Shown here: piece by piece, positions 1-64,000 of the stretch
How the letters are laid out: every line of letters starts with the position of its first letter
Numbering within the stretch: position 1 is the first letter of the stretch
Assembly: GCA_964634365.1 (NCBI GenBank)
Contig: CAZWJU010000001.1
Coordinates: 86,585 to 150,584 of the forward strand
Source of the DNA: an uncultured Candidatus Saccharibacteria bacterium
Lineage (GTDB): Bacteria; Patescibacteriota; Minisyncoccia; Phycocordibacterales; UBA9973
DNA length: 64,000 nucleotides
Direction of reading: 5' to 3'
The notes under the pieces: model-generated
What the model was told of the DNA's origin: nothing
Database searches by the model: none
The model's input: only the letters and a program-made list of their open reading frames with translations
Made by a program: the position numbers and the translations under genes

Positions 1-3000
1 GAAGTAGATAGTTCAACAGGGTCTCTTGTTTATAATTATCCAATCTACACAGCTCCCGGAAGAAATAATTTAACTCCAGAACTTTCTCTTTCATACAATT
101 CATCCACAGTAAATAATACTTCGATTGCAGGATTTGGTTGGAATATAGGTATACAGAGTATTGAAAGACTTAATAAAGATGGCGTATATGAATTATACGG
201 AGAAGATAATTTTACGTCTTCCATGTCAGGTGAATTAATTGGGGTTGATGCTACCAATTATGTATCAAAAGTTGAATCTGGAGATTTTATTTCATATGCA
301 AAAAGTGGTTCTGGATGGATAGCAAAAGACAAGAACGGTACTGTTTATAGTTTCGGTCTATCTGCTTCTTCAAGACAAGATGATCCTTCTGATAGTTCAA
401 AAGTATACAAGTGGATGATTGATAAGATTGAAGATACTAATGGAAATACAATCATATTTGAATATACAAAAGATAATGGACAAATATATCCAAGTAATAT
501 TTCTTATGTGAACGATGCAGTGGGAGCTATGACTATGGATATAGATTTTACTCTTATTTCCAATAGTCATCCATACAAAGAATACAAAACAGGTTTTGCT
601 GTAAAGAATAATTACCTAATAGACCAGATAACTATGTCAGTGGCAGGTTCATGGTTTTTAAAATACGATCTTGATTATACATATAGTTACCCAAACAACA
701 GAGCCCTTCTTTCTTCTATAGAAACCACAGGTAGAGATTCATCTTTAAATGAAGTAACGCAGGATCCAGTTGAATTTGAATATCAGCAATGGAGTTCAAA
801 TTGGATCGAAGATACTACATGGGAATCTCTTTTTCCGTATTATTCACCATCTTTATCTATCGGTTCTTATTCCTTTGGCGAAATAAACGGAGATGGATTG
901 CTCGATGTTGTTTGTGGAAAAGCATATCTGGGAGGTTACTGTTCAAATGACAATCCTGTAGTTGCTATAAACAACGGTGATGGATGGGAATCTTCCACCT
1001 TTGGATTCCCGGAAAAACCAGATGTACCTACGCAAAGAGAGAGGTTTATAACTTCTAGTGGTGAAGATAGTGGGCTAAGATTTTTTGATGTCAACGGAGA
1101 TAATTTGACTGATTTTGTGAGATCGACTGCTGATGGTTCATATGTATATATAAATGATGGTACAGAATGGGTTTATGATGCTTCGTGGGATATGATCCTT
1201 CCTTTTTCTGGAGGATATACAATACCAGGATCTTATTCTTTTGGAGATGTAAATGGAGATGGCCTTATAGATGTTGCATGTGCACAGGGGCAGTCTGATC
1301 ATAATTGCAACACATCGAATCCTTATTGGACGCTCGTTAATACAGGGTCTGGTTGGGAAAATACTGAAAACTATGGAGGAAGTGACGCGCTCGTAAGTTC
1401 TACCGAAGAAGATACTGGGGTGAGAATGGTAGATGTAAACGGCGACGGTCTAGTCGATTTCATGCGTGCAAAAAATTCTGATAACGAAACTTATATAAAC
1501 ACAGGCAATGGATACGTTGTGGATCCAGTCTGGGACTCACCACTTCCTTTTGTCGATAGCCTTACAATCCCTGGCTCAATTTCTTTTGGAGACGTAAACG
1601 GTGACGGATTAATTGATATCGCATGTGCACAAGGACAATCGGATCATTACTGCAATACATCTAATCCACAAGATATATACATAAACAATGGTGCTGGGTG
1701 GTCGGCTCAACATGTATATGGTGGACCAGATTCTTTTGTTGATGAAAGCGAAGAAGATACTGGGGTAAGAATGATGGATATAAATGGCGATGGGTTAATG
1801 GATTTTATCAGATCATATGAATCTGGAGGTCTACAAACAGATGTAAATATAAACGGAGGATTGAAGACAGATTTACTAAAAACAATCACTTCTTCTTCTG
1901 GAGCCGTTGCTTCTTTTGAATATAAACCTAGTACTCAGTATTTAGATGGATCAGGGGATTTGTTAAACAGCACTCTCCCTATAACCGTAGATACAGTAAA
2001 TAGCATCACGACTGATGATGGTTTTGGGAATGAATCCACAGAAACTTATACATATGCAGATGGTTTTTATTATTTCAACACACCTCACGATCGTAAATTT
2101 GCAGGTTTTGGACTTGTTACAAAAAATGATGGAGTTGGAAATGTAACAAAAACATATTTTCATCAAGGTAATGTCACCGATACTGCAAATGGTGAATATG
2201 ACGATCATATTTCAAAAGCAGGAAGACCTTACAGGGTAGAAGAATATAACGACTCCAATGACTTATATCGTTTGACGGTAAATAAGTGGGATAAATATAA
2301 TATCGGAACTAATCATGATTTTGTAAAGTTAGTCAGGAGTACAATACTAAATTATGATGGTGACGCCGATCATAAAGATACTGCAACTGAATATACTTAC
2401 GATAATGCAAATGGAAATCTTCTAACTAGCATAAACTGGGGCGAAGTTACAGCTTCCACAGATGGGTCATTTACAGATACAGGTAGTGACAAGTCAACAG
2501 AGACATCAACCTATACTTCGAATATTGGGGCAAATATTTTAGGCCTTCCTTCGCAAATTACTACTGTCGATCAGTCTGCAAATAAGGTTAACGAAACTAG
2601 ATATTTCTATGACAATCAGACATTTGGCAATGTGACAGATGGAAATATTACAAAAGAACAAAAATGGGTTTCTGGTACAACATACCAGACATGGAAAAAG
2701 TCATATAATGCAAATGGAACAGTAGCAACTGAAACAGATCCAAGAAATAAGGTTACTGCCTACACAACATATGATTCATATGGATTGTATCCGCTAACAG
2801 TTACCAATCCATTATCACAGACAACAACATATTCCTATGATTACTCTTCTGGAAAAGCCATCGAAGTAACTGATGGCAACGGATCAAAAAAAGAAATGGT
2901 TCTTGACGGATTCGATCGTCCACTTGAAGAAAAAATTTCTGATCCAACCAGTGGAAGTCAGGTAACCAAGACTACATATGCATACAACGATACATCTTTC

Positions 3001-5670
3001 CCGCATTCCGTTACAAAGAATGATTATCTTGATTCAACAATTGCTCGAACATCTTATTCATATATAGATGGACTTGGACGAACAGTACAGGTAAGAACAG
3101 AGATGGAGGATTCTGGAGACTACTCAGTTAAAGATACTGTATACAATGAGCTTGGATTGGTGGAAAAAGAATCTTTACCATATACGGATACTGGGTCTTC
3201 ATACGAGTCTCCTACAGGGACTACATCGCTGTATACGAATTACACATATGATGCTCTTAAACGTCCGCTTACAATCGCAAATAATCTTGGGACAACAACA
3301 AATTCATACGATCAATTGATGACTACCACTACTGATCCACTAGGAAAAGTGAAAGATTATATCAATGATGCACGAGGAAATCTAACTAGTGTTGTTGAGC
3401 ATGATGGAGCGAGTTCATATACCACAAACTATGAATGGAATTTAAATGGAATGCTTACTAAAATTACTGATTCTTTGTCAAACATAAGAAACTTCACTTA
3501 TGACGGTATTGGCAATAGATTAAGCGCAGAAGATTTACATGCTGTCGGAGATGCAACATTTGGTGCATGGACCTATTCTTACGATGCTTCTGGAAACATG
3601 GCACAGTCTGTTTCTCCAAAGGGTGATACTGTGAATTACACATATGATGATATAAATCGACAACTTACAGAGAATTGGACAGGAGGAACAGGAACTGAGA
3701 TCACCTATACATATGATTCATGCACCGAAGGAATAGGATATCTTTGCTCTGCAACTGTTTTAGGAGGAGTGGCAACTACATATGTTTATACTCCAAATGG
3801 ACTCATAAAGTCGGATACAAGAACAATTTCAGGAACTGGATACACAACTTCTCGTATTTATGACAGACAAGGAAGTATCACACAAATGCAACTCCCAGAT
3901 TCATCACAGATGAGGTATACCTCCAACTCTGCGGGACTAAAGGAGACAATGCAGAAAAAAGAAGTTGGAGGAAGCTGGACCAATGTCCTTACTGACATCG
4001 ATTATGCACCAACAGATCAAGTTGCATATCTTGCATACCAAAATGGAGTGACAACAACAAATACTTTTGATTCGACAAAACTCTATCGTCTCACAAATAA
4101 AGTGACTGCAAAGACGGGTGGCTCAACATTCCAAAGCATTGCATATACATATGACGCTGTTGGCAATATCACAAATCTTGTTGATAGTGGTGCAACAGGA
4201 GGAGCAAAGACATTTGCAATGACATATGATAACCTCCATCGTCTCACATATATAAATGCAACAGGTCTCGGAACAGGAACTGCGTACAATCAGACTTTCG
4301 CATATAACTCAATCGGAAATATCACTTCCGTCACAGGTACTGGAGGAACTCTCTATCCTACAACCCAATACAACGGTTTCGCTGGTTCAAGTTATGCGAA
4401 CCCTCATGCCGCAACAAAGATAGGAGGAGTAAACCGTACATATGATCAAAATGGAAACATGTTAGGTAACGGTACTCTAACTAATACTTGGAATTACAAA
4501 AATGAATTGACACAAACAGTTGTAGGAGCAAATACCATGAGTTATACATATGACCACAATGGTGATCGTATGACATATACAAATCCAACTGTAACTACAA
4601 TTACTCCAAGCAAAGAATATGAAGTTACAGGAACCCTTAAAAAGAAATCACTTTATCTTGGTGATGAACTTATCGCAACAACTGAGGATAATGCAGGTAC
4701 AATCACTCCTCACTATGCTCATACAGATCACTTGTTTGGTTCATCAGTCATGACCTCAAGTACAGGAACACAGGATGAACTAGTAGACTACTATCCATTC
4801 GGAGAAGGTAGAGTAGATACTCTTGCGGGCTCTTTCAAGGAACGTCATAAGTTCACAGGACATATCAGAGACGAAGACACTGGACTTGAGTATGCAAAAG
4901 CGAGATACTTGAATACGAAGTATAATCGGTTTATTTCGCAGGATAAAGTGTTTCAGAGTTTGGGAGACAAACAAAGAACTAATGAGTTAAGTGGTCAAGA
5001 TGATCAACTAATACTTCAAGATCCACAATCTTTAAATTCATATGCATATGCAAGAAATAATCCGTTCAAGTACGTTGATTATGATGGAAATTGGTATAGT
5101 GAATTCTTGAGTGGACACCAATCAACTTCAAGTTTTGTTGGAGAAGTTGGGAATGCGGCTGCTCATCTTGGTCCAACCTGGCAATCTGCTATGAATCATC
5201 CCGTTGCTACAGGCGCGATTGTAGGTGTAGGAGCTGGTGCGGTGGCTCTGGGAGGATCGGTAGGAGCTACGGCTTTAAGTGCCGAGTTGCTTGGTAGTGC
5301 AGGAACTGCTTGTGTTGCAGCATGTGGTAATATACAAAAAGTAATTCAAGAGTCCCCGCAGTCTCTTGGAAAAGCCGGAGAAGTTGCTTCAGGTTTAGTG
5401 AAAAATACACAAAGAATTGAGTCTGCAACAGGGTCTGCAAAATATAGAATACCTGATGGATTGGATCATGCGAATAGAATTATTAGCGAAGTTAAAAATG
5501 TTAATCAGCAAAGTTTAACTAGTCAAATAAGAGACTCAATTATCTACTCTCAGAGAAATGGTTATAGATTTGATCTATATACAAGATCGACAACACAAAC
5601 TTCAGGACCACTTAAAGATTTAATTAGTAAAGGTCAGATTGTATTAAAAAATCTTGGTAATATAAAATAG
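1..5670 (+). CDS. Rhs/YD-repeat polymorphic toxin, 5'-partial (continues upstream of window). SpvB-like N-terminus, FG-GAP/VCBS-type repeats, RHS repeats, RHS-associated core and C-terminal PD-(D/E)xK-like nuclease tip
   Basis: Frame 1 is open from base 1, so the ORF is truncated by the window edge. N-terminal SIAGFGWNIGIQSIERL resembles the SpvB/TcB N-domain. Repeated FGDVNGDGLIDVACAQGQSDH units are FG-GAP-like. Dozens of YTYDxxGN(L/M) YD/RHS repeats follow. RHS core end ...NTKYNRFISQD...YAYARNNPFKYVDYDGN has a degenerate DPxGL motif. The final ~190 aa contain a Gly/Ala-rich hydrophobic stretch, then RIPDGLD...ISEVKNV, a PD-(D/E)xK-like motif. Confidence 0.85.
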   Translation, partial: EVDSSTGSLVYNYPIYTAPGRNNLTPELSLSYNSSTVNNTSIAGFGWNIGIQSIERLNKDGVYELYGEDNFTSSMSGELIGVDATNYVSKVESGDFISYAKSGSGWIAKDKNGTVYSFGLSASSRQDDPSDSSKVYKWMIDKIEDTNGNTIIFEYTKDNGQIYPSNISYVNDAVGAMTMDIDFTLISNSHPYKEYKTGFAVKNNYLIDQITMSVAGSWFLKYDLDYTYSYPNNRALLSSIETTGRDSSLNEVTQDPVEFEYQQWSSNWIEDTTWESLFPYYSPSLSIGSYSFGEINGDGLLDVVCGKAYLGGYCSNDNPVVAINNGDGWESSTFGFPEKPDVPTQRERFITSSGEDSGLRFFDVNGDNLTDFVRSTADGSYVYINDGTEWVYDASWDMILPFSGGYTIPGSYSFGDVNGDGLIDVACAQGQSDHNCNTSNPYWTLVNTGSGWENTENYGGSDALVSSTEEDTGVRMVDVNGDGLVDFMRAKNSDNETYINTGNGYVVDPVWDSPLPFVDSLTIPGSISFGDVNGDGLIDIACAQGQSDHYCNTSNPQDIYINNGAGWSAQHVYGGPDSFVDESEEDTGVRMMDINGDGLMDFIRSYESGGLQTDVNINGGLKTDLLKTITSSSGAVASFEYKPSTQYLDGSGDLLNSTLPITVDTVNSITTDDGFGNESTETYTYADGFYYFNTPHDRKFAGFGLVTKNDGVGNVTKTYFHQGNVTDTANGEYDDHISKAGRPYRVEEYNDSNDLYRLTVNKWDKYNIGTNHDFVKLVRSTILNYDGDADHKDTATEYTYDNANGNLLTSINWGEVTASTDGSFTDTGSDKSTETSTYTSNIGANILGLPSQITTVDQSANKVNETRYFYDNQTFGNVTDGNITKEQKWVSGTTYQTWKKSYNANGTVATETDPRNKVTAYTTYDSYGLYPLTVTNPLSQTTTYSYDYSSGKAIEVTDGNGSKKEMVLDGFDRPLEEKISDPTSGSQVTKTTYAYNDTSFPHSVTKNDYLDSTIARTSYSYIDGLGRTVQVRTEMEDSGDYSVKDTVYNELGLVEKESLPYTDTGSSYESPTGTTSLYTNYTYDALKRPLTIANNLGTTTNSYDQLMTTTTDPLGKVKDYINDARGNLTSVVEHDGASSYTTNYEWNLNGMLTKITDSLSNIRNFTYDGIGNRLSAEDLHAVGDATFGAWTYSYDASGNMAQSVSPKGDTVNYTYDDINRQLTENWTGGTGTEITYTYDSCTEGIGYLCSATVLGGVATTYVYTPNGLIKSDTRTISGTGYTTSRIYDRQGSITQMQLPDSSQMRYTSNSAGLKETMQKKEVGGSWTNVLTDIDYAPTDQVAYLAYQNGVTTTNTFDSTKLYRLTNKVTAKTGGSTFQSIAYTYDAVGNITNLVDSGATGGAKTFAMTYDNLHRLTYINATGLGTGTAYNQTFAYNSIGNITSVTGTGGTLYPTTQYNGFAGSSYANPHAATKIGGVNRTYDQNGNMLGNGTLTNTWNYKNELTQTVVGANTMSYTYDHNGDRMTYTNPTVTTITPSKEYEVTGTLKKKSLYLGDELIATTEDNAGTITPHYAHTDHLFGSSVMTSSTGTQDELVDYYPFGEGRVDTLAGSFKERHKFTGHIRDEDTGLEYAKARYLNTKYNRFISQDKVFQSLGDKQRTNELSGQDDQLILQDPQSLNSYAYARNNPFKYVDYDGNWYSEFLSGHQSTSSFVGEVGNAAAHLGPTWQSAMNHPVATGAIVGVGAGAVALGGSVGATALSAELLGSAGTACVAACGNIQKVIQESPQSLGKAGEVASGLVKNTQRIESATGSAKYRIPDGLDHANRIISEVKNVNQQSLTSQIRDSIIYSQRNGYRFDLYTRSTTQTSGPLKDLISKGQIVLKNLGNIK

Positions 5671-5674
5671 TAAT

Positions 5675-6076
5675 ATGGAAAATATAAAGGAGTTGCAGAT
5701 AACATTAACAGACCTTGCGGTAAAGGTTGCATTGTTTTATAAAGTGAAACTTGATTTTTCTTTAAACTCAGTAAAAAAAGTTGAAGATGTTTTATCAAAA
5801 ATAAGCGAAGAATACAAAAAAAATCAGAACGAGGAAGGTATAGAAGGCATTGCTCTCGAGTTTGCCGCATATATTATCACTGTTATCGAGAGGAATTTGC
5901 TTTTAGGTAAATGGCAACGAGACTCAGAATTAGGAAAGGATACATTTCCATATGATCTTGGAAATAACAATTATATTTTCCCCTATGCATGGTGTCAAAA
6001 AAGAATATTTGATGGCGATGAAGACAATGTTTGGCAAAAGTTTAAAACTTTGGTTTTAGATAAGTATCAAAATTAA
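5675..6076 (+). CDS. putative cognate immunity protein of the Rhs C-terminal toxin (133 aa, no recognisable family)
   Basis: Starts 5 bp after the toxin stop on the same strand. Small acidic cytoplasmic protein. This is the canonical toxin-immunity gene order of polymorphic toxin loci. Confidence 0.4.
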   Translation: MENIKELQITLTDLAVKVALFYKVKLDFSLNSVKKVEDVLSKISEEYKKNQNEEGIEGIALEFAAYIITVIERNLLLGKWQRDSELGKDTFPYDLGNNNYIFPYAWCQKRIFDGDEDNVWQKFKTLVLDKYQN

Positions 6077-6232
6077 AAATAGTCCAAAAAGTGTCTCACT
6101 TTGTCCTATTTTCGTATACGCACGAGAAGGGTCATCGTGGTATTGTAAAAAGGTACTAATTAACCTTGTGGGGTAAGGAATCAAAAAGTTCTATCTCGAG
6201 AAGGCTCACCCCATCATATTTCATCTAAGTAA

Positions 6233-7957
6233 GTGAAATATGTATATAAAATTATATTTACTATCGTTTTCATAACATTAAATAATATGTCTATAAAAAG
6301 TGTGTCTACAGAACTTAAACGTTTTTTAGAATCAAAAGATCCTGAGGTAATCTGTATTATGGGTAAATGGGGTATAGGTAAAACTTATACTTGGAAAAAA
6401 TACTTACAAGAAACATCACAAGCAAAGAAAATTGGTCTTAAACGATATTCTTATGTGAGTTTATTTGGATTGAATACAATTGAATCAGTAAAAAACACTC
6501 TCTTTGAAGCAACAGTAGAAACTGATTGTATTAAGAATGGGCCAAATATAAAAACATTTCAAGATAATTTTAAGTCAATGGAGGTAACCGGACGTGCTCT
6601 TACAAGATTAGCCAGGAATCTTCCGAAAATTAAAGATTATGTTCCTGATATGTTCATTACTGTTCGTAATCAAATTATTTGTATTGATGATTTAGAGCGA
6701 ACAGGCGGTAATTTAAGTACTATAGAAATATTCGGCCTCATTTCCTTTCTTAAGAACGAGCGTAACTGCAAAATAGTCCTTCTTTTTAATGATGAGCAAC
6801 TTAAAGATGCAGAAAGCGCAGAATTCAAGAAGCAGCTTGAGAAAGTAATTGACATTAAGATAAGATTTGAACCTCTTCCGGAGGAAGCAGCAGATATAGC
6901 AGTAGACAAAACCACATCCTTTTGTGAGGAGTTGTCAAAAGTAACTACTGCACTGGGTATAACTAATATAAGGGTAATTAAGAAGATTGAAAATTTATTA
7001 AAAAAATTAGAAAAATTACTTATTGATAATGACAGGAGAATATTTAATATTTCAATCTCTTCAGTAGCGCTTCTTAGTTGGTCAATTTACGAACCAACAT
7101 TTGCTCCATCATTGGACTTCATAAAAAACTTTGTTAAATATGCCGATATATTTCTTGATAAGGACAAACAAGAGTCTGAAAATGAAAAAAAATGGCGCTT
7201 AATGATAAATAGTATTCAATTTTCTAATTTTGATGAATGGGATGCATTATTATTGACTATAGTGCAAAATGGCTATATTGATGAAGAAATTTTACAAGAT
7301 AAAGCAAAAGAACTAGATAAGCAGTGGGAACTACAAGATAATGATAATTCGTTTCATGAAGCATGGCAAAAATATCGTCACTCTTTCGATCTAAATGATG
7401 ATACTGTCTTAAATGGGCTTTATGAAGCATTTAAGAAAAACGTGCAATCCGTTAGCCCAACTAATTTAGATGCTACACTTGTTTTGTTTCGTAAATTTAA
7501 TAGAAATGATCAAGCAAATGAAATGGTTGATTTGTATATGAATACAAGAGATGAAAAACCAGAATTCTATGATTCTAATCGATCTATGTTTTTAAATATC
7601 AAGGATCCAGTTTTAATTACAGCTTTTACAAAAAAACTATCAAGTTTTAAGGACTCTAGAAGTACTCAAGAGATTTTGGAAAAAATTGCAAAAAATAGTG
7701 GCTGGAACCCAGAAGATATCGAAGCATTAACTGCAGTTTCAGAAAATGAATTTTATGATTTATTTAAAAAAACTAAAGGGAACCAATTAATAATAATAGT
7801 GAGCCAAGCGCTTAAATTTGCTTCTTATAATCCTTCTGATGAAAAAATGGAAAGAATTAGTCTAAATGCAGAAAATGCATTAAAGAGAATTGCAAAAGAA
7901 TCAAAAATGAACTCTGAAAGAGTTAAATCTTTATATGGCATAACCATAGATGATTAG
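6233..7957 (+). CDS. KAP-family P-loop NTPase
   Basis: Walker A ICIMGKWGIGKTYTW matches the KAP hallmark GxWGxGK[ST]. Walker B IICIDDLERT. 574 aa, mostly alpha-helical C-terminus. Confidence 0.6.
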   Translation: MKYVYKIIFTIVFITLNNMSIKSVSTELKRFLESKDPEVICIMGKWGIGKTYTWKKYLQETSQAKKIGLKRYSYVSLFGLNTIESVKNTLFEATVETDCIKNGPNIKTFQDNFKSMEVTGRALTRLARNLPKIKDYVPDMFITVRNQIICIDDLERTGGNLSTIEIFGLISFLKNERNCKIVLLFNDEQLKDAESAEFKKQLEKVIDIKIRFEPLPEEAADIAVDKTTSFCEELSKVTTALGITNIRVIKKIENLLKKLEKLLIDNDRRIFNISISSVALLSWSIYEPTFAPSLDFIKNFVKYADIFLDKDKQESENEKKWRLMINSIQFSNFDEWDALLLTIVQNGYIDEEILQDKAKELDKQWELQDNDNSFHEAWQKYRHSFDLNDDTVLNGLYEAFKKNVQSVSPTNLDATLVLFRKFNRNDQANEMVDLYMNTRDEKPEFYDSNRSMFLNIKDPVLITAFTKKLSSFKDSRSTQEILEKIAKNSGWNPEDIEALTAVSENEFYDLFKKTKGNQLIIIVSQALKFASYNPSDEKMERISLNAENALKRIAKESKMNSERVKSLYGITIDD

Positions 7958-8096
7958 TCCTCGAAAGACTGGAAAGATTTTAAATTAATTTTCTATATAT
8001 CCTGAATGTTTAATCTTGTTAACAATAATGCCTTTGTTTGTTCAGAAAGTTATTCTGTGGAATTACAGCATAATTATTTCATGCTAAAATAATCCC

Positions 8097-8486
8097 ATGA
8101 ATCATTTTGGAGAACATGTAACCTTGGATGGTTACGGGGGAGACGAAGAATTGCTAAACAGCAAAGATGTAGTACTGGCTTGTCTTAAAAATCTGCCTGA
8201 GCTACTCGACATGCATATACTCGCAGAGCCTGTTGTGTATTTTGCAAAAGGCAACGACGACAAAGATCCAGGTGGCTGGAGTGGATTTGTAGTGATAGAG
8301 GAGAGTCATATCAGTATCCATACATTTCCAAAAAGGGGATTTGTGAGTATCGATGTGTATACCTGCAAGAATGGTATGGATCAGAAATATATAGAAGATT
8401 ATTTTATAAAAGAATTCAAACTCACTGACACAGAAACGAACTTCATAATCCGAGGCAAGAAGTATCCTGAGAAGAATCTAGTGTAA
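8097..8486 (+). CDS. speH: S-adenosylmethionine decarboxylase proenzyme, pyruvoyl-dependent archaeal/Gram-positive type
   Basis: Motif EESHISIHTFPKRGFVSIDVYTC matches the AdoMetDC self-cleavage/active-site region (ESHISIHTWPE...IDVFTCG). Confidence 0.8.
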   Translation: MNHFGEHVTLDGYGGDEELLNSKDVVLACLKNLPELLDMHILAEPVVYFAKGNDDKDPGGWSGFVVIEESHISIHTFPKRGFVSIDVYTCKNGMDQKYIEDYFIKEFKLTDTETNFIIRGKKYPEKNLV

Positions 8487-8492
8487 ATATTA

Positions 8493-8526
8493 AACCCCAT
8501 TTCAGTTGAAATGGGGTTGTATTTTA
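8493..8526. terminator. bidirectional intrinsic terminator (AACCCCATTTCAGTTGAAATGGGGTT + T-tract)
   Basis: Perfect GC-containing hairpin followed by TTGTATTTT. Lies between convergent genes. Confidence 0.6.
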
Positions 8527-8877
8527 TAAACTGAGGAACTCGAATAAAATCATCATTAGTTTTCCAAGTTCATCATTTAAAACGTTTAAACCAGTGACAA
8601 CATTCCTGCGCTTTTCTTTTTCTAATGTCTTTTCGATCTCTGCAGATACTTCTTTGATCAAGAATATGGCATTGTAGAAACTGTCTTTATGGAATGTAGT
8701 ATTTTTGTGTGCTATTTGCGGATTATCCATCTTGATAGCATGAATAATTCCTGGTTCAAATTTTTGCTCAAAGTATTTCTTAAAAGCTTTGTTGGAAGGG
8801 GAATAAGTCATTATTTCATCTATGGACTTCAGTGCAAGATGTAACTTTAAGGAGAATTTATAGCTGTTGTTTATCAT
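8524..8877 (-). CDS. hypothetical protein (117 aa)
   Basis: Clean ORF between two terminator hairpins. No recognisable motif. Confidence 0.4.
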   Translation of the reverse strand: MINNSYKFSLKLHLALKSIDEIMTYSPSNKAFKKYFEQKFEPGIIHAIKMDNPQIAHKNTTFHKDSFYNAIFLIKEVSAEIEKTLEKEKRRNVVTGLNVLNDELGKLMMILFEFLSL

Positions 8878-8950
8878 TTTTTTGGTACATTTAGTTTATA
8901 AAACAATAGCATAATTTTATCAAAAAGTCAAATAAATTTAAAAAAAATTA

Positions 8951-8977
8951 AAACCCGGGACTTCCGGGTTTTTTTTG
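8951..8977. terminator. intrinsic terminator (AAACCCGGGACTTCCGGGTTT + T8)
   Basis: Hairpin plus U-tract. Confidence 0.6.
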
Positions 8978-9331
8978 TTATTTCTTCATTTTGATTACTA
9001 CCTCGAGAAATTTCTCGGTGATGCAGTATCTTCCCAGCTCATCTTTTACCAGGTATCCAGGGCTAAGATAACATGTTGTGAAGGCAACTGGGGCACCTCC
9101 TTCTACTAAAGCTCTCAATACAAGTCCTTCACTATTTGTGACATTGTGCTCACAAAGTCTTTTATAATCTTCCCATGAAAATGGTGTCCATTTGTCTGGG
9201 TTGATTTTGTTTTGAATAAATATGATATTTTGTGAGATTATTTCAGTCTCACGGCTTTGCCAAGAGCTACCTCCAAGGCTTATACCTGCAAGATCTTTTG
9301 GGAATATTTCAGTTAAGATTTTATTTTCCAA
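8978..9331 (-). CDS. hypothetical protein (117 aa)
   Basis: ORF with no recognisable family. Downstream terminator at 8951-8977. Confidence 0.4.
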   Translation of the reverse strand: MENKILTEIFPKDLAGISLGGSSWQSRETEIISQNIIFIQNKINPDKWTPFSWEDYKRLCEHNVTNSEGLVLRALVEGGAPVAFTTCYLSPGYLVKDELGRYCITEKFLEVVIKMKK

Positions 9332-9379
9332 TTTTTTTAATTTTCTATATTATACATTTTAATTATCAAATGTCAAACA

Positions 9380-9412
9380 AAAACACCTCAGACTGAGGTG
9401 TTTTTGTTTTTA
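9380..9412. terminator. intrinsic terminator (AAAAACACCTCAGACTGAGGTGTTTTT)
   Basis: Perfect hairpin flanked by A- and T-tracts, therefore bidirectional. Downstream of trxB (minus) and of the 8978-9331 gene region. Confidence 0.6.
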
Positions 9413-10345
9413 TTTATTCTTGTGAACCCAGATATACAGGTCTTCGAGGGCTTTGACAGCATCCCCGGCTGCTATGTTGTTTTGGTGGTATAGGCCGTTT
9501 GTAGCGTCTCCTGCAGCCCATATACCAGCTACTGAGGCTCTTTGGTTCATAGGGTCGACGATTATCTTGCGTTCCTTGTCGAGCTCTACAAAACCAGTCA
9601 AAAAGTCAGTATTTGGCAACTGGCCGATTTCTACGAATATTCCAGTTGTAGGTAGTGTTATTTCCTCGCCTGTATTTTTATCTTTGTAACTTATAGACTC
9701 TACAAATTGTGAGCCACTTACTTTAGTGATTTCTGCATCGGTTATGATTTTTGCTTTTGGATTTGCTCGAAGTTTTTCAACGGTTACTTCATCTGCGCGG
9801 AACTCAGAGCTTCTGTGGATTAGAGTTACGCTTTTACAATATGCAATAAGTTGGAGCGCAGATTCAAATCCAGCGTTGCCTCCACCTAGTACCACTACAT
9901 CTTGGTCAGAGAAAAGTGGGCCATCACACGATGCGCAATATGTGATACCTTTGTTTTCGTATTCAGTAGCTCCAGGTACATCGATTTTTCGTCTTTTTGA
10001 ACCAGTTGTGATAAGTACACTTCGAGTTTCGATTTGTTTACCATCGTTTGTACTAACTACAAATATATCGTCTTTCTTTTCAATTTTTTCTGCGCGCACA
10101 CCTTCCATGAGTGTTAGGGATTTACCATTGTAGTCTTCAGCGTGTTCTTTTAGACTCTTTGCTAGCTCCGCGCCAGAAATAGCCTTAGTTCCAATCCAGT
10201 TGTATATAGTTTCAGAGACGCTTGATTGTCCTCCAAATTCTTCTGCTATTAAAAGTGTCTCAAGGCGCTTGCGTGCGGCGTATACTGCGCCTGCTACTCC
10301 AGCTGGCCCTCCTCCTAAAATTATTAGATCGTATGTCATAGACAA
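9410..10345 (-). CDS. trxB: thioredoxin-disulfide reductase
   Basis: FAD-binding YDLIILGGGPAGVAGAVYAARK, redox-active CASCDG motif (CxxC), NADPH-site VVLGGGNAG. 311 aa. Confidence 0.85.
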   Translation of the reverse strand: MSMTYDLIILGGGPAGVAGAVYAARKRLETLLIAEEFGGQSSVSETIYNWIGTKAISGAELAKSLKEHAEDYNGKSLTLMEGVRAEKIEKKDDIFVVSTNDGKQIETRSVLITTGSKRRKIDVPGATEYENKGITYCASCDGPLFSDQDVVVLGGGNAGFESALQLIAYCKSVTLIHRSSEFRADEVTVEKLRANPKAKIITDAEITKVSGSQFVESISYKDKNTGEEITLPTTGIFVEIGQLPNTDFLTGFVELDKERKIIVDPMNQRASVAGIWAAGDATNGLYHQNNIAAGDAVKALEDLYIWVHKNK

Positions 10346-10456
10346 TGATTATAGCATATTAGGGAATAGTGATAAGGGATAAGGAATAGTTAATAATAAC
10401 CCGCCTCTGTCGGGGTTTATTTTTCTAATCGTTACTTTTTCAAAAAATAACTCACT

Positions 10457-10546
10457 TAATAGTGTTTCAAAAGACACGAAAATTTACTGCTATAAATTTT
10501 CTTTGTTTCGCGCCGTCGCACTACACAGAGTCTTTTGAAACACTAT
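10457..10546. repeat. 18-bp perfect inverted repeat pair (AATAGTGTTTCAAAAGAC ... GTCTTTTGAAACACTATT) enclosing ~55 nt
   Basis: Read directly from the sequence. Long-stem hairpin in the 518-bp trxB upstream / ftsZ downstream intergenic region. Confidence 0.6.
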
Positions 10547-10613
10547 TTGCGTTCGTCTAGATATGTAAATCTACAAGGCAAAGCTAGGGTTCAAGAATTC
10601 TAAATACACCAAT

Positions 10614-10727
10614 CCCCGACCTTTTAAAAGACTAGTGAGGGTTGATTAGCAAATCATGTCGGGAGACAAGAGCCGAGCTCGAGGAATTTTATAGCAATAA
10701 AATATCCGTACTTTTAAAAGGTCGGGG
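10614..10727. repeat. 17-bp perfect inverted repeat pair (CCCCGACCTTTTAAAAG ... CTTTTAAAAGGTCGGGG) enclosing ~80 nt
   Basis: Read directly from the sequence. Second long-stem hairpin, adjacent to the first. Confidence 0.6.
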
Positions 10728-10795
10728 ATGCAAAGAAAGTTTTCCAGAAACTAGACTCTAAGTTACCGCTAATAAAATTAAGGTTATGGGAAAAA

Positions 10796-10825
10796 AGAAA
10801 AATCCCCAGAGGGGATTTTTCTTTT
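10796..10825. terminator. intrinsic terminator (AAAAATCCCCAGAGGGGATTTTT), probable ftsZ terminator
   Basis: Perfect hairpin with flanking A/T tracts, immediately 3' of ftsZ on the minus strand. Confidence 0.65.
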
Positions 10826-10863
10826 ACTAGAAATTAGTTGCCTAAATTCTAATCTTACTATTT

Positions 10864-12072
10864 TTATTTCTTAGGTCGTCTTAGGAAAGCCGGCACCGCA
10901 CTCCAATCATCTGTATCATCTTCAAAAATATCATCTTCTTTTACCTCTGCTTTTTTTAGGTAGTCTGAAGGTAGAGAGTTGTGTATTTCTTTCTTTGGTT
11001 CGATTATTGTTTCAGGTTTAGGGCTAGGTTGTATTACAGGCTTTGCTTCAAATTCTTTTTGTCCTTGGAAAAGAGATCTCTTTGAAGAATCAGTAGGGAA
11101 TCCAGTTGCAATAACTGTAACCTTCATTTCACCTTTTTTGAGTCTTTCATCGCGGATTGTTCCGAATATTACACGTGCATCTTTGTCTATAGATTCTGTA
11201 ATTATTTTCGCTGCTTCTTGGATTTCTAGTATTCCCAAGTCATCTCCACCTGAGATTGCAAAGAGTACTCCGCGTGCTCCGTTTATAGATAGATCGAGTA
11301 GAGGAGAGTTTATAGCTTGTAGTGCTGCAGTTTGTGCGCGGTTGTCTCCAGATCCAAATCCGATACCCATGAGTGCACTTCCTGCATCTGACATAACTGC
11401 CTTGATGTCTGCAAAGTCTACGTTGATTATACCTGGAGTTGTGATCAGGTCTGAGATTCCTTCTACAGCTTGGCGCAAGATTTCGTCGCAAAGTGCAAAA
11501 GCTTGTTTGAATCCAGTGTCTTTATCAGCAATCATTAACAGACGGTCGTTTGGTATTACGAGTATTGCATCAACTTCTTTTTCAAGCTCACTTAGTCCAT
11601 TTTCTGCAAGCTTCATGCGTTGATTGCCTTCAAATGAGAATGGTTTTGTAACTACTGCTACTGTTAGTATCCCTTGTTCTTTTGCTGCTCGAGCTACGAT
11701 TGGAGCTGCTCCAGTACCTGTTCCTCCTCCCATACCGCAAGCGATGAACACCATATCTGCGCCTTTTATTGTGTCTTGGATTTCAGCTTTTGTTTCTTCT
11801 GCAGCTTTCTTGCCCACATCAGGGTTCATACCAGCACCAAGACCTTTGGTAAGGTTTTTACCAATGTGAATTTTCTTGTCTGCTAGAGACTTGTGGAGGT
11901 CTTGTGTGTCAGTATTCATACATATGAATTCAACACCCTTTACCTTAGAGCTAATCATGTGGTTTATGGCATTGCCGCCGGATCCTCCGACTCCAATAAC
12001 CTTTATTCGTGCAAATGTTTCAATTTCTGGGTTTATTTTAGGCATACAAAACGGCATTTGGGGATCCCCCAA
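10864..12072 (-). CDS. ftsZ: cell division GTPase FtsZ
   Basis: IKVIGVGGSGGNAINHM and tubulin signature GMGGGTGTGAAPIVA. The true start may be an internal Met (MPKINPEI). Confidence 0.9.
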   Translation of the reverse strand: MGDPQMPFCMPKINPEIETFARIKVIGVGGSGGNAINHMISSKVKGVEFICMNTDTQDLHKSLADKKIHIGKNLTKGLGAGMNPDVGKKAAEETKAEIQDTIKGADMVFIACGMGGGTGTGAAPIVARAAKEQGILTVAVVTKPFSFEGNQRMKLAENGLSELEKEVDAILVIPNDRLLMIADKDTGFKQAFALCDEILRQAVEGISDLITTPGIINVDFADIKAVMSDAGSALMGIGFGSGDNRAQTAALQAINSPLLDLSINGARGVLFAISGGDDLGILEIQEAAKIITESIDKDARVIFGTIRDERLKKGEMKVTVIATGFPTDSSKRSLFQGQKEFEAKPVIQPSPKPETIIEPKKEIHNSLPSDYLKKAEVKEDDIFEDDTDDWSAVPAFLRRPKK

Positions 12073-12152
12073 ACGCGTACTAAAAGTAGTAATGGACCAA
12101 AACTGTTATACCAGTCACTATACCAGATAATATTGAAAAGACACAAGGGGTA

Positions 12153-13307
12153 CTAGGGGAGTAGCTGTTTACCCAAAATTCTGAAGAATTTTTTGAGATT
12201 TGTGAGTATTCCGCCCCCGCCTCCTATCATAGATGATTCTTTTTGTATTATCGCAAGACCAAATGCGTTGCTCCAAACAGAATCACGGATTTTACCTTTT
12301 GATATTTCTACTAGTTGATCTATTCCTAGTCTTGCAGGAAGTTTAAGTGAAAGTCTTGCTCCTTCTTCGAGATTCGTAAACTGAGAACTGCCTCCGATAA
12401 ATATTGCACCTGCAGGTAACAGTCCAGATCTACGAATTTTTTTCAAATGTGTATCTATTAGCTCGAACATATCAGAGAGTCTTGCTTCAATAATGTCGTC
12501 GAGTTTTCTTTTTGTGAAATTACTCATTATGCTTCCAGTTTTTATACCTTCTGCTTCTTCTAGAGGAATTTTCAATCCGAGTGCGATATCGTTTGTTATG
12601 TCGTTTCCTCCAATAGGGAAGACTGACATTGTTACAGGTTGGTTGTCTTCATAGACTACGATACTTGTAGTTTCAGAACCGATATTTACAAGTACGCAAC
12701 CTGCGGTTTTTTGTTTTTCACCAAGGTGTATTACTCCTGCAGCTACAATACTAGGTACTATATCTATAATATCTACTCCAGCTTCACTAACAGCTCCTAT
12801 AAGCAGATCCAAATGTTGAGCTAGGGAAGTATTGAAAAGTGTTTTTACTTCAAGCTTTACACCCTTCATACCGATTGGCGAACCTAAAACATTTTTACCG
12901 TCTATACGAAAAGCGATCGGGTGGTTGTCGATTATTTTTTTGTTGGCTAGAGTGAGTTCTTCTTCGGATTCTAGTATGGCTTTTTCTACGTCTAAGTGAG
13001 TAACTTCACTGTCTGCCTTTGATATGATCGCAGAGCCAGAGCTTGTCTCGCACGCTAGTGTGACTCCGCCTACACCTAGCATGACTCTTTTTACAGATAC
13101 TCCAGAATTTTTCTCAGCATCTTTTAGAGCACGTAGGACTGATGCAGAAACATGAGCCTGATTTACGACATATCCATGTCGCATACCTCGAGTAGGAGCA
13201 GAGCCAAGTCCAATAACCCTTGGGTATTGTTCACCCTGTATTTTTTCACACACAACAACACGTGTAGTTTGTGTGCCTACATCTAAACCGGCTGTAATAT
13301 TTCGCAT
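12153..13307 (-). CDS. ftsA: cell division protein FtsA (actin-like ATPase)
   Basis: N-terminal ITAGLDVGTQTTRVVV phosphate-1 motif, actin fold, directly upstream of ftsZ. Confidence 0.85.
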   Translation of the reverse strand: MRNITAGLDVGTQTTRVVVCEKIQGEQYPRVIGLGSAPTRGMRHGYVVNQAHVSASVLRALKDAEKNSGVSVKRVMLGVGGVTLACETSSGSAIISKADSEVTHLDVEKAILESEEELTLANKKIIDNHPIAFRIDGKNVLGSPIGMKGVKLEVKTLFNTSLAQHLDLLIGAVSEAGVDIIDIVPSIVAAGVIHLGEKQKTAGCVLVNIGSETTSIVVYEDNQPVTMSVFPIGGNDITNDIALGLKIPLEEAEGIKTGSIMSNFTKRKLDDIIEARLSDMFELIDTHLKKIRRSGLLPAGAIFIGGSSQFTNLEEGARLSLKLPARLGIDQLVEISKGKIRDSVWSNAFGLAIIQKESSMIGGGGGILTNLKKFFRILGKQLLP

Positions 13308-13334
13308 ACTTGTATTTGGAATTCGAAAAGAGGA

Positions 13335-13727
13335 TTATTTTATGTGAAAATATTTTTTCCACTTTTCTTCCTTGCTTTCCATTGTACTACCATGATCGAA
13401 TCCTAACAAATGCAGCATTCCGTGGATAATTAAAAATCCTGTAAAATTTTTTACATTCATACCAAACTTAGGCGCTTCTTTTTTTATTACGTCTGGAGCT
13501 AGTAGTATTTCGCCAGATTTTTCTGTTAGAGAGAAAGATAGTACGTTGGTCGATTTGTTTTTGCCTCTGTATTTTTTGTTTATCTTTTTTATTTCTTTAT
13601 CTTCCATGAATACGATTGAGAGTTCGTATTTTTTACCCAAAATCTTTTCTTTCATATTCGCAAAAGGCAAGCGTGGAAGCTTGCCTTTCGTTTGGTTGAT
13701 GATACTTGTTGTATCTAGTTTCAACAT
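13335..13727 (-). CDS. ybeY: rRNA maturation endoribonuclease YbeY
   Basis: Zinc-binding motif HGMLHLLGFDH (HxxxHxxGxDH). 130 aa. Confidence 0.85.
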   Translation of the reverse strand: MLKLDTTSIINQTKGKLPRLPFANMKEKILGKKYELSIVFMEDKEIKKINKKYRGKNKSTNVLSFSLTEKSGEILLAPDVIKKEAPKFGMNVKNFTGFLIIHGMLHLLGFDHGSTMESKEEKWKKYFHIK

Positions 13728-13730
13728 ATC

Positions 13731-13970
13731 TTAACGAGAACGTTCTACAATTTTACCTAGTTTCTTTAGTCGTTCCATGTTTTTTCTCTTCGCAAGATTT
13801 TTTAGTTTACCTTTTTTTAGTGCTAGTTTTGAAAGCGCTCTTTCGCTGTATCTGTTACCTTTCACTTTTTGAAGTAAACCAGCTTCTTGTACTCGACGAG
13901 TAAAACGTCTTAGGACACTGGCATTGTTTTCGTTTGCGTTCTTTTTTATTTCTATACTTACGGTTGACAT
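13731..13970 (-). CDS. rpsU: 30S ribosomal protein S21
   Basis: VSIEIKKNANENNASVLRRFTRRVQEAGLLQKVKGNRYSE...KRK matches the bS21 pattern. Start assigned to the internal Met (MSTVSIEI) of the 91-aa ORF. Confidence 0.7.
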   Translation of the reverse strand: MSTVSIEIKKNANENNASVLRRFTRRVQEAGLLQKVKGNRYSERALSKLALKKGKLKNLAKRKNMERLKKLGKIVERSR

Positions 13971-14014
13971 AAGTGTAAAGATACCATAGTAATACCAGTC
14001 TTGCAAGGGGGTAT

Positions 14015-15943
14015 TTATAGGATACTACTAGGATTTATCTCTATTTCTATATCTAGAGGTAGGCTTCTTAGGCTGGACTCTATACCGCTGTCTAGATCTT
14101 TCTTTTGGGCCAATTTTTCCATAGACCATGAATTCTCGGGTATTTTTAGAAGAAGAGAGACTTTATATTCGTCTTTTTTGCCTGCGACTACACTTTCCCA
14201 TATATCAAATTGCACACCAGAGAATATTTCTATTAGAATTTTTGATATTTCTGTGACCTTTTCTTTTTTACCCTTTGCTACGATTTTGAATATTGTTGAA
14301 TATGGTGGGTAAAAGAAATTTTTCCTATCAGATAGTTCGTTTCTGAAAAAAGAATGTAGTGTTCCGTGCATATATGCTTCCAAGACATCTTCTCCGCTTC
14401 TGGATTGGATTAGTAGTTCGTCTTTTGTGTTTATGGATATGTCGTCTAGAAGTCTGATCACTTTTTCGCTGATCGTATAAGACGGAATCGAAAACAGTGT
14501 GTCAAAAGATACGATTACAGATACCGGTACTTTTTTTGTAAAATAGTACATTGCAAGTTCGGTTCCGACTAAAATACTTCCTGGAGAATTTTCGAATTCC
14601 TCGATTAGTGCCACAGCTTCTTTGTGGGATTTTATGCGTTCTTTGTCTATTTGAAATATTTTTCTAGAAGGGAAGCGTTCAGAGAGTGCTTCGTAGACTC
14701 TGTCTGTCCCGATTCCGAGTGCTACAAGATTCCAGCTTCCACAAGATGAGCAAGTTATGTTTGTGCGCTCTTTGTATTTACATTTTTGGCACATAAAGCT
14801 ACGAGCTCCAGTTTCGTTTTTCTTGTCGGCTCCGAGTAGGAACAGAGGGGTTTTGCATTTTGGGCAACGCACACGCTCACCACAATCGTTGCAAACTGTT
14901 GTAGGAGCGAAGCCTTTTCGTAGCGCAAACATAAAAACACTAGTTTTGTTTTCCTCGGTCTTTGCCAATAAGTTTTCTACTTCTTCTGAAAATATAAAGC
15001 CCTGCTTTTTATCACTTTTAACACTGCGGTCGATTAGGGTTACTGAGTTTGGTTTTTCAATTCTAAAATTTAGAGGTCGAATTTCTAAAAATTCGTGAGT
15101 TTCTAGTTTGTATAAAGTTTCTGAGCGAAGTATCGTGTCGCATAAAAGCAATCTTATCTTATAAGTATGTGCGTAGAAGTATGCCACTATCCGCATATCT
15201 ATATGTGGTGTAGATATAGTTTTGTATGCATCGGAGCTTTCATTTTCAACTATCAGGGTACCGATATCTTTTCTCGGTACACACAAAAAACTTCCTGTAC
15301 CTATGATGCATAGCGGGTGTGGTTCCTCGGATATTTTCTTGAAAGATTTTACTAACACAGAATCTTTTTCTCCACTGTACAAGAGAACTGAGTACTCTTC
15401 TATTCCGCGCGACAGGAAGTCGTAAAGTTTCTGAGCATCAAACCATGTTGGGACCATTATGAAGACAGACTCTTTGCGAGCAAAAGATTCACGGATTAGT
15501 GTTTTGTAATAAAGTTGCCGCTCGCTCTTAGAAGCTTGTAGGATAAATTTTTCTACTGATTTTTTGTTTTGGCTTGCGATTTCTTGGTCCGGTTTTTTAT
15601 CCAATTTTATTTTCTGAATAAATATAGACGGTATGAGTGCGCTGAAAACACTAGGTCCAGTTGCAACAAAGTATCTTCTGGTCATTTCTACAACTTCGAG
15701 AAATTTTTCACTTAGAAAAGTGTGTCCTTTTACACGTGATATTTTTTTAAGCTTAAAGGAAGCTCTTTTGAATTCTTGTTTATCGGTTTTTAAGTCTTTG
15801 CATTCGAGTACGAGTGCGTCTACCTCTCTTCTGCCTATTTCTACACTAACTACACTCCCTGGCTCTATGGGATTTCCTGAAAAATAAGTTAGCTCTTCTA
15901 ACTTAGCTACTTTTTTAATTGGCACTACTCGGACGCTGTACAT
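14015..15943 (-). CDS. priA: primosomal protein N' (PriA)-like, with degenerate Walker A and Walker B motifs
   Basis: PriA Cys-rich zinc region CNDCGERVRCPKCKTPL...CQKCKYK...CSSCGS. Helicase-like layout, but SKSER replaces Walker A GSGKT and LIVENESS replaces VIVDEEHD. The longer start at 15988 is possible. Confidence 0.7.
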   Translation of the reverse strand: MYSVRVVPIKKVAKLEELTYFSGNPIEPGSVVSVEIGRREVDALVLECKDLKTDKQEFKRASFKLKKISRVKGHTFLSEKFLEVVEMTRRYFVATGPSVFSALIPSIFIQKIKLDKKPDQEIASQNKKSVEKFILQASKSERQLYYKTLIRESFARKESVFIMVPTWFDAQKLYDFLSRGIEEYSVLLYSGEKDSVLVKSFKKISEEPHPLCIIGTGSFLCVPRKDIGTLIVENESSDAYKTISTPHIDMRIVAYFYAHTYKIRLLLCDTILRSETLYKLETHEFLEIRPLNFRIEKPNSVTLIDRSVKSDKKQGFIFSEEVENLLAKTEENKTSVFMFALRKGFAPTTVCNDCGERVRCPKCKTPLFLLGADKKNETGARSFMCQKCKYKERTNITCSSCGSWNLVALGIGTDRVYEALSERFPSRKIFQIDKERIKSHKEAVALIEEFENSPGSILVGTELAMYYFTKKVPVSVIVSFDTLFSIPSYTISEKVIRLLDDISINTKDELLIQSRSGEDVLEAYMHGTLHSFFRNELSDRKNFFYPPYSTIFKIVAKGKKEKVTEISKILIEIFSGVQFDIWESVVAGKKDEYKVSLLLKIPENSWSMEKLAQKKDLDSGIESSLRSLPLDIEIEINPSSIL

Positions 15944-16049
15944 ATTCCAAAAATACCATATTGGCCGGTTTCTAACTATTCTTGCCAAAGTGTGTTTTAT
16001 TCTGTACTATCCGAATTAATATTGCTCACTAAAACAAAATTTAATATAG

Positions 16050-17219
16050 ATGCAAAAAATAACCGCAGAGACTACTTTTTCTACTCACCTGATTGACTCA
16101 ATCAAGAATGAGGCTGAGATTGCCATGAGGGCAGGAATATTTCCGGGTTGCGTGATTGGCTTGATTAAGCCAAATGCAAACAACGGCAGGGATATCGATG
16201 ATGTTTTTGATTCGCTCATATTGAGTTACGGATCCGCTACGTATGGGCACTCACTACTTCTCGGTCAATATTCCGTGTACGATATAGCGAGTATTACAAA
16301 AACTTTTACTGCCATGCTCGCACTAAAGCTAGTAAATGATGGAAAAATATCACTCGATACAAAGATTGCAAGCATCTTGCCTTTGGAGGGTGAATATATA
16401 GAAGATATAACTTTGTATCACCTGCTTACATTTACTATTGAATTCAATTTGCGAGAAGGTATAGATGTTTTATGGAATATGCCTACAGAGAAAATATTGA
16501 AAACTATTTTTACAGTAGGACTTCGAGAGGCTCCAGGCACACATCATCAGTATCGAAACTCCACAACATTACTTTTGGGATTGGTAATTGAGACGGTGGC
16601 TGAAAAACCGCTTGATATATTCATGAAGGAGGTAATTTTCGAGCCTTTCGGTATGCACTACACTACATACCACCCGAGTGATTTTTGCCTTTGGAAAGAT
16701 GCGATTGTTCCAACTGAGTATGATGAAAAATTCAGAAAGAGATTGATCGTAGGAGAGGTACATGACGAATTATCTTGGAAGTTTTATCAGGATAATAAAA
16801 GATGTACTGGAGTAGCTGGAGTTTTCTCTACGCCAAATGACCTTGTTCAATTTGCAAAAGCAGTGTTGCGAGGATGCCAGATCGGTGGATACAAACTTTA
16901 TCCAAATGGTTTTCAAGATGAAAGAAACATCGGTATCCAAATGCAAAAGGATCAACTCACTCATCTGCCGGGACACAGATTCGGTTTTGGGTGGGATAAG
17001 TTTTTTCCTGAATATTCGCATTGCAGATGTTTTACTGAAAATGCGATCGTAGCTACGGGTTTTACTGGATGTTCAGTAACGCTTCATACTGAGAAAAAGC
17101 TTGGGATTGTGATTTGCACAAACGTTGTACATCCTAAAAGGCGCACAGATAAAGCGATGAAAGAATTTCGTCAGCGCATAGCGAATCTTGTGGTGTATTG
17201 CAAGCATTGCGATGAATGA
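16050..17219 (+). CDS. serine hydrolase of the beta-lactamase / low-MW PBP family
   Basis: S-x-x-K active-site motif in YDIASITKTFTAMLAL. 389 aa. Similar in layout to the AmpH/PBP4* class. Confidence 0.7.
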   Translation: MQKITAETTFSTHLIDSIKNEAEIAMRAGIFPGCVIGLIKPNANNGRDIDDVFDSLILSYGSATYGHSLLLGQYSVYDIASITKTFTAMLALKLVNDGKISLDTKIASILPLEGEYIEDITLYHLLTFTIEFNLREGIDVLWNMPTEKILKTIFTVGLREAPGTHHQYRNSTTLLLGLVIETVAEKPLDIFMKEVIFEPFGMHYTTYHPSDFCLWKDAIVPTEYDEKFRKRLIVGEVHDELSWKFYQDNKRCTGVAGVFSTPNDLVQFAKAVLRGCQIGGYKLYPNGFQDERNIGIQMQKDQLTHLPGHRFGFGWDKFFPEYSHCRCFTENAIVATGFTGCSVTLHTEKKLGIVICTNVVHPKRRTDKAMKEFRQRIANLVVYCKHCDE

Positions 17220-17267
17220 TTTTACAAACGACTCGAAAAAGGGTCGTTTTTTTGTTATTATTTTTTT

Positions 17268-18764
17268 ATGACAGAAGAAGCTAAAAAATATTACGAGGAG
17301 AAATTGAAGGTTTTACCGGATGCAGATATAAGAAATACAAGACGAAATGAACCTGAAAATATTGATCAGATTAGGAGAGTTCATCTTACAGGTGTTTGTG
17401 GTACTGCTATGGGATCTTTGGCTGGGCTTTTTCAAGAGGCGGGATATGAGATTAGTGGTAGCGACGAAAAATGCTATCCACCGATGAGTAATTTTATAAA
17501 AAATAATAATATAAAATTTTACGAAGGTTTTAGTGCAGAAAATATTAATGGAAAAGATTTGTCTATTACTGCAAATATGTTCGGCGCAGACAATACAGAA
17601 GCAGTTGTTGTAAGAAATAATTTTCTACCTCAGCTTTCAATGGCAGATGCAATCAATAAATTTTTTATTAAAGATAGAAAATCGCTAGTAGTCTGTGGTA
17701 CTCATGGTAAAACCACAACAACAGGACTTTTAGAACATGTTTTCACTGTTTGTGGTAAAGACCCAGGATATCTAGTAGGTGGGATACCTGTAGGTAGTGA
17801 GAAAAGTTACAACGTAGGGACTGGCGAGCATTTTATAATTGAAGGCGACGAGTACGATACATCTTATTTTGATAAGAGTCCTAAGTTTTTGCATTACAAT
17901 CCATATATCGCGATTGTAACTTCAATTGAGCTTGATCATGTAGATATATATAGAGATTTGGAAGACTATAAACAAGCTTTTAAGTTTTTGGCGCAGACAG
18001 TAGCGGAAAATGGTTTATTGGTATTGTGCAATGAGAACCCGAACGCATTGGAGCTTAAAGATTTTACAAAAGCAGAAGTTGTGACTTATGGTTTTGATGA
18101 AAGTGCAAATATTTTTGCTAAAGATATAAAAAATAGTCTGTCTGGGCAAAGTGCAGATATATATATGAATAAAGTTTTACTCGGCAGAATAGAAACTCCA
18201 CTTTTTGGTAAATACAATTTACTTAATACTTTATCGGTTGTAGCGGTCGCTATGCGCGAAGGGATTTTGTTCGATGACATAGTCCATGCACTAAAAACTT
18301 TTCGAGGCATGAAGAGAAGACAGGAGATAATAGGTATAGAAAATGGAATAACTGTTATAGATGATTTTGCTCATCATCCTACTGCAGTGCGAGAGACTTT
18401 GTCTGGTATTCGAGAAAGATTTCAAGACAAAAGAATCGTGGTATTTTTTGAGCCACGTTCTGTGACAAGTAGAAGAAAGATTTTTGAAAATGAATATGGC
18501 AAAGCATTTTCTGATGCGGATTTAGTATTTTTATCCATGCCAGAATTGCGCTCTGTAGACAATAAAGATGATTTTGTTGATCCAGAAAAAATTACTTCAA
18601 TAATTCGTTCAGAAAACAAAGAAGCATATCCATTGAAAAATGCTACAGAAGTTTTAGAAAAATATTTACCAATATCAAAAGAAGGTGATGTGGTTGTTGT
18701 TATGAGCAACAGCTCTTTTGATGGGATACACAAAAAGCTTCTAGAAAAGTTGAAAAACCTATAA
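17268..18764 (+). CDS. Mur ligase of the MurC/Mpl family (UDP-N-acetylmuramate-L-alanine ligase or murein peptide ligase)
   Basis: N-terminal HLTGVCGTAMGSLAGL...GSDEKCYPPMS (Mpl/MurC Rossmann motif, YPPMS is Mpl-like). ATP-site GTHGKTTTT. 498 aa. Confidence 0.8.
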   Translation: MTEEAKKYYEEKLKVLPDADIRNTRRNEPENIDQIRRVHLTGVCGTAMGSLAGLFQEAGYEISGSDEKCYPPMSNFIKNNNIKFYEGFSAENINGKDLSITANMFGADNTEAVVVRNNFLPQLSMADAINKFFIKDRKSLVVCGTHGKTTTTGLLEHVFTVCGKDPGYLVGGIPVGSEKSYNVGTGEHFIIEGDEYDTSYFDKSPKFLHYNPYIAIVTSIELDHVDIYRDLEDYKQAFKFLAQTVAENGLLVLCNENPNALELKDFTKAEVVTYGFDESANIFAKDIKNSLSGQSADIYMNKVLLGRIETPLFGKYNLLNTLSVVAVAMREGILFDDIVHALKTFRGMKRRQEIIGIENGITVIDDFAHHPTAVRETLSGIRERFQDKRIVVFFEPRSVTSRRKIFENEYGKAFSDADLVFLSMPELRSVDNKDDFVDPEKITSIIRSENKEAYPLKNATEVLEKYLPISKEGDVVVVMSNSSFDGIHKKLLEKLKNL

Positions 18765-18803
18765 CTTTTAGGCCTGTAAAAATATGCTATAATACCGGGA
18801 CTG

Positions 18804-19817
18804 ATGGGATTTTTTTCTAAAAAACTCGGTATAGATTTGGGGACGGCAAACACGCTAGTGTTTTTGCCAGGCAAGGGAATTGTTCTAAACGAACCTTCTG
18901 TTGTCGCTGTGTCTGAAGTAGACAACAAGATTTTGGCTGTGGGCAATGATGCAAAAGATATGATCGGCCGAACTCCAGATAGTATTATCGCTTATCGTCC
19001 TATGAAAGACGGTGTTATAGCAGACTATAGAGTAACAGAAGCGATGCTCAGGTATTTTATAAGCAAGGCTATGGGTAAATGGAATTTTATAAAACCTGAA
19101 GTGATGATATCTGTTCCCGCTGGAGTAACCTCAACAGAACGTCGCGCTGTGGTAGAAGCTGCTATAAAAGCTGGTGCTAAAAGTGCGTATGTTGTTAAAG
19201 AGCCGATACTTGCTGCAATAGGTGCTGGTATCCCGATTCATGAATCGAGAGGGTATATGATTGTCGATATCGGTGGAGGGACTACAGACGTTGCTGTGAT
19301 ATCACTCGGAGGTATCGTGTCATGTACTTCAGTTAAGTGTGCTGGAAATAAAATCGATCAAGCGATCGCTGACTATATAAAGAAAAAGTTTTCACTTGCA
19401 ATTGGAGACAAGACTGCAGAAGAGGTAAAGATAAACATAGGAGCAGCAGTAATGCTCGAAGAAGAATTTACAATGACTATAAAAGGCCGAGACTTTATCC
19501 AAGGTCTTCCTCGTACTGCTCAGGTTTCAACAAACGAAATTGTAAAAGCTATAGACGCAGAGCTCAAACAAATGGTCCGTGCAATCAAAGATGTACTACA
19601 AGATACTCCACCTGAGCTTGCAGCAGATATCATAGACCAGGGGATAATCATGACCGGAGGATCTTCTATGCTGCGATCTTTGCCTGATCTCGTATATAGA
19701 AAAACTGGCGTGAAAGCTCGCCTTGCGGACGATGCGCTGTATTGTGTGGTAAAGGGAACAGGTGTCGCACTAAACCACCTCGACACATACAAAAAAACAA
19801 TCATTTCAAAAAGATAA
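18804..19817 (+). CDS. mreB: rod-shape determining protein MreB
   Basis: GIDLGTANTLVF, DIGGGTTDVAV, and a 337-aa actin fold typical of MreB. Confidence 0.9.
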   Translation: MGFFSKKLGIDLGTANTLVFLPGKGIVLNEPSVVAVSEVDNKILAVGNDAKDMIGRTPDSIIAYRPMKDGVIADYRVTEAMLRYFISKAMGKWNFIKPEVMISVPAGVTSTERRAVVEAAIKAGAKSAYVVKEPILAAIGAGIPIHESRGYMIVDIGGGTTDVAVISLGGIVSCTSVKCAGNKIDQAIADYIKKKFSLAIGDKTAEEVKINIGAAVMLEEEFTMTIKGRDFIQGLPRTAQVSTNEIVKAIDAELKQMVRAIKDVLQDTPPELAADIIDQGIIMTGGSSMLRSLPDLVYRKTGVKARLADDALYCVVKGTGVALNHLDTYKKTIISKR

Positions 19818-19818
19818 A

Positions 19819-20517
19819 ATGCTAAAAGTATTTTTAGAAAATATTACTCTAGAAAAATTAGACGCTACTCTAATATTAGAAGGAGATAAAGATAAAGTTT
19901 TTGAGCTTGTAAAAGATTTTTTAGACAGATCTGGAATAAAACATGTGGGCAATCCAGATGTGTGTATAGAAGAATTCTCGACTTTTACTGTCGGTAACGC
20001 AGAGGATTTGATTCGGCGTTCAAATTTGATGTCTCACTCAAACAATAAAACTTTTGATATTTTCTACTGTTCCTCTATGACACCTGAGGCGATGAATAAA
20101 ATCTTGAAGCTTTTTGAAGACCCGAAAAAAGACAAACATTTTATACTCGTAGTTCCTAGGAAAACAGATATACTACCGACTCTTTTATCTAGAGCAACAG
20201 TGCTCTCACTAGAAGGCAACAGGATTGATGAAAATGCAGAAAAGTTTATGTCTATGGATATCGCAAACAGATTTGAATTTGTAGTAGAGCTTTTAGATAA
20301 GTTTGAAGACGAAGAGGATACTGGAGCGAAAAGAGATAGTATGGTCAGGATGCTAGATTCAATAGAAATTATTTTAAACAAATCTGGTGGAGTAGCAGAA
20401 AATTTGAATTCTCTAAAGTTGATATCCAAATATAAAAATTATTTGGGTCTCAGAGGATCTTCTCCTAAAATGTTGCTCGAACATCTAGCGCTAATTTTAC
20501 CTAAAATCAAATCTTAA
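19819..20517 (+). CDS. DNA polymerase III delta'-like clamp-loader subunit (minimal, no Walker A)
   Basis: Sensor-2-like LPTLLSRATVLSL resembles the clamp-loader TIxSRC motif. Start overlaps the mreB stop. Weak assignment. Confidence 0.4.
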   Translation: MLKVFLENITLEKLDATLILEGDKDKVFELVKDFLDRSGIKHVGNPDVCIEEFSTFTVGNAEDLIRRSNLMSHSNNKTFDIFYCSSMTPEAMNKILKLFEDPKKDKHFILVVPRKTDILPTLLSRATVLSLEGNRIDENAEKFMSMDIANRFEFVVELLDKFEDEEDTGAKRDSMVRMLDSIEIILNKSGGVAENLNSLKLISKYKNYLGLRGSSPKMLLEHLALILPKIKS

Positions 20518-20547
20518 AATTTATCATAAATATGCTACAATAATCTT

Positions 20548-21084
20548 ATGTATTCAATAGACACATTCGTACAAAATGCAAAAAAGGCCGGAGAATGGCT
20601 TTCAAAAGAGTATTCACAAATTCACACAGGCCGAGCTAGTCCGACTGTTTTAGACGGAGTTAGCGCGGAGGCTTATGGAGTTTTACAGCCTTTGAAAAAT
20701 ATTTCATCTATAACTATAGAAGACCCTAAAACTTTGCGTGTTGTACCTTGGGATAAAACTTTGGTTAAGTCGATAGAAAAAGCTTTACAATCTGCAGACA
20801 TAGGACTCTCTGTTGCGACTGACGACTCAGGTATCAGAGTAATATTTCCTGCGCTTACAACCGAGAACAGAACAAAGCTAGTTAAAATTTTAAAAGAAAA
20901 GTTAGAAGATGCTCGCATAACAATCCGCAAAGAGCGTGAAGATGCGATCAGCCAGATGGAATCCGATAGTCTTCCAGAAGATCAAGAGTTTCGTATGAAA
21001 GAAGATTTGCAGAAAAAAGTTGGTGAAGCAAATGCAAACCTAGAAGCTATATTTGAAAAGAAAGAAGCTGAAGTAATGAATTAA
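20548..21084 (+). CDS. frr: ribosome recycling factor
   Basis: 178 aa. Conserved RRF blocks (ITIEDPKTLRVVPWDK, IRVIFPALTTENR, ITIRKEREDA). Confidence 0.9.
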   Translation: MYSIDTFVQNAKKAGEWLSKEYSQIHTGRASPTVLDGVSAEAYGVLQPLKNISSITIEDPKTLRVVPWDKTLVKSIEKALQSADIGLSVATDDSGIRVIFPALTTENRTKLVKILKEKLEDARITIRKEREDAISQMESDSLPEDQEFRMKEDLQKKVGEANANLEAIFEKKEAEVMN

Positions 21085-21093
21085 TCCGATTTT

Positions 21094-22191
21094 ATGTCCA
21101 TAATTATTTTTATCGTTGTTTTATTGGTATTGGTTTTGGTCCACGAGCTTGGGCATTTTCTTGTTGCGAAAAAATTTGGAATTCGTGTAGATGAGTTTGG
21201 TTTCGGTTTTCCTCCTCGCGCAAAAACTCTTTTTAAAAAAGGTGAGACTATATACAGTTTGAACTGGATTCCTTTTGGTGGTTTTGTGAAAATTTTTGGA
21301 CAAGACAGAGACGACGAAGCAGTAAATGGTCCAGATAAAGATAGAGCTATGATAAACAAACCTAGATATGCGCAGGCGCTTGTACTTGTGGCAGGTGTTG
21401 TGTTCAATCTTGTTTTAGCTTGGCTTCTGTTTACGGTTGGTTTTGCCAGTGGTATGCCTACGTCTTCTAGTTCACTGCCTGAAAATACAATTCTTGAAAA
21501 TCCTGCGCTAATGGTAACTGATGTCTTGAGTGATTCTCCTGCGCATAGTGCAGGGTTGATGCCGGGAGACAAGATTGTCTCGCTTTCTGCAGGAGATGAA
21601 ATATTGGATGGGCTCATAACACCAGCAGAGCTACAGGCTTTTGTACAAATTCATGAAGACGATTCTATATCACTAACTTATGACAATGGTAAAGAAATAA
21701 AAGTCACAGATATAATCCCAGAGACAAACGATTCTGGTAAAAAAGTTATTGGTATCTCTATGGATACAGTCGGGGTAGTAAAACTTCCTTTTTTCAGAGC
21801 CATCGCCGAAGGTGCTAGATACACAGCCATAACAACATGGGGTACAGTTTTGGGATTCTATAACTTAATACATGATGCAATCGTCGGTTCTGGAGATATT
21901 AGTTCTGTGACTGGTCCAGTAGGAATAGTGAAGATAGTCGGCTCAGCTTACGACATAGGTTTTATATATCTACTGTCTTTCACTGCAATAATTTCAGTTA
22001 ACTTGGCAGTGATAAATATGATTCCATTTCCAGCGCTCGATGGAGGTAGATTGCTATTTTTACTTATTGAAAAAATAAAAGGTTCTAGTATAAATCAAAA
22101 ATTTGCAAATACAGCAAACTTTGTAGGGTTTTGTATATTGATCGGTCTAATGCTCATCGTGACATATCACGACATAGTGAAATTGTTTTAG
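21094..22191 (+). CDS. rseP: site-2 protease RseP (zinc metalloprotease with PDZ domain)
   Basis: HELGHFLVAKKFGIRV (HExxH), second LDGG motif near the C-terminus, multiple TM segments. Confidence 0.85.
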   Translation: MSIIIFIVVLLVLVLVHELGHFLVAKKFGIRVDEFGFGFPPRAKTLFKKGETIYSLNWIPFGGFVKIFGQDRDDEAVNGPDKDRAMINKPRYAQALVLVAGVVFNLVLAWLLFTVGFASGMPTSSSSLPENTILENPALMVTDVLSDSPAHSAGLMPGDKIVSLSAGDEILDGLITPAELQAFVQIHEDDSISLTYDNGKEIKVTDIIPETNDSGKKVIGISMDTVGVVKLPFFRAIAEGARYTAITTWGTVLGFYNLIHDAIVGSGDISSVTGPVGIVKIVGSAYDIGFIYLLSFTAIISVNLAVINMIPFPALDGGRLLFLLIEKIKGSSINQKFANTANFVGFCILIGLMLIVTYHDIVKLF

Positions 22192-22278
22192 CTTTTTACT
22201 CTTGCTAAACATCAAAAATATTGTTAAAGTAAAAATGCCTTAAATCTCGGGCATTTTATTTTTATACTTATACGATTC

Positions 22279-24057
22279 ATGTCTATTAGAAATATTGCAA
22301 TCATTGCACACGTTGACCACGGAAAAACTACATTAGTAGATGCACTTATGCGCCAAGCAGGAATGTTTGAAGCTGGTTCATCTATGGACTCAAACGCTCT
22401 AGAACAAGAGCGTGGTATTACTATATATTCTAAAAATACTTCTCTTATCTACAAGGGTACAAAAATCAATATAGTAGACACTCCTGGTCACGCTGACTTC
22501 GGCTCTGAGGTTGAGCGTGTTTTGCGTGCAGTAGACTCAGTTGTCCTGCTTGTCGATGCCCAAGAGGGACCAATGCCACAGACTCGTTTCGTTTTGAAAA
22601 AATCTTTGGAGTTAGGTTTGAAACCTATTGTTGTTATAAATAAAATCGACAAACCAGCTGCTGACGTAGCGCGTGTTCACGATCAGGTACTAGAGCTTTT
22701 CATAGAGCTCGGTGCTACAGATTCACAAATAGATTTTCCTACACTTTATGCTATTGGTCGCGACGGTGTTGCTAAAAGAGAGCTCACTGACGAATCAAAA
22801 GATCTATCTCCACTACTCGATGTAATCTTGGAAAAAGTTCCAGAAGCTAGCACAAGAGCAGACGAGCCTTTTCGTGCTCAAGTTTTCAATCTCGCATACG
22901 ACAACTTTTTGGGACGTTTGGCTTTGGTTCGAATATATTCTGGAAGTGTAAAAACTGGAAAATCTATTTTTGTTAGATTGCCTGATGGGGAAGTTCGTAC
23001 AGCAAAGATCACAAAGCTAAATACATTCGAAGGATTGAATCGAAAAGAAGTCCCAGAGATTATCGCTGGAGATATCGCTATGATTGCCGGGATTAGTGAT
23101 GTGTATATTGGTGAGACAATCAGTGAAGAGGCAAATGCAGAAGCTCTGCCAGCTATCGGTATCGATGAACCTACAATCTCTCTAGACTTTTTTGTGAACG
23201 ATTCTCCTTTTGCTGGACGTGAAGGTAAGTTTGTTACTAGTCGTCAGATTCGCGAGCGTTTGGAAAAAGAACTCGAAATAAACGTTGGTCTAAGAATAGA
23301 TTTCAACAATATGGACAAACTAACTGTGTTTGGTCGCGGAGAGTTGCATATCGCAGTCTTGCTCGAGACGATGCGTCGCGAAGGTTTTGAACTTTCTGTA
23401 TCTCAACCACAAGTAATTGTGAAGCATGAAAATGGCGTAGATCTAGAACCATTCGAGGAAGTTATTGTCGATGTACCTGTTGAAAGTGCGAGTGCAGTTA
23501 TCGAGAAGCTTACAAAACGTCGTGCTTCTATGACAGAGATGCGTGAACGCGAGGGTATAAATCGTCTTGTTTTCGAAATGCCAACACGTGGGCTTTTGGG
23601 ATATCGTGGTCAGTTTGTGATTGATACAAAAGGTGAGGGGATCATATCTTCACGTGTGTTAGGTTTTCGTCCATATGCAGGTGAAATCAAACTTCGTGAA
23701 GTGGGTTCTATGACTTCTATGATTTCTGGTAAGGCTGCTGGGTATGCACTCTGGAATCTTCAAGATAGAGGTGTTTTGTATATTGGTCATGGAACAGAGG
23801 TATACGAAGGTATGGTTATAGGTAACACTTCAAAGGGAGATGAGATGGCTGTAAACCCAGTAAAAGGAAAGAATCTTACAAACGTGCGCTCTTCTGGAAA
23901 CGACGAAGCTATTGTGCTAAAACCACCGTTTACACTATCTATTGAAAGGGGTCTTGAGACTATGAGTGACGATGAATATCTAGAGATAACACCAAAATCA
24001 GTACGCCTTCGCAAGAAGTATTTAACAGAGCAAGATAGAATAAAAGCCAATAGATAA
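22279..24057 (+). CDS. typA: translational GTPase TypA/BipA
   Basis: G1 [11 protein letters not shown]3 [12 protein letters not shown]; 592 aa with EF-G-like domains. Confidence 0.9.
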
Positions 24058-24084
24058 ACCAGATTGTCTAGTTTTCCACAGTCC

Positions 24085-24113
24085 TTGACTAATTTATTGA
24101 CTTCTGTTATATT
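24085..24113 (+). promoter_or_regulatory. sigma70-type promoter candidate TTGACT-N17-TATATT
   Basis: Consensus-like -35 and -10 with a 17-nt spacer, ~55 nt upstream of the 24169 start. Confidence 0.45.
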
Positions 24114-24168
24114 CTAAAGTATAGTTTAGATACAATTTTAATTAATTTTTAACATTTTATAAAAAAGT

Positions 24169-25197
24169 ATGGCAACCACGACTTTCAAACCAAAACAGGT
24201 CACAAAAAAAATCCTATCACCACTACAGGATCGAGCTTATGATGTAATCATAAGTAGATTTGGTCTTGATGATAGTGCAGAAAGAAAGACTCTAGAGGCT
24301 ATAGGCGAGACTTATGGTATTACACGTGAGCGTGTACGCCAGATAGAAAACGCAGCTCTACAATCAGTCCGCAAATCTGATTCATACAAGGAACATGCTC
24401 CTGTTTTCAACGAACTTCGTTCAATAATCGAAGAGCTCGGTGGTGTTGTATCTGAAGACGATCTACTCTCAAATCTAGCTAAAGACAAATCAACTCAAAA
24501 TCATTTTCATCTATACTTAGTATTGGGTGATGAATTTACAAAACACAAAGAAGACGATCATTTCAAATCACGCTGGTCAGTAGATTCTGAAACAACAGAG
24601 AAAGTTCACGAATCTCTAAAGAAGCTTTACACTTCACTAAAAGACGAAGAACTTATCCCAGAAAGTGATCTAATAGAAAAATTTTTGGATCATGTAAAAG
24701 ATGTTTCAGCTGAATACCGCAACGAAGAAATTGCACGTCGCTGGCTATCTATCTCAAAGACAATAAATAAAAATCCTCTTGGAGAATGGGGTAAGGCAGA
24801 TTCATCAAACGTAAAAACTCGTGGTATCAAGGACTATGCTTTTCTTATGATGAGAAAAAATGGCGAACCTATGCACTTCCGTGATGTTGCTGATGCAATA
24901 TGCAAGACTTTTGGAAAGAAGACTCACGTTGCTACATGTCACAATGAACTTATCAAAGACTCTCGTTTCGTACTTGTTGGTCGCGGTAAGTATGCTCTAA
25001 AAGAGTGGGGCTACAAGCCAGGTGTTGTGAAAGATGTTATAAAGGAAATTCTTAAAAAAGAAGGACCTCTATCAAAAGATGATGTTGTAGAGAAAGTTAT
25101 GAAAGAAAGATTCCTAAAGAAAAACACAATTCTAGTAAACCTACAAAATCCAAAGTATTTCAAGAAAAACAAACAAGGTCTATATACTCCAGCATAG
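24169..25197 (+). CDS. protein with N-terminal sigma-70 region-4-like HTH fused to an uncharacterised ~270-aa domain
   Basis: LEAIGETYGITRERVRQIENAALQSVRK is a textbook sigma region 4.2 HTH. No sigma region 2 is detectable. Confidence 0.5.
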   Translation: MATTTFKPKQVTKKILSPLQDRAYDVIISRFGLDDSAERKTLEAIGETYGITRERVRQIENAALQSVRKSDSYKEHAPVFNELRSIIEELGGVVSEDDLLSNLAKDKSTQNHFHLYLVLGDEFTKHKEDDHFKSRWSVDSETTEKVHESLKKLYTSLKDEELIPESDLIEKFLDHVKDVSAEYRNEEIARRWLSISKTINKNPLGEWGKADSSNVKTRGIKDYAFLMMRKNGEPMHFRDVADAICKTFGKKTHVATCHNELIKDSRFVLVGRGKYALKEWGYKPGVVKDVIKEILKKEGPLSKDDVVEKVMKERFLKKNTILVNLQNPKYFKKNKQGLYTPA

Positions 25198-25216
25198 TAT
25201 TGCGACTGAATAAAAG

Positions 25217-25244
25217 AAAAATCCCCTCCGGGGATTTTTCTTTT
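25217..25244. terminator. intrinsic terminator (AAAAATCCCCTCCGGGGATTTTT)
   Basis: Perfect hairpin plus T-tract after the 24169-25197 gene. Confidence 0.65.
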
Positions 25245-25276
25245 GAATAGGTTTTACTTTTGATATACTAATACCA

Positions 25277-25759
25277 ATGAATCAAAAAGGTTTTGCAAAC
25301 TTACTTCTAATAATATTTGGTTTTATCCTAGTAGCTTTTATTGTTGGGTATTTTGCGTCTAGGCAAAGCTATTCTCCGGTTATGTTTCCAAATATTACTG
25401 GCGAAAGTAATTCTCCTTTTACAATGTACAGCCAAAACAAATGCGGACTCTCTATAACCGATCCTTCTGCAAATGAATCCGTCGGTAGAACTATAAATAT
25501 AAGCGGTTATGTAAATGGTTGCGGATGGAAGCTAGACGGTTCTAGTGCGGGTACTGTTCAGGCGCTAAATTCCGGAGGTCAGGTTATAAGCGGTACTTAT
25601 AATCTATACGTGGCAAAGCACTCACCGTTCAGTGCTTCATATTTCAATGCTACTTTATATATAAATGGTCAGACTTCTGATACAGGCTCACTACTTTTTA
25701 GAAGCACAGGGAATCCAGAAGATTCTAAGCTTATAGTCTTGCCTATAGATTTCAAATAA
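25277..25759 (+). CDS. hypothetical secreted/membrane-anchored protein (160 aa)
   Basis: N-terminal hydrophobic helix LLLIIFGFILVAFIVGYF, then a Ser/Gly/Asn-rich extracellular part. Confidence 0.45.
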   Translation: MNQKGFANLLLIIFGFILVAFIVGYFASRQSYSPVMFPNITGESNSPFTMYSQNKCGLSITDPSANESVGRTINISGYVNGCGWKLDGSSAGTVQALNSGGQVISGTYNLYVAKHSPFSASYFNATLYINGQTSDTGSLLFRSTGNPEDSKLIVLPIDFK

Positions 25760-25786
25760 ATTCACTAATCGTGTAAGATATATTAT

Positions 25787-27049
25787 ATGCAACCTGATTT
25801 TTTCATCGGAACACTAATCCAACTACTACTTTTTATTTCATCGCTCGCTCCTATATGGGTGCCGATTATGCTTATAATCGTGGCTTGGCATATGTGGGTG
25901 AAATATTTGCGAGTTAGTTACTTGGCCAGCCTAGAGTGGTCAATGCTTGAAATTCGTATTCCTCGTGACGTTTTTAAATCTCCTGAAGCGATGGAAATAG
26001 CTTTAGTAAATGCTTTTCATCAAGGTGGAGGGATGGGTAACTGGTATCAAAAGTATTGGCAGGGTCGTGTACACATGTGGTTTTCTCTTGAGATAGTTTC
26101 GCTCGAAGGCAAAGTGTATTTTTTCATAAGAACTCCAAAAACTTTTCGTTCACTAGTTGAGTCTCAAATATATGCACAGTACCCTCAGGCTGAAATAAGT
26201 GAGGTGAGTGATTATACAGGTAGAGTTCCTCATTCAAAGATTGGGGAGTGGAGTATGTTTGGTAGTGAATTTAAATTAACAAAGCCAGACCCATACCCGA
26301 TCAAAACTTACGTAGACTATGGACTAGATAAAGCATCTAGCTCTCTTGATCCAGAGCAACAGATAGACCCTATAACTCAGATGTTAGAATTCATGGGTTC
26401 TATAGGCAAGGGTGAACAGATTTGGTTTCAGATATTGATAAAAGTACACACAAGTAGATATCACAAACCAGGAACATGGTTTGAAACTCGTGATTGGAAA
26501 GATTTAGCCAAAGAGGAAATTCAGAAAGTTATAAAAGGTGGGCTGATGGTTACAGACGATGCAGCTGCTCGTACAACATTGAATCTCACAAAAGGCCAGC
26601 AAGAAGTTATAGCTGCTATAGAGCGCAATGTTAACAAGCAAGGTTTCGATTGTGGTATGAGAGTTATTTATTTAGCTGAAAAAGATAGATTCAATCCTAT
26701 CAATATTACTGGTGTGCTTAGTATGGTAAAGCAATACAACTCTCCATCTCTAAATGGTTTTGCTCCAGCAAATGCGACAGGCTTTGATTATCCTTGGCAG
26801 GATCCAAAAGGTCGCCGCACACAAGCTTTGAAGCTTGAAATGTACAACGCATACCGTGAAAGATCTTTTTTCTATCCACCACATCATTCGAAAAAAGTCG
26901 CAAATAAGAAAGTTCACAGAAAACCTTTCGTGCTTTCTAGTGAAGAGCTCGCTACGGTATTTCATTTTCCTGGTCGCGTGGCTGAAACACCATCGTTTAA
27001 ACGTATCGATTCCAAGAAAGTTGAACCGCCTGTCAATCTGCCTATGTAG
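25787..27049 (+). CDS. hypothetical membrane protein (420 aa)
   Basis: N-terminal TM segments then a large soluble domain. No family recognised. Confidence 0.45.
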   Translation: MQPDFFIGTLIQLLLFISSLAPIWVPIMLIIVAWHMWVKYLRVSYLASLEWSMLEIRIPRDVFKSPEAMEIALVNAFHQGGGMGNWYQKYWQGRVHMWFSLEIVSLEGKVYFFIRTPKTFRSLVESQIYAQYPQAEISEVSDYTGRVPHSKIGEWSMFGSEFKLTKPDPYPIKTYVDYGLDKASSSLDPEQQIDPITQMLEFMGSIGKGEQIWFQILIKVHTSRYHKPGTWFETRDWKDLAKEEIQKVIKGGLMVTDDAAARTTLNLTKGQQEVIAAIERNVNKQGFDCGMRVIYLAEKDRFNPINITGVLSMVKQYNSPSLNGFAPANATGFDYPWQDPKGRRTQALKLEMYNAYRERSFFYPPHHSKKVANKKVHRKPFVLSSEELATVFHFPGRVAETPSFKRIDSKKVEPPVNLPM

Positions 27050-27052
27050 TTT

Positions 27053-28063
27053 ATGGATACACAAGAACCTATAAATATTCAAAATACAGTACAAACAGAT
27101 ACAAGCAAATGGTCTGGTCAGAGAATACGAAATCTAGTCGTATCTTTTGTCGTACTAGTTTTATTTTTACTGACAGTTAGGGCAATATTTATACCACCAA
27201 GTGGTTTTGTTAGTGGTGTATCTGTAGAAGTTCAGTACGGAGATAGTCTTATGACCATATCCAACAAGCTCTATGAAGCCAAAGTAATAAAATCCGTACC
27301 CGTATTTCAGTTTTTTGTTGTTTTGTATGGAAACGACAAAAATATATTGGCTGGAAATTATTATTTTGATAAACCTATTTCTACAATCCATGTCGCGTTG
27401 CGTATGGCCAAAGGTGACTACAACAAAGAAGAGGTTAGAGTTACTTTTCCAGAAGGTATGACCGTGTATGAGATGAGTGCTTTATTGGAAGAAAAAGTTT
27501 CAAATTTCGATAGAGAAAAATTCTTGGATTTGGCAGAAGACAAAGAGGGTTATCTGTTTCCTGACACATATTTTATATCTCCGAGTGCAAGCGAAGAAGA
27601 TATAGTAGATCAATTAAGTAAAAACTTTGATAAAAAAATAGCCGAAATCGAAGATAAGTTTCTCTCCTCAGGTCGCTCTATGGAGGACATAATAACAATG
27701 GCTTCTATAATAGAAAAAGAAGCGAGTGGAGACGACGATAGGTCAGTTATATCAGGTATACTCTGGAAGAGGATTCGTATAGGCATGGCTCTGCAAGTCG
27801 ATGCGACACTAACATATATAACCGGCAGGGATTCTAGTGAGCTAACACTAGACGATTTAGATAGCGACTCTCCTTTCAACACTTATGAAAACAAGGGACT
27901 GCCTCCAGCTCCAATTTCAAATCCAGGTATACTATCTATAGTGGCAGCACTAGAGCCAACAGAAAGCCCATATCTTTACTATCTACATGATAGCTCTGGG
28001 CAGATTCACTACGCGAGAAATTTTGAAGAGCACAAGAAAAACAAAGCTCTATATTTACAATAA
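27053..28063 (+). CDS. mltG: endolytic murein transglycosylase MltG (YceG family)
   Basis: N-terminal TM anchor. YceG motifs GYLFPDTYF and SPFNTYENKGLPPAPISNPG. Confidence 0.8.
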   Translation: MDTQEPINIQNTVQTDTSKWSGQRIRNLVVSFVVLVLFLLTVRAIFIPPSGFVSGVSVEVQYGDSLMTISNKLYEAKVIKSVPVFQFFVVLYGNDKNILAGNYYFDKPISTIHVALRMAKGDYNKEEVRVTFPEGMTVYEMSALLEEKVSNFDREKFLDLAEDKEGYLFPDTYFISPSASEEDIVDQLSKNFDKKIAEIEDKFLSSGRSMEDIITMASIIEKEASGDDDRSVISGILWKRIRIGMALQVDATLTYITGRDSSELTLDDLDSDSPFNTYENKGLPPAPISNPGILSIVAALEPTESPYLYYLHDSSGQIHYARNFEEHKKNKALYLQ

Positions 28064-28084
28064 TAATTTTAATTTTTAAAAAAG

Positions 28085-28636
28085 ATGCATAAACAGAATC
28101 TGGCTTTTATTGATACTGAGACTACAGGACTTGATCCAGAAAATCATGAGATTATTCAGATTGGTTGTGTTTTGGTTTCTCAAAATGTAGATGCAGACGG
28201 CAATCAGGTATATGAAATACTCGAAGAGTTTGAGCTTAAAGTAAAGCCCGAGAAAATTGAAAACGCAGACAAGGTTGCTCTCCGTATAAACGGATACAAT
28301 GAAGCCGATTGGGTTTTTGCTTATACTCTAAAAGAGGCAATGCAGATATTCTCAGACAAAACAAAAGATGCGATTATGGTAGCGCACAATATGCCTTTTG
28401 ATTTTGCCTTCTTACTCAAAGCATTTTCTACAACAAAAGTAGAAAATAAATTGCACTATCATAAACTAGACACTATATCGATTGCTTATGCGAAAGCTAA
28501 AAAACGCGATGATATAAGTCGTTTCTCTCTACGCTTCTTGTGTGAAGTATTCAAAATAGAAAACAAAAATGCACATACTGCACTTTCAGACTGTAGAGCG
28601 ACTTTTGAACTTTATAAAAAGCTTATGAAGTTATAA
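28085..28636 (+). CDS. DEDDh 3'-5' exonuclease (DnaQ/epsilon-like)
   Basis: Exo I motif AFIDTETTGLD, Exo II MVAHNMPFDFAFL, Exo III HTALSDCRAT. Confidence 0.75.
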   Translation: MHKQNLAFIDTETTGLDPENHEIIQIGCVLVSQNVDADGNQVYEILEEFELKVKPEKIENADKVALRINGYNEADWVFAYTLKEAMQIFSDKTKDAIMVAHNMPFDFAFLLKAFSTTKVENKLHYHKLDTISIAYAKAKKRDDISRFSLRFLCEVFKIENKNAHTALSDCRATFELYKKLMKL

Positions 28637-28645
28637 TTTTCTTTT

Positions 28646-28664
28646 TTTGCAAAATTACAAAATA
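28646..28664 (+). promoter_or_regulatory. fourth copy of the TTTTGCAAAATTACAAAAT motif, 9 nt upstream of the mnmA GTG start
   Basis: Identical 19-mer to the motif clustered around the ArsR gene at 57.6-58.3 kb. Confidence 0.4.
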
Positions 28665-28672
28665 AAGGTAGA

Positions 28673-29752
28673 GTGTCTACTGTGAGAGAAAATAAATCTA
28701 AAAAAGTATTTGTAGGCGTTTCTGGAGGAGTGGATTCTTCAGTTGTTGCCCATATTCTAAAAAAAGACGGGTATGAAGTAACCGGTGTTTTTATTCGTAC
28801 TTGGACCCCAGACTTTATAGAGTGTACTTGGCGCGACGAGAGGCGAGATGCCATGCGGGTTTGTGCAAGCTTAGATATACCGTTTATGGAGTGTGATGCA
28901 GAGGAGGCTTACAAAAAAGGTGTTGCAGATTATATGATCGAAGAGTATAGACTGGGGCGTGTTCCAAACCCGGATGTTATGTGTAATCGAGAGGTGAAGT
29001 TCGGTGTGTTTTGGGATTTTGCGCGCTCTCACGGAGCAGATTTTATTGCTACTGGTCACTATGCACAGAACAGACTAAAAGACGGAAGCTATGAACTATT
29101 GGTAGGCAAAGATGATTCTAAAGATCAAAGCTATTTTCTATGGAAGTTAAACCAAGAAGATTTAGCACACACTCTTTTTCCAATTGGGCACTTAGACAAG
29201 ACAAAAGTAAGATCAATCGCAAAAAAAGCTGGATTGTTTACTGGAGAAAAGAAAGATTCTCAGGGAGTTTGTTTTTTGGGTCCTCTTGATATGAAAGATT
29301 TTTTGAAACACTATATAAAAACTAGCAAAGGATTTGTTTTAAATACAGACGGCGAGATTATAGGTGAACACGATGGTGCGCTATTTTTCACTCTAGGCGA
29401 AAGACATGGTTTTACTATTACAAAAAAGACAAATCAAGATACTCCATACTATGTTGTATCAAAAGATATAAATAAAAATACAATAACAGTTAGCCACGAA
29501 CCAAAATCTCTCGAAGCAGAAAAGAATATAAAAATTATAAATACAAACTGGATTAGTGTGGTGCCAGAAGAGGGTAAAATATTTTCTGCACAAGTCCGCT
29601 ACCATGGAGAATATTATCCTTGTTCGCTAATCGGTGTAAAAGACACAGGGTCCAGTGTGATTTTTGAAAATGAAAAACCTCTTGTCTCTAGTGGTCAATC
29701 TATAGTTTTGTATGATGGAGAAAAGTGTATAGGAGGTGGCGTGATTGCATAA
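28673..29752 (+). CDS. mnmA: tRNA-specific 2-thiouridylase MnmA
   Basis: PP-loop VFVGVSGGVDSSV, catalytic Cys region DVMCNREVKFG. 359 aa. GTG start. Confidence 0.9.
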   Translation: MSTVRENKSKKVFVGVSGGVDSSVVAHILKKDGYEVTGVFIRTWTPDFIECTWRDERRDAMRVCASLDIPFMECDAEEAYKKGVADYMIEEYRLGRVPNPDVMCNREVKFGVFWDFARSHGADFIATGHYAQNRLKDGSYELLVGKDDSKDQSYFLWKLNQEDLAHTLFPIGHLDKTKVRSIAKKAGLFTGEKKDSQGVCFLGPLDMKDFLKHYIKTSKGFVLNTDGEIIGEHDGALFFTLGERHGFTITKKTNQDTPYYVVSKDINKNTITVSHEPKSLEAEKNIKIINTNWISVVPEEGKIFSAQVRYHGEYYPCSLIGVKDTGSSVIFENEKPLVSSGQSIVLYDGEKCIGGGVIA

Positions 29753-29789
29753 TCCTATAAATATTGTATAGTGAGAAAAATTCTTAGCT

Positions 29790-30239
29790 ATGCAGATAGA
29801 AGATACTTTGCTATTACAGATTCTCGTGACGAGATGGCTGTTTTTATTTTTGGCTGTATTTATTGTAGGGGAGCCCGTGAAGTGGATTTTCCCAAAATTT
29901 TACGCTTGGTACAGCGACTATTGGTACCGAACAAAATACAGATTCATATCTGTTGAACTTCGTAGTTACTTGTGGTTCAGAGGATATTGGTTTGTTTTTT
30001 ACTTTTTGGTAGCAGCATACCATTGCTACATGTATTACAATCATTTCAATTCTGTGCTTATAGCATTTAGTACAGGATTGCTTGTAAGCGCCGGGATAGT
30101 AGGGCTCATAAAATACTATGGCAGAAAAAGAAACGTGTATGCGCAGAGTACGTATTCTGTAGTTACGATTGCAGTTGCGCTGTTGCTCATACATTTTCTT
30201 GAGCCGTGGCTTATAGAAAAGTTGTTGCCACTTGTATAA
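29790..30239 (+). CDS. hypothetical aromatic-rich membrane protein (149 aa)
   Basis: Three hydrophobic helices, many W/Y. Preferred over the overlapping antisense ORF because of operon orientation. Confidence 0.35.
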   Translation: MQIEDTLLLQILVTRWLFLFLAVFIVGEPVKWIFPKFYAWYSDYWYRTKYRFISVELRSYLWFRGYWFVFYFLVAAYHCYMYYNHFNSVLIAFSTGLLVSAGIVGLIKYYGRKRNVYAQSTYSVVTIAVALLLIHFLEPWLIEKLLPLV

Positions 30240-30243
30240 TTTT

Positions 30244-30275
30244 AAACCCTTCCACAGCGGAAGGGTTTTGTTTTA
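30244..30275. terminator. intrinsic terminator (AAACCCTTCCACAGCGGAAGGGTTT + T-tract)
   Basis: Hairpin plus U-run. Confidence 0.6.
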
Positions 30276-30302
30276 TTTTGGATAGGATATAATTCAATAC
30301 AT

Positions 30303-30785
30303 ATGGATCAAATATTTAGTGCAGAGAATTTATTTTTTATAGAAAGACTTGGTTTTGCGATGTTGCTAGGTATGGCGATAGGCGCAGAGCGTATCATAGC
30401 TCACAAGACTGCTGGCATGCGAACATACTCGCTTGTTGCTATGGGTTCAGCTTTGTTTGTCATAATTTCTGAGATGATAATAGAGATGCATCCAGGTCTC
30501 GACAACAACCCTGCACAAATCCCATCTCTTGTTATAAGTGGTGTGGGATTTTTAGGAACAGGTCTCATGATTTGGAAAGATTCAAAACTTTTCGGTTTGA
30601 CTACTGCTACAAGTATTTGGGTTGCGGCAGGTATTGGTATTGCTTGTGGATTTGGCTTTTTCGAACTCGCAGTATTAGCGACTATACTCACTCTATTTAT
30701 ATTCGTAGTATTGTGGTTTTTAGAAAACAGACTTCGTCACTCATCTTTGGTTCAACACAGTGACCCAGAGGATTTCAATATATAG
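30303..30785 (+). CDS. MgtC/SapB family membrane protein
   Basis: GMAIGAERIIAHKTAGMRTYSLVAMGSALFVIIS matches the MgtC N-domain signature (ER...K.AG.RT..LV..GS). Confidence 0.75.
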   Translation: MDQIFSAENLFFIERLGFAMLLGMAIGAERIIAHKTAGMRTYSLVAMGSALFVIISEMIIEMHPGLDNNPAQIPSLVISGVGFLGTGLMIWKDSKLFGLTTATSIWVAAGIGIACGFGFFELAVLATILTLFIFVVLWFLENRLRHSSLVQHSDPEDFNI

Positions 30786-30796
30786 ATTTATAAAAT

Positions 30797-30828
30797 AAAA
30801 AAGCCGCTCTGTAGCGGCTTTTTTATTT
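30797..30828. terminator. intrinsic terminator (AAAAAGCCGCTCTGTAGCGGCTTTTTT)
   Basis: Perfect GC stem plus T-tract. Confidence 0.65.
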
Positions 30829-30854
30829 ATGAAAAATAAGCTATATTTTAGATT

Positions 30855-32597
30855 ATGAAATCAGACGAAATCCGCAAACGATTCCTAGCTTTTTTTGAGA
30901 AGCGAGGACACTCTATAGTACCTTCATCACCACTAGTTCCACAGAACGACCCATCTGTGCTTTTTAACACTGCTGGCATGCAACCACTTGTTCCATACTT
31001 GATGGGGCAAAAACACCCGCTCGGTTCTCGTATTGCCGATATTCAGAAATGCGTTAGAACCGGAGACTTGGAAGACATAGGAGACAATCGACACTTTTCA
31101 TTTTTTGAAATGATGGGGAACTGGTCTCTCGGAGACTATTTTAAAGAAGACGCAATAAAGTGGAGTTACGAATTTCTAACTTCTAAAGAGGAAGGCTTAG
31201 GCCTAGATTCAAAATTACTTTATGTAACTATTTTTGAAGGTGATGAAAATGCGCCACTCGATGAAGAATCTAAAAATATATGGATGAGTCTCGGCATACC
31301 AGAAAATAGAATCTATGCACTTCCAGCAGACGATAACTGGTGGAGTCCTGGTGACAACGGCCCTTGTGGTCCATGTAGTGAAATGTTCTACGATATGACA
31401 GGAGGTAGTGTCGGTGATTTGTCACATGAAGATTTTATAAATTCAGTTAGAGACGAGCGCGTGATTGAGATCTGGAACGATGTTTTCATGGAATATGAAA
31501 AGAAAGATGGAAAAGTTGTAGGAAAACTTGCTCAGAAAAACGTAGACACTGGCGCTGGGCTAGAGCGCATGACCGCTGTTATGCAAGGTAAAAATACTGC
31601 TTATGACACAGACATGTTTGATGGCATTATGGTTCATGCAAAAACTCTGTCGCAAGATGTTTCTTCACAGAGAGTTATTGCTGATCACATGAGAACAGCG
31701 GTATTTATGATTGCTGACGGAGTTCTGCCTTCAAATACAAAACAAGGTTATGTTCTAAGAAGACTTCTTAGAAGAGCAGTTCTAAAATCTGACAACAAGG
31801 AAATAGAAAGCGGCAAGATTTCTGTTCTTGTAGATTCTGTTGCGGATTTTTACGAACAATTTTATCCAGAAATAAAACAAAAGATTGGAATAATAAAAGT
31901 AGAGATTGAAAAAGAAGTTTCAAAGTTCAAAGAGACATTGCAGTCTGGGTTGAAAGAGTTTGAAAAAGGAACTGATCCGTTTATTCTCGCTACAACTTAT
32001 GGTTTTCCTATTGAGTTAACAGAAGAGTTGGCAAAAGAAAAGGGAATCGAGATCGATATGGTCGATTTCAACAACAAGATGTCCGAACATCAGAAGCTCT
32101 CTCAGACTTCTTCCGCAGGTATGTTCAAAGGAGGTCTCGCAAATCACAACGAACAAACTATAAAACTTCACACTGCTCACCATCTTCTCCTCGCAGCACT
32201 TCAGCAGGTACTAGGCAAGGAAGTAAAACAGCGGGGAAGTAACATCACCGAGGAGAGGCTTCGTATGGACTTCGCCTTTGATCGCAAGATGACCGACGAA
32301 GAGAAAGCGAGAGTTGAAGAAATCGTGAACACATATATTTCACGTGGACTCAACGTTGTTCGTCGCGAGATGCCACTTGCTGAAGCAGAAAAGATCGGCG
32401 CGGAGATGGAATTCGGTGCAAAATATCCTGAAACTGTTTCTGTTTACTTCGTAGAAGATGAAAACGGCAACGCTATATCAAAAGAGTTCTGTGGCGGTCC
32501 TCACGTAGAAAATACTTCCGTTCTCGGAACATTCAAGATTCAAAAAGAAGAAGCTTCTTCACAGGGTGTGCGACGCATCAAAGCAGTGTTGAATTAA
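30855..32597 (+). CDS. alaS: alanyl-tRNA synthetase, short form (catalytic plus editing domains, no C-Ala domain)
   Basis: N-terminal RFLAFFEKRGHSIVPSSPLVP...FNTAGM, editing-site HTAHHLL and CGGPHV motifs. Only 580 aa versus about 870 aa in typical bacteria. Confidence 0.85.
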   Translation: MKSDEIRKRFLAFFEKRGHSIVPSSPLVPQNDPSVLFNTAGMQPLVPYLMGQKHPLGSRIADIQKCVRTGDLEDIGDNRHFSFFEMMGNWSLGDYFKEDAIKWSYEFLTSKEEGLGLDSKLLYVTIFEGDENAPLDEESKNIWMSLGIPENRIYALPADDNWWSPGDNGPCGPCSEMFYDMTGGSVGDLSHEDFINSVRDERVIEIWNDVFMEYEKKDGKVVGKLAQKNVDTGAGLERMTAVMQGKNTAYDTDMFDGIMVHAKTLSQDVSSQRVIADHMRTAVFMIADGVLPSNTKQGYVLRRLLRRAVLKSDNKEIESGKISVLVDSVADFYEQFYPEIKQKIGIIKVEIEKEVSKFKETLQSGLKEFEKGTDPFILATTYGFPIELTEELAKEKGIEIDMVDFNNKMSEHQKLSQTSSAGMFKGGLANHNEQTIKLHTAHHLLLAALQQVLGKEVKQRGSNITEERLRMDFAFDRKMTDEEKARVEEIVNTYISRGLNVVRREMPLAEAEKIGAEMEFGAKYPETVSVYFVEDENGNAISKEFCGGPHVENTSVLGTFKIQKEEASSQGVRRIKAVLN

Positions 32598-32601
32598 AAA
32601 T

Positions 32602-32961
32602 ATGATTCTACAAATTTTTCATATTAGAAAAACTATTCGTGACATAAAAGACGCAAGTGAAAATCCTGCTAGTTTTGCAGTAGGGCAAGGCAAGGAGCTT
32701 TTTCTAGGTGCAGTATTACCACTACTCTTGCCTGTAGTTGTACTAACTATTGTTTTAGCTGTGTTTGCATTTAGTTCGCTACTTGGTGGTCCATTTTTAC
32801 TTGCGAAGATACTTTTCTGGATAGTTGTATTTCCAGCTTTCGTATCTGTTTTAGTGATAAGAAAGCTGTACTTGATTCTTTTTTCTAGAAAAAATATACC
32901 AACAAAAAATACAGACAAAGTCGTAGCTACTTACGATAGTGAAGGGAAGAGAATAGACTAA
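32602..32961 (+). CDS. small membrane protein (119 aa)
   Basis: Two long hydrophobic helices. Co-directional with alaS, 4-nt gap. Confidence 0.4.
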   Translation: MILQIFHIRKTIRDIKDASENPASFAVGQGKELFLGAVLPLLLPVVVLTIVLAVFAFSSLLGGPFLLAKILFWIVVFPAFVSVLVIRKLYLILFSRKNIPTKNTDKVVATYDSEGKRID

Positions 32962-33018
32962 ATTTGCTTAAATTGTAAAAGTGTTGTATAGTTTTGGTAA
33001 ACCAAAACGCACAAACTT

Positions 33019-33459
33019 ATGCTTAAATTCAATATCGAAGAGATCGAAAATTTTAGTCCCAGAATGGTAGCCGTGGGAACTTTTTTATTAGTGGAAGATA
33101 AAATCCTTCTACTTCAAAGAGCTTTTCACAAACCTCAAGGTGGTACATGGGGTCAGCCTGCTGGTAAGGTTGAGTCAGGAGAATCTTCAAGATGTACAGC
33201 TCGTCGTGAATTACAAGAAGAGACAGGCTTGTCAGTTTGGGAAGAGGTTTTTGAACCGATAAGTACTGCCTATGTACGATACGACGATTATGATTTTGTG
33301 TATGAGACTTTTATTTTGAGACTACCTGATTTTCCAAGAGTGCAGATTGATCCAAAGTCACATATTGGATTTATGTGGACGACTCCACAAATGGCGCTCT
33401 CCATGAATCTGATTCAGGATATGGATGAGGTCATCAAACACACCTTCAATCTGTCCTAA
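33019..33459 (+). CDS. Nudix hydrolase
   Basis: Nudix box GKVESGESSRCTARRELQEETGL (Gx5Ex7REUxEExGU). Confidence 0.8.
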   Translation: MLKFNIEEIENFSPRMVAVGTFLLVEDKILLLQRAFHKPQGGTWGQPAGKVESGESSRCTARRELQEETGLSVWEEVFEPISTAYVRYDDYDFVYETFILRLPDFPRVQIDPKSHIGFMWTTPQMALSMNLIQDMDEVIKHTFNLS

Positions 33460-33465
33460 ACTTAT

Positions 33466-33496
33466 AAAGAGCCTAAAAGGCTCTTTTATTTTTTTA
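33466..33496. terminator. intrinsic terminator (AAAGAGCCTAAAAGGCTCTTT + T-tract)
   Basis: Hairpin plus U-run. Confidence 0.6.
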
Positions 33497-33515
33497 ATTT
33501 TGATATACTAGATGT

Positions 33516-34697
33516 ATGAATTTTTTTAGTAGAAAAAATCACGAAGATCTTGCGCTTGTGCTCGACATAGGTTCAGCATCTGTTGGAGGTGCTTTGGTAA
33601 AATTTTCGAAAGATAAAAAAAATACAAAACCTACTATTGTATACAGTACTCGCACAGATTTAGTTTTCGAAGAAGACTTAAATTTTGAAAGTTTTCTAGC
33701 GAAGATGTTACTCGCTCTCGCCGATGTTGTGAAGAAAGTTCACGACGCTAGAATCGGTGCTCCAAAATTTGCCTATTGTACACTCGCATCGCCTTGGTAT
33801 GCATCTCAGACTAGAGTTATAAAGCTATCGAAAAATACTCCTTTTGTTTTTTCACACAAGCTCGCCGATGAGCTAATAGACAAAGAGCGCAAGACTTTTG
33901 AGAACGAACATGCTGGAAAGTATCGCGAACTTGGTGAAAATGTTCGCATACTAGAGGCGAAGACTATCCGTGTGTCTCTAAATGGATACAGGGTAAAGGA
34001 GCCGATTGGTGTAAAGGCAAACGAGCTAGATATGACTCTTTATCTATCTATGTCACCAGAAGCGATCCTAGTTTCCATAGAAGAAGTGATAGAGAAAGTT
34101 TTCAGATTGAAAAAAATATCATATTCATCTTTTGCCTTTGCTTCGTTCATATCTACAAGAGATCTTTTTGTACATGAAGATAACTTTATTCTTTTGGATA
34201 TTGGCGGGGAGCTTACTGATATATCAATCATAAAAGATGGTATGTTAGTAGAAAGCGTTTCTTTTCCTTATGGTAAAAACTTTTTACTAAGAAAAATCAG
34301 TCGCGCTCTCAAGAAAAGCGGAGGCGAGGCTCTGTCTTTATATCGTATATATTCAGATCTAAAGTTAGAGAAAAATTTGGCAGATAAATTTTCAGAAGTA
34401 TTGAAAGAGGCTCAGTCCGAGTGGTTAAGCAATTTTAGTAACGCACTGGCTGGTATTTCTGTTGATCTAGGTATACCTGATACAGTATTTCTTACTGCAG
34501 ACAAGGATACTTCTAGTTGGTTTATTGCAACACTAGAAAGTGAGGAGTTCCACAAATACACTACGACCGAACATCAGTTCAGAGTTATATCTCTCGGCTC
34601 TGTTGCGACAAGTGACTATCTTAATTTTTCTGGTTCAGTTATTAGAGATCCGTTTATTATGTTAGAAACTATTTTTATTACTAGAATTCGAGTATAA
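33516..34697 (+). CDS. actin-fold ATPase-like protein (PilM/FtsA-like)
   Basis: Phosphate-1-like ALVLDIGSASVGGAL and phosphate-2-like ILLDIGGELTDISII, spaced as in the PilM/FtsA family. Confidence 0.5.
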   Translation: MNFFSRKNHEDLALVLDIGSASVGGALVKFSKDKKNTKPTIVYSTRTDLVFEEDLNFESFLAKMLLALADVVKKVHDARIGAPKFAYCTLASPWYASQTRVIKLSKNTPFVFSHKLADELIDKERKTFENEHAGKYRELGENVRILEAKTIRVSLNGYRVKEPIGVKANELDMTLYLSMSPEAILVSIEEVIEKVFRLKKISYSSFAFASFISTRDLFVHEDNFILLDIGGELTDISIIKDGMLVESVSFPYGKNFLLRKISRALKKSGGEALSLYRIYSDLKLEKNLADKFSEVLKEAQSEWLSNFSNALAGISVDLGIPDTVFLTADKDTSSWFIATLESEEFHKYTTTEHQFRVISLGSVATSDYLNFSGSVIRDPFIMLETIFITRIRV

Positions 34698-34704
34698 TAT
34701 ATTT

Positions 34705-36063
34705 ATGGCAAAAAATGTTGTAGAAGATATCATAAAAACACCAAAGCGTGAACCTTCTGTATTTTTTTCTGAGCTTGCAAAAGCTACTAACAAAACTCTC
34801 TCCAATCAAGAGATAAAACCAAAAGCTCCAAAAAGTACTGCAAAAAGTACTCCGGCAAGACAGGCTCCGCCAGCAAGACCACCTAAAAATTCTGTGAACC
34901 CTGTTTTCGTGGAGAGAAAATATCACAGACATGCTCGCATATGGATTTTTGCAGCTCTATCACTATGTGTTTTGTTCTTTGCACTGTCTTTTCTGTTTTC
35001 AGGCGCAAGTGTGACTGTATCACCAAAGACTGTGTCTATTGATCTAGCTACAGATTTTTTTGCAGAGAAAGATGCTGTACTGCCTAGTCTACCTTTTCAG
35101 CTAATGGCCATAAATGCTACAGAAAAAGTTTCTTCACCTTCTACTGGATCTAAAGTTGCTAGTACTAAAGCTACAGGTACAGTGGTATTGTTCAACGAAT
35201 ACAGTACTACTCCACAAAACTTGTTGATAAACACTCGTCTCGAAGCTCCAAATGGAAAAATCTATTACACCGACAAAGCAGTTACAATACCAGGATATAA
35301 AAAATCTGGTACTAGTATCACACCAGGTTCAGTCGATGTAAAAGTTACAGCAGCCGAAGCGGGGGAAGACTACAACAGTCCGCTTACAGATTTCACCATA
35401 TTAGGTTTTAAGACCAACGCCGATAAATACGCAAAGATGTATGGACGCAGTAGAACAGAGATATCTGGTGGTGCAACTGGAAACATGTACACAATCAGTG
35501 CCGAAGAAGCTAGTGCTTCATATGAAAAAGCTCGCGAGACTCTAAACCAGACTCTTATGACTCAGGCGCGCACAGAACTCCCAGAAGGTTTTGTCCTTTT
35601 CGACAATGCGCTATTTATATCAATAGACGAAAGTAGTCCAGTAACAGATTCAAAGGAGACAGAAGTCACACAGACAGCTACTGGTACAGCCCAAGCGTTT
35701 ATATTCAAGCGATCTGATCTGCACGAAGTAATTGCTCGTAAATTTATTCAAGATTATGATGGCGCGCCTGTACATATACCAGAGTTAGACAATTTAGTTT
35801 TTGAACTCAAAAACAAAGATTCTATAGTACCTGCTACAGTAGAGGATATAACCATCAGTCTTGCCGGAAGTGCGAACATCATATGGGATGTAAACAAAGA
35901 AGATATAATCTCTTCTCTAGTAGACAAGCGCAAGAAAGATTTTCAGTCTATTATGTCTTTGAATCCAAACATACAGAGCGCTGAAGTTATAATAAAACCA
36001 TTTTGGGAGAGAAAATTCCCAAGTAAAACAGAGTCGATAGAAGTTATAGTAAACGAAGCTTAG
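34705..36063 (+). CDS. single-pass membrane protein with large extracytoplasmic domain; possible partner of the upstream PilM-like protein
   Basis: Lys/Pro-rich cytoplasmic N-terminus, one TM (IFAALSLCVLFFALSFLF), then ~340 aa Ser/Thr-rich. 8-nt gap to the upstream gene. Confidence 0.45.
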   Translation: MAKNVVEDIIKTPKREPSVFFSELAKATNKTLSNQEIKPKAPKSTAKSTPARQAPPARPPKNSVNPVFVERKYHRHARIWIFAALSLCVLFFALSFLFSGASVTVSPKTVSIDLATDFFAEKDAVLPSLPFQLMAINATEKVSSPSTGSKVASTKATGTVVLFNEYSTTPQNLLINTRLEAPNGKIYYTDKAVTIPGYKKSGTSITPGSVDVKVTAAEAGEDYNSPLTDFTILGFKTNADKYAKMYGRSRTEISGGATGNMYTISAEEASASYEKARETLNQTLMTQARTELPEGFVLFDNALFISIDESSPVTDSKETEVTQTATGTAQAFIFKRSDLHEVIARKFIQDYDGAPVHIPELDNLVFELKNKDSIVPATVEDITISLAGSANIIWDVNKEDIISSLVDKRKKDFQSIMSLNPNIQSAEVIIKPFWERKFPSKTESIEVIVNEA

Positions 36064-36123
36064 TTTATATAGTTATAAATTTGACTAATAAGCTTTAATT
36101 TGCTATTGTTATCTAGCTAACGC

Positions 36124-36336
36124 ATGAGTGATAAAAAAGAAATTTCACGAATTGCTTCTGTTGAAGAAGCATTACCAAGTACTCTTTTCAGAGTTGCTTT
36201 TGAGGATGGTGAGACCATCCTTGCTTACTTGTCCGGTAAAATGCGCATGCATCGTATAAAGGTTATGATTGGCGACAGAGTAGAAGTTGTTATAGACCCA
36301 TACGGTGGAAAAGGACGTATTGTCAAAAGACTTTAA
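36124..36336 (+). CDS. infA: translation initiation factor IF-1
   Basis: 70-aa S1-like OB-fold protein, ...KMRMHRIKVMIGDRVEVVIDPYGGKGRIVKRL. Confidence 0.9.
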   Translation: MSDKKEISRIASVEEALPSTLFRVAFEDGETILAYLSGKMRMHRIKVMIGDRVEVVIDPYGGKGRIVKRL

Positions 36337-36423
36337 ATAGAGTATTATATACAGGCATTTTAACAAATAACCCAAAAATGCTTGTAAACAAAGGGTTTTA
36401 TACCCTTCATTTTCCATTATTTC

Positions 36424-36534
36424 ATGAAAATTAGAGCAAGAGTAAAAAAGATGTGTGCAAAATGCAAACTTGTTAAACGCAAGGGTCATCTTCGCGTTAT
36501 TTGTGATAATCCAAAACATAAACAAAAACAATAA
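36424..36534 (+). CDS. rpmJ: 50S ribosomal protein L36
   Basis: Absent from the ORF track (below size cutoff). Translates to [36 protein letters not shown], the L36 zinc-ribbon CxxC...C...H signature. Sits between infA and rpsM as in most bacteria. Confidence 0.85.
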
Positions 36535-36540
36535 AATCAA

Positions 36541-36921
36541 ATGAGAATACTAGGTATAACAATTCCAAATGAAAAGCGCATTGAGATAGGTCTTACTTCT
36601 CTTTACGGTATAGGTCTAACAAGATCAAGAAAAGTTCTTGATGAAGTTAAGGTCCCTTACAATAAAAAGGCAAGTGAGCTTACTCCAGATGAAGAAAACC
36701 AGATCCGTAAGCTTATCGAAGATTACAAAATCGAAGGAAACCTAAAGCGCGAAATCGCATCAAACATAAAACGTTTGAAAGATATCAAAGCTTACCGAGG
36801 AATCCGCCACATGCACAAGCTGCCAGTACGAGGACAGAGAACAAAAACAAACTCTAGAACTGTACGAGGAAACGTTCGAAAGACAATGGCAAGTGGACGC
36901 CGAAAACTTGAAAAGACTTAA
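36541..36921 (+). CDS. rpsM: 30S ribosomal protein S13
   Basis: MRILGITIPNEKRIEIGLTSLYGIGLTRSRKVL is canonical uS13. Confidence 0.95.
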   Translation: MRILGITIPNEKRIEIGLTSLYGIGLTRSRKVLDEVKVPYNKKASELTPDEENQIRKLIEDYKIEGNLKREIASNIKRLKDIKAYRGIRHMHKLPVRGQRTKTNSRTVRGNVRKTMASGRRKLEKT

Positions 36922-36960
36922 AATTTGAATTTTATTTAATTTACTAAATTTATAAAAACC

Positions 36961-37404
36961 GTGGGTAAAAAGAAAATTACAACAAAAGACGATGCACAAG
37001 AAGTAGAAGCTACAGAAAAAGCTCCTGTTTCTGCGCAACCAAAGACTCCAAAGAAGAAGATCACTGCTGCAACAATGCACGTAGATGCTACTTTCAACAA
37101 CACAAAGATAGTTATATCTGACAAAGCTGGAAATACACTTTTCTGGTCTTCAGCAGGAGCTATGGGATTCAAAGGTGCAAAGAAAGGTACTCCTTTTGCT
37201 GCGTCAAAGGTAGGTGAAGTATTGGCTGACAAAGCTAGCGCACTAGGTATCAAAGAATTTGATGTAATTATCAGAGGAGTTGGGTCAGGTCGTGAGAGTG
37301 CTATCCGCACATTTATGGCAAGAGGCTTTGACCTTACAGGTATTCGCGATATGACTCCTGTCCCACACAACGGTCCAAAACCTAAAAAACCACGAAGAGT
37401 TTAA
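36961..37404 (+). CDS. rpsK: 30S ribosomal protein S11
   Basis: NNTKIVISDKAGNTLFWSSAGAMGFKGAKKGTPFAA...IIRGVGSGRESAIR is canonical uS11. Short Lys-rich N-terminal extension. Confidence 0.95.
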   Translation: MGKKKITTKDDAQEVEATEKAPVSAQPKTPKKKITAATMHVDATFNNTKIVISDKAGNTLFWSSAGAMGFKGAKKGTPFAASKVGEVLADKASALGIKEFDVIIRGVGSGRESAIRTFMARGFDLTGIRDMTPVPHNGPKPKKPRRV

Positions 37405-37433
37405 TTTTTAATAGTATTTAAAACGATTGAGTT

Positions 37434-38036
37434 ATGATTACAGGTCCAAAATATAAAATGTGTCGAAGATTGGGTTCAGGTGTTTTTGAAAAATGCCAAA
37501 CTCAAAAATACACTCTCTCTGAGGGTCGTAAGTCTGCGTCTGGAAAAAGACCAAAGCAACTTTCTGGATACGGAGAACAACTTCTAGAAAAGCAACGCAT
37601 TCGCTTCAGTTATGGAGTTAGTGAAAAGCAATTCAAAAACTACGTTAAAAGCGCTAGTTCTATTAAAGGTGCAAATGCTTCAGAAAAACTATACGAAGCT
37701 TTAGAAGCTCGCCTAGACAACATAGCTTACAGACTTGGACTTGCTCACACACGAAATCTTTCACGTCAGATGGTTTCTCATGGTCATATTTTGGTAAACG
37801 GCAAGAGAACAACAGTGCCTTCATTTAAAGTTAAAATTGGAGATGTTATTACAATACGCGAAGGGTCGAAGAAAAGCGTTTTGTTTGCAGATTTAGAGAA
37901 AAAGCAAAAGAATTATTCTATGCCAAATTGGTTGTCTTTTGACACAGCTCGCATGGAAGGTAAGGTTATCGGTGTTCCAAAAAACGCAGATGCGTTCCTC
38001 AATTTTAATGCAGTGCTTGAGTTTTATAGTCGCTAG
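37434..38036 (+). CDS. rpsD: 30S ribosomal protein S4
   Basis: [10 protein letters not shown] start. S4 domain [37 protein letters not shown]. Confidence 0.95.
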   Translation: [200 protein letters not shown]

Positions 38037-38069
38037 TCATTATTAGTTTAACTAATCGATATAATATAT

Positions 38070-39056
38070 ATGTTAGATCATTCAATTATGTTACCTTCAA
38101 AACCTCGTGTTGTTTCAGAAGATGCAACAAAAGGTATTTATGAAATCGACAATCTATATCCAGGCTACGGACACACACTCGGTAATTCTCTACGCCGCAT
38201 AATCCTATCTTCACTACCAGGAGCAGCGCTTACATCAATCTCTATTGATGGTATTTCACACGAGTTCTCTACAATAGAGGGCGTAAAGGAAGATGTTATC
38301 ATGATTATCCTTGCTCTTAAAAAAGTTCGCTTTAAAGTTAGTAGTGACGAGCCTCAGCAAGTAACTCTAAAGGTCAAGGGACCAAAGGTTGTTACTGCAG
38401 GAGATATAGTTTGTCCTGGACAAGTTGAAGTTATCAACACAGACGAATATATCGCAGAAATCACAGGCAAAGGCAAAGAACTTTCTATCACTATGAACAT
38501 TGAAACTGGACTAGGCTTTGTACAAAAAGATGTACACCAAAAGTCAAAGACAGACATAGGCACAATCGCTCTCGATGCAATCTTTTCTCCAATCCGTCGC
38601 GTTGCTTATGAAGTTGAAAACATGCGCGTTGGTGACAAGACAAACCACAATCGTCTACGTATGATAATCGAAACAGACGGTAGCGTTGATCCTCGCGAAG
38701 CTCTAAAGAGATCAATCGAGATCATGATCACTCAGCTCAAAGCTATATTCGATTTCAAATTTGAAGACGAGGTTATGCCTATGGCAAAAGAGGACTCTTC
38801 TTCTGATGAGCCTGTTATAGAATCAGCAGAATCAAAAGATTCTGGTGAAGATATGTCAGATATTTTGAAAACTCGCATCGATACACTAGACCTTTCTACT
38901 CGTACACTAAACGCTCTAAATTCTGCAAACATCCGTACAGTTGGAGGTATCGCTCGCAAGAAGAAAGAAGATCTTCTTGAGCTTGAAGGTATCGGAGAGA
39001 AGGGTATACAAGAGATTCGTCGTATGTTATCAAACTTTGGTATTACCCTAAAATAA
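38070..39056 (+). CDS. rpoA: DNA-directed RNA polymerase subunit alpha
   Basis: N-terminal GHTLGNSLRRIILSSLPGAA, C-terminal helix-hairpin-helix alpha-CTD (LDLSTRTLNALNSANIRTVGGI). 328 aa. Confidence 0.95.
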   Translation: MLDHSIMLPSKPRVVSEDATKGIYEIDNLYPGYGHTLGNSLRRIILSSLPGAALTSISIDGISHEFSTIEGVKEDVIMIILALKKVRFKVSSDEPQQVTLKVKGPKVVTAGDIVCPGQVEVINTDEYIAEITGKGKELSITMNIETGLGFVQKDVHQKSKTDIGTIALDAIFSPIRRVAYEVENMRVGDKTNHNRLRMIIETDGSVDPREALKRSIEIMITQLKAIFDFKFEDEVMPMAKEDSSSDEPVIESAESKDSGEDMSDILKTRIDTLDLSTRTLNALNSANIRTVGGIARKKKEDLLELEGIGEKGIQEIRRMLSNFGITLK

Positions 39057-39091
39057 TCCCATTCACTAATTACTAATTACTTTTTACTAAT

Positions 39092-39445
39092 ATGAGACAC
39101 GCAAACAACGTAAGAAAATTTGGCAGAACATCGAATGCAAGAAGAGCTCTTCTGAAGAGTCTTGCTCTATCGCTTATAAAACACGAGCGAATCACAACAA
39201 CAGAAGCAAAGGCAAAAGAATTGCGTCCTTATATTGAAAAGCTAGTTACTCGTGCACAAAAAGGCGATCTTGCTACACGTCGCGCAATCGTTGCTCGTCT
39301 TATGAACAGAAAAACTGAGACAAAAAAGCTTTTCGATGAGATTGCACCAAAGTATGCAAAGAGAAAAGGTGGATACACACGAGTATTGAAGCTTCCACAA
39401 AGAAAAGGCGATGCAAGTAAAATGGCGATTATTGAATTTGTATAA
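39092..39445 (+). CDS. rplQ: 50S ribosomal protein L17
   Basis: MRHANNVRKFGRTSNARRALLKSLALSLIKHERITTTEAKAKELRPYIEKL is canonical bL17. Confidence 0.95.
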   Translation: MRHANNVRKFGRTSNARRALLKSLALSLIKHERITTTEAKAKELRPYIEKLVTRAQKGDLATRRAIVARLMNRKTETKKLFDEIAPKYAKRKGGYTRVLKLPQRKGDASKMAIIEFV

Positions 39446-39480
39446 TATATAAAAATACGGTAGTATATCGAAACACAACT

Positions 39481-39825
39481 ATGGAATACACACTTGATGC
39501 AAAAGGAATAACAGTAGGAAGAACTGCCACAAAAGCAGCGATGATTTTGATGGGTAAAAATAAACCAGGAAGCAAGAAAAACGTTATAGCTGACAACAAA
39601 GTTACAATCGTGAATGCTTCAAAGGCAAAGATCAACGCAAAGAAGGCTCGCGAGACAGTACTTGAACGTTACACTGGATATCCTAGTGGTCTTATACTAC
39701 AAAATATCGACGAGGTAATCGCAAAGAAAGGTCATGCTGAGCTTTTCAAGCTAGCAGTCTACGGTATGCTTCCAGGTAACAAGCTTCGTGACAAGATTAT
39801 GAAGAATCTAATAATTACAGAATAG
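39481..39825 (+). CDS. rplM: 50S ribosomal protein L13 (short form)
   Basis: GRTATKAAMILMGKNKP and AVYGMLPGNKLRDKIMKNL match uL13 blocks. 114 aa. Confidence 0.85.
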   Translation: MEYTLDAKGITVGRTATKAAMILMGKNKPGSKKNVIADNKVTIVNASKAKINAKKARETVLERYTGYPSGLILQNIDEVIAKKGHAELFKLAVYGMLPGNKLRDKIMKNLIITE

Positions 39826-39826
39826 T

Positions 39827-40237
39827 ATGTCTGAAAAAACTACAACAAAAAGATACATTGAGACAATCGGTCGCCGCAAAACAGCAAGTGCGCGTGTTAG
39901 ACTTACTCCAAGTTCAAAACTTTCAATAGAAGTAAATGGAAAAGAACACTCAGCATATTTCCCAACAGATGAACACAGAGCTATTGTTATCGACCCATTT
40001 ACAAAAGGCAAGATTGATCCAAAGTTTACAATCACTGCTCTCGTAACTGGCGGAGGAATACATGCTCAAGCTGAAGCGATTCGTCACGGTATAGCTCGTG
40101 CAATCGTAGAGCTCGATGAAAACGAACACACAAAGATCAAGAAACTCGGTTTCCTAAAACGTGATCCTAGAGCAAAAGAGCGCCGCAAGTTCGGTCTCAA
40201 GAAAGCTCGTAAGTCACCACAATGGTCAAAACGCTAA
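39827..40237 (+). CDS. rpsI: 30S ribosomal protein S9
   Basis: IETIGRRKTASARVRL and C-terminal KKARKSPQWSKR are canonical uS9. Confidence 0.95.
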   Translation: MSEKTTTKRYIETIGRRKTASARVRLTPSSKLSIEVNGKEHSAYFPTDEHRAIVIDPFTKGKIDPKFTITALVTGGGIHAQAEAIRHGIARAIVELDENEHTKIKKLGFLKRDPRAKERRKFGLKKARKSPQWSKR

Positions 40238-40254
40238 AACAAAGAGTCGCCTGC

Positions 40255-40415
40255 GCGACTCTTTGTTCGTTTTGACGGCCGGAGCGATGTCGGCTTGCCG
40301 ACCGCGAGGCGGGCTCGCAAGTACTTAGTCCGCACAGGTGTAATCACCGAGCAGGCTTAGTAACTTGTGAGGTAAACGCTAATAACTAAACCCCCTCTCG
40401 GGATTTTTGTTTGAC
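40255..40415 (+). ncRNA. GC-rich structured non-coding RNA candidate, possibly small SRP RNA (ffs/4.5S-like)
   Basis: About 130 nt of >60% GC in an AT-rich genome, no ORF. Several short perfect hairpins (GTCGG-CTTG-CCGAC; GCGAG-GCGGG-CTCGC). Segment CACAGG-UG-UAAU-CA-CCGAGCAGG resembles the SRP RNA helix-8 core (CAGG...apical loop...AGCAG). Followed by a hairpin/T-tract at ~40391-40415. Strand and identity uncertain. Confidence 0.3.
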
Positions 40416-40457
40416 AAAGATATATTTTAGTGTATTATTTTAAAAAACGTACACACT

Positions 40458-40904
40458 ATGGATAAAAAATTAAAAAGAAGTCTGCGCCACAAAGCAGCTT
40501 TCTATGCAATATTTTTAAAAGGAAACATCATCATTGTGATGTTGATGGCCGTATTTTCATCCGCGGCATATCAGCTTTTTGCTTTTGATGATATGCATAT
40601 GCAGATGAAGCTAATACCTCTGGTTGTTTCATTCGTAGTATCATTTGTTTTTGTGTATATTCTTGCAATGTACACAGACTCTGATATTGAGAGTGTTGCA
40701 GTAAGTTGGCAATGCCGGAACAACGAAGAAATCATTGAGTTAATGGTAAAAGTGAAGTATCTCGAAGAAAAACTCAACAGCAATCCCGCTCCTGCAGGTT
40801 TTCTCGATGAGCGAGAGGCTGATTTATACGATTATAAAAAAAAGATCGTACGTCTCGAATCCGAGAACAAAGAGCTCGAAAAAGTGAGCACTTCGTTCAC
40901 ATAA
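40458..40904 (+). CDS. hypothetical membrane protein with C-terminal coiled coil (148 aa)
   Basis: Two TM helices, then a heptad-like EEKLNSN...ESENKELEKV segment. Confidence 0.45.
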   Translation: MDKKLKRSLRHKAAFYAIFLKGNIIIVMLMAVFSSAAYQLFAFDDMHMQMKLIPLVVSFVVSFVFVYILAMYTDSDIESVAVSWQCRNNEEIIELMVKVKYLEEKLNSNPAPAGFLDEREADLYDYKKKIVRLESENKELEKVSTSFT

Positions 40905-40973
40905 AAAATAAACCCTTCATGTTTGGAGGGTTTTAATTTTGCCAATTTTTTAAATCTAAGTATAATCGTGTAT

Positions 40974-41576
40974 ATGAAAGACGAAGAAGACAAGAAAATA
41001 GATGAATCTGTGGTAGAAAACCGAGACGTAGAAGTCGACGATGATGTTGTCGAGTTTGTTTTTGACGACAACGGGGAAGAGGATATAAAAGCTACTCTAA
41101 AAAAACTCAGAAAAGATTTAAAAGAAGCTCAAAAGGAAAAGACTGAATATCTCACAAACTGGCAACGAGAGCGTGCAGATTTTACAAATTACAAAAAAGA
41201 CGAACAATCTCGCAGAGAAAGCACATTAGCTTATGCTAGAGAGAGTTTTGCCGAGGAACTGCTCCCAGTGCTCGACGCTTATGATATGGCATTTTCAAAC
41301 AAAGATGCTTGGGAAAAGGTAGATAAAAATTGGCGCATGGGTGTCGAGTATATCCACGCTCAGCTTTTGAAAGTTCTAGCAGACAATAGTGTAAACCCTA
41401 TCAAAGTATCTATCGGGGATAAAATTGATCCAAAATTCCATGAAGCCGTAGAAAATGTTCCAACAGAAGATGAGTTAGCGGATCATACTATCGCCGAAGT
41501 TACTCAGTCTGGATACATAATAGGCGAGCGAGTGCTCAGAGCAGCGAGAGTAAAAGTATTTGAATTTAAAAAGTAG
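40974..41576 (+). CDS. grpE: nucleotide exchange factor GrpE
   Basis: Long helix NWQRERADFTNYKKDEQSRRE (GrpE tail) plus C-terminal beta domain HEAVENVPTEDE...VTQSGYIIGERVLRAARVKV. Start at the internal Met, downstream of an upstream-gene terminator and a TATAAT box. Confidence 0.85.
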   Translation: MKDEEDKKIDESVVENRDVEVDDDVVEFVFDDNGEEDIKATLKKLRKDLKEAQKEKTEYLTNWQRERADFTNYKKDEQSRRESTLAYARESFAEELLPVLDAYDMAFSNKDAWEKVDKNWRMGVEYIHAQLLKVLADNSVNPIKVSIGDKIDPKFHEAVENVPTEDELADHTIAEVTQSGYIIGERVLRAARVKVFEFKK

Positions 41577-41586
41577 ATATAAAATA

Positions 41587-41610
41587 ATAAGCACATTTCA
41601 ATGTGCTTAT
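41587..41610. terminator. intrinsic terminator (ATAAGCACATTTCAATGTGCTTAT)
   Basis: Hairpin followed by TTAAT; 3' of grpE. Confidence 0.5.
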
Positions 41611-41864
41611 TTAATAAGAAGCGCCTTGCATTTTTCGATCTTTTGCATTTCGCACGGTGACGCCCAAAAGACAAAAATGCTTAAAAGAGAAACAGCGACC
41701 ATTTGTTAAAATCCTCATTTTTTTACTTCAGTTGGCGGATTGATCCTTCTGAAAATAGTCTTTAATTTTAAATGATACAAGACCAAACTCTCATCATCCC
41801 CAATGGTTTACTTTGAATGGAGAACCACAAATGAATATCGGCGCTTTCTAATATGAGACTAACA

Positions 41865-42398
41865 CTATTTCCCAAACATTTCAAACAAAACTTTTTGTGT
41901 TTCTGTGTCCATCGTATCAGTAGTAAAAATAATTATTTCACTCGTCAATCCGAGATCTTTTTTTATATTTTCAAATAAATGTTCAAAAGGGTATGGAGAT
42001 ATCCATGCGCTATTTTTCAAACACACGAAACCAGCTTTTTTTAGCAGGTAGCGCAAACTCTCGCGTTCATTTTTTCTAGACTCAGGTAAATCTAGGAGTA
42101 TTATTCTCCATTTTCCATCCCACTTTGGATCGAGTATCGCATTGTCACTTTCGAGTTTTAGACTGTTAGCTTTCTTTTTACCTTCATTTGTTAGTCTCGT
42201 ATATTTTGTCCTATCTGAGGATAGATTCTCCACCAGACCTGCCTCTTTTAGACCCTTTAGAGAGCGATTTATGGCGTATACAGGCACTTTAGTGGCTGGT
42301 TTTGGGATAATACGTTCACTGAGTTCAGAAACCGAAATAACCGGTTTTTCAGACAGTATTTTGAGTATTTTCTTTGAAAAATCTGGCTTTTTTTGCAT
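41865..42398 (-). CDS. PaaX-like winged-helix transcriptional regulator
   Basis: N-terminal wHTH (KILKILSEKPVISVSELSERI). C-terminal WDGKWRIILLDLPESRKNERESLRYLLKKAGFVCLKNSAWISP matches the PaaX C-domain pattern (WDG.W....LP......R..LR..L...GFG.L...VWI.P). Confidence 0.6.
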   Translation of the reverse strand: MQKKPDFSKKILKILSEKPVISVSELSERIIPKPATKVPVYAINRSLKGLKEAGLVENLSSDRTKYTRLTNEGKKKANSLKLESDNAILDPKWDGKWRIILLDLPESRKNERESLRYLLKKAGFVCLKNSAWISPYPFEHLFENIKKDLGLTSEIIIFTTDTMDTETQKVLFEMFGK

Positions 42399-42506
42399 AT
42401 CTAGATATTAACATACTTTTCGCGAACGCAAAATACTTGTCAAAAAGTTATCCACATGTATAATAGGGGTATAGTTATTAAATTATCAGTAATTTACATA
42501 AAACAT

Positions 42507-44402
42507 ATGTCAAAAATAATTGGAATCGACCTAGGAACTACAAACTCAGCTGTTGCCATTATCGAGGGCGGACAGCCAAAAATAATTGAAAATATTGAAG
42601 GCAATCGTACAACGCCTTCTATTGTTGCGACTGCTAAAAATGGAGATCGTCTTGTTGGACTTTTGGCAAAACGCCAATCTGTTACAAATCCAGAAAATAC
42701 AGTTTACGGTATCAAGCGCTTTATGGGTCACAGATTTGATGATGCAGAGATCCAGAAAGATCGCGGTACTGCTCCATATAAAATAGAAAAAGGTGAAAAC
42801 GATGGTGTTGTTGTAAAGATGAGTGACAAAAATTATCGCCCAGAAGAAATCTCTTCTATGATACTTGCAAAAATCAAAGCTGATGTAGAAGCAAAGCTCG
42901 GAGAAAAAGTTGCTGAGGCTGTAATCACAGTACCGGCGTATTTCAATGACTCACAACGCAAGGCTACAAAAGACGCGGGAGCAATCGCAGGACTAGATGT
43001 AAAACGTATCATAAACGAACCTACAGCCGCGGCACTCGCATATGGATTCAATACTAAAAAAGATGAGAAGATAGTTGTATACGACTTCGGAGGAGGAACT
43101 TTTGACGTATCAGTACTAGAAGTTGGAAACGATGTTATCGAAGTAAAGTCTACAGACGGAGATTCTCACATGGGAGGAGAAGATATCGATCAGAAGATTA
43201 TCAAATGGATTGCCGAAGAATTCAAAAAAGAATCTGGTGTGGATATTACAAAAGATGTTCTTGCTCTACAGCGTCTAAAGGAGGCAGCAGAAAAAGCAAA
43301 GCATGAACTTTCTACTACAACAGAAACTGAAATCAATATTCCATTTATTACTTCTACTGCAAGTGGACCTCAGCACCTACTTATCAAGATGAGTCGTGCA
43401 CAGTTAGAGTCACTCGCAGATGAATTCATCACTCGCTCAATCGAGATCACAAAGCGCGCTATTGAAGCTTCACCGTTTAAAATTGGTGAAATCAACGAGA
43501 TCATAATGGTTGGAGGTCAAACTCGTATGCCAAAGATTATCGAGGAGGTTAAGAAACTTTTTGGCAAAGAACCAAATCGCTCTATCAACCCAGATGAAGT
43601 TGTAGCACTTGGTGCAGCAGTACAAGGTGGAGTTTTGAAAGGTGATGTTCGAGATGTTCTACTTCTCGATGTTATCCCTCTATCACTTGGAATTGAAACT
43701 TTGGGTGGAATCGCAACAAAGCTTATCGAGCGCAACACAACTATCCCAAATTCAAAATCTCAGATTTTCTCAACAGCTGCCGACAACCAAACTTCTGTAG
43801 AGATTCATATTACTCAAGGTGAGCGCCAAATGGCTAGTGACAACAAGTCTCTCGGAAGATTTATCTTGGATGGTATTCCACCTGCACCTCGAGGTATGCC
43901 TCAGGTTGAAGTGACTTTTGATGTCGACGCAAACGGAATACTTTCTGTAACTGCAAAAGACAAGACAAGTGGCAAAACTCAATCTATTCGCATCGAAGCA
44001 TCTTCAGGTCTAACTGACGAAGAGGTAAAGAAAATGCAAAAAGACGCAGAGCTTCATGCCGAAGAAGATAAAAAGAAAAAAGAAGCAGTTGATATAAAAA
44101 ATACTACAGAGATGATTCTCTACACTGCTGAAAAAGCTCTCAAAGATAGTGAAGGTAAAATATCCGATGATATTAAAAATTCTGTGCAGGCAAAGATCGA
44201 TGCACTCAAGGCAGTAAAAGACGGAAGTGATCTAGAAGCTATCAAAAAAGCATCCGAAGAACTTTCAAACGAGATGGGTAAAATTGGTGAGGCGATGGCT
44301 AAAGCAAACGCTGAAGCTGCGCCAAATCCTGAGGCTAACACTGAAACAAAGGCCGACGAGCCAATCCGCGATGCGGAAACAGGTGAGAGTGAAGCAAAAT
44401 AA
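42507..44402 (+). CDS. dnaK: molecular chaperone DnaK (Hsp70)
   Basis: [32 protein letters not shown] signatures. 631 aa from the internal Met. Confidence 0.95.
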
Positions 44403-44416
44403 CCATTAATCGAAAT

Positions 44417-44449
44417 AATCAAAATCCGCAGTTTATGCGGATTTTGATT
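44417..44449. terminator. intrinsic terminator (AATCAAAATCCGCAGTTTATGCGGATTTTGATT)
   Basis: Long perfect hairpin 15 nt after the dnaK stop. Confidence 0.65.
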
Positions 44450-44471
44450 TATAGATTAAAATTTAAAATTT

Positions 44472-45149
44472 TTGATATACTTGAATTTATATATGGATAA
44501 AAGACTTCCAGGAGGAGAGCTAAGAAGCTCAGAAATATACAAGACAAAAGAACTCAACATTATTGATATTGTTCAGAGATCAGGCTTGGAATTGAACGAA
44601 GTTAATCCGATGATTTTGGAAATGTTTACAGACAAAGATTTTGTTTTTAGCCTACCAGAAGCTATAAAAAGTGATCCAGATAAATTGGCTGCATGGCTAA
44701 AACATTCCAATGCTTTCAACTCAATTCGTCACAATAATGAAATCTTTGGGGAAAATATAATTATTCCTGAAACAAAACACGCAGACGGTAGAATCAGAAG
44801 AGAAGAGTCCGGACAAGAAATCTTAGTAGATCAAATTGAAAAATTAGAGATTGATCCAGAGAGTGTTCTTTTCTTTAGGAGAACTCAACCAACAAGCGAG
44901 GTGAGTAATCCAGAGCATTATTGGACGAGTGATTATTGGGAAACAGTTTCGGGTTTACAACAAGAAATTTCAGGCGAAAATAGAGAAAAGTCTGTTATTT
45001 TATGTTCTTCTCTTGCTGATATATCTTCAGATAGCAAGCTCATTGCAGATATAAATGATGATAATGGTCTCCCTGTTCGAAGAGTTGCTGATTTAGCATA
45101 TGATCAAAAACGCTGTTTGTTTGTAATTAATTCATTTAAAAATATATGA
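44472..45149 (+). CDS. hypothetical protein (225 aa)
   Basis: Acidic soluble protein, no recognisable family. Stop overlaps the msrA start. Confidence 0.4.
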   Translation: MIYLNLYMDKRLPGGELRSSEIYKTKELNIIDIVQRSGLELNEVNPMILEMFTDKDFVFSLPEAIKSDPDKLAAWLKHSNAFNSIRHNNEIFGENIIIPETKHADGRIRREESGQEILVDQIEKLEIDPESVLFFRRTQPTSEVSNPEHYWTSDYWETVSGLQQEISGENREKSVILCSSLADISSDSKLIADINDDNGLPVRRVADLAYDQKRCLFVINSFKNI

Positions 45150-45697
45150 AAAAAGAGGCAATATATGCAGGTGGATGTTTCTGGTGTACAGAGCAAGACT
45201 TACGCAAAGTCGATGGAGTTTTGGATGTTTTACCTGGTTATATAGGCGGAGACGAGACTAGTGCGACATATATGAAAGTCGCAAGTCATCAGACAAAACA
45301 CCGCGAAGCAGTAAAAGTAGAATACGACGATACAAAAACTTATTTCAAAAAGATCACACAATTTTTCTTGGATCATATAGATCCGACAGATGCAGGTGGT
45401 CAGTTTTTTGACCGTGGAGACAATTATAAAACTGCGATTTATTTCTCGAATCCAGAAGAAGAGATTATCGCCAAGTCTCTTTTAACAGAGCTCGGAGAAA
45501 GTGGGATATACGACAAGCCTATCGTAGTCGATGTACTACCAGTTTTGCCTTTTTATATTGCTGAGTCTGAACATCAAAACTACGCCGAGAAAAATCCAGT
45601 TCGTTATAGTGCATACAAGCAAGGTTCAGGTAGAGAAGGTTTTACAAACATGGTCTGTGCTATCAGGGATGAAAAGAAAATAAATTGGAAAGATTAA
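45146..45697 (+). CDS. msrA: peptide-methionine (S)-S-oxide reductase MsrA
   Basis: Active-site AIYAGGCFWCTE (GCFWC) and downstream conserved blocks. Confidence 0.9.
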   Translation: MKKEAIYAGGCFWCTEQDLRKVDGVLDVLPGYIGGDETSATYMKVASHQTKHREAVKVEYDDTKTYFKKITQFFLDHIDPTDAGGQFFDRGDNYKTAIYFSNPEEEIIAKSLLTELGESGIYDKPIVVDVLPVLPFYIAESEHQNYAEKNPVRYSAYKQGSGREGFTNMVCAIRDEKKINWKD

Positions 45698-45701
45698 GAA
45701 G

Positions 45702-46211
45702 ATGAAAAACAAAAAAGTTATAGTAAACGATAAAATGCAAAAAGGTTATAGTTATTTTCTAACTGAACCTATGGGTAAAAATTTTGCAAAAGATTTCAAG
45801 CCACAACTCTCACCAAAACAGATGCTTGCCCTCGGTGTATTTGGAGGTGTGTATATGCGTGACTGTACTCGCGAATTTCCACGTGACTGGTTTACGCGCG
45901 CTAAGTTTGCAAAAGACGCGCGCGAAGCGAAGATAAACTATTTTAAAGTAAATGCGTCGCAGCCACTTTCTGTCTGGAGAAAAAAAGGTTGGATATACAA
46001 AGATGATCCACGCGGATGGTTTCAGTGGTACTGTCGCTATTATATGGGGCGTAGAATTCCTGCAGAAGATGCTCGTCAGATAAAACGTTACAATGCTATT
46101 CGTCGACATGTCGGACAAGTTGTAGCAAATTGTAGAGTGGGGGATATAAATTGCCGACCTCGTCAGCGTCAGGCGCTACTGCACTGGGCGTATGATTCTC
46201 GAAAAATCTAA
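45702..46211 (+). CDS. conserved hypothetical protein, Arg/Trp/Tyr-rich (169 aa)
   Basis: Clean ORF 4 nt after msrA. Distinctive GWFQWYCRYYMGRR segment. Family not recognised. Confidence 0.45.
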   Translation: MKNKKVIVNDKMQKGYSYFLTEPMGKNFAKDFKPQLSPKQMLALGVFGGVYMRDCTREFPRDWFTRAKFAKDAREAKINYFKVNASQPLSVWRKKGWIYKDDPRGWFQWYCRYYMGRRIPAEDARQIKRYNAIRRHVGQVVANCRVGDINCRPRQRQALLHWAYDSRKI

Positions 46212-46260
46212 GTATTCACAAAATACTAAAAATATGGTATAAAGTATCAAATTTTTTAGT

Positions 46261-46920
46261 ATGGCATTTTATAAAAGAAAAGTATTACCAACTCAAGCTG
46301 AGATAGACGCTCTCGAAAAAGATTTCGTAGGCCCAGATTTTAACTGCAAAAAAATTGAAAGCACTGATATATTGGCTTCGCTTTCCAAATATGAAAAGAA
46401 GGCGCCAAGAAAAACCGAAGGTATCGAAAGGGGTTATGTTTTTATTCCGACCAATCCAGAAAACGACTACCGTGTGATTATCTGGGGTACAGCCAAAGAA
46501 GGCGGTGGAGTTAAGATATCTGATTACGGATGGGTTCTTATTCTAAAAGGAGACAAGCCAGTCTACTTTGCAAAGAGAATGGAGCGAACGAAGAATTATA
46601 TTTTGAATATCAAGCGTAGGGCTTGGGTCACAATATATAAAGTCCGCAATCGTCCGCACTGTCCACATCCGGGATGTGAGCGCCTTATGGAGATTTCAAA
46701 AACTTCCATTATTGGTGCTGTGGTATGGAAATGTGAAAACAAGGCAGTCCATGCTCGTCCGCATTTTCGCAATTGGGACTATGGTTTACCAAAAAAGGCC
46801 AAGGCTTTTGTAAACGAGAGTCGTAAGTCTCGAGCGAGATATTACAAAAAGCACAAAAAAGAGAACAAGGTTGTAGTACCAGCGCAGTTTGTTCGCAAAA
46901 AAAGAAAGCTGAAAAAGTGA
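46261..46920 (+). CDS. hypothetical protein with C2HC/C4-type zinc-binding motif and polybasic C-terminus (219 aa)
   Basis: CPHPGCERL...CENKAVHARPH and a KKHKKENK...RKKRKLKK tail. Confidence 0.45.
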   Translation: MAFYKRKVLPTQAEIDALEKDFVGPDFNCKKIESTDILASLSKYEKKAPRKTEGIERGYVFIPTNPENDYRVIIWGTAKEGGGVKISDYGWVLILKGDKPVYFAKRMERTKNYILNIKRRAWVTIYKVRNRPHCPHPGCERLMEISKTSIIGAVVWKCENKAVHARPHFRNWDYGLPKKAKAFVNESRKSRARYYKKHKKENKVVVPAQFVRKKRKLKK

Positions 46921-47068
46921 ATTAAATCCCGTAAGGGATTTTTTATTTTGGGTGCTATACCCCATTAGATAAACGTTGTTTTATTTTATAACTTATTTGA
47001 CTTATAAACAAAAAATAAATATAAAAACATTTGAGATAACTATCTAACGGGGTATACTATCCTCACAA

Positions 47069-48733
47069 ATGACTCAACGTGAAGCCCTAAATATATTAAA
47101 AACTGGTGCAAATGTATTTCTAACTGGCGAACCTGGCGCTGGAAAGACTTATGTTATTCGTGAATATGTAGAATATTTACGCGAGCATGGACTGGAACCA
47201 GCCATAACTGCTTCGACCGGTATTGCTGCTACACACATCCACGGGCAGACTATCCACTCTTGGAGTGGTATCGGAATCAAAGATTCTCTGTCCATGTATG
47301 ATCTCGAAGCATTGTCAGAAAAAGAATATTTAGTAAAGCGCATAAAAAACACCACTACACTCATTATCGACGAGATATCTATGCTTTCGAGTTCTACTCT
47401 GGATTCTGTAGACAAAGTTTGTCGCAAACTTCGAGATGTCGACGAACCTTTTGGTGGAGTGCAGGTTGTACTGGTTGGAGATTTTTTTCAGCTCCCGCCG
47501 ATTTCAAATGCAGGCAGTGTAAAAGATTTTGCTTATAACAGTAGAGCATGGAAACAACTTGCTCCGGTGATCTGCTATTTGTCCGAACAGCACCGCCAAG
47601 AAGATACAGAACTTCTCTCACTCCTATCAGCAATCCGTAGAAACGAAGTCGAGGAAATGCATTTTGAATATATACAATCTCGCATAAACACAGGTGAAGA
47701 AATCGGAGAGTCTATCACTCGTCTTTTTACAAAAAATGTATCTGTAGATGCGCTCAACATGCAATCTCTCGGTAAACTCGAAGGTATGGACCATACTTAT
47801 AACATGGATTCAAAAGGTAAAGCCTCCATGGTCGAAGCTTTGAAAAAAGGATGCTTGTCTCCAGAAGTTTTGATCTTAAAAAAAGATAGTGTGGTTATGT
47901 TTACAAAAAACAATCCACAAGCAGGTTTTGCAAATGGTACTTTAGGGAAGGTTGTCGAATTCGATAATCTGTCGCATTACCCAGTAGTGCTTACTCGTAG
48001 CGGAAGACGTATCACTGTCGAACCAGCTGAATGGGCCATAGAAGAAGACGGTAAAGTTCGCGCGCGCATATCTCAGCTACCTCTCCGGCTTGCTTGGGCG
48101 ATTACAGTTCATAAGTCACAAGGTATGTCTCTAGATGCGGCAGTGATGGATTTGCGGGATGTATTTGAGTACGGACAAGGCTATGTCGCGCTATCTCGTG
48201 TACGCACACTAGCAGGTATATATCTGCACGGTATAAACCAAAAATCTCTGCAGGTTCATCCAGAAGTTTTAGAAATAGACGAATCTTTTCGTAGGAAATC
48301 TACTGACGCCGCTTATCATTTTGAATCACTCGATACCGGAACTATAAAGACCATGCATGAAAATTTTATCAGGGCTTGTGGGGGTAGTGTAGAGAAGCTT
48401 GTAGGAGAGAGAGTTAGTAAAAAGAACAAAGAGAAGACTGAAGATAAAACTCTCGCACTACTAGAAGAAGGATGTTCAATCGAAGATATAAAAGAGCGTA
48501 GGGGATTGAGTGAAGGTACGGTTATCGATCATATTGCCAATCTTGTTAAAAATGGAAAGTTTGAAAAAGATCGAGTGCGCCAATTGTGTTCGAGTGACCT
48601 GCTCAATTGTCTGCCTTCTATATTTAAAGCGTTTAAAACAGAAGGTTTTGAAAAGCTTGCACCGGTACATGCATATCTAAAAGGTTCATATACATACGAA
48701 GAGCTAAAATTGGCTCGGATTTTATTCCAATAA
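47069..48733 (+). CDS. Pif1/RecD2-like superfamily-1 DNA helicase with C-terminal HTH-like domain
   Basis: Walker A LTGEPGAGKTYV, Walker B LIIDEISML, motif VGDFFQLPP, late motif TVHKSQGMSLD typical of Pif1/RecD. Extra ~120-aa helical C-terminus. Confidence 0.8.
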   Translation: MTQREALNILKTGANVFLTGEPGAGKTYVIREYVEYLREHGLEPAITASTGIAATHIHGQTIHSWSGIGIKDSLSMYDLEALSEKEYLVKRIKNTTTLIIDEISMLSSSTLDSVDKVCRKLRDVDEPFGGVQVVLVGDFFQLPPISNAGSVKDFAYNSRAWKQLAPVICYLSEQHRQEDTELLSLLSAIRRNEVEEMHFEYIQSRINTGEEIGESITRLFTKNVSVDALNMQSLGKLEGMDHTYNMDSKGKASMVEALKKGCLSPEVLILKKDSVVMFTKNNPQAGFANGTLGKVVEFDNLSHYPVVLTRSGRRITVEPAEWAIEEDGKVRARISQLPLRLAWAITVHKSQGMSLDAAVMDLRDVFEYGQGYVALSRVRTLAGIYLHGINQKSLQVHPEVLEIDESFRRKSTDAAYHFESLDTGTIKTMHENFIRACGGSVEKLVGERVSKKNKEKTEDKTLALLEEGCSIEDIKERRGLSEGTVIDHIANLVKNGKFEKDRVRQLCSSDLLNCLPSIFKAFKTEGFEKLAPVHAYLKGSYTYEELKLARILFQ

Positions 48734-48750
48734 AGGTTTTTATATTGGTA

Positions 48751-48779
48751 TTGACAAAGTGAGCGCAATTTGCTATACT
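48751..48779 (+). promoter_or_regulatory. consensus sigma70 promoter TTGACA-N17-TATACT
   Basis: Exact -35, 17-nt spacer, near-consensus -10, 45 nt upstream of the 48825 start. Confidence 0.55.
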
Positions 48780-48824
48780 ACTGGTCGCTTTAATTAGTTC
48801 ATTTTTTCACCAAAAACAACGCGC

Positions 48825-49208
48825 ATGAGAAAAACGTTTTTTGCTATTTTGACTGCGGTTGCCTTTGTTGCAATGATTGCATGGTCACCCCCTGCATATG
48901 CTGCACCGAAGACAAAAACCGCTGAATTTAAAACTGCCGCCGGTAGCGAAATGATCATCCTGGACACCGGGCCGATAGACAATATCGCACCTGATATTCC
49001 GGAAATTACGATCGATCCTGCTACCCTCACTGCCGCGACCGCTGCAAACGAAAAACCGGATGCCATGGAAATGGATACCGGCCCGGAAATCGGAAATATT
49101 ATTTATATCAATACCACCGATCCGGAACTTAATAACAATGCAGCAACCACCGACCCTGCCGCTACTCGCACTAAATGGCCTTCGACGAAGGCATATCTAT
49201 GCGACTAG
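48825..49208 (+). CDS. hypothetical secreted protein (127 aa) in a locally GC-rich segment
   Basis: Signal peptide MRKTFFAILTAVAFVAMIAWSPPAYA. Coding sequence is visibly GC-richer (about 50%) with CCG/GCC codons unlike the flanking genes. Confidence 0.45.
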   Translation: MRKTFFAILTAVAFVAMIAWSPPAYAAPKTKTAEFKTAAGSEMIILDTGPIDNIAPDIPEITIDPATLTAATAANEKPDAMEMDTGPEIGNIIYINTTDPELNNNAATTDPAATRTKWPSTKAYLCD

Positions 49209-49307
49209 GCCGCTAAGCTCGGAAGACAAGCTCCACACAGCCCTCTGTAACACAGAGATATTGTGTGGGGTTTTTTTATTTCAATAAAATTTTGTTATAG
49301 TGATTGT

Positions 49308-49970
49308 ATGAAAAAACAAACACAAAACATAATTGCAATTTTAGGTATTATTATTTTTGGATTTTTAGCTTTTACATATAGAGATAGCAACACTGAGAAT
49401 AGTGGTCGTGTTATGGCACCACAAGATTTGGTGCTTGGTGTCGGGGGCAGTGGTGAAGCTCTCGGGCTCACTGTTACATTCAACTCACTTGTAAACGACT
49501 ATCGTTGTCCAGTAGACGTACAGTGCATAGAAGGTGGTGCGGTAAATACAAACATAACTCTAAAAGATAGCGAAGGGGAAGTCACGATGAATTATTCATC
49601 CGACGGAGTTCCTTATTCTTTCAATGGATACGAAGTATCGATTGTCGGAGTGTCTCCCGATCTTTACTCAGAAAAGTTTATTGACCCAGCTAGTTATGTT
49701 GTTACATTCAATGTAAAAAGTGCTATGACTGGTATCGTAGACAATCCAGATTATTCTGGTGGAGCAGGTGGTACAGTTCCTAGTGGCGAGAATCCATGTT
49801 CCGCTTTAGGTGGATTTTGGGATGGAGTAAATCTAGAGTGTCTCGGTGTAGATAAAAATACATGTCAGGAAATTGGTGGAAATTTCAACGAATGCGCAAG
49901 TGCTTGTCGCAATGACCCAACGGCAGAAGTCTGTACTATGCAGTGTGTGCAAGTGTGTGAGTTTAAATAA
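49308..49970 (+). CDS. hypothetical secreted protein with Cys-rich C-terminus
   Basis: N-terminal signal/anchor IIAILGIIIFGFLAF. 10 Cys in the last 70 aa (CSALGGFWDGVNLECLG...CTMQCVQVCEF). Confidence 0.45.
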   Translation: MKKQTQNIIAILGIIIFGFLAFTYRDSNTENSGRVMAPQDLVLGVGGSGEALGLTVTFNSLVNDYRCPVDVQCIEGGAVNTNITLKDSEGEVTMNYSSDGVPYSFNGYEVSIVGVSPDLYSEKFIDPASYVVTFNVKSAMTGIVDNPDYSGGAGGTVPSGENPCSALGGFWDGVNLECLGVDKNTCQEIGGNFNECASACRNDPTAEVCTMQCVQVCEFK

Positions 49971-50104
49971 AAGCTGTATATAAATAAACCTCCGAAAAAA
50001 GCCTTAAAACTAGGGCTTTTTTCGTATCTTTTTAATTGACTTTTGTGTATTTATATGATATAATTCTGTAGTATTTAGTTCACAAAAAACCAAATTTCAT
50101 ATAG

Positions 50105-50992
50105 ATGAAGAAAATCCTAAGCTTAGTATTTTTTCTGTTTGCAACATTCGCGTGTTTCGCAAAAGAAAAAAAGCAACCGGCATATCTCGACAAAGATAAT
50201 GTGCCGAAACCAACTTCGTATTTCGTAAATGATTTCACAGGCAAGGTTCTCGAACCCGAAGAGATCACTTCACTCAACACAAGGTTACAAAAGTACGAAG
50301 ATTCTACGTCCACGCAAGTGGTGGTGATCATTATGTCAACGTTGCCCAAAAACTGGGGCGACATATCGGACCTTGCCTTTGAAACTGGTGACCGATGGAA
50401 AATCGGCCAAGAAGACAAAGACAATGGTGTTCTGATACTGATCCTGTTCGATGAACGCAAGATGTTCATCGCGACTGGATACGGCGCAGAAGGTGCTCTG
50501 ACAGATATGTTGTGTGCGAGAATTGTCAGGAATGATATGGCCCCGCTTTTCAAATCCGGAGAATACTACAAAGGTATCTCTGCTGGTATTGATAAAATTC
50601 AACTCGCTATGAAAGGTGAGTATACCGAAGCAGATGCTGCCGAGCTCGAGAGTGTTCAGTTCAGAAAAGGTTTATGTCTGTTTATATTGGTCGTTGCTGT
50701 TTTTATATTCAGCATCGTAGGTGCGGCATCGAATCCTCTGATCGGAGGATTTTTGCAAGCCATTGCGACATTCATAACATGGTCCGTATTATTTGGAGCA
50801 ATATTCAGTCCATTTTGGATTATATTGATAATCGGAGTAGTGGTGGTTCTGATCCTCTCTCTGGCTTTTAGTTCAGGCGGAGGAGGTGGTTTCTCTGGCG
50901 GAGGTGGAGGGTTTTTCTCCGGTGGCGGAGGAGGTGGTTTCTCTGGCGGAGGCGGAAGCTTTGGCGGAGGTGGCGGAGGCGGAAGCTGGTAA
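50105..50992 (+). CDS. TPM-domain protein (YgcG-like) with TM segments and Gly-rich C-terminal tail
   Basis: Signal peptide, then TPM/DUF477 core (VNDFTGKVLEPEEITSLNTRLQKYEDSTSTQVVVII...ILILFDERKMFIATGYGAEGALTD), then 2 TM and a GGGGGFSGGGGGFF tail as in YgcG. Confidence 0.8.
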   Translation: MKKILSLVFFLFATFACFAKEKKQPAYLDKDNVPKPTSYFVNDFTGKVLEPEEITSLNTRLQKYEDSTSTQVVVIIMSTLPKNWGDISDLAFETGDRWKIGQEDKDNGVLILILFDERKMFIATGYGAEGALTDMLCARIVRNDMAPLFKSGEYYKGISAGIDKIQLAMKGEYTEADAAELESVQFRKGLCLFILVVAVFIFSIVGAASNPLIGGFLQAIATFITWSVLFGAIFSPFWIILIIGVVVVLILSLAFSSGGGGGFSGGGGGFFSGGGGGGFSGGGGSFGGGGGGGSW

Positions 50993-51083
50993 AGCTCCTT
51001 TCTTCAAAATATAAAAAACTGGTTTTAACAAACCAGTTTTTATTTTTTTTATTTACCTATGTTTTGTTGTTTAAAGTTTTATT

Positions 51084-51542
51084 TTGTGGGATGATTGGAG
51101 TATGGAATTCTCATCTACATTCATAACTCTCGCAGGGTTTATCATCGGACTCGGTGCAGTGACAGTCATCGACCTGCATGGTTTTCTCGGACGCAAGTCT
51201 TCATACTGGACCGAGGCAACTATCCGCACACACAAAGTCACGAAGCCTCTCATCTGGATCGGGATACTACTTGTTGCTATCGGAACATTTCTGTCTGGTA
51301 CAAACGAACTTATAACTTCTAATGATTTTGCGTTTAGACTTGTCATTGTATTTTTCATGATTTTAAACGGAAGCTTTTTGTCTTTTGTTATTTCACCGGA
51401 GCTTTTGAAAAGAGAAAAGGAGAGTAGAGCGAGCGAACTTTTACCACAAGTTATGCAGAACAAGATTGTCATAAGTTTTGTTGTTTCGTTTGTTCTCTGG
51501 TGGGGACTGTTGGCGTATATCGTAAACTCGATCATTTTCTAG
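51084..51542 (+). CDS. hypothetical polytopic membrane protein (152 aa)
   Basis: Four hydrophobic helices. Preferred over the fully overlapping antisense ORF. Confidence 0.45.
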   Translation: MWDDWSMEFSSTFITLAGFIIGLGAVTVIDLHGFLGRKSSYWTEATIRTHKVTKPLIWIGILLVAIGTFLSGTNELITSNDFAFRLVIVFFMILNGSFLSFVISPELLKREKESRASELLPQVMQNKIVISFVVSFVLWWGLLAYIVNSIIF

Positions 51543-51554
51543 ATTTTGCATTTT

Positions 51555-51590
51555 AAAAGCCCTTCAATCTGAAGGGCTTTTGTTTTTTAT
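51555..51590. terminator. bidirectional intrinsic terminator (AAAAGCCCTTCAATCTGAAGGGCTTTT + T-tract)
   Basis: Perfect hairpin between convergent genes. Overlaps the last codons of the minus-strand gene. Confidence 0.65.
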
Positions 51591-52100
51591 TTTCTTGAAT
51601 ATTCTTTTATGATCTTCAAAGAAAAGTGTATTCTTCTGATACCAATATGCACCTGTGCAAGGGGATTTGTGTTTTTTTGATCTATATCCTGCGATCAAGT
51701 CTCTACTTGTAACAACCTGATATCCTTTGAATAGCGCGGATTGTGTAGTTTCGTATACACAGAAGCCTGCATTTATGCCCATAATCAAGATAGTTTTAGT
51801 TTTTAAAGTCTCGAGAAGAGAATCGAGTTTCGTATTGTAAAATGCATCATTGTATTTCTTTTCCAAGAAATGTATATTATTCCCTGATCTATTTTCCACT
51901 ACTGATCTTATATTTTCTATTGTTTTTCCAAATCCAGCATATTCAAATATGACAATAGGGACAAGATTCGCATTGCAAAATTCCAAGATTCTTACCTGAT
52001 TAGGAACTATTCTCATTTTCCTATAGTTTTTTTCTACAAACTTATCCTGCATATCTATCAATAAAACACAAAGACCCCTGAGGTCTATTTTTCTGCCCAT
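51564..52100 (-). CDS. isochorismatase-family cysteine hydrolase
   Basis: LCVLLIDMQDKF (N-terminal Asp motif), ...TILIMGINAGFCVYETTQSALFKGYQV (catalytic Cys block). Confidence 0.7.
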   Translation of the reverse strand: MGRKIDLRGLCVLLIDMQDKFVEKNYRKMRIVPNQVRILEFCNANLVPIVIFEYAGFGKTIENIRSVVENRSGNNIHFLEKKYNDAFYNTKLDSLLETLKTKTILIMGINAGFCVYETTQSALFKGYQVVTSRDLIAGYRSKKHKSPCTGAYWYQKNTLFFEDHKRIFKKIKNKSPSD

Positions 52101-52149
52101 CGGTACTGATTTTCAAAAACTCTATTACAGAGTACTTTTGTTGTCAAAT

Positions 52150-52178
52150 AAAAAATCCCCGAAAAGGGATTTTGTTGT
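52150..52178. terminator. intrinsic terminator (AAAAATCCCCGAAAAGGGATTTT)
   Basis: Hairpin 3' of the minus-strand gene 52181-52591. Confidence 0.6.
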
Positions 52179-52180
52179 GT

Positions 52181-52591
52181 TTAATTTTTTATTTTCATGA
52201 CCTCTGCATGCAGGAGGTAGTAAAAGTTCGCACCATTTCTTACTACCATACCCGAGGTTATGTAAACAATCTCAGCACCACGTTTTATCCTGCGTCTGTT
52301 CATGCGCAGGACTGCATCTTCGTATGCTTCATACGGGTTTGCGCCGACTCCGATTTCGGACAAGTTTTTCCGGTAAGAAAAACAATTTATCTCATTTGGA
52401 ATTAGATCATCAGCGTCTTCTGGCCAAGCCGTTTGAAATGCTTTTTTAGGCCTACCCCAATACATAGCTCCCCAGAAATTAAATACTATATGTTTTCTGT
52501 CATCCTCGAGTTTCTCTGGGATGTTCGGGATGATGCCAAATAGGCTGATTACTTCAAGTCTTCTCTGGTCTTCTTTTGTAGTATCTTTCAT
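52181..52591 (-). CDS. hypothetical protein (136 aa)
   Basis: ORF bounded by a terminator. No family recognised. Confidence 0.4.
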   Translation of the reverse strand: MKDTTKEDQRRLEVISLFGIIPNIPEKLEDDRKHIVFNFWGAMYWGRPKKAFQTAWPEDADDLIPNEINCFSYRKNLSEIGVGANPYEAYEDAVLRMNRRRIKRGAEIVYITSGMVVRNGANFYYLLHAEVMKIKN

Positions 52592-52709
52592 CTGTAACTT
52601 TTTTCAAACAATACACTTCATTGGTGTATTTGTCAAAGATTAATCCATCCCGCCTCGTATCCTCGAGGCGGCTTTCTCTAACCCAAACCCCGTTGTTTTG
52701 TGAGGGGAT

Positions 52710-53069
52710 TTGTGGGATGATAGGGCCATGGAACCAAGGTTTGAGGAACTAAAGGCGAGAATACAGAAATTCTGTGATGACCGTGACTGGTCGCAATTTC
52801 ACGATCCGAAAAACCTTGCTATTTCACTCAATTTGGAAGCTTCAGAAGTCCTCGAACTCTATCAGTGGACAAAGGACAATCAACTCAAACCTGAACGCGC
52901 TGGAAAGATAAACGAGGAACTCGCGGATGTTTTCTATTGGCTTATCATGCTTTCAAATCACTACAAGATAGATCTTCTCGAAGCTCTACAAAAGAAAATG
53001 GACGAGAATGAGACAAAGTATCCTGTAGAAAAAGCGAAAGGAAATTCCGCAAAATATAACGAACTATAA
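52710..53069 (+). CDS. MazG-like nucleoside triphosphate pyrophosphohydrolase (small all-alpha NTP-PPase)
   Basis: LKARIQKFCDDRDWSQFHDPKNLAISLNLEASEVLELYQW and EELADVFYWLIMLSNHYKIDL match the MazG/HisE-type EExxE/D motifs. First gene of a 5-gene same-strand cluster. Confidence 0.7.
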   Translation: MWDDRAMEPRFEELKARIQKFCDDRDWSQFHDPKNLAISLNLEASEVLELYQWTKDNQLKPERAGKINEELADVFYWLIMLSNHYKIDLLEALQKKMDENETKYPVEKAKGNSAKYNEL

Positions 53070-53070
53070 A

Positions 53071-54651
53071 ATGTCAGAAATTCAGTCATTCAAATTTAAC
53101 AAAGATTATTTTCATCAAATACGAGAATATCGCTTTGGTAAAAATTGGCCTGCTGTTTATATTATCGAAAACAAAAAAGAAGTGTACGTTGGCGAATCGA
53201 CGAGTGTATACAGCAGAAGTCGACAGCATTACGACAATCCAGAACGCAGAAAATTAAATACGATTCATGTTCTCAGTGATGAAGAATTCAATAAATCAGC
53301 AGCACTCGATATAGAGTCATGGCTTATACAGTACATGTCCGCAGATGGAGTATTTACTCTTCAAAATGGAAACGGTGGGATGCAAAACCACAACTATTTT
53401 GATAGAGAAAAATACAAAGCAAAATTTGAACTTGCTTGGGAAAAACTCCGAAAACTTGGTCTTGCTCGTAATACTCTTACAGATCTAAAAAATAGTGATC
53501 TATTTAAATATTCACCTTACAAAACTCTGACTGAGGATCAGCTTGTTGTTGCAGAAGAAATATACAAATACATAAAGTCGGGAGAAAAAAGAACTATTAT
53601 CGTAAACGGTAAGCCTGGTACAGGGAAAACAATTCTTGCAACTTTTCTTTTCAAGTATTTGAAAGAGCAAGAAGAAACAAGGAATCTTTCAATTGCTTTG
53701 GTGGTGCCTATGACGTCGCTTCGTCAAACTGTAAAAAAGGTTTTTAGTAAAATAAAAGGCCTTTCTGCTTCGATGGTTATTGGTCCAAATGAGGCGACTC
53801 AAAAATACTATGATTTGCTTATTATAGACGAAGCACACCGCCTGCAAAGAAGAAAAAATATTATGGGAATGGGTGCATATGACAATATAAACAGACGACT
53901 TGGTCTCGGAAAAGAAAATACTCAGCTCGACTGGATAGTGAGGTCTTCAAAGAATCAAATATTTTTCTATGATGAAAACCAAAGTGTAAAACCATCAGAT
54001 GTAAGAAGTGAAGATTTCAAAAAACTTAATGCAAAGCACTACACACTCACAACTCAAATGCGCGTTGCAGCGGGGGAAGAGTATATCGAATTCATAGAAA
54101 GTGTATTTGACTTGAAACCTATAAAGAAAAAGGATTTTGGAGACTATGAATTCAAAATATACGACGACATCCACAAAATGTTTGCGGATATAAAAGAAAA
54201 AGACAAAAAGCATGGACTTTCTCGTGTGGTTGCTGGCTATGCTTGGCCATGGCATACAAAACCGGGAAGAAATTCTTCACAAAAGCATGATATTGAGATC
54301 AACGGACTCAAGGCTGTTTGGAATTCGACTGCGACTGATTGGGTTAATTCTAAGAATGCTATCAACGAAGTTGGTTGTATCCACACAGTACAAGGTTATG
54401 ATCTTAATTATGTTGGAGTAATAATTGGCCCGGAGTTTGGTTATGATCCAGATAAAAAGAAGTTTTTTGTAGACAAAGAAAAATATTTTGATAGAAATGG
54501 TCGAGCAGGAATTCAAGATCCAGCGGAGCTCGAGCAATACATAAAAAATATTTATAAAACACTTCTAACAAGAGGGATAAAGGGTACGTTTATTTATATA
54601 AGTAATGATAATCTTAGAAAGTATATGGACTATTTTTTAAACCAACGTTAA
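53071..54651 (+). CDS. GIY-YIG nuclease domain fused to DUF2075-like (Schlafen-helicase-like) P-loop ATPase
   Basis: N-terminal PAVYIIENKKEVYVGESTSVYSRSRQHY plus downstream R/E/N residues is GIY-YIG-like. Walker A IVNGKPGTGKTILA, Walker B LLIIDEAHRL. 526 aa. 2-nt gap from the MazG-like gene. Confidence 0.7.
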   Translation: MSEIQSFKFNKDYFHQIREYRFGKNWPAVYIIENKKEVYVGESTSVYSRSRQHYDNPERRKLNTIHVLSDEEFNKSAALDIESWLIQYMSADGVFTLQNGNGGMQNHNYFDREKYKAKFELAWEKLRKLGLARNTLTDLKNSDLFKYSPYKTLTEDQLVVAEEIYKYIKSGEKRTIIVNGKPGTGKTILATFLFKYLKEQEETRNLSIALVVPMTSLRQTVKKVFSKIKGLSASMVIGPNEATQKYYDLLIIDEAHRLQRRKNIMGMGAYDNINRRLGLGKENTQLDWIVRSSKNQIFFYDENQSVKPSDVRSEDFKKLNAKHYTLTTQMRVAAGEEYIEFIESVFDLKPIKKKDFGDYEFKIYDDIHKMFADIKEKDKKHGLSRVVAGYAWPWHTKPGRNSSQKHDIEINGLKAVWNSTATDWVNSKNAINEVGCIHTVQGYDLNYVGVIIGPEFGYDPDKKKFFVDKEKYFDRNGRAGIQDPAELEQYIKNIYKTLLTRGIKGTFIYISNDNLRKYMDYFLNQR

Positions 54652-54663
54652 TTTTTAAGTGTA

Positions 54664-55734
54664 ATGAAGCTGATACATCAAAGTGAAAAATATTTAAGAT
54701 ATTCCAGACGAATCGCTCGGAAAGCTGAAAAGCATAGGCTTCGCAACAAAAATAGAGATAAGTCTGAACGCATAATTACCGCTAAAATGTCTCCAAAACA
54801 GAGACAAGAGTGGAATGCAAAAAAGCAATATAAAGCGGTAGTAAAAGCTCCTGTGAATTTATCTTTTCTCGATGACCCAGAATCAGTAACCGAATTTATA
54901 ACTAAGACAGAAAAAATTATTCAAGGTAGTCCATCTTTGTACTTTGATATGCGACAAGTAAGAAAGATCGATTACCCTACAATAGCAGCACTTCTCGCAG
55001 TTACGTACCGCTCAGTAAAAAGTGGTATAAAAATTAACGGTAATTTTCCAGATGACAATACATCGAAAAGTATTCTTATGAAATCTGGATTTTTATATAC
55101 AATGTTCAGTAAAAATCCCGATGCAGGCCATAAACATGATATCAATGCTGATAATCAGTTGTTTACGTTAGATACGGCCGATCTAAAGGTTGTTGCTGAG
55201 ATAATTAAGTATGTCTCGATAGCTCTTTTTTCAAAAGAAAAAAAGCTTCCTGGATTAAAACTGATTCTGGGTGAACTAATGGATAACACAAGAAATCATG
55301 CTGCAAAATCACCCAATGTCCCTGAAAGATGGTGGTTATCAATAAATTACGACCGTAGTTTTAAAAAGGTTAGTTTTGTATTTATAGACTATGGTGTTGG
55401 GATATTTACCAGTCTTTCACAAAAAACAGAAGATCACGCAGTAAAGCGTTTATGGCTTAAGGCACAATTAATTTTTGGATCAGAAGCTACAGATAGACAT
55501 TTAAAAGCAATAGTTACAGAATCTGCTGGAAAAATACATAAACTTCCCGGTGGGCACGGTCAAGGTATTTATGGTATATACCAGTCTCTTCAAAGATCAG
55601 AAGTCGAGAAACTTTTTATTATAAGCAATAACGCCTTTGGTAATATTAGAGATGATGATTATAAAAAATTAAGGAACGAACTAAATGGAACATTGTATTA
55701 CTGGGAGATTTGTGATAAGAATATAAATTTATAG
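54664..55734 (+). CDS. GHKL-superfamily ATPase (histidine-kinase/RsbW-like HATPase_c) with possible N-terminal STAS-like region
   Basis: N-box ILGELMDNTRNHA, G1 box FVFIDYGVGIF, G2 box GGHGQGIYGI. Basic N-terminal 50 aa. Region 60-130 (VNLSFLDD...DYPTIAALLAV...GIKINGNFPDD) is STAS-like. Confidence 0.55.
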   Translation: MKLIHQSEKYLRYSRRIARKAEKHRLRNKNRDKSERIITAKMSPKQRQEWNAKKQYKAVVKAPVNLSFLDDPESVTEFITKTEKIIQGSPSLYFDMRQVRKIDYPTIAALLAVTYRSVKSGIKINGNFPDDNTSKSILMKSGFLYTMFSKNPDAGHKHDINADNQLFTLDTADLKVVAEIIKYVSIALFSKEKKLPGLKLILGELMDNTRNHAAKSPNVPERWWLSINYDRSFKKVSFVFIDYGVGIFTSLSQKTEDHAVKRLWLKAQLIFGSEATDRHLKAIVTESAGKIHKLPGGHGQGIYGIYQSLQRSEVEKLFIISNNAFGNIRDDDYKKLRNELNGTLYYWEICDKNINL

Positions 55735-55746
55735 TATAATAAAATT

Positions 55747-56079
55747 ATGATAGTTATATCAGTAGCCAAAGATTTCTCTAAAACCCCAGGCTTTAGATAC
55801 AGAAGTCAGAGTCCAGATACTTCTGGAGAACAATTTAGAGACGAGATTCTTGAACCGAAGTATCTAGAAGCTGTTTCAAATGGAGAAAAACTTCAGGTCA
55901 TTTTGGATGGCACTGATGGGTATCTTACTAGTTTTATTGAAGAGTCTTTTGGTGGGCTACAGAGAAAAAATTCTAAAAATAATATTCTCAATTCTATTGA
56001 AATAATCTCAAATGATGAAAGGCACTGGATTGAGGATATAAAACGCTATGTCAAAGAAGCTCTCGAAAAATCAAAATAA
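55747..56079 (+). CDS. small STAS-like protein (DUF4325-like)
   Basis: 110 aa. PGFRYR...GEQFRDEIL...LQVILDGTDGYLTSFIEESFGGL fits the DUF4325 pattern (G.R...GE.FR, v.lDf.gv.g.sSSF.dE.fg.L). Confidence 0.5.
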   Translation: MIVISVAKDFSKTPGFRYRSQSPDTSGEQFRDEILEPKYLEAVSNGEKLQVILDGTDGYLTSFIEESFGGLQRKNSKNNILNSIEIISNDERHWIEDIKRYVKEALEKSK

Positions 56080-56668
56080 CTACCTATTCTCTATTTTGGT
56101 AGGGGTTTTTTTCGGATCCTTAACCTTTTTTATACTATTTGCTTCATTCAATTCTTTTAGGGTAAATACAGAAATTAGTTTTGGGGTTAATCCAATTGAT
56201 TTTATTTCGCTTTTAATTAATACAATTTTGGTGATGTATGTGTTGCGGACTCTTAGTCGTAAAGATGATAATGATAAGGTCGAGCGAGAATTACTCATTG
56301 GATATTTTACTAAATTTGAAGATGACTTCAGTAGTGGTATCCATAGAATGACCTCTTCCTGTGGTATTGAAGGAGAAGAAGTTTCGGCTTTTTTTAAAAA
56401 ACATAGCATGTATCTACAAGAACTTATAGACTTATCAGAAGATCATCGGCCAGAAAATGCCCCAAACTTAGGATCTTTACAATCTAGTTTTAGTGAAATT
56501 TTAGACCTTTTATCTAATACTCCTCGTGAGGGAGAAATTGAAGATGGAGTACGTATAGAAAATGGTTATATTTTTTATTCCCCACGACATCTAGCAGAAA
56601 TTACTAAAAGTATGGGAAAATTTAAAAAAGCAGTATTTAATGTTAGTGTTTGTATAAATAGATCTTGA
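56048..56668 (+). CDS. hypothetical 2-TM membrane protein (206 aa), last gene of the cluster
   Basis: Start overlaps the end of the DUF4325-like gene. Two N-terminal TM helices, then a soluble C-terminal domain. Confidence 0.4.
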   Translation: MSKKLSKNQNNYLFSILVGVFFGSLTFFILFASFNSFRVNTEISFGVNPIDFISLLINTILVMYVLRTLSRKDDNDKVERELLIGYFTKFEDDFSSGIHRMTSSCGIEGEEVSAFFKKHSMYLQELIDLSEDHRPENAPNLGSLQSSFSEILDLLSNTPREGEIEDGVRIENGYIFYSPRHLAEITKSMGKFKKAVFNVSVCINRS

Positions 56669-56763
56669 TTTTTTAAATACACCCAACAAGTTTTTACCTT
56701 TCCAAATTATCACTTCTTATATTTACAGAACGAATAATTTGATTATATACTTGCTAAATAGCT

Positions 56764-56784
56764 CTTTAATAAAATGACAGAGGG
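56764..56784. repeat. left copy of 21-bp inverted repeat CTCT(T/C)TAATAAAATGACAGAG flanking the yegP-like gene
   Basis: CTCTTTAATAAAATGACAGAG here; reverse complement CTCTCTGTCATTTTATTAGAGAG at 57123-57145. Confidence 0.6.
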
Positions 56785-56925
56785 TAAGGCCATTTCCGGA
56801 TAATTTTGGACTTTATCTACTTAGAAGGTCCCGGATAGATACTTTGAATAACTCAAGGTCTTTATTCGGGGATCCATTCTAGGTCGATACCCCAATTTAC
56901 TAGAAAATAATCTTTAAATAATTTT

Positions 56926-57105
56926 ATGAAATTTGAAATTTATAAAGATAGCCGTGGTGATTTCCGGTGGAGATTCGTTTCTTCAAATGGAAAAATCATT
57001 GCAGACGGTTCTGAAGGTTATTCTTCAGAAGCAAATGCTATTAATGGTATTAATATCATTAGAGAATACGCGGCTGGTGCAAAAATCTATCGACTTAACT
57101 ATTAG
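56926..57105 (+). CDS. YegP/DUF1508 (UPF0339) family small protein
   Basis: Absent from the ORF track (59 aa). MKFEIYKDSRGDFRWRFVSSNGKIIADGSEGYSSEANAINGINIIREYAAGAKIYRL matches the DUF1508 repeat (F...DK.G.YRFRL.A.NGE.IA.SEGY.SK..A..GIESVK.NA). Confidence 0.7.
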   Translation: MKFEIYKDSRGDFRWRFVSSNGKIIADGSEGYSSEANAINGINIIREYAAGAKIYRLNY

Positions 57106-57122
57106 TTAATTGATAGATGAAA

Positions 57123-57145
57123 CTCTCTGTCATTTTATTAGAGAG
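57123..57145. repeat. right copy of 21-bp inverted repeat; also forms a local hairpin/terminator after the yegP-like gene
   Basis: CTCTCTGTCATTTTATTAGAGAG followed by TTTCC. Confidence 0.6.
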
Positions 57146-57222
57146 TTTCCGCTATGTACAAATCTTGTTTTGCTAGTTATGCATTTAAAACTTAATTTTT
57201 TGATACAATTAGATTGTAATTT

Positions 57223-57519
57223 ATGATCAAAGAATACATGCAATATCTGAAAGGTAATCCGGAGAGGTTGTGGTTCAAGCGCAAGCTCTATGGCTGGGGT
57301 TGGACTCCGGTTACATGGCAAGGGTGGGTTGTGATACTTATATACGTCGCACTTGTGATGCTCTTTGCCTTTACCATCGACGAAACTTCACCTACTCGCG
57401 AAGTAGTCTTCACTGGCATGTTGCCCATAGCCATACTGACATTTGCGCTTATCCGTATCTGCTACCGGTTCGGCGAGAAGCCTCGCTGGCAATGGGGAAA
57501 AGTGAAAGAAGATAAATAG
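57223..57519 (+). CDS. small membrane protein (98 aa)
   Basis: Two hydrophobic helices. Preferred over the overlapping alternative-frame ORF. Confidence 0.4.
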   Translation: MIKEYMQYLKGNPERLWFKRKLYGWGWTPVTWQGWVVILIYVALVMLFAFTIDETSPTREVVFTGMLPIAILTFALIRICYRFGEKPRWQWGKVKEDK

Positions 57520-57595
57520 TAAATTTAAAAAAGTTATTTTGAAAAAATTGAATTTAATTAAATTGAACCCAACTCATCCATCCTGTATATCATTC

Positions 57596-57620
57596 TAGCA
57601 TTTTGCAAAATTACAAAATG
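57596..57620 (+). promoter_or_regulatory. palindromic promoter/operator motif AGCATTTTGCAAAATTACAAAATG (copy 1), 30 nt upstream of the DUF1801 gene
   Basis: Contains the inverted repeat CATTTTG/CAAAATG and the perfect palindrome TTTTGCAAAA, followed by an AT-rich -10-like box. Confidence 0.5.
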
Positions 57621-57649
57621 TCATAATTATTTAAACACAAAATATATCA

Positions 57650-58009
57650 ATGCAAACATATAAAAACATAAACGAATATATAAAAAACGTTCCGAAGGAG
57701 CATGTGGCGCGGGTGCGGGAGATGCGAGCGCTTTTGCAAAAGCTTGTGCCGGACGGAGAGGAGGCGATACGCTACGGTATGCCGACGATGCAGATCGAGG
57801 GCAAGAACTTGCTTCACTATGCAGCGATGAAGGGTCACTTCGGATTTTATCCCGCACCATCTGGTGTAAAAGTGTACGAGAAAGAATTGAAAGCAAAGGG
57901 GATAGAGTATTCAAAAGGTTGTATCCGTTTTCCATACGACAAGCCTCTGCCCGTGGCACTCATCCAGAAGATCATCAAATTCCGCCTCAGTGAAATAAAC
58001 AAAAAATAA
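57650..58009 (+). CDS. DUF1801 (YdhG/YdeI-like) domain protein, GC-rich gene
   Basis: KNINEYIKNVPKEH...RVREMRALLQKLVPDGEEAIRYGMPTMQIEGKNLLHYAAMKGHFGFYP matches the DUF1801 pattern. Coding region is much more GC-rich than its neighbours. Confidence 0.65.
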   Translation: MQTYKNINEYIKNVPKEHVARVREMRALLQKLVPDGEEAIRYGMPTMQIEGKNLLHYAAMKGHFGFYPAPSGVKVYEKELKAKGIEYSKGCIRFPYDKPLPVALIQKIIKFRLSEINKK

Positions 58010-58018
58010 ATTATCATT

Positions 58019-58044
58019 TCAGCATTTTGCAAAATTACAAAATG
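58019..58044 (+). promoter_or_regulatory. palindromic promoter/operator motif (copy 2), 19 nt upstream of the ArsR-family gene
   Basis: TCAGCATTTTGCAAAATTACAAAATG followed by ATATAAAAT. Confidence 0.5.
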
Positions 58045-58062
58045 ATATAAAATATATTTAAT

Positions 58063-58329
58063 ATGGATTTTAGAAAAATTGAGAGAATCGCAAAAGGTTT
58101 CGCAAACAAGCGTAGGCTTGAGATTCTGGAGCTCTTGGACCGCAAGCCAGAACTTTCAGTATCTGATATATCAGAAAAATTGAAGCTAGGCTATGAAAAT
58201 ACCTCTGACCATGTGCGCAAAATGACTTCTGCAGGACTCCTCATGAAAAGAAGTGATGGTCCAAATATCCGCCACAGACTAACTCCTCGCGCAAAAGACA
58301 TTCTAGCATTTTGCAAAAAGCTGAAATGA
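58063..58329 (+). CDS. ArsR/SmtB-family winged-helix transcriptional regulator (88 aa)
   Basis: NKRRLEILELLDRKPELSVSDISEKLKLGYENTSDHVRKMTSAGLL is the ArsR-type HTH. Confidence 0.75.
   Translation: MDFRKIERIAKGFANKRRLEILELLDRKPELSVSDISEKLKLGYENTSDHVRKMTSAGLLMKRSDGPNIRHRLTPRAKDILAFCKKLK
58301..58328 (+). promoter_or_regulatory. partial third copy of the motif (TTCTAGCATTTTGCAAAAAGCTGAAATG) overlapping the 3' end of the ArsR gene
   Basis: Shares TTCTAGCATTTTGCAAAA with copy 1, then GATATAAAT. Lies upstream of the DUF1761-like gene. Confidence 0.4.
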
Positions 58330-58384
58330 TATAAATATCTGCAGGTTGGTATCCAATTTATTTTTTTATTGTATAATTTATATT

Positions 58385-58807
58385 ATGGAAACAACAATAA
58401 ATTATTTTGCAATTTTAGTTTGTGCAGTTCTATCTTTGGTAGTAGGTGCGATATGGTACGGCCCTTTGTTTGGAAAAGCGTGGGCTAGAGTAGTCGGTGC
58501 AGATCAATATGATCTAGAGAGGAGAAAAGAAATGCAGAAAAAAGCAATGCCACTGTATTTTATACAGTTCGTACTCGTCTTTTTTCAAGTTTTAGTACTT
58601 GTTCATTTGATAGCAGATACACAAACTGTCTCTGGTCTATCTCGCTCGCTGTGGATTTGGGGAGCATTTATAGTGCCGACAATCGCTGGGACAGCTATGT
58701 GGAACAATGATTCTAGCAAGGTATCTTGGGCACGATTTTTGATCCAGTCTGGATATCAGCTTGTAATATTTTTTATATTTGGACTTATACTTACTTTTTG
58801 GCAATAA
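58385..58807 (+). CDS. DUF1761-like membrane protein
   Basis: INYFAILVCAVLSLVVGAIWYGPLFGKAW plus three further TM helices. Internal Met chosen as start. Confidence 0.5.
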   Translation: METTINYFAILVCAVLSLVVGAIWYGPLFGKAWARVVGADQYDLERRKEMQKKAMPLYFIQFVLVFFQVLVLVHLIADTQTVSGLSRSLWIWGAFIVPTIAGTAMWNNDSSKVSWARFLIQSGYQLVIFFIFGLILTFWQ

Positions 58808-58859
58808 ATAAGAAGTAAAATCGGATATAATCGCTTCTCGTCTCGGAGGTTCTTTGGCG

Positions 58860-59092
58860 ATTTGATTTTTATTTTTTAGGTGATATGTTGTTTAAAACGA
58901 AGGCTTGACCAAAGTAGTGGCGAGCGAAATGGTTATGGGTCTAAAGTTCTTTCTTCTGAAGAGCGGTTGAGGGGTCCTGTGAAAGTGATACCCCAAGTAA
59001 AGCAGTCTTCGATTGCTTGAATTCTGCCAGCACCAGCTGGCGACCCTAATGCCTTTGTTAGCCTCGGTTTTGCGACCGAGGCTTTATTTTTA
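58860..59092 (+). ncRNA. candidate structured leader or small RNA ending in a strong intrinsic terminator
   Basis: About 330-nt ORF-free gap. Internal hairpin CCAGCACCAGCTGG. Terminator AGCCTCGGTTTTGCGACCGAGGCT + T-tract at 59060-59090, ~50 nt before the next start codon. No riboswitch class recognised by eye. Confidence 0.3.
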
Positions 59093-59140
59093 CTCTAGAC
59101 TTTTATTTTTTTGGGTGTAATATGGTAAAAAACTTTTGTC

Positions 59141-59542
59141 ATGTTCGATTCAATACTGTTTCAGATCCTTTTAGGGATTGCCAGTGCCGTATTTTGTGTA
59201 ACAGGCATCATGTACTTCTTTATAAAAATCGGAAATGTTGAGTTTAAAAAGACAAAAACTCAAAAAATCGAAGTCTCTGTTTTTAGCGAAGAGGAAGATC
59301 CAAGTAATGAAAAAAATTTTTCAAACTTCGTTATTGCGATGACTGACTGGGAAGAATGCTCGGAGAAAATGAGCAAGGAGGAGATGATAAGCGCACTGGA
59401 GAATGCAAGAAACGATATGACTTTTGATTTCTTCAGTTCACCTTTTTATAAAAAAGGTATACTTGCCTTGTATGACCCGCGGCAATTTTATTCGGATCTT
59501 CTCGATAGGGTTTACGACGAGGGGAGGGTAAAATTTAAATAA
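59141..59542 (+). CDS. hypothetical membrane-anchored protein (133 aa)
   Basis: One N-terminal TM helix, acidic soluble domain. Confidence 0.4.
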   Translation: MFDSILFQILLGIASAVFCVTGIMYFFIKIGNVEFKKTKTQKIEVSVFSEEEDPSNEKNFSNFVIAMTDWEECSEKMSKEEMISALENARNDMTFDFFSSPFYKKGILALYDPRQFYSDLLDRVYDEGRVKFK

Positions 59543-59560
59543 TAAGAAACTACCTAAAAG

Positions 59561-59983
59561 GTGGTTTTTATTTTTGGTTATGTTAATATCAAAAAAAGAG
59601 TCCTTATGGGAATGAAGATATTTTCAATTTTTATTAAAAGCAAAGTACAAGAAATTCCAAAAGAAGTAGTTTGTGTAAGGTGTGGAAACAACATATCTCC
59701 TTACAAAAATTGTTGTATCTTAGGATATGACAATAGAAGTAATTCCAGTGTCTCATCAGAAGGCATAGAAGTTATATGTTATATATGCACAAGACATTTG
59801 GGTTTTGAGCCAAACGCTATATCCGGGGTAGGTGGGGTTGTCCCATCGATATTTTGGACAGCAGAAGGTATTGCTAAACTTAGAGGATTAGGAGAAAAAA
59901 TTCATATCAGAAATATAGCAAAAAGAGAAAGGAGAAGAAAAAACAAAAGAAGGAATAAAATAAAAAGAAAACGCCGTACATAA
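59561..59983 (+). CDS. hypothetical zinc-ribbon protein with polybasic C-terminal tail
   Basis: CVRCGNN...C...C and CYICTRH Cys pairs. Tail RERRRKNKRRNKIKRKRRT. Confidence 0.4.
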   Translation: MVFIFGYVNIKKRVLMGMKIFSIFIKSKVQEIPKEVVCVRCGNNISPYKNCCILGYDNRSNSSVSSEGIEVICYICTRHLGFEPNAISGVGGVVPSIFWTAEGIAKLRGLGEKIHIRNIAKRERRRKNKRRNKIKRKRRT

Positions 59984-60018
59984 TGGTGTTTTATTTTTAT
60001 AAATATTAATATAAATAC

Positions 60019-60273
60019 ATGAAATACATAATCGATGTTCGCACAAAAGAAGAGTTCGATAGTGGTGCAGTAGAAGGTGCACTGAACTTTGAACTTGCTC
60101 GGATCGAGGAGGGTGAGACACCCGATGTTCCGATAGATACAGAGCTGTATCTATATTGTCGCAGTGGCGGTAGATCTGGTAGAGCTCTGGAGATACTTTT
60201 ATCACATGGATTTACTAACGTCACAAACCTGGGTGGTCTTGAAGATGCAAAGAAATACTTTGCAAAAATTTGA
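60019..60273 (+). CDS. single-domain rhodanese-like sulfurtransferase
   Basis: 84 aa. Active-site loop YLYCRSGGRSGRA (CRxGxR) after IDVRTKEEFDSGAVEGALNF. Confidence 0.8.
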   Translation: MKYIIDVRTKEEFDSGAVEGALNFELARIEEGETPDVPIDTELYLYCRSGGRSGRALEILLSHGFTNVTNLGGLEDAKKYFAKI

Positions 60274-60286
60274 TATAATTATATAC

Positions 60287-60682
60287 ATGAACAACTTCAC
60301 TTCTTATTCGGAGCTTTTAAAACCCTCGTGGGCTCCACCGTCGTGGATATTTGGTCCAGTATGGACTTTTCTATACATATTGATCGCGTATTCATTTGGA
60401 ACTGTATTTTACAAACTAGTGACCAAGCAAATACCTTTTGTTGTCGCGCTACCGTTTATTTTAAATCTGATATTCAATTTTTCTTTTACATATTTTCAGT
60501 TCGGTCTCAAAAACAACACTCTTGCTGCGATAGATATATTGCTAGTACTAGGGACACTTGTGTGGGCGATGATCGCAATATTTCCACACGCTCGCTGGAT
60601 CACGTATATACAGATTCCGTATGTGCTCTGGGTTAGTTTCGCTACAGTATTACAACTTACAATCACATTTATAAATAGATAA
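60287..60682 (+). CDS. tspO: TspO/MBR family tryptophan-rich sensory protein
   Basis: LKPSWAPPSWIFGPVWTFLYILIAYSF and five TM helices. Internal ATG used as start. Confidence 0.75.
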   Translation: MNNFTSYSELLKPSWAPPSWIFGPVWTFLYILIAYSFGTVFYKLVTKQIPFVVALPFILNLIFNFSFTYFQFGLKNNTLAAIDILLVLGTLVWAMIAIFPHARWITYIQIPYVLWVSFATVLQLTITFINR

Positions 60683-60691
60683 ATAAAATAT

Positions 60692-61120
60692 ATGACAAAA
60701 ATTTTTTCAAAAGTGTTCTCCATCACTACACTTCGCTTGTTGATGGGCTTTATATTTCTCTGGGCTTTTTTAGACAAGACTTTTGGTTTAGGGATTGCGA
60801 CCGAGTCTAGCAAGGCCTGGATCGCTGGCGGAAGTCCAACAACAGGATTTCTTGCAAACGCCGTCCAGGGACCTTTTGCTACATTTTTCAATAGCTTGGC
60901 GGGAGTTGTGCTGGTTGATTGGCTTTTCATGCTCGGACTTTTATTTGTCGGAGTAACATTGATCCTAAACAGATACGTGAAGTGGGGAGCGGTCGCAGGT
61001 ATTTTTATGATGCTACTCATGTATGCGTCTCTGCTTTTCCCTGAAAATAATCCTTTTGTCGACGATCACTTGGTATATGCAGTATTGCTAGGATATATCG
61101 CAATAAATTCCAAGAGATAA
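60692..61120 (+). CDS. DoxX-family membrane protein
   Basis: LRLLMGFIFLWAFLDKTFGLG and four TM helices match the DoxX-like pattern. Confidence 0.55.
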   Translation: MTKIFSKVFSITTLRLLMGFIFLWAFLDKTFGLGIATESSKAWIAGGSPTTGFLANAVQGPFATFFNSLAGVVLVDWLFMLGLLFVGVTLILNRYVKWGAVAGIFMMLLMYASLLFPENNPFVDDHLVYAVLLGYIAINSKR

Positions 61121-61145
61121 AACTGGTACAAACTGATCGGTTTTT

Positions 61146-61424
61146 ATGAAGAAGAATTTTACAATCAAAACAAAGGTGTGGCGATGGCCGGGAGACGGTG
61201 GCTGGCATTTTGTAACACTAGACAAGAAGCTTTCGCAAGATATTCGAAAAGTATTTACCAAAGGTTTTGTAAAAATCCGCGTCGAGATTGGCAAGAGTGC
61301 TTGGGATACTTCGCTTTTTCCTCACAAAGAATCTGGATACTTACTCTGTATAAACAAGAAAATCCGCTCCAAGGAGGGGATTTTCGAAGGCGATGAGGTG
61401 AGTATAAAGATAAAAGTGCTCTAA
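61146..61424 (+). CDS. DUF1905 domain protein
   Basis: FTIKTKVWRWPGDGGWHFVTLDKKLSQDIRK...GDEVSIKI matches the DUF1905 beta-barrel signature. Confidence 0.65.
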   Translation: MKKNFTIKTKVWRWPGDGGWHFVTLDKKLSQDIRKVFTKGFVKIRVEIGKSAWDTSLFPHKESGYLLCINKKIRSKEGIFEGDEVSIKIKVL

Positions 61425-61675
61425 GCTTTTTTTAGAAATTCTGTTTTTAAAACAATACCTTTCATACCATCTACACTGCACTCTATCTCGTTTGGTTCAT
61501 CAGTTAGGCGGATACTTTTAACTTTAGTGCCTTTCTTTATAACAATAGAGCTGCCTTTTAATTTTAAGTCTTTAATCAAAATGACAGAGTCTCCGTGTGC
61601 GAGAGTGTTGCCATTGCTATCTTTTGTTTCGATCAATTCTTCTATTTCGTCTTCATCTTCGTATACTTTGTTCAT
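61421..61675 (-). CDS. PhnA/YjdC-like protein (C-terminal domain only)
   Basis: DSNGNTLAHGDSVILIKDLKLKGSSIVIKKGTKVKSIRLTDEPNEIECSVDGMKGIVLKTEFLKKA closely follows the PhnA C-domain consensus. Confidence 0.7.
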   Translation of the reverse strand: MNKVYEDEDEIEELIETKDSNGNTLAHGDSVILIKDLKLKGSSIVIKKGTKVKSIRLTDEPNEIECSVDGMKGIVLKTEFLKKA

Positions 61676-61724
61676 AAAAATGATTATATACTCAATCTAA
61701 TTTAAATGGTAGGATTCGATACAT

Positions 61725-61955
61725 ATGCAAGAACACCCAAACAACCCACGGCAAGGCAAAACGCTCGAGCACATACTCAATTTTCTAGTTGAGCAATACG
61801 GCTGGGAAGAGCTCGGCAACGAGATCAATATCAATTGTTTTATAAATGACCCGAGTATCAAATCTAGTCTGACATTTTTACGCAGAACCCCATGGGCTCG
61901 CAAGAAGGTTGAAAATCTGTATATCTATACTACAAAGAAGACGGGTCTAAAATAA
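61725..61955 (+). CDS. DUF2132-like small protein
   Basis: [51 protein letters not shown] matches DUF2132/VF530. Confidence 0.5.
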
Positions 61956-61965
61956 AACTAAAGGC

Positions 61966-62472
61966 ATGGTGATCATTTTAAATAAAACAGAAGATAAATT
62001 TTTTCAAATCAAAAACACACGCAATGGTAACGGTGTTTTCACTCGCACCAATTTCAAAAAAGATAAAAAACTTTTTGAGATAAAAGGGAAGTTTGTCACT
62101 TGCGATGAAGACGACGATATGGACGAGACAGAAAGATCAAATGCATATCGTTTCAATAAAAATCTTTTTATCAGCCCCAAAAACAGGTTAGCTGATATGG
62201 TAAATCACTCGTGCCTACCCAATGCAAAAGTTTTAAAAGATAAAAATAAACTCTATATATATTCAATTTGCGACATCTTGAAAAATGAAGAGGTGCTGAT
62301 CGACTATTCGACAATCTTGGCTAGTGACGATATCTGGACCATGAAGTGTAACTGTGGGGCTAGTGGGTGCAGGAAGTTTGTTAGAAATTTTACAAAGCTA
62401 CCCAAATCAATCCAAAATCAGTATATAAAAGACAAAGTTGTACCGGACTTTATATTGAAAATACGAGATTAG
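61966..62472 (+). CDS. SET-domain protein (putative lysine methyltransferase) with post-SET Cys cluster
   Basis: NHSCLPNA (classic SET NHSCxPN motif), ELIDYS (Tyr-containing C-terminal SET motif), CNCGASGCRKF post-SET. Confidence 0.75.
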   Translation: MVIILNKTEDKFFQIKNTRNGNGVFTRTNFKKDKKLFEIKGKFVTCDEDDDMDETERSNAYRFNKNLFISPKNRLADMVNHSCLPNAKVLKDKNKLYIYSICDILKNEEVLIDYSTILASDDIWTMKCNCGASGCRKFVRNFTKLPKSIQNQYIKDKVVPDFILKIRD

Positions 62473-62513
62473 CGCACTGTACTATTTATGAAAATTAGTT
62501 TAATATTGAACAT

Positions 62514-62654
62514 ATGGCAAAAAGAATAAGTCAGGATATCAAGCCTCAAAATCATCACCCTCGCAAGACAAAGAAGCGTCTTGCTATAAAAAAGGCGATG
62601 CTTGCGGCTAGAAAACCAAAGAAGAATCGCAAAAGTAAGAGAAGAAAAAAGTAA
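62514..62654 (+). CDS. possible tiny polybasic protein (46 aa)
   Basis: MAKRISQDIKPQNHHPRKTKKRLAIKKAMLAARKPKKNRKSKRRKK. ATG 40 nt after the SET gene, followed by a hairpin terminator at 62663-62695. Not in the ORF track. Confidence 0.3.
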   Translation: MAKRISQDIKPQNHHPRKTKKRLAIKKAMLAARKPKKNRKSKRRKK

Positions 62655-62662
62655 ATTCTCAC

Positions 62663-62695
62663 AAAAAACCCTCATGAACTGAGAGGTTTTTTGTT
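62663..62695. terminator. intrinsic terminator (AAAAAACCCTCATGAACTGAGAGGTTTTTTG)
   Basis: Hairpin plus T-tract. Confidence 0.55.
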
Positions 62696-62721
62696 TGTGT
62701 TTTGTGTTGTATAATAAAAGT

Positions 62722-63120
62722 ATGAAAGGATATAAAGACAACATAGAAAAACTAACACTCAAAAATGAGAATTTTCGAAAAGTATTGTATACAGGCAAGC
62801 ATTCTCAGCTTGTGCTGATGACTCTTTTGCCAGGTGAAGAGATCGGTCTAGAAGTTCACAAAGAAAATGACCAATTTTTCAGATTTGAAAAAGGTGTGGG
62901 TCAGGTGATAATCGATGGCAATATTTATGAAGTTAGCGACGGAGATGCTGTTGTTGTACCAGCTGGTGCAGAACACAACGTAGTCAACACTTCAAGCACA
63001 GAGAGTTTGAGACTTTATACTATATATTCTCCAGCTCACCACAAAGACGGGATCGTACGAGAGACAAAGAAAGATGCTATGGAAAACGAAGCAGAATTTG
63101 ATGGAACCACAACAGAATAG
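62722..63120 (+). CDS. cupin-domain protein
   Basis: Cupin motifs LLPGEEIGLEVHKENDQFFRFEKGVG and GDAVVVPAGAEHNVVN. Confidence 0.7.
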   Translation: MKGYKDNIEKLTLKNENFRKVLYTGKHSQLVLMTLLPGEEIGLEVHKENDQFFRFEKGVGQVIIDGNIYEVSDGDAVVVPAGAEHNVVNTSSTESLRLYTIYSPAHHKDGIVRETKKDAMENEAEFDGTTTE

Positions 63121-63126
63121 AAAGAT

Positions 63127-64000
63127 ATGAAGAGTAGCGAAATATACGATTGCATAGTAGTAGGCGGAGGAGCTAGTGGGATGATGGCCGCTGGTGTTGC
63201 TGCCGAGTCCGGCAAACGAGTTTTAGTGATTGAGAAGAATCGATCTCTCGGAGAAAAACTCAAGATTACTGGTGGTGGTAGATGTAACATAACAAATGCC
63301 GAAGAAGACTTACGTACTTTTCTAAAGTCCTACGACAAGGCAGCGGATTTTTTATTTTCGCCTTTTTCACAATTTAACAACAAAGATACTTTTACTTTTT
63401 TTGAAAAATTGGGCTTACCTATAGTAGTACAAGCTCGCAAACGTGCATTTCCTGAAAGCGAAAAAGCTTACGACGTGTATATGGCAATGAAAAAGTATCT
63501 TGAAAAAGGCAAGGTTGAACTGAAGTTAGGCCAATCTGTACTAAAAGTTACGCGTGATGGTAGTGGTAAAAATATTGCTAGCGTACAGACAAAGGATGGA
63601 ATATACAAAGCCAAGTCTTTTATATTTGCTACAGGTGGAGTATCGCACCCAGAAACCGGATCGACTGGTGACGGGTTTAAGTGGCTAAGCGATCTAGGGC
63701 ATGAAGTTGTAGATCCGACACCGACGATTGTGCCAATCAAAGTAAAAGATAAGTGGGTACACACACTGGCTGGAGTATCTATGTCTTTCATGAAGATAAT
63801 ATTTTATTTAGATGGTAAAAAACAGTTTTCAAAAACTGGTAAAGTACTCTTTACACACTTTGGTTTATCTGGGCCATTGATATTAAATAGTTCAAAAAAA
63901 GTTTCTGAACTACTGCACAGCGGTTTGGTGACTGCTAAAATCGATGCCTATCCAGATACAGAACTTGGAGATTTAGAAAAGAAAATAATAAAAGTATTTG
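63127..64000 (+). CDS. HI0933/YhiN-family FAD-dependent flavoprotein, 3'-partial (runs off window end)
   Basis: YDCIVVGGGASGMMAAGVAAESGKRVLVIEKN (FAD Rossmann), KITGGGRCNITN (HI0933 signature), FATGGVSHPETGSTGDGFKW. Open frame to position 64000. Not in the ORF track because no stop codon falls within the window. Confidence 0.8.
   Translation, partial: MKSSEIYDCIVVGGGASGMMAAGVAAESGKRVLVIEKNRSLGEKLKITGGGRCNITNAEEDLRTFLKSYDKAADFLFSPFSQFNNKDTFTFFEKLGLPIVVQARKRAFPESEKAYDVYMAMKKYLEKGKVELKLGQSVLKVTRDGSGKNIASVQTKDGIYKAKSFIFATGGVSHPETGSTGDGFKWLSDLGHEVVDPTPTIVPIKVKDKWVHTLAGVSMSFMKIIFYLDGKKQFSKTGKVLFTHFGLSGPLILNSSKKVSELLHSGLVTAKIDAYPDTELGDLEKKIIKVF

Follow-up and report, generated by a model that had tools for sequence, protein, structure and literature searches.

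A predicted Rhs toxin-immunity pair with a Tox-REase-7 nuclease tip in a genome assigned to the Paceibacterota (CPR)

The window (the whole 64,000-nucleotide stretch of DNA that was analysed) opens with the gene of a very large Rhs protein, which is followed by a small ORF on the same strand. The following features were assigned; residue numbers refer to the frame within the window and not to the full 2,001-aa protein.

1..5670, + strand: Rhs-type polymorphic toxin gene, 5′-truncated by the window edge (open frame and domain matches)
13..489, + strand: SpvB (TcB-like) N-terminal domain, aa 5-163 (Pfam PF03534, E 8.8e-21)
868..1818, + strand: integrin-like FG-GAP beta-propeller, about aa 290-606, boundaries approximate (Pfam)
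1918..4788, + strand: RHS/YD-repeat shell, about aa 640-1596, with about 20 recognisable YD repeats and a DUF6443-like stretch inside (Pfam, NCBIfam, self-built profile)
4789..5088, + strand: RHS repeat-associated core domain, aa 1597-1696 (NCBIfam TIGR03696, E 4.1e-13, profile positions 1-75 of 76)
5194..5328, + strand: Gly/Ala-rich hydrophobic pre-toxin segment, aa 1732-1776 (composition and hydropathy)
5368..5613, + strand: Tox-REase-7 nuclease domain, aa 1790-1871 (Pfam PF15649)
5675..6076, + strand: predicted cognate immunity gene, 133 aa (position and comparative data)

Positions 1-5670 form a single open frame (+ strand, frame 1) of 1,889 codons that ends in TAG TAA. The original prediction, made from the letters of the window, had described a frame of more than 1,880 codons cut by the window edge, and the frame indeed runs past the 5′ edge. 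The overlapping Logan contig L072, which matches window positions 1-94 exactly, carries the whole gene (L072 positions 3991-9996) with a called product of 2,001 aa, so that the window holds 1,889 of 2,001 codons and 112 N-terminal aa lie outside it. A signal peptide of the Sec type is found in these 112 aa, along with an acidic linker rich in Pro and Glu. The N-terminus reads MYKKTNIPHNFLKLMYRLTAFFAAFLLFFQPIGVLFVYA/EDD, and the signal peptide was recognised by eye rather than with a predictor. The upstream extension proposed in order to find the true start and a secretion signal was thus carried out and recovered both. Neither an Rfam nor a tRNA scan of the window gave a match.

Profile searches reproduced the SpvB/TcB-like N-terminus, the FG-GAP repeats and the RHS core that had been proposed. 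In Pfam searches of the toxin protein, FG-GAP_3 matched five stretches (E 1.7e-16) and FG-GAP was matched with E 4e-08; the motif 'D(V/I)NGDGL(I/V/M)D' recurs in the translation of the propeller. The repeat region was matched by RHS_repeat (Pfam PF05593, E 2.4e-11), by TIGR01643 (NCBIfam, E 1.4e-05) and, slightly under its cut-off, by DUF6443 (Pfam, E 3.8e-06). YD/RHS repeats are therefore present as expected, but the expected number of about 30 was too high: a self-built repeat profile gave 23 matches, about 20 of them within the shell (aa ~680-1530). The data confirm that the toxin is an Rhs polymorphic toxin in the 'TcdB/TcaC-type' order of signal peptide, SpvB, propeller, RHS shell, core and tip. 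It shares this order, with a variable tip and a predicted downstream immunity gene, with the TcdB/TcaC-type Rhs toxins described by Zhang et al. 2012 (PMC3482391). The same paper ties Tox-REase-7 to T2SS, T5SS, T6SS and T7SS, not to the TcdB/TcaC type, and gives no CPR lineage. An Rhs protein from a Parcubacteria MAG (L001) is 40% identical to the toxin shell over 1,387 aa; its tip and adjoining immunity gene are unrelated to those of the window, so that related shells carry unrelated tips. Conversely, a tip as in the window is found after another RHS core (L019, where a canonical core end lies beside a Tox-REase-7 tip) and without any shell (L003).

The C-terminal tip matches Tox-REase-7 over the full profile. 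In the whole protein, PF15649 was found with E 8e-22 and 77.8 bits against a cut-off of 25 (profile positions 1-84 of 84); the isolated tip gave E 1.2e-23 and 83.6 bits. The motifs GxxxE, IxD, ExK and Q given for this family (PMC3482391) are all found, namely as GKAGE (1790-1794), RIPDG (1816-1820), SEVK (1829-1832) and TSQIRD (1840-1845), with E1794, D1819, E1830/K1832 and Q1842 as motif residues. An alignment of nine relatives shows no variation at the motif positions G, E, I, D, E, K and Q. A restriction-endonuclease PD-(D/E)xK fold is confirmed for the tip, and the guess of such a tip proved right, with a full-length, above-threshold match and all four motifs. In the structural model, confidence is low for the first helix of the nuclease domain, at its N-terminus, where the first catalytic Glu lies. 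The hydrophobic linker that had been noticed before the tip was borne out as well: 22 of its 45 residues (aa 1732-1776) are Gly or Ala, and the Kyte-Doolittle hydropathy reaches 1.55. This segment is unstructured in the AF2 model (pLDDT ~40). Three relatives without an Rhs shell (P0028, P0030 and P0031) have a comparable segment before the nuclease domain. If any part of the protein helps the tip across the membrane of a target cell, this segment is the likeliest one, although the idea is speculative.

By analogy with characterised family members, the tip is most likely a metal-dependent nuclease with DNA as the likeliest substrate. DNA damage in E. coli has been attributed to the Tox-REase-7 toxin CdiA2-CT from A. 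baumannii (PMC6831553), and Tox-REase-7 effectors help T6SS killing in C. jejuni. CdiA2-CT (strain DSM30011), the Pseudomonas CdiA-CTs (PFLU_3191 and Psefu_0121) and C. jejuni CJ488_0980/0982 combine a PF15649 tip with a small downstream immunity gene, as in the window. However, these toxins belong to T5SS (CdiB/CdiA) or T6SS of diderm Proteobacteria, whereas in the window a CPR genome encodes the tip on an Rhs shell with Sec export, next to an immunity gene of another family. A tip that cuts RNA instead, such as tRNA or rRNA, with the rest of the locus working in the same way, seems rather unlikely to us: what functional data there are on Tox-REase-7 domains indicate damage to DNA (PMC6831553), and the complete metal-binding E/D/ExK set of the tip is typical of DNases.

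Upstream of the tip, the RHS core is the predicted autoproteolysis site that would free it. Its motifs read QDKV and DYDG instead of the canonical QDPx and DPxG, with DYDGN at aa 1693. Alignment with the canonical cores of L001, L019 and L076 showed that both core aspartates, D1648 (RFISQD) and D1693 (DYDG), are kept and that both following prolines are replaced; the glycine of the DYDG motif that aligns with canonical cores is also kept. Describing the DPxGL motif as degenerate was therefore correct for the two prolines, but not for the aspartates and the glycine. Because both DPxG-motif prolines are replaced, autoproteolysis could be impaired, and the loss sets the core apart from those of TcdB/TcaC-type toxins (PMC3482391). 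The replacements (QDP to QDK, DPxG to DYDG) occur in the window protein only, as L001, L019 and L076 retain the prolines, and this would fit a decaying or inactive Rhs element whose tip stays attached, leaving the protein with a role at the surface or in adhesion, if any. We regard such decay as improbable. The 6-kb frame is intact and retains the four nuclease motifs together with the two core aspartates. In addition, an intact immunity gene lies at a distance of 4 nt, and in a dead toxin one or the other would be expected to be lost.

The 133-aa ORF begins 4 nt past the first stop codon of the toxin gene. Its product has no signal peptide and a pI of 4.95, compared with 10.0 for the tip, a charge complementarity that we count in favour of an immunity pairing. 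The protein is modelled as a helical bundle with a small beta element, and the family, which comprises about 700 sequence clusters, is modelled confidently. No Pfam or NCBIfam family matched the ORF. ImmHEAT, Imm23 and Imm54, the immunity families recorded for Tox-REase-7, share the genomic position and the presumed role with the 133-aa family but no sequence match: none of them was found by Pfam in 27 members, even at E <= 10, and NCBIfam and PADLOC gave none either. Longer proteins that contain the immunity domain gave only sub-threshold matches to other domains (DMP19-like, DUF1871 and DUF695), and an argument from domain fusion was dropped. A PDB sequence search with the tip and immunity profiles returned only chance matches (ribosomal proteins, E of at least 0.14). 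The structural-genomics protein 3hlz (BT_1490 of Bacteroides thetaiotaomicron) shares 9% identity and no sequence-level match; it has 269 aa and an extra N-terminal beta-sandwich domain resembling the T6SS immunity protein Tsi3 (PMC3792639). We also discarded a link of 3hlz to Pfam DUF3806 as its defining structure, finding neither a Pfam match nor a supporting paper. No terminator-like site was seen 3′ of the immunity gene. The immunity family appears to be undescribed, which makes for modest novelty of a locus whose toxin is ordinary.

Comparative data agree with the immunity position that had been proposed for this ORF. In seven other independent loci, a Tox-REase-7 module precedes one of its closest homologues (49-63% identity). 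In five of these (L003/L004/L018, L019, L021, L022 and L048) the homologue lies directly downstream of the module on the same strand; in L028 the module is 700 bp upstream, and L017 retains a truncated toxin remnant. Including the window there are eight independent loci, with the module directly upstream at short gaps in six. More distant Tox-REase-7 modules have genes of 221-233 aa in the immunity position, two of which show sub-threshold HEAT_2 matches. HEAT-like genes after sister toxins fit the ImmHEAT partner given for Tox-REase-7 (PMC3482391). Moreover, the 92% nucleotide identity between L079 and the window spans positions 5672-6209 alone, which marks the ORF as a cassette within an array of small ORFs. 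A Parcubacteria MAG also has an orphan copy of the family, which lies downstream of a different Rhs-immunity pair. Because of the recurrent pairing, the HEAT-like substitution and the cassette in another genome, the 133-aa protein is most likely the cognate immunity protein.

In the wider family an adjoining toxin is usually missing: it is absent from about 45 of 55 metagenome loci and from 8 of 9 genome loci. The neighbours of these toxin-less members are housekeeping genes, for example SecA, alanine racemase and sulfatase, and stand-alone copies occur in Bacteroidota, Chloroflexota, Bacillota, Verrucomicrobiota and Gemmatimonadota. With a narrow HMM, no Tox-REase-7 was found upstream of the homologues in nine species-representative genomes, where the copies are orphans; Pfam likewise gave no Tox-REase-7 in the upstream ORFs of eight non-Parcubacteria loci. 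A 90-aa ORF between two small genes in L001 was considered as an orphan toxin and rejected, being membrane-protein-like and lacking similarity to the tip. The expected conserved association of ORF and tip thus holds for the closest relatives, but the wider family mostly stands alone. This spread over many phyla and unrelated contexts, together with the missing match to any curated immunity family, is what would be seen if the ORF belonged to a broad housekeeping or accessory family that adjoins the toxin by chance. There is little probability in such a coincidence, given eight loci with a Tox-REase-7 module or remnant, HEAT-like genes that fill the same position in sister toxins, and an ORF that moves as a cassette (L079) and has an orphan copy after another Rhs. 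Widespread orphan copies are also known behaviour of immunity genes, which accumulate in 'heterogeneous polyimmunity loci' (PMC3482391). Judged from genomic context, an immunity role is most likely for the ORF of the window; for the family as a whole it is not proven.

We consider it likely that the locus is a chromosomal Rhs toxin-immunity pair of a CPR bacterium, with a nuclease tip that is freed from its shell and neutralised by the 133-aa protein. The 2,001-aa protein would be exported via Sec, and its RHS repeats would form a closed shell around the C-terminal region of about 190 aa. The aspartyl protease of the RHS core would cut after the DYDG motif. The freed fragment, consisting of a linker, the Gly/Ala-rich hydrophobic segment and the basic nuclease domain, would then enter the cytoplasm of a neighbouring bacterium and cleave nucleic acid, probably DNA, by a metal-dependent PD-(D/E)xK site (E1794, D1819, E1830 and K1832). 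The producer would be spared by the acidic cytoplasmic 133-aa protein, which may bind and block the nuclease. The label 'contact-dependent' was not borne out. The protein starts with a signal peptide of the Sec type, and nothing recognisable as an injection partner lies nearby. A T6SS Rhs effector was rejected on the same signal peptide and on the absence of a PAAR or VgrG match in Pfam. It is very improbable that the protein is instead the BC subunit of a Tc-type complex that acts on eukaryotic cells through a TcA pore, as neither the 58 kb downstream (largest ORF 657 aa) nor the 4 kb upstream holds a TcA-sized ORF, leaving the 64-kb window and these 4 kb without a TcA partner, and a cytoplasmic immunity gene implies activity against bacteria like the producer.

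By its DnaK, the genome belongs to the Paceibacterota/Nomurabacteria, within the CPR: among the 120 best matches listed, all named ones are Nomurabacteria, Paceibacterota, Pacebacteria, Yanofskybacteria, Patescibacteria or unclassified 'bacterium' MAGs. In strains P0039-P0041 the DnaK is about 95% identical. To our knowledge, CPR bacteria cannot use T6SS or CDI. The original prediction had called such a toxin unexpected in a reduced, CPR-like genome. DnaK supports the CPR part, but the toxin is less unexpected than thought, as earlier CPR cases exist. A homologous SpvB/FG-GAP/RHS protein is encoded in a second Parcubacteria MAG. An Rhs toxin of 2,487 aa, with an immunity gene beside it, was reported from the Saccharibacteria genome of 'T. 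rhizospherense' (Starr et al. 2018, PMC6031116); this case resembles the window in the very large RHS/YD toxin, the adjacent immunity gene and the CPR genome. The published description of that protein differs in naming PA14 and galactose-binding domains and makes no mention of a Tox-REase-7 tip. One might imagine the toxin less as a weapon against kin than as a tool of episymbiosis, that is, a Sec-exported, TcA-independent nuclease directed against the host or non-CPR neighbours, for example to kill them and take up nucleotides that the CPR cell is unable to make, with the stand-alone 133-aa copies as acquired host defences and the Gly/Ala-rich segment as a self-contained translocation device. 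We give this scenario only a slight chance.

The locus leaves the concepts of polymorphic toxins unchanged. It provides an undescribed immunity family of about 700 clusters that may be assigned to one Tox-REase-7 sub-clade and that offers a clue to what the orphan structure 3hlz does. A candidate route across the target membrane without an injection machine is the conserved hydrophobic pre-toxin segment. Little is understood of how the Paceibacterota, as CPR bacteria, interact with hosts and competitors, and the locus would represent a clear, fully annotated Rhs nuclease toxin-immunity pair among them.

The toxin gene lies in frame 1 of the + strand, open from base 1 of the window to a TAG at 5668-5670 (1,889 codons), which is directly followed by a second stop, TAA. 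Its frame crosses the 5′ edge of the window. L072, a Logan metagenome contig, carries the exact small downstream ORF and is identical to window bases 1-94 in the aligned stretch. The complete gene on L072 (3991-9996) encodes 2,001 aa, so that 112 codons are missing from the window. The recovered N-terminus, MYKKTNIPHNFLKLMYRLTAFFAAFLLFFQPIGVLFVYA/EDD, begins with basic residues, continues with a hydrophobic core and ends in an Ala-X-Ala-like manner, and was therefore judged by eye to be a Sec-type signal peptide. It is followed by an acidic Pro/Glu-rich linker. The SpvB, FG-GAP and RHS architecture, previously read by eye, was reproduced in profile searches.

Profile-search matches in the toxin (+ strand, residues numbered in the window frame)
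aa 5-163: SpvB (8.8e-21)
five stretches: FG-GAP_3 (1.7e-16)
aa 1007-1081: DUF6443 (3.8e-06, slightly under its cut-off)
aa 1123-1158: RHS_repeat (2.4e-11)
aa 1597-1696: RHS repeat-associated core, TIGR03696 (4.1e-13)
aa 1790-1871: Tox-REase-7, PF15649 (8e-22, profile positions 1-84 of 84)

The earlier count of about 30 YD/RHS repeats was too high: a self-built repeat profile gave 23 matches, about 20 of them in the shell (aa 680-1530). The architecture is that of a TcdB/TcaC-type polymorphic toxin (Zhang et al. 2012).

The end of the toxin core was aligned with three other RHS cores, from the comparison loci L001, L019 and L076. The motifs RF(I/L)SxD and NPxxxxDxxG are common to all four. In the toxin core, both aspartates (D1648 and D1693) and the glycine are kept, whereas the proline after each aspartate is replaced (QDK versus QDP, DYDG versus DPxG), and the motif had thus been correctly described as a degenerate DYDGN. 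In aspartyl autoproteolysis of TcC/Rhs proteins, the aspartates are the residues that matter. Judged from these motifs, processing of the toxin at the core is plausible but not certain.

The approximately 190 residues after the core comprise a linker, a Gly/Ala-rich hydrophobic stretch and a basic domain with a pI of 10.0. The signature residues of Tox-REase-7 are GxxxE, IxD, ExK and Q (Zhang et al. 2012; PMC3482391). They occur in the tip as GKAGE, RIPDG, SEVK and TSQIRD and do not vary when the tip is aligned with eight relatives. The predicted restriction-endonuclease-fold tip is thus borne out by a match to the full PF15649 profile with intact motifs, and by its sequence the tip belongs to this named toxin family as an ordinary member. 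Among other members of the family, CdiA2-CT of A. baumannii causes DNA damage (PMC6831553), and in C. jejuni a contribution to killing by the T6SS is reported (bioRxiv 10.64898/2026.03.25.714310). The Gly/Ala-rich stretch (aa 1732-1776) contains 22 Gly and Ala among 45 residues, with a mean hydropathy of up to 1.55. In three relatives without an Rhs shell (P0028, P0030 and P0031), the nuclease domain likewise comes after such a segment, which is therefore part of the toxin cassette. Speculatively, the segment may aid membrane crossing.

The evidence for an immunity role of the small ORF (5675-6076, +) is gene context. Its third-best protein match is 3 aa shorter than the window ORF. A Tox-REase-7 module lies upstream on the same strand in 7 of the 55 metagenome loci holding a relative of the ORF, and all seven relatives are 49-63% identical to it. 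In L018 (identical in sequence to L003 and L004), L019, L021, L022 and L048, the relative directly follows the module; in L028, the module is located 700 bp upstream. L017 retains a toxin remnant of the last 45 aa, located after a Y1 transposase-like ORF. The toxin ORF of L019 begins with a canonical RHS core end, making this a second Rhs-Tox-REase-7-immunity locus. Three more distant Tox-REase-7 modules (P0030, P0032 and P0035) are followed by genes of 221-233 aa in place of the small-ORF relative. Two of these show sub-threshold HEAT_2 matches, which is in keeping with ImmHEAT, a recorded Tox-REase-7 partner (PMC3482391). Different occupants of one slot across toxin sub-clades are the pattern expected of immunity genes.

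Most relatives of the small ORF adjoin unrelated genes, such as those for a histidine kinase, aldehyde ferredoxin oxidoreductase, SecA or alanine racemase, including the relatives in eight of nine species-representative genomes (Bacteroidota, Chloroflexota, Bacillota, Verrucomicrobiota and Gemmatimonadota); the ninth genome is the Parcubacteria MAG of L001. These neighbours argue against a blanket immunity role for the family; immunity families are known to occur widely as orphan copies (PMC3482391). The conserved association of ORF and tip thus holds only for the close sub-family.

In the activated-sludge contig L079, 92% nucleotide similarity is confined to window 5672-6209, that is, the small ORF plus 130 bp, beginning right after the toxin stop codons. 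In this contig, it closes a row of six small ORFs on one strand, which include a gene for a Cys_rich_CPCC protein. Such rows surround orphan copies in L079 (43-1738) and L003 (2659-2934); they include, besides the Cys_rich_CPCC protein, two paralogous 121/126-aa proteins, and a family of about 86-91 aa is present in both. These small ORFs are probably further undescribed immunity families. Y1 (IS200-like) transposase genes (Pfam Y1_Tnp) lie immediately upstream of immunity homologues in L005 (9272-9949) and L006/L007 (56-733), and similar ORFs were seen by eye in L017 (32-715) and, as a remnant, in L003 (1436-1780). The transposase may mobilise or disrupt the cassette.

L001 provides a second Parcubacteria Rhs example. 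Its 58%-identical copy of the small ORF is an orphan, downstream of a 2,755-aa SpvB/FG-GAP/RHS protein (1007-9274) with an unrelated tip and its own adjoining unrelated small gene. Relative to the window toxin, this protein has an insertion of about 790 aa between two BLASTP segments, containing two Rha78A-like Ig domains (1e-31). The tip had no Pfam match and, with the 137-aa ORF that follows, is a putative uncharacterised toxin-immunity pair. After this cluster, a SMODS and AGS_C nucleotidyltransferase and a SLATT_4 protein (10810-12734) form a CBASS-like defence pair.

The window is chromosomal, since it also carries genes for FtsZ, FtsA, YbeY, a PriA-like protein, a Mur ligase, MreB, BipA and DnaK. 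The description as a CPR-like genome stands: the best DnaK matches are 80-95% identical, and all named ones among the 120 best listed are Candidatus Nomurabacteria, Paceibacterota, Pacebacteria, Yanofskybacteria, Patescibacteria or unclassified 'bacterium' MAGs. The toxin locus looks like part of a variable 'conflict' region. Upstream, L072 1-3754 encodes a large serine recombinase (Resolvase/Recombinase/Zn_ribbon_recom), an HTH protein and an N6/N4 DNA methyltransferase (PADLOC MTase_II, 9.5e-51), and the toxin may lie on the boundary of an integrated element or island. No TcA-sized gene was found in the window or the 4 kb upstream. Downstream (6233-7957, +), a gene for a KAP-family P-loop NTPase of 574 aa (Pfam 9.5e-07), which matches the candidate defence family PDC-S49 of PADLOC (1.2e-21), lies in a patch of 30% GC, versus about 37% for the remainder of the window. 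This composition points to horizontal acquisition of a defence gene beside the toxin locus. Directly after this gene, an S-adenosylmethionine decarboxylase gene (8097-8486, +; PF02675, 4.9e-25) likely marks the right-hand end of the variable region, since ordinary chromosomal order (thioredoxin-reductase-like, FtsZ, FtsA, YbeY) runs from there. The Rhs loci of these CPR genomes seem to lie in defence islands.

The toxin shares its TcdB/TcaC-type architecture with polymorphic toxins of Zhang et al. 2012, and its tip is their Tox-REase-7; an Rhs toxin with a neighbouring immunity gene was noted earlier in CPR, in Saccharibacteria (PMC6031116). What is new is limited to a Tox-REase-7 tip on the TcdB/TcaC export type, the CPR host, the proline-less core motif and an undescribed predicted immunity family with its first structural relative (PDB 3hlz). 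The analysis shows the architecture, the signal peptide, the family membership of the tip with its motifs intact and the toxin-immunity co-occurrence. From established knowledge of Rhs/TcBC proteins and the Tox-REase-7 family, we infer the following mechanism. Sec would export the toxin, the RHS shell would encapsulate the C-terminal region, and aspartyl autoproteolysis would cut after DYDG. The freed C-terminal fragment would then enter a neighbouring bacterium and cleave nucleic acid, with DNA favoured, in a metal-dependent manner, while the acidic cytoplasmic immunity protein would protect the producer.

Follow-up and report, generated by a model that had tools for sequence, protein, structure and literature searches.

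The 64,000-nt stretch of DNA analysed here (the window) carries five co-directional open reading frames (ORFs) on the + strand, and the gene boundaries and all five domain assignments proposed in the first-pass annotation were upheld by an ORF check and by Pfam, AlphaFold2 (AF2), hydropathy and residue conservation analyses, respectively. The GC palindrome upstream of the genes and the 24-nt inverted repeat (IR) around yegP, both described there, were likewise present. The locus comprises the following features:

52650..52671, no strand assigned: GC-rich palindrome CCGCCTCG-N6-CGAGGCGG between a divergent 136-aa ORF and gene 1
52710-54651, + strand: module A, MazG-like pyrophosphatase and GIY-YIG/DUF2075 protein
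52710..53069, + strand: gene 1, MazG-like all-alpha NTP pyrophosphatase (PF12643, residue conservation, gene 2 as neighbour)
53071..54651, + strand: gene 2, GIY-YIG nuclease with DUF2075/Schlafen-group-3 helicase-like P-loop ATPase (Pfam, PADLOC, catalytic residues)
54652..54663, no strand assigned: module junction of 12 nt (tblastx synteny and sequence)
54664-56668, + strand: module B, genes 3-5, kinase, STAS protein and membrane protein
54664..55734, + strand: gene 3, predicted CapK/VapK-type kinase (AF2, Foldseek, hhalign, invariant N, G1 and G2 boxes)
55747..56079, + strand: gene 4, DUF4325 STAS protein, VapS-like (Pfam, PDB sequence match, S62 conservation)
56048..56668, + strand: gene 5, 206-aa membrane protein with two transmembrane (TM) helices (hydropathy, AF2, homologous third gene, alignment)
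56762..57145, + strand: yegP/DUF1508 cassette outside both modules (gene 56926-57105; 24-nt IR 56762-56785 / 57122-57145)

The genes are tightly packed, with 1 nt between genes 1 and 2, 12 nt between genes 2 and 3 as well as between genes 3 and 4, and an overlap of 32 nt between genes 4 and 5. The identical five-gene order was found on two more metagenome contigs of the same organism. The GC content of the triad formed by genes 3-5 is 33% as compared to 39% in the upstream flank. A divergent promoter had been claimed upstream of gene 1, but the sigma-70 scan of this region gave a chance-level score, and no Bacteroidota-type TAnnTTTG element was detected on the + strand between 52141 and 55370. 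Neither a terminator-like site nor a recognisable promoter was found between genes 2 and 3. Since no separate promoter was recognised for the triad in the window, it may be co-transcribed with genes 1 and 2, which leaves room for local functional coupling. The palindrome is a candidate operator or terminator and is assigned to neither module.

Gene 3 encodes a basic N-terminal helical hairpin (residues 1-57, with 20 K/R versus 5 D/E), a STAS-like domain (residues ~58-170) and a SpoIIAB-like GHKL Ser/Thr kinase domain (residues ~175-350). Pfam recognised HATPase_c at E=0.048 only. The AF2 model (pLDDT 84, pTM 0.81) matched SpoIIAB with a Foldseek probability of 1.0 (TM ~0.62-0.65) and STAS domains with a TM of ~0.5, and the N-box residues E204 and N208, the G1 box D242-x-G244-x-G246 and the G2 residues G299 and G301 are invariant in 36/36 relatives. 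By hhalign, the gene 3 family was matched to CapK with a probability of 96% (E=2e-9), in an alignment spanning half of the STAS domain and the GHKL domain, and to VapK with a probability of 90% (E=1.6e-6). No gene 3 counterpart of the ssDNA-sensing residue of CapK/VapK could be mapped in the alignment of relatives, in which Y104 is not conserved.

The product of gene 4 is 110 aa long, ends in a short helix and matches DUF4325 (E=1.9e-11), as does VapS (E=2.7e-17), both above the curated cut-off. VapS was also the best PDB sequence match of the gene 4 profile (9z7o_A, E=0.05, hmmsearch); the hhalign similarity between the two is weak (E ~5e-4 to 9e-4), and the suggested link draws mainly on the common Pfam membership and the architecture. 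The motif G58-Y-x-[TS]61-S62-F63 contains a serine, S62, that is present in 36/36 relatives and aligns with S54 of CapS, the proven phospho-acceptor (PMC13373217), while S48 of VapS aligns with T61 of gene 4. S62 is a candidate phospho-acceptor, and gene 4 a candidate antitoxin and kinase substrate; neither a wHTH nor any other DNA-binding domain was found in it.

Gene 5 has two N-terminal TM helices (residues ~13-31 and ~45-63), seen in the hydropathy profile and in the AF2 model (pLDDT 79), followed by a helical bundle and, at the C-terminus, the motif INR[SKN]. By the positive-inside rule, both termini and the helical bundle are predicted to be cytoplasmic. A homologue is carried on a Leptospira plasmid (E=7.6e-12). 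Gene 5 stands where VapKSC encodes the VapC toxin, which makes it a candidate effector by analogy; no match to a PIN domain was obtained. Its fold resembles just generic four-helix bundles and so gives no indication of a pore or a toxin. Csx28 of CRISPR-Cas13b (PDB 8GI1) has no sequence similarity to gene 5, and since its match is no better than those of more than 100 unrelated helical bundles, it serves as a lead only.

The conservation of the triad was analyzed in 38 loci with gene 3 relatives, and genes 3 and 4 are adjacent in all of them. A gene 5 homologue lies directly downstream in 29/38 (jackhmmer profile), and seven of the remaining nine carry at that position an ORF of the same size (176-199 aa) with N-terminal hydrophobic helices; the other two have just a 92-aa ORF close to the locus end (L036) and a 126-aa ORF ~190 nt downstream (L024). 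The reciprocal test starting from gene 5 recovered the triad in 3/3 cases. In most loci, the reading frames of genes 4 and 5 share 4-32 nt, as usual for toxin-antitoxin pairs. The triad has a patchy spread, occurring in CPR bacteria, Clostridia, Leptospira plasmids and one archaeon, and its 138 neighbours include genes for recombinases, integrases, relaxases, Hachiman, Thoeris ThsB, restriction-modification (R-M) and SspB. Further settings are a KAP NTPase with Shedu SduA_C, a type I R-M system, a plasmid MNT/HepT pair and a prophage. Several triad loci lie amid housekeeping genes (e.g., L008 and L124), and therefore the enrichment in defence islands, taken from plain neighbour counts, is only suggestive. 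A membrane-linked signalling or housekeeping role of the triad, for example with gene 5 as a sensor controlling the kinase, is unlikely: gene 5 is the sole possible output domain in the cassette, its helical domain is predicted to be cytoplasmic whereas such sensor domains sit in the periplasm, and the patchy spread, the low GC content relative to the flanks and the frequent recombinase, toxin-antitoxin and defence neighbours form the pattern of a mobile accessory element.

PADLOC v2.0.0 has no model matching gene 3 or gene 5, and the first-pass annotation had recognised no named system in the locus, a view that for genes 3 and 4 has been overtaken by the description of CapKS and VapKSC (Chambers, Rani, Min, Villa & Corbett, EMBO J 2026, PMC13373217; PDB 9Z7O). 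Module B shares with VapKSC the gene order kinase, small STAS protein and effector, a kinase composed of STAS and SpoIIAB-like GHKL domains, a STAS protein from DUF4325 (~110-116 aa) that ends in a short helix and carries a fully conserved Ser/Thr where helix 2 begins, the tight gene overlap, and a scattered distribution over phyla, often near other defence or toxin-antitoxin genes. In contrast, the effector of VapKSC is a PIN (VapC) RNase and not a 2-TM helical-bundle membrane protein, VapK lacks the basic hairpin of ~57 residues, and the similarity is remote (hhalign E=1.6e-6 for VapK and ~1e-3 for VapS), with the ssDNA-sensing residue not mapped on gene 3.

Gene 3 is most similar to CapK, the kinase-then-STAS gene order is common to both systems, the acceptor serine directly precedes a phenylalanine in both (CapS S54-F55, candidate S62-F63 in gene 4), and the triad is occasionally found, like CapKS, just downstream of R-M systems (L123 and L005). 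However, CapK has an N-terminal HTH in place of the basic hairpin, CapS is a wHTH repressor, and CapKS is followed by a separate immune operon, while gene 5 is the sole conserved downstream gene here. The earlier proposal that the GHKL and STAS proteins form an RsbW/RsbV-type partner pair gained support: the kinase fold (Foldseek probability 1.0 to 1TID/1TH8), the STAS partner fold and the proposed logic of serine phosphorylation on a STAS protein are those of SpoIIAB/SpoIIAA and RsbW/RsbV. Differences from these are that the gene 3 kinase is fused to a STAS domain of its own, that the module is mobile and not a fixed regulon component, and that neither a sigma factor partner nor a PP2C phosphatase is among the recurrent neighbours. 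It is very unlikely that genes 3 and 4 constitute a CapK/CapS-type transcriptional regulator or an RsbW/RsbV-type switch over neighbours such as yegP, with gene 5 as an accessory. Besides the closeness to CapK and the SpoIIAB and STAS folds, this would be favoured by the YegP homologue that follows capKS in 57/443 cases (Chambers et al., PMC13373217), yegP lying 257 nt downstream of gene 5 in the window. Yet gene 4 is without the wHTH that CapS combines with its STAS domain, the conserved third partner is always a membrane protein, and sigma-factor domains (Sigma70_r4) occur in just 2/138 neighbours, with no consistent adjacency. Moreover, no yegP relative was present in the 38 triad loci or in 80 loci with gene 2 relatives, so that elsewhere neither module is accompanied by the yegP cassette; a TAnnTTTG element at 56801, inside the cassette, probably provides yegP with its own promoter element.

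In module A, gene 1 comprises 119 aa from a TTG start, the gene caller favouring an ATG at 52728 (113 aa, as called in L039/L040). It matches the MazG-like family PF12643 (E=9e-15), and its metal-binding residues E43, E46, E49, E70 and D73 (ExxE...ExxD) are kept in 67-68/68 relatives. Gene 2 consists of a GIY-YIG domain (residues ~29-101), weakly matched in Pfam (1.6e-4), and an ATPase domain (residues 173-510) assigned to SLFN-g3_helicase/DUF2075 (E=1.4e-72); Y30, Y39, G41, R49, E82 and N99 of the former and the Walker A K186 and Walker B D253/E254 of the latter are invariant in 70/70 relatives. The architecture is that of Nhi (Bari et al., bioRxiv 10.1101/776245) and Nhi-like proteins (Millman et al., 2022, bioRxiv 10.1101/2022.05.11.491447), single-protein defences with an N-terminal nuclease and a DUF2075 helicase-like ATPase, so that for gene 2, too, the locus resembles a named system. 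The PADLOC matches to Nhi (2.6e-16) and AbiO (6e-16) are confined to the ATPase region and, being partial, place gene 2 in neither family. Unlike in Nhi, the nuclease is GIY-YIG and not PD-(D/E)XK, a gene 1 relative lies directly upstream of the gene 2 relative in 74/80 loci, and a LexA-type S24 domain seems to be appended in most relatives. In 49/69 gene 2 relatives, the protein is extended C-terminally by more than 100 aa, and Peptidase_S24 was confirmed at the C-terminus of both relatives scanned (L041 and L075). Proteins of this family apparently end in S24 as a rule, but the window copy lacks it, being a short form that stops precisely at the boundary between DUF2075 and linker; in L041 (82% identical), the sequence runs on into S24 at this point. 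Genes 1 and 2 are a separately conserved pair whose mode of action is suggested by the domains only.

No co-occurrence of the two modules was found outside this organism: relatives of genes 1 and 2 occur in 0/38 triad loci and relatives of genes 3-5 in 0/80 loci of the gene 1-gene 2 pair. In tblastx, the similarity to relatives of genes 1 and 2 extends up to 54648, and that to L005, a relative of the triad, begins at ~54644-54652; at the same site L044/L045 carry other cargo after genes 1 and 2, namely a 242-aa ORF and RelB/YafQ. We therefore consider it fairly probable that the five genes are two independent, horizontally mobile modules abutting by chance, module B being a VapKSC-like cassette and module A a separate pair. 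The absence of co-occurrence, which the first-pass annotation itself had named as evidence against a system, applies to the five-gene set, while within each module the genes do co-occur; its view of the pieces as parts of conflict systems was supported. Barely plausible is a lineage-specific composite in which the triad, beginning 12 nt after the end of gene 2, replaced the S24 sensor, with the kinase module signalling to both the nuclease-helicase and gene 5. LexA-type S24 domains are responsive to ssDNA-bound RecA. The CapK/VapK kinases are ssDNA-responsive (PMC13373217), which would make the two sensors analogous in function. On the other hand, short forms of gene 2 exist without the triad (L044/45, L060-L074), no S24 remnant was found in the window, a link between genes 4 and 2 was not detectable and the triad is never found with gene 2 elsewhere. 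A single five-gene defence system, in which the kinase/STAS switch licenses the nuclease or the membrane protein, would accord with the tight packing, the uninterrupted gene 2-gene 3 boundary and the two further contigs, but is hardly tenable and, as a conserved arrangement, already largely refuted by the lack of co-occurrence, the break in similarity, the exchanged cargo and the completeness of each module by itself elsewhere; there is likewise no support for a GIY-YIG/DUF2075 nuclease that is licensed by the kinase.

Within the two-module reading, we read module B as a phosphorylation-gated membrane toxin-antitoxin/defence module, and the earlier idea of a kinase that licenses the membrane protein by acting on its STAS partner fits the experimentally shown logic of VapKSC (PMC13373217). 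Following this analogy, we propose that gene 4 would bind the cytoplasmic helical domain of gene 5 and hold it inactive until a stress or infection cue switches on the gene 3 kinase; because of the CapK/VapK precedent and the strongly basic N-terminus of gene 3, this cue is probably a nucleic acid. Gene 3 would then phosphorylate gene 4 on the invariant Ser62 (or Thr61), and phosphorylated gene 4 would release gene 5, which, as a putative toxin, may damage or depolarise the membrane and thereby arrest the infected cell. With its conserved triad, invariant kinase motifs and serine, homology of gene 3 to CapK/VapK, membership of gene 4 in the Pfam family of VapS and a membrane protein in place of a PIN domain, module B appears to be an as yet undescribed form of the anti-phage toxin-antitoxin system VapKSC with a membrane effector.

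The five co-directional genes g1 to g5 are two independent modules in one variable-cargo hotspot and not one system. Module A comprises the MazG-like gene g1 and g2, which codes for a GIY-YIG nuclease joined to a DUF2075 ATPase, and module B is the triad of the STAS-GHKL kinase gene g3, the DUF4325 STAS protein gene g4 and the membrane protein gene g5.

Features of the g1-g5 locus and its borders (window positions)
52181-52591, divergent: 136-aa ORF, no family match
52650-52671: GC-rich palindrome between g1 and the divergent 136-aa ORF, 8-bp stem with 7 G-C pairs
52710-53069, + strand: g1, MazG-like (PF12643, E=9e-15)
53071-54651, + strand: g2, DUF2075/SLFN-g3 helicase (PF09848, E=1.4e-72) with a weak GIY-YIG match
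54664-55734, + strand: g3, kinase, Pfam GHKL match at E=0.048 only
55747-56079, + strand: g4, 110 aa, DUF4325 (E=1.9e-11) and no other domain
56048-56668, + strand: g5, two hydrophobic N-terminal helices, also in the AlphaFold2 model
56926-57105: yegP (DUF1508), inside a 24-nt, 92% complementary inverted repeat (56762-57145), with a TAnnTTTG element at 56801

The first-pass annotation of this locus was correct in all checkable details: the five + strand ORFs lie where it had placed them, the GC palindrome and the yegP-flanking inverted repeat both exist, the two transmembrane segments called for g5 were confirmed as hydrophobic N-terminal helices, and its domain calls were borne out by profile searches (g1, g2 and g4) or by AlphaFold2/Foldseek and motifs (g3). 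The genes are tightly spaced, with 1 nt between g1 and g2, 12 nt between g2 and g3 as well as between g3 and g4, and a 32-nt overlap of g4 and g5. The g1 metal-binding motifs E46-x-x-E49 and E70-x-x-D73 are kept in 67-68 of 68 relatives, and the GIY-YIG and Walker residues of g2 are all invariant among 70 relatives. In g3, residues E204, N208 (N box), D242, G244, G246 (G1), G299 and G301 (G2) are invariant in 36 relatives; its AlphaFold2 model (pLDDT 84, pTM 0.81) matched the anti-sigma kinase SpoIIAB in Foldseek with a probability of 1.0, and the middle domain of the model matched STAS domains. Residues 1-57 of g3 (54664-54834) form a basic helical hairpin with 20 K/R as compared to 5 D/E, which is kept in most full-length members of the family and may be a nucleic-acid-binding element. 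In g4, which ends in a helix at about residues 92-110, S62 is present in 36/36 sequences and residue 61 is T or S in 35/36. Neither PADLOC nor NCBIfam yielded useful matches to g3, g4 or g5.

The proposal that the five genes make up one novel system was not supported by their distribution elsewhere. All six-frame ORFs of 38 g3 loci, taken from metagenomes and 30 species-representative genomes, were searched with the five window proteins: relatives of g3 and g4 were adjacent in all 38 loci, and relatives of g1 or g2 were found in none. Directly after g4, phmmer detected a g5 homologue in 17 loci, and jackhmmer raised this number to 29; of the remaining nine loci, seven carry in this position a same-sized ORF with one or two hydrophobic N-terminal helices, while the third gene is only a 92-aa ORF near the locus end in L036 and a 126-aa ORF approximately 190 nt downstream in L024. 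Reverse look-up from g5-family proteins gave the same arrangement, with a protein of about 345 aa and a DUF4325 protein directly upstream in 3/3 cases. From the side of g2, 80 metagenomic loci with relatives 43-82% identical to it were compared. In 74 of them, the gene that immediately precedes the g2 relative, on its strand, is MazG-like; the rest are mostly truncated contigs. Neither g3, g4 nor g5 occurs in any of the 80, 58 of which include more than 1.2 kb of downstream sequence. Thus, co-occurrence, which the first-pass annotation had put forward as a check, spoke against the five-gene set and strongly for each sub-module; its view of the genes as parts of conflict modules held, that of a single system did not.

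The boundary between the modules also shows in tblastx comparisons: g1-g2 loci resemble the window only over 52743-54648, and L005, the closest triad locus (g3 84% identical), only over approximately 54644-56701. The GC content of the triad is 33% as compared to 39% in the flank. A conserved 98-aa membrane ORF at 57223-57519 bounds a variable stretch of 54652-57222. In L044/L045 (L045:2585-4693), the place taken in the window by the triad and yegP, between g1-g2 and the 98-aa ORF homologue, is occupied by a 242-aa ORF of unknown function directly after g2 and a RelB/YafQ toxin-antitoxin pair; this different cargo at the same site argues for a variable-cargo hotspot with two independent modules. 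A practical point for genome annotation is that close packing on one strand is no proof that the genes of an operon form one system.

The possibility of a local functional link, such as one in which the triad, in addition to acting on g5, would have taken the place of a C-terminal sensor of g2, has to be weighed against this distribution. An extension of more than 100 aa follows the ATPase in 49 of 69 g2 relatives, and in both relatives scanned it is a LexA-like Peptidase_S24 domain (L041, 4560-6593, E=1.4e-17; L075, 3408-5573, E=1.9e-8). The g2 of the window is devoid of S24 and stops exactly at the linker, and the triad starts 12 nt further on. No promoter was recognised for the triad in the window, where a sigma-70 promoter scan performed at chance level, and so the triad may be transcribed by read-through from g1-g2. 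Insertion of the triad into g2 was considered as well and sought as an S24 remnant downstream of the triad, but none was found there. With no joint occurrence in the 38 triad loci and the 80 g2 loci, replacement of the S24 sensor by the triad is very improbable, and we retain the reading of two modules at one site. Regarding the borders, the 136-aa ORF was not found beside g1-g2 pairs elsewhere. The yegP cassette had been regarded as typical context of a mobile defence island, and yegP follows capKS in 57 of 443 cases (Chambers et al., 2026; PMC13373217); no yegP relative is present in the 38 triad loci, so that yegP is not associated with the triad elsewhere and the idea of the two travelling together was rejected. 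Across the window, the Bacteroidota -7 motif TAnnTTTG occurs 109 times as compared to 73 expected, with 109 reached in 0 of 100 shuffles; this excess suggests a Bacteroidota genome as the origin of the window.

Module A resembles the single-protein defences Nhi and Nhi-like in that an N-terminal nuclease is combined with a DUF2075 helicase-like domain. However, the nuclease of g2 is GIY-YIG and that of Nhi PD-(D/E)XK, the PADLOC matches to Nhi (2.6e-16) and AbiO (6e-16) cover the ATPase region only (residues 141-474), and neither of these models matched g2 over its full length. The LexA-like domain of the relatives suggests self-cleavage upon DNA damage. From these domains we infer a nuclease-helicase effector with a nucleotide-hydrolysing partner, probably under S24 self-cleavage control in most relatives. 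Among 150 neighbour proteins in the flanks of L041-L104, NUDIX hydrolases come up most often beside the MazG and DUF2075 pair (seven proteins), and the PADLOC candidate PDC-S07 matched six of these; the other neighbours include scattered defence-type genes. A literature search for the DUF2075 and MazG pair found no prior description, and a GIY-YIG, DUF2075 and S24 protein that has MazG as its partner seems not to have been described so far. The strongly conserved pair is therefore a candidate defence system in its own right.

Module B was compared with two kinase/STAS systems described recently (Chambers et al., EMBO J 2026; PMC13373217), using the VapK, VapS, CapK and CapS sequences from the supplementary files of that study. 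CapK (HTH-STAS-GHKL) is an ssDNA-activated kinase that phosphorylates CapS (STAS-wHTH) on Ser54; CapS represses immune operons next to it, and the operons downstream of CapKS include Bub, CBASS, Thoeris and yegP, among others. VapKSC is a three-gene toxin-antitoxin defence that protected against phage Bas42 by about 2 logs; its small STAS antitoxin VapS sets the PIN toxin VapC free once VapK (STAS-GHKL) has phosphorylated it on Ser48 (Chambers et al., 2026; PMC13373217). The g3 family (36 members) aligned with CapK at an hhalign probability of 96% (E=2e-9; g3 111-305, CapK 111-313) and with VapK at 90% (E=1.6e-6); as the CapK alignment covers part of the STAS domain, it is more than a generic GHKL match. 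VapS matched DUF4325 (E=2.7e-17), the Pfam family of g4, and was the best match of the g4 profile among 177,635 PDB sequences, albeit a weak one (9z7o_A, E=0.05). Ser62 of g4 aligns with CapS Ser54, and Thr61 with VapS Ser48.

Module B strongly resembles CapKS and VapKSC in its proposed mode of action. [quoted passage not shown] By contrast, g5 is a helical bundle with N-terminal transmembrane segments and not a PIN nuclease; a PIN domain was not found in g5 or its counterparts, and the undetected third genes of divergent loci, considered as PIN/VapC proteins bridging to VapKSC, turned out to be transmembrane proteins. Membership in VapKSC thus fails because the defining PIN toxin is missing. 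With respect to CapKS, the STAS-GHKL part of g3 is homologous to CapK, but the alignment begins only at g3 residue 111, and the N-terminus, according to AlphaFold2 secondary structure, is the basic hairpin in place of the HTH of CapK, VapK having no hairpin. No reliable equivalent of the ssDNA-sensing aromatic residue (CapK W68, VapK F54) was found in g3, where Y104 varies among the 36 sequences and F68 is kept only among close relatives. Furthermore, g4 consists of DUF4325 only, whereas CapS, leaving aside the tag of the construct, has about 180 aa with a wHTH, and g5 is the sole conserved downstream gene, whereas CapKS sit upstream of a separate immune operon; the lack of the wHTH and of that operon precludes membership in CapKS. 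An RsbW/RsbV or SpoIIAB/SpoIIAA switch is disfavoured, since no cognate sigma factor consistently adjoins the triad: none lies near the window locus, and Sigma70_r4 was found in 2 of 138 triad neighbours. In Chambers et al. (2026; PMC13373217), the word 'membrane' refers to reagents and blots only and 'transmembrane' is absent, hence no membrane-effector variant is described there, and a literature search combining STAS, phage defence and transmembrane found no prior description of one. Judged from its sequence, the triad is a putative variant of the CapKS/VapKSC kinase-STAS switch that has a membrane effector and had not been described before.

The kinase family of g3 is not rare. Word-indexed searches with 26 and 4 matches had made g3 and g5 look very rare; this label was dropped because an exhaustive profile search (E<=1e-3) gave 3,055 g3 representatives at 50% clustering, 701 of them at E<=1e-30 and mostly full length. 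With approximately 700 to 3,000 clusters at 50% identity, the family extends over candidate-phyla bacteria, Firmicutes, Bacteroidota, spirochaete plasmids and one archaeon; the closest named relatives of both modules belong to Flavobacteriia/Cytophagia. A scan of IMG/VR with the g3 profile gave no match. In one relative (P0025, 532 aa), a PfkB-family carbohydrate kinase domain (PF00294) is joined to the last 250 residues of the g3 family, which reflects either a genuine fusion or two genes run together in the gene call. The 138 immediate triad neighbours include five serine recombinases, four tyrosine integrases and two Mob relaxases, as well as Hachiman HamA/B, Thoeris ThsB, type II R-M, SspB and PDC candidates. 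In L001, the triad has a KAP NTPase and Shedu SduA_C at its side. Other copies are present in a Helicobacter prophage and on a Leptospira interrogans plasmid; on the latter, an MNT/HepT pair adjoins the triad, and NCBI names the triad genes 'ATP-binding protein', 'STAS-like domain-containing protein' and 'hypothetical protein'. Some triad loci look like housekeeping regions. Taken as raw neighbour counts, this context would fit a mobile conflict module. In L123 (1-5579), a complete type I R-M (hsdR, KilA-N, hsdM, hsdS) directly precedes the triad, with IS110 and IS21 elements after them, and in L005 (1-8999) a type I R-M lies a few genes upstream, which parallels the R-M association reported for capKS.

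There is direct support for a conserved triad with an intact kinase, for the invariance of the putative acceptor, for the homology and for g5 as a membrane protein. By analogy with CapKS and VapKSC, we propose that g4 would hold the cytoplasmic domain of g5 inactive until a cue activates g3; this cue is probably nucleic acid, since CapK is activated by ssDNA and the N-terminal hairpin of g3 is strongly basic. The kinase would then phosphorylate g4 at Ser62 or Thr61, upon which g4 would dissociate and g5 could perturb the membrane. It is quite possible, albeit tentative, that the triad represents a widespread unnamed anti-phage abortive-infection system composed of a nucleic-acid-activated CapK-family kinase, a STAS antitoxin and a new family of membrane-disrupting toxins. 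If so, a membrane effector would be a third kind of output under the same phosphorylation switch, extending the discovery of CapKS and VapKSC, and in this new toxin family phosphorylation, not proteolysis, would remove the antitoxin. The kinase/STAS switch would then serve as a plug-in trigger of general use, with outputs as different as a repressor, an RNase and a membrane toxin.

Follow-up and report, generated by a model that had tools for sequence, protein, structure and literature searches.

The locus analysed here raises the question of why a small gene of the YegP family should lie between the two halves of an inverted repeat. An earlier note on the same DNA had seen in this arrangement a MITE-like cassette or a duplicated bidirectional terminator, and had taken it as consistent with a recombination or mobility scar. 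A mobility scar is not a necessary reading of an inverted repeat around a small gene, and the evidence from the window (the whole 64-kb stretch of DNA that was analysed) and from related loci points to the pairing of the two ends of a messenger RNA. The features on which the argument rests are the following:

56722-56751, + strand: predicted sigma-70-type promoter, with a -35 box TTTACA at 56722-56727, an 18-nt spacer and a -10 box TATACT at 56746-56751 (promoter scan, 10/12 matches)
56760-56785, + strand: left arm, the 5' strand of the predicted closing helix, AGCTCTTTAATAAAATGACAGAGGGT, pairing with 57122-57147 (covariation, n=14; in the MFE fold of 14/14 modules)
56819-56884, + strand: conserved 5'-UTR hairpin of about 27 bp, ACUUAGAAGGUCCCGGAUAG ... 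UUCGGGGAUCCAUUCUAGGU, with a sequence-conserved base and a variable apex (RNAalifold, covariation)
56910-56949, + strand: tentative, weak A/U-rich start-codon hairpin (AUCUUUA ... UAAAGAU; MFE fold of the window sequence)
56926-57105, + strand: 59-aa single-domain YegP/DUF1508 (UPF0339) gene (Pfam PF07411, PDB relatives, dN/dS)
57085-57118, + strand: predicted hairpin with the stop codon at its apex, AUCUAUCGACUUAACUAUUAGUUAAUUGAUAGAU (local fold -12.5 kcal/mol, z -3.6)
57122-57147, + strand: right arm, the 3' strand of the predicted closing helix, ACTCTCTGTCATTTTATTAGAGAGTT; a local hairpin at 57119-57149 is also possible in the window

The inverted repeat

The repeat finder places the arms at 56762-56785 and 57122-57145, as two 24-nt copies that are complementary at 22 of 24 positions (92%) and are separated by 336 nt. 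The inverted repeat claimed around the YegP gene is thus real, being recovered by the repeat finder and kept in 14 loci. The left arm, CTCTTTAATAAAATGACAGAG, starts at 56762 and not at 56764, and the right copy is not its exact reverse complement, as one T/C difference falls within the 21-mer and another in the extension. Both mismatches are transitions and would form G·U pairs in an RNA of the + strand; when G·U pairs are allowed, the helix extends to 56760-56785 and 57122-57147, with 26/26 positions paired.

The exact 16-nt core TAATAAAATGACAGAG occurs at two sites in the window, both of which are the arms. With up to 2 mismatches, about 0.12 chance matches to this core are expected in the window, and two or more matches were obtained in 1 of 100 shuffles. 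Conservation of the repeat in 13 other loci places it beyond chance. Neither nhmmer with a profile of the module nor a 16-mer search allowing 2 mismatches found further module copies in the window; the copy number is one in these 64 kb and one in each fetched locus, a count on the scale of windows and loci rather than of whole genomes. The earlier note had proposed the copy number of the 21-mer and a target-site duplication outside the repeats as checks on mobility. The window holds a single module copy, the interval 56400-57600 contains no direct repeat or target-site duplication flanking it, and the outer flanks differ in every locus. The note had also held that repeats conserved together with their flanks in all relatives would indicate an ordinary gene with symmetric terminators; half of this holds, as every relative keeps the repeats together with the gene, while conservation stops short of the outer flanks.

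The YegP gene

The claim of a 59-aa YegP-family gene in the segment was confirmed by its match to Pfam PF07411 (DUF1508), with an E-value of 2.8e-16 and a score of 59.6 bits (cut-off 22) over positions 1-47 of the 48 in the profile. Its relatives in the PDB are 3BID (3e-17), 6Q2Z (4e-16), 2K7I and 2K8E. Three PHROG families, including phrog_1422, match the protein, all of unknown function, and a PADLOC search with it gave no match. The ORF is under purifying selection, with a median dN/dS of about 0.15 among 14 sequences and pS of 0.68, which is near saturation. The ORF thus encodes a genuine full-length single DUF1508 domain. A second ORF of 58 aa with a TTG start, overlapping the YegP ORF in another frame (56933-57109), found no support.

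YegP/DUF1508 is a widespread domain of unknown function. In E. coli it is induced by stress, and recent work has noted it beside immune-pathway regulators and within antiphage proteins. DUF1508 is present in stress-induced genes and forms homodimers (10.1101/2024.11.21.623966), and in 57 cases the DNA-damage regulators capK/capS have yegP downstream of them (PMC13373217).

Homologous modules in other loci

Homologous loci were collected by a protein scan of GTDB species genomes, by protein searches combined with contig look-ups for exact proteins, and by one metagenome scan with a DNA pattern. The scan of GTDB species genomes yielded one close relative, L002 from a Candidatus Nomurabacteria MAG (71% protein identity), and 24 distant ones. 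In L002 the arms occupy equivalent positions and the 5' leader is recognisably conserved, the similarity between the two loci starting at the left arm and ending at the right arm. In all, the module of about 390 nt was found in 13 further distinct loci, whose proteins are 54-90% identical to that of the window. The set of full modules thus comprises 14 sequences (the window, L002, L027, L030, L032, L033, L034, L035, L036, L038, L039, L041, L042 and L044), and L037 provides one additional module as a 5' fragment only. Sources that name the organism give Candidatus Nomurabacteria, Candidatus Paceibacterota or 'Patescibacteria group', so that the window, too, very probably belongs to a Patescibacteria (CPR) genome. 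None of the 14 modules lacks either arm, the leader hairpin or the YegP ORF, and the parts follow one another in the order promoter, left arm, conserved 5'-UTR hairpin, YegP ORF, stop-codon hairpin and right arm.

Arms and leader as a general feature of DUF1508 genes were considered and rejected: neither was found in 17 distant cellular DUF1508 loci, where a stem count put the pairing between 5' and 3' flanks at chance level. A protein-profile scan of IMG/VR gave 79 viral DUF1508 loci, none with arms or leader, and two DNA patterns of the module had no matches among IMG/VR viral contigs. Distant-mode blastn detected no match to the module in GenBank phages or PLSDB plasmids. On the loci sampled, the pairing of the flanks and the RNA architecture are accordingly specific to this clade of Patescibacteria.

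Covariation and strand of the closing helix

The pairing of the arms was evaluated in the 14-sequence alignment A4 with RNAalifold and explicit pair counts. The closing helix comprises 24 pairs, 13 of them with compensatory double changes, and 96.7% of its cells are paired (n=14). For the whole structure of 69 pairs, 95.0% of cells are paired, against 39-52% after a shift of the 3' partners by 1-3 columns, and none of 500 column shuffles matched the observed covariation measures, statistics which overstate independence as the 14 sequences are all related. The 9-sequence alignment gave the same picture. On the + strand the closing helix contains 24 G·U cells versus 4 A·C cells, an A·C cell on this strand being equivalent to a G·U pair on the opposite one.

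Since G·U pairs outnumber A·C pairs and changes are compensated base by base, the arms are identified as the two halves of a 24-26 bp helix in the sense-strand RNA and not as a repeat acting at the DNA level. Neither compensation base by base nor strand asymmetry would be expected of a DNA-level repeat, such as the site of a transposase, recombinase or repressor. The arms are 71-81% identical across modules, and pS at synonymous sites is 0.68. The complementarity of the mRNA ends is maintained by selection on the RNA.

The same asymmetry and compensation, as signs of RNA pairing, make it extremely unlikely that the module is an inverton, in which a site-specific recombinase would use the repeats as crossover sites and turn the gene round with respect to a promoter outside. 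The inverted repeats do surround a 336-bp segment, a promoter does lie just beyond the left arm, and L002 has a 437-aa serine recombinase whose end is 18 bp upstream of that arm, but L002 is the only one of the 14 loci with an adjacent recombinase, and the orientation of the gene relative to the promoter is identical in all of them.

Transcript boundaries

The sigma-70-type promoter predicted upstream of the left arm sets the +1 position of the module at about 56758-56760. In 14/14 loci the distance from the end of a -10-like hexamer to the first paired base is 3-14 nt, in nine of these it is 7-8 nt, and -35 boxes of the form TTTACT/TTTACA recur among the module loci. Judging by this spacing of the -10 box, transcription probably begins with the first base of the helix or no more than a few nucleotides away. 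The scanned region contains 8 promoter-like sites against 7.7 expected, as -10-like hexamers are common in AT-rich DNA. One weak antisense promoter-like site is present in the window at 57160-57132.

At the other end, the terminator scan of 56000-58200 found no intrinsic terminator sites. A T-run directly follows the right arm in about 6 of the 14 loci, L002 has a separate hairpin with a T-run a few nucleotides beyond this arm, and the window has neither a T-run nor a separate downstream hairpin with a T-run. The closing helix followed by a U-tract was considered as a universal terminator and discarded, as it fits only these ~6/14 loci. Given the limited occurrence of the T-run and the separate terminator of L002, the true 3' end may lie beyond the helix in loci with a downstream terminator.

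These results also bear on the second reading of the earlier note, under which an ordinary gene would be flanked by symmetric or bidirectional intrinsic terminators and insulated on both sides by the local hairpins of the arms. Such an explanation could draw on the T-runs of some loci and on the right arm of the window, which folds locally into a hairpin of 10-11 bp at 57119-57149 (-17.7 kcal/mol). However, the note's observation that each copy can fold locally holds for this right arm and more weakly for L030, while in the other 12 loci the right arm forms a weak local hairpin or none (-1.4 to -7.7 kcal/mol). The left arm reaches only 0 to -4.4 kcal/mol, so that local folding is not conserved. 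Moreover, the left arm is located downstream of the -10 box and inside the transcript, and the covariation is between the arms, not within them. Together with the lack of any terminator call in the scanned interval, this renders a pair of terminators very improbable.

Structure of the mRNA inside the closing helix

The leader of the module contains a second conserved helix, the 5'-UTR hairpin, with 27 pairs of which 16 are compensatory and with 95.2% of cells paired (n=14). It has 56 G·U cells versus 5 A·C cells, and one of its G·U pairs is invariant in 14/14 sequences. The base of this hairpin is 84-86% identical, compared with 72% for the CDS. As the arms (71-81%) and the hairpin base (~85%) are conserved at this level while pS is 0.68, the non-coding helices are under stronger selection than synonymous sites. 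Further helices in the leader are limited to a short, weakly supported one, with G-rich and C-rich strands, which encloses the 5'-UTR hairpin.

The tentative start-codon hairpin is beyond judgement by covariation, because its 3' side is fixed by codons for the conserved residues Y-K-D; 6-7 of the 7 positions of its 7-nt complement are kept in 9/14 loci. Several helices inside the coding region covary (n=14). Equivalents of the hairpin bearing the stop codon are found in 14/14 loci, with different sequences and folding energies of -8 to -19 kcal/mol.

As a whole, the module of the window has an MFE of -142.5 kcal/mol, against -85 kcal/mol in shuffles (z -11.4), and the 14 modules range from -127 to -156 kcal/mol with z-scores of -7.5 to -12.1. 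The fold of the + strand is more stable than that of the - strand by 7-54 kcal/mol in every one of the 14 loci. According to these predicted folds, only the A/U-rich translation start region of the mRNA is weakly structured.

The anatomy of the module resembles that of hok/Sok, with a length of about 400 nt, a small ORF, a long-distance stem between the 5' and 3' ends and a location on mobile DNA (PMC9841398). A switch of the hok/Sok or aapA/IsoA type, in which the 5'-3' pairing would keep the mRNA translationally inert until trimming of its 3' end lets the 5' element refold and an antisense RNA would act as partner, is nevertheless improbable here. The closing helix leaves the start region unsequestered, and in none of the 14 loci does the left arm pair with the start region better than in shuffles (z -0.9 to +1.4). 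The gene encodes a soluble DUF1508 domain and not a small hydrophobic toxin; furthermore, G·U pairs lie on the sense strand in all helices, and no conserved antisense promoter was seen. An inverted repeat joining the left arm with the start-codon region (I21), suggestive at first sight, was dropped after the comparison with shuffles in the 14 loci.

Genomic neighbourhoods

A tblastx comparison of the flanks of ten loci (nine from the first round and L037), with the module masked, found genes in common between the window and L034 only, and the five loci fetched later have different called genes again. The common set is a three-gene operon, which is located upstream of the module in the window and downstream in L034. 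The first gene encodes a 356/364-aa protein with a sub-threshold HATPase_c match and a match to phrog_3364, the second a DUF4325 STAS-like protein, and the third a membrane protein of about 206 aa. PADLOC, applied to the three proteins, returned a single marginal match, of the DUF4325 protein to JetA (E 0.0039). The cluster upstream of the module in the window also includes a MazG-like protein and a Schlafen-group-3 helicase resembling Nhi/AbiO. Neighbours of the module in other loci are as follows:

L002: the serine recombinase described above, tRNA-Glu and tRNA-Ser
L027: LexA/S24-DNA methylase fusion
L032: S49 protease and large unknown proteins
L034: rolling-circle Rep protein
L035: Cap4 nuclease
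L038: D12 methyltransferase
L039: S24 peptidase
L041 and L044: ordinary genes such as that of ribosomal protein L27

With neighbourhoods that vary and in several cases are defence- or mobile-element-like, the module has the features of a portable, moron-like gene unit. The mobility reading of the earlier note therefore survives in part: the module is portable, being found in varied surroundings in 14 loci, but its arms are not termini of the MITE type.

In a MITE-like or other DNA transposon cassette, the arms would be the terminal inverted repeats on which a transposase acts, with the YegP gene as cargo. The 24-nt inverted repeat around a short segment, the 14 genomic contexts, several of them mobile or defence islands, and the position of the module on opposite sides of the common operon in the window and L034 would all suit it. 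On the other hand, the promoter lies 8-45 nt outside the left arm in all 14 loci, and since the conserved unit reaches upstream to its own promoter, the arms are not the termini of the module. Their changes are compensatory, with G·U pairs falling nearly all on the sense strand, and the interior is a conserved coding gene, not non-coding DNA. The single copy in the window and the absence of a target-site duplication or flanking direct repeat in 56400-57600 likewise do not favour a transposon, and in none of the 14 loci does a transposase adjoin the module. A transposon cassette is thus highly unlikely.

A highly structured RNA with terminal inverted repeats beside defence-type genes also recalls a retron, in which the arms would be the a1/a2 repeats around an msr-msd non-coding RNA. 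However, the 14 neighbourhoods are all devoid of a reverse transcriptase (RVT-family) gene, the module has no match to a retron family of Rfam, and the interior is a protein-coding gene under purifying selection, so that a retron has negligible probability. Rfam 15 has no family in the window at the gathering score, with only noise at E>1 in 56600-57300, and its search of the module in 9 homologous loci gave nothing at E<=0.1.

Proposed function of the paired ends

The likely explanation of the locus is that YegP is expressed from an autonomous, portable transcription unit as a structured mRNA clamped at its ends, the 5' and 3' termini being paired with each other. The module of about 430 bp would comprise its own sigma-70-type promoter and specify a 388-nt transcript with the single-domain YegP/DUF1508 gene. 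The arms would correspond to the 5'-terminal and 3'-terminal stretches of this mRNA, and their 24-26 bp helix would close the whole molecule, enclosing the 27-bp 5'-UTR hairpin, the hairpins of the coding region and the hairpin over the stop codon.

An mRNA withstands 5'-end-dependent attack (RppH, RNase E, RNase J) if its 5' end is fully paired, and 3' exonucleases if its 3' end lies within a long duplex. The terminal clamp would leave neither a single-stranded 5' end nor a single-stranded 3' end, and may in this way protect the mRNA from both 5'-end-dependent and 3'-exonucleolytic decay. Because both ends would resist nuclease attack, the clamp should give a long-lived message, which would fit a protein family described as stress-induced (10.1101/2024.11.21.623966). 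The closing helix might also be a site of processing or decay by RNase III that sets the amount of YegP, since a near-perfect duplex of more than 20 bp could serve this enzyme; with 24-26 bp, the helix reaches the substrate length of ~20 bp or more of near-perfect duplex. It does not overlap the ribosome-binding region, and for this reason a direct effect on translation is not evident from the predicted fold. The sequence-conserved base of the UTR hairpin would probably be bound by a protein, and YegP itself can be imagined as the ligand. YegP suggests itself because a likeness has been drawn between tandem DUF1508 and the sPC4/Whirly fold, which binds single-stranded nucleic acids (PMC12065111). 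Binding of YegP to its own leader offers a concrete hypothesis for a family with no known activity.

A more far-reaching and rather doubtful interpretation is that of an undescribed RNA-protein module of mobile and defence islands in Patescibacteria, in which the RNA fold would itself be functional as a sensor, a decoy or a ligand of YegP. It is suggested by the fact that nearly all nucleotides outside the start region are in covarying helices and that the UTR hairpin is more conserved than the protein. The module might then form an autoregulated ribonucleoprotein responding to phage infection or stress, and might cooperate with the operon of the HATPase-like, DUF4325 and membrane proteins found in two loci. 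If true, this would be the first lead to the function of the YegP family.

As an end-clamped mRNA, the module is a testable case of 5'-3' end pairing in a bacterial mRNA outside type I toxin systems, and a candidate for a new cis-acting RNA motif in an uncultivated phylum. No description of an RNA element or motif for DUF1508, YegP or UPF0339 was found in the literature searched.

Comparison with known systems

Like other YegP/UPF0339/DUF1508 proteins (YegP of E. coli, 2K8E; the single-domain 3BID and 6Q2Z), the product of the window ORF consists of a DUF1508 domain, here a full-length single one. The distant DUF1508 loci, 17 cellular and 79 viral, differ from the window module in having neither arms nor a UTR hairpin.

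The module shares with MITEs and other small elements with terminal inverted repeats the layout of a short segment within an inverted repeat of ~24 nt. It differs from them in being single-copy (in the 64-kb window), in coding for a protein, in having no target-site duplication, in having its promoter outside the left arm and in the covariation of its arms as sense-strand RNA. Phage morons, which are autonomous promoter-gene-terminator units, are comparable in that the module likewise has its own predicted promoter and occurs in varied neighbourhoods, including prophage-like and defence regions. Unlike them, it turned up in no phage, viral or plasmid record of the catalogues searched, and a conserved structure of the whole mRNA is a property of the module, not of morons.

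RNase III processing stems are formed from inverted repeats flanking genes in 16S and 23S rRNA precursors, phage T7 early mRNAs and lambda sib, and a duplex of 20 bp or more is the canonical substrate of this enzyme. The module similarly pairs the sequences flanking its gene into a duplex of at least 20 bp, cleavage of which is putative here, but its stem begins at the predicted +1 rather than within a longer precursor.

In Helicobacter, the type I toxin mRNA aapA1 is closed by a 5'-3' long-distance interaction. The hok mRNA of hok/Sok from plasmid R1 is held in a closed form by a long-distance stem between its 5' and 3' ends, also on mobile DNA (PMC9841398). With these messages the module shares the form of a short (~400 nt), very structured mRNA for a small protein in which the extreme ends are paired. 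Its closing helix is much longer (24-26 bp) and does not govern how accessible the start region is, and the 5' arm lacks an alternative partner. An antisense RNA is not evident for the module, its product is a soluble DUF1508 protein instead of a membrane toxin, and there is no sequence relation. The closure of an mRNA by 5'-3' pairing is therefore a known principle, and what is new in this case is the length of the helix, the gene family, the phylum and the structure extending over the whole mRNA.

Local structure and putative antisense promoter site in the right arm

The right arm of the YegP module in the window (57119-57149) can by itself form a hairpin of 10-11 bp (-17.7 kcal/mol), which would compete with the closing helix formed by the two arms. 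An equivalent was found only in L030, another locus with a homologous module, where it is weaker; the local hairpin is therefore lineage-specific. A promoter-like site is also located within this arm:

57160-57132, minus strand: TGTACA-17-TAAAAT, 9/12 matches

From this predicted site, seen in the window, the 3' end of the gene would be transcribed in antisense.

Start codon of the YegP gene

Because the leader holds an open frame, some YegP gene calls are too long, which is an annotation artefact. In the module-bearing locus L035 the ORF called at 1960-2265 (protein P0007, 101 aa) extends upstream across the structured 5' leader, while the conserved start codon, an ATG inside this call at 2095, yields a 56-aa protein. 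The gene caller likewise extended the ORF of another cluster member, P0124 (89 aa), through the leader.

Genomic settings and associated RNAs

In L002 (2498-4542), from a Nomurabacteria MAG, the module has a 437-aa serine recombinase on one side and the 3' end of tRNA-Glu on the other; tRNA-Ser follows further out. This is the layout expected where an integrated element ends. Locus L012 (2859-3686), from a Euryarchaeota MAG, contains several tandem DUF1508 coding repeats matched by nhmmer, an extended DUF1508 array on an archaeal contig.

Two contigs carrying the YegP module also encode Rfam RNAs:

L034 2994-3109, minus strand: LOOT RNA (RF03000), 75 bits (gathering score 46)
L036 5793-5902, minus strand: SAM riboswitch (RF00162), 55.8 bits

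The LOOT RNA is flanked by a DUF559-like gene and an unannotated 292-aa gene; a Rep-like gene follows approximately 1 kb downstream. This small contig also holds a YegP module. The SAM riboswitch is located about 2.5 kb from the module on a contig of Candidatus Nomurabacteria type.

Three-gene operon and upstream genes

In two otherwise unrelated loci, the window (54664-56668) and L034 (500-2524), the YegP module is accompanied by a three-gene operon, lying upstream of the module in the former and downstream of it in the latter. Its products are:

356/364-aa protein: phrog_3364 at 1.5e-29; only a sub-threshold HATPase_c match (E 0.048)
STAS-like protein, DUF4325
membrane protein of about 206 aa

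The operon and the module may be functionally linked, or they may be parts of a mobile element that has been circularly permuted. A rolling-circle Rep protein is also encoded in L034.

Directly upstream of the operon in the window is a defence-type gene pair:

52710-54651: MazG-like pyrophosphohydrolase (MazG Pfam, 9e-15), then Schlafen-group-3 helicase

The 526-aa helicase, the N-terminus of which is weakly GIY-YIG, shows similarity to the Nhi and AbiO models of PADLOC (about 1e-16).
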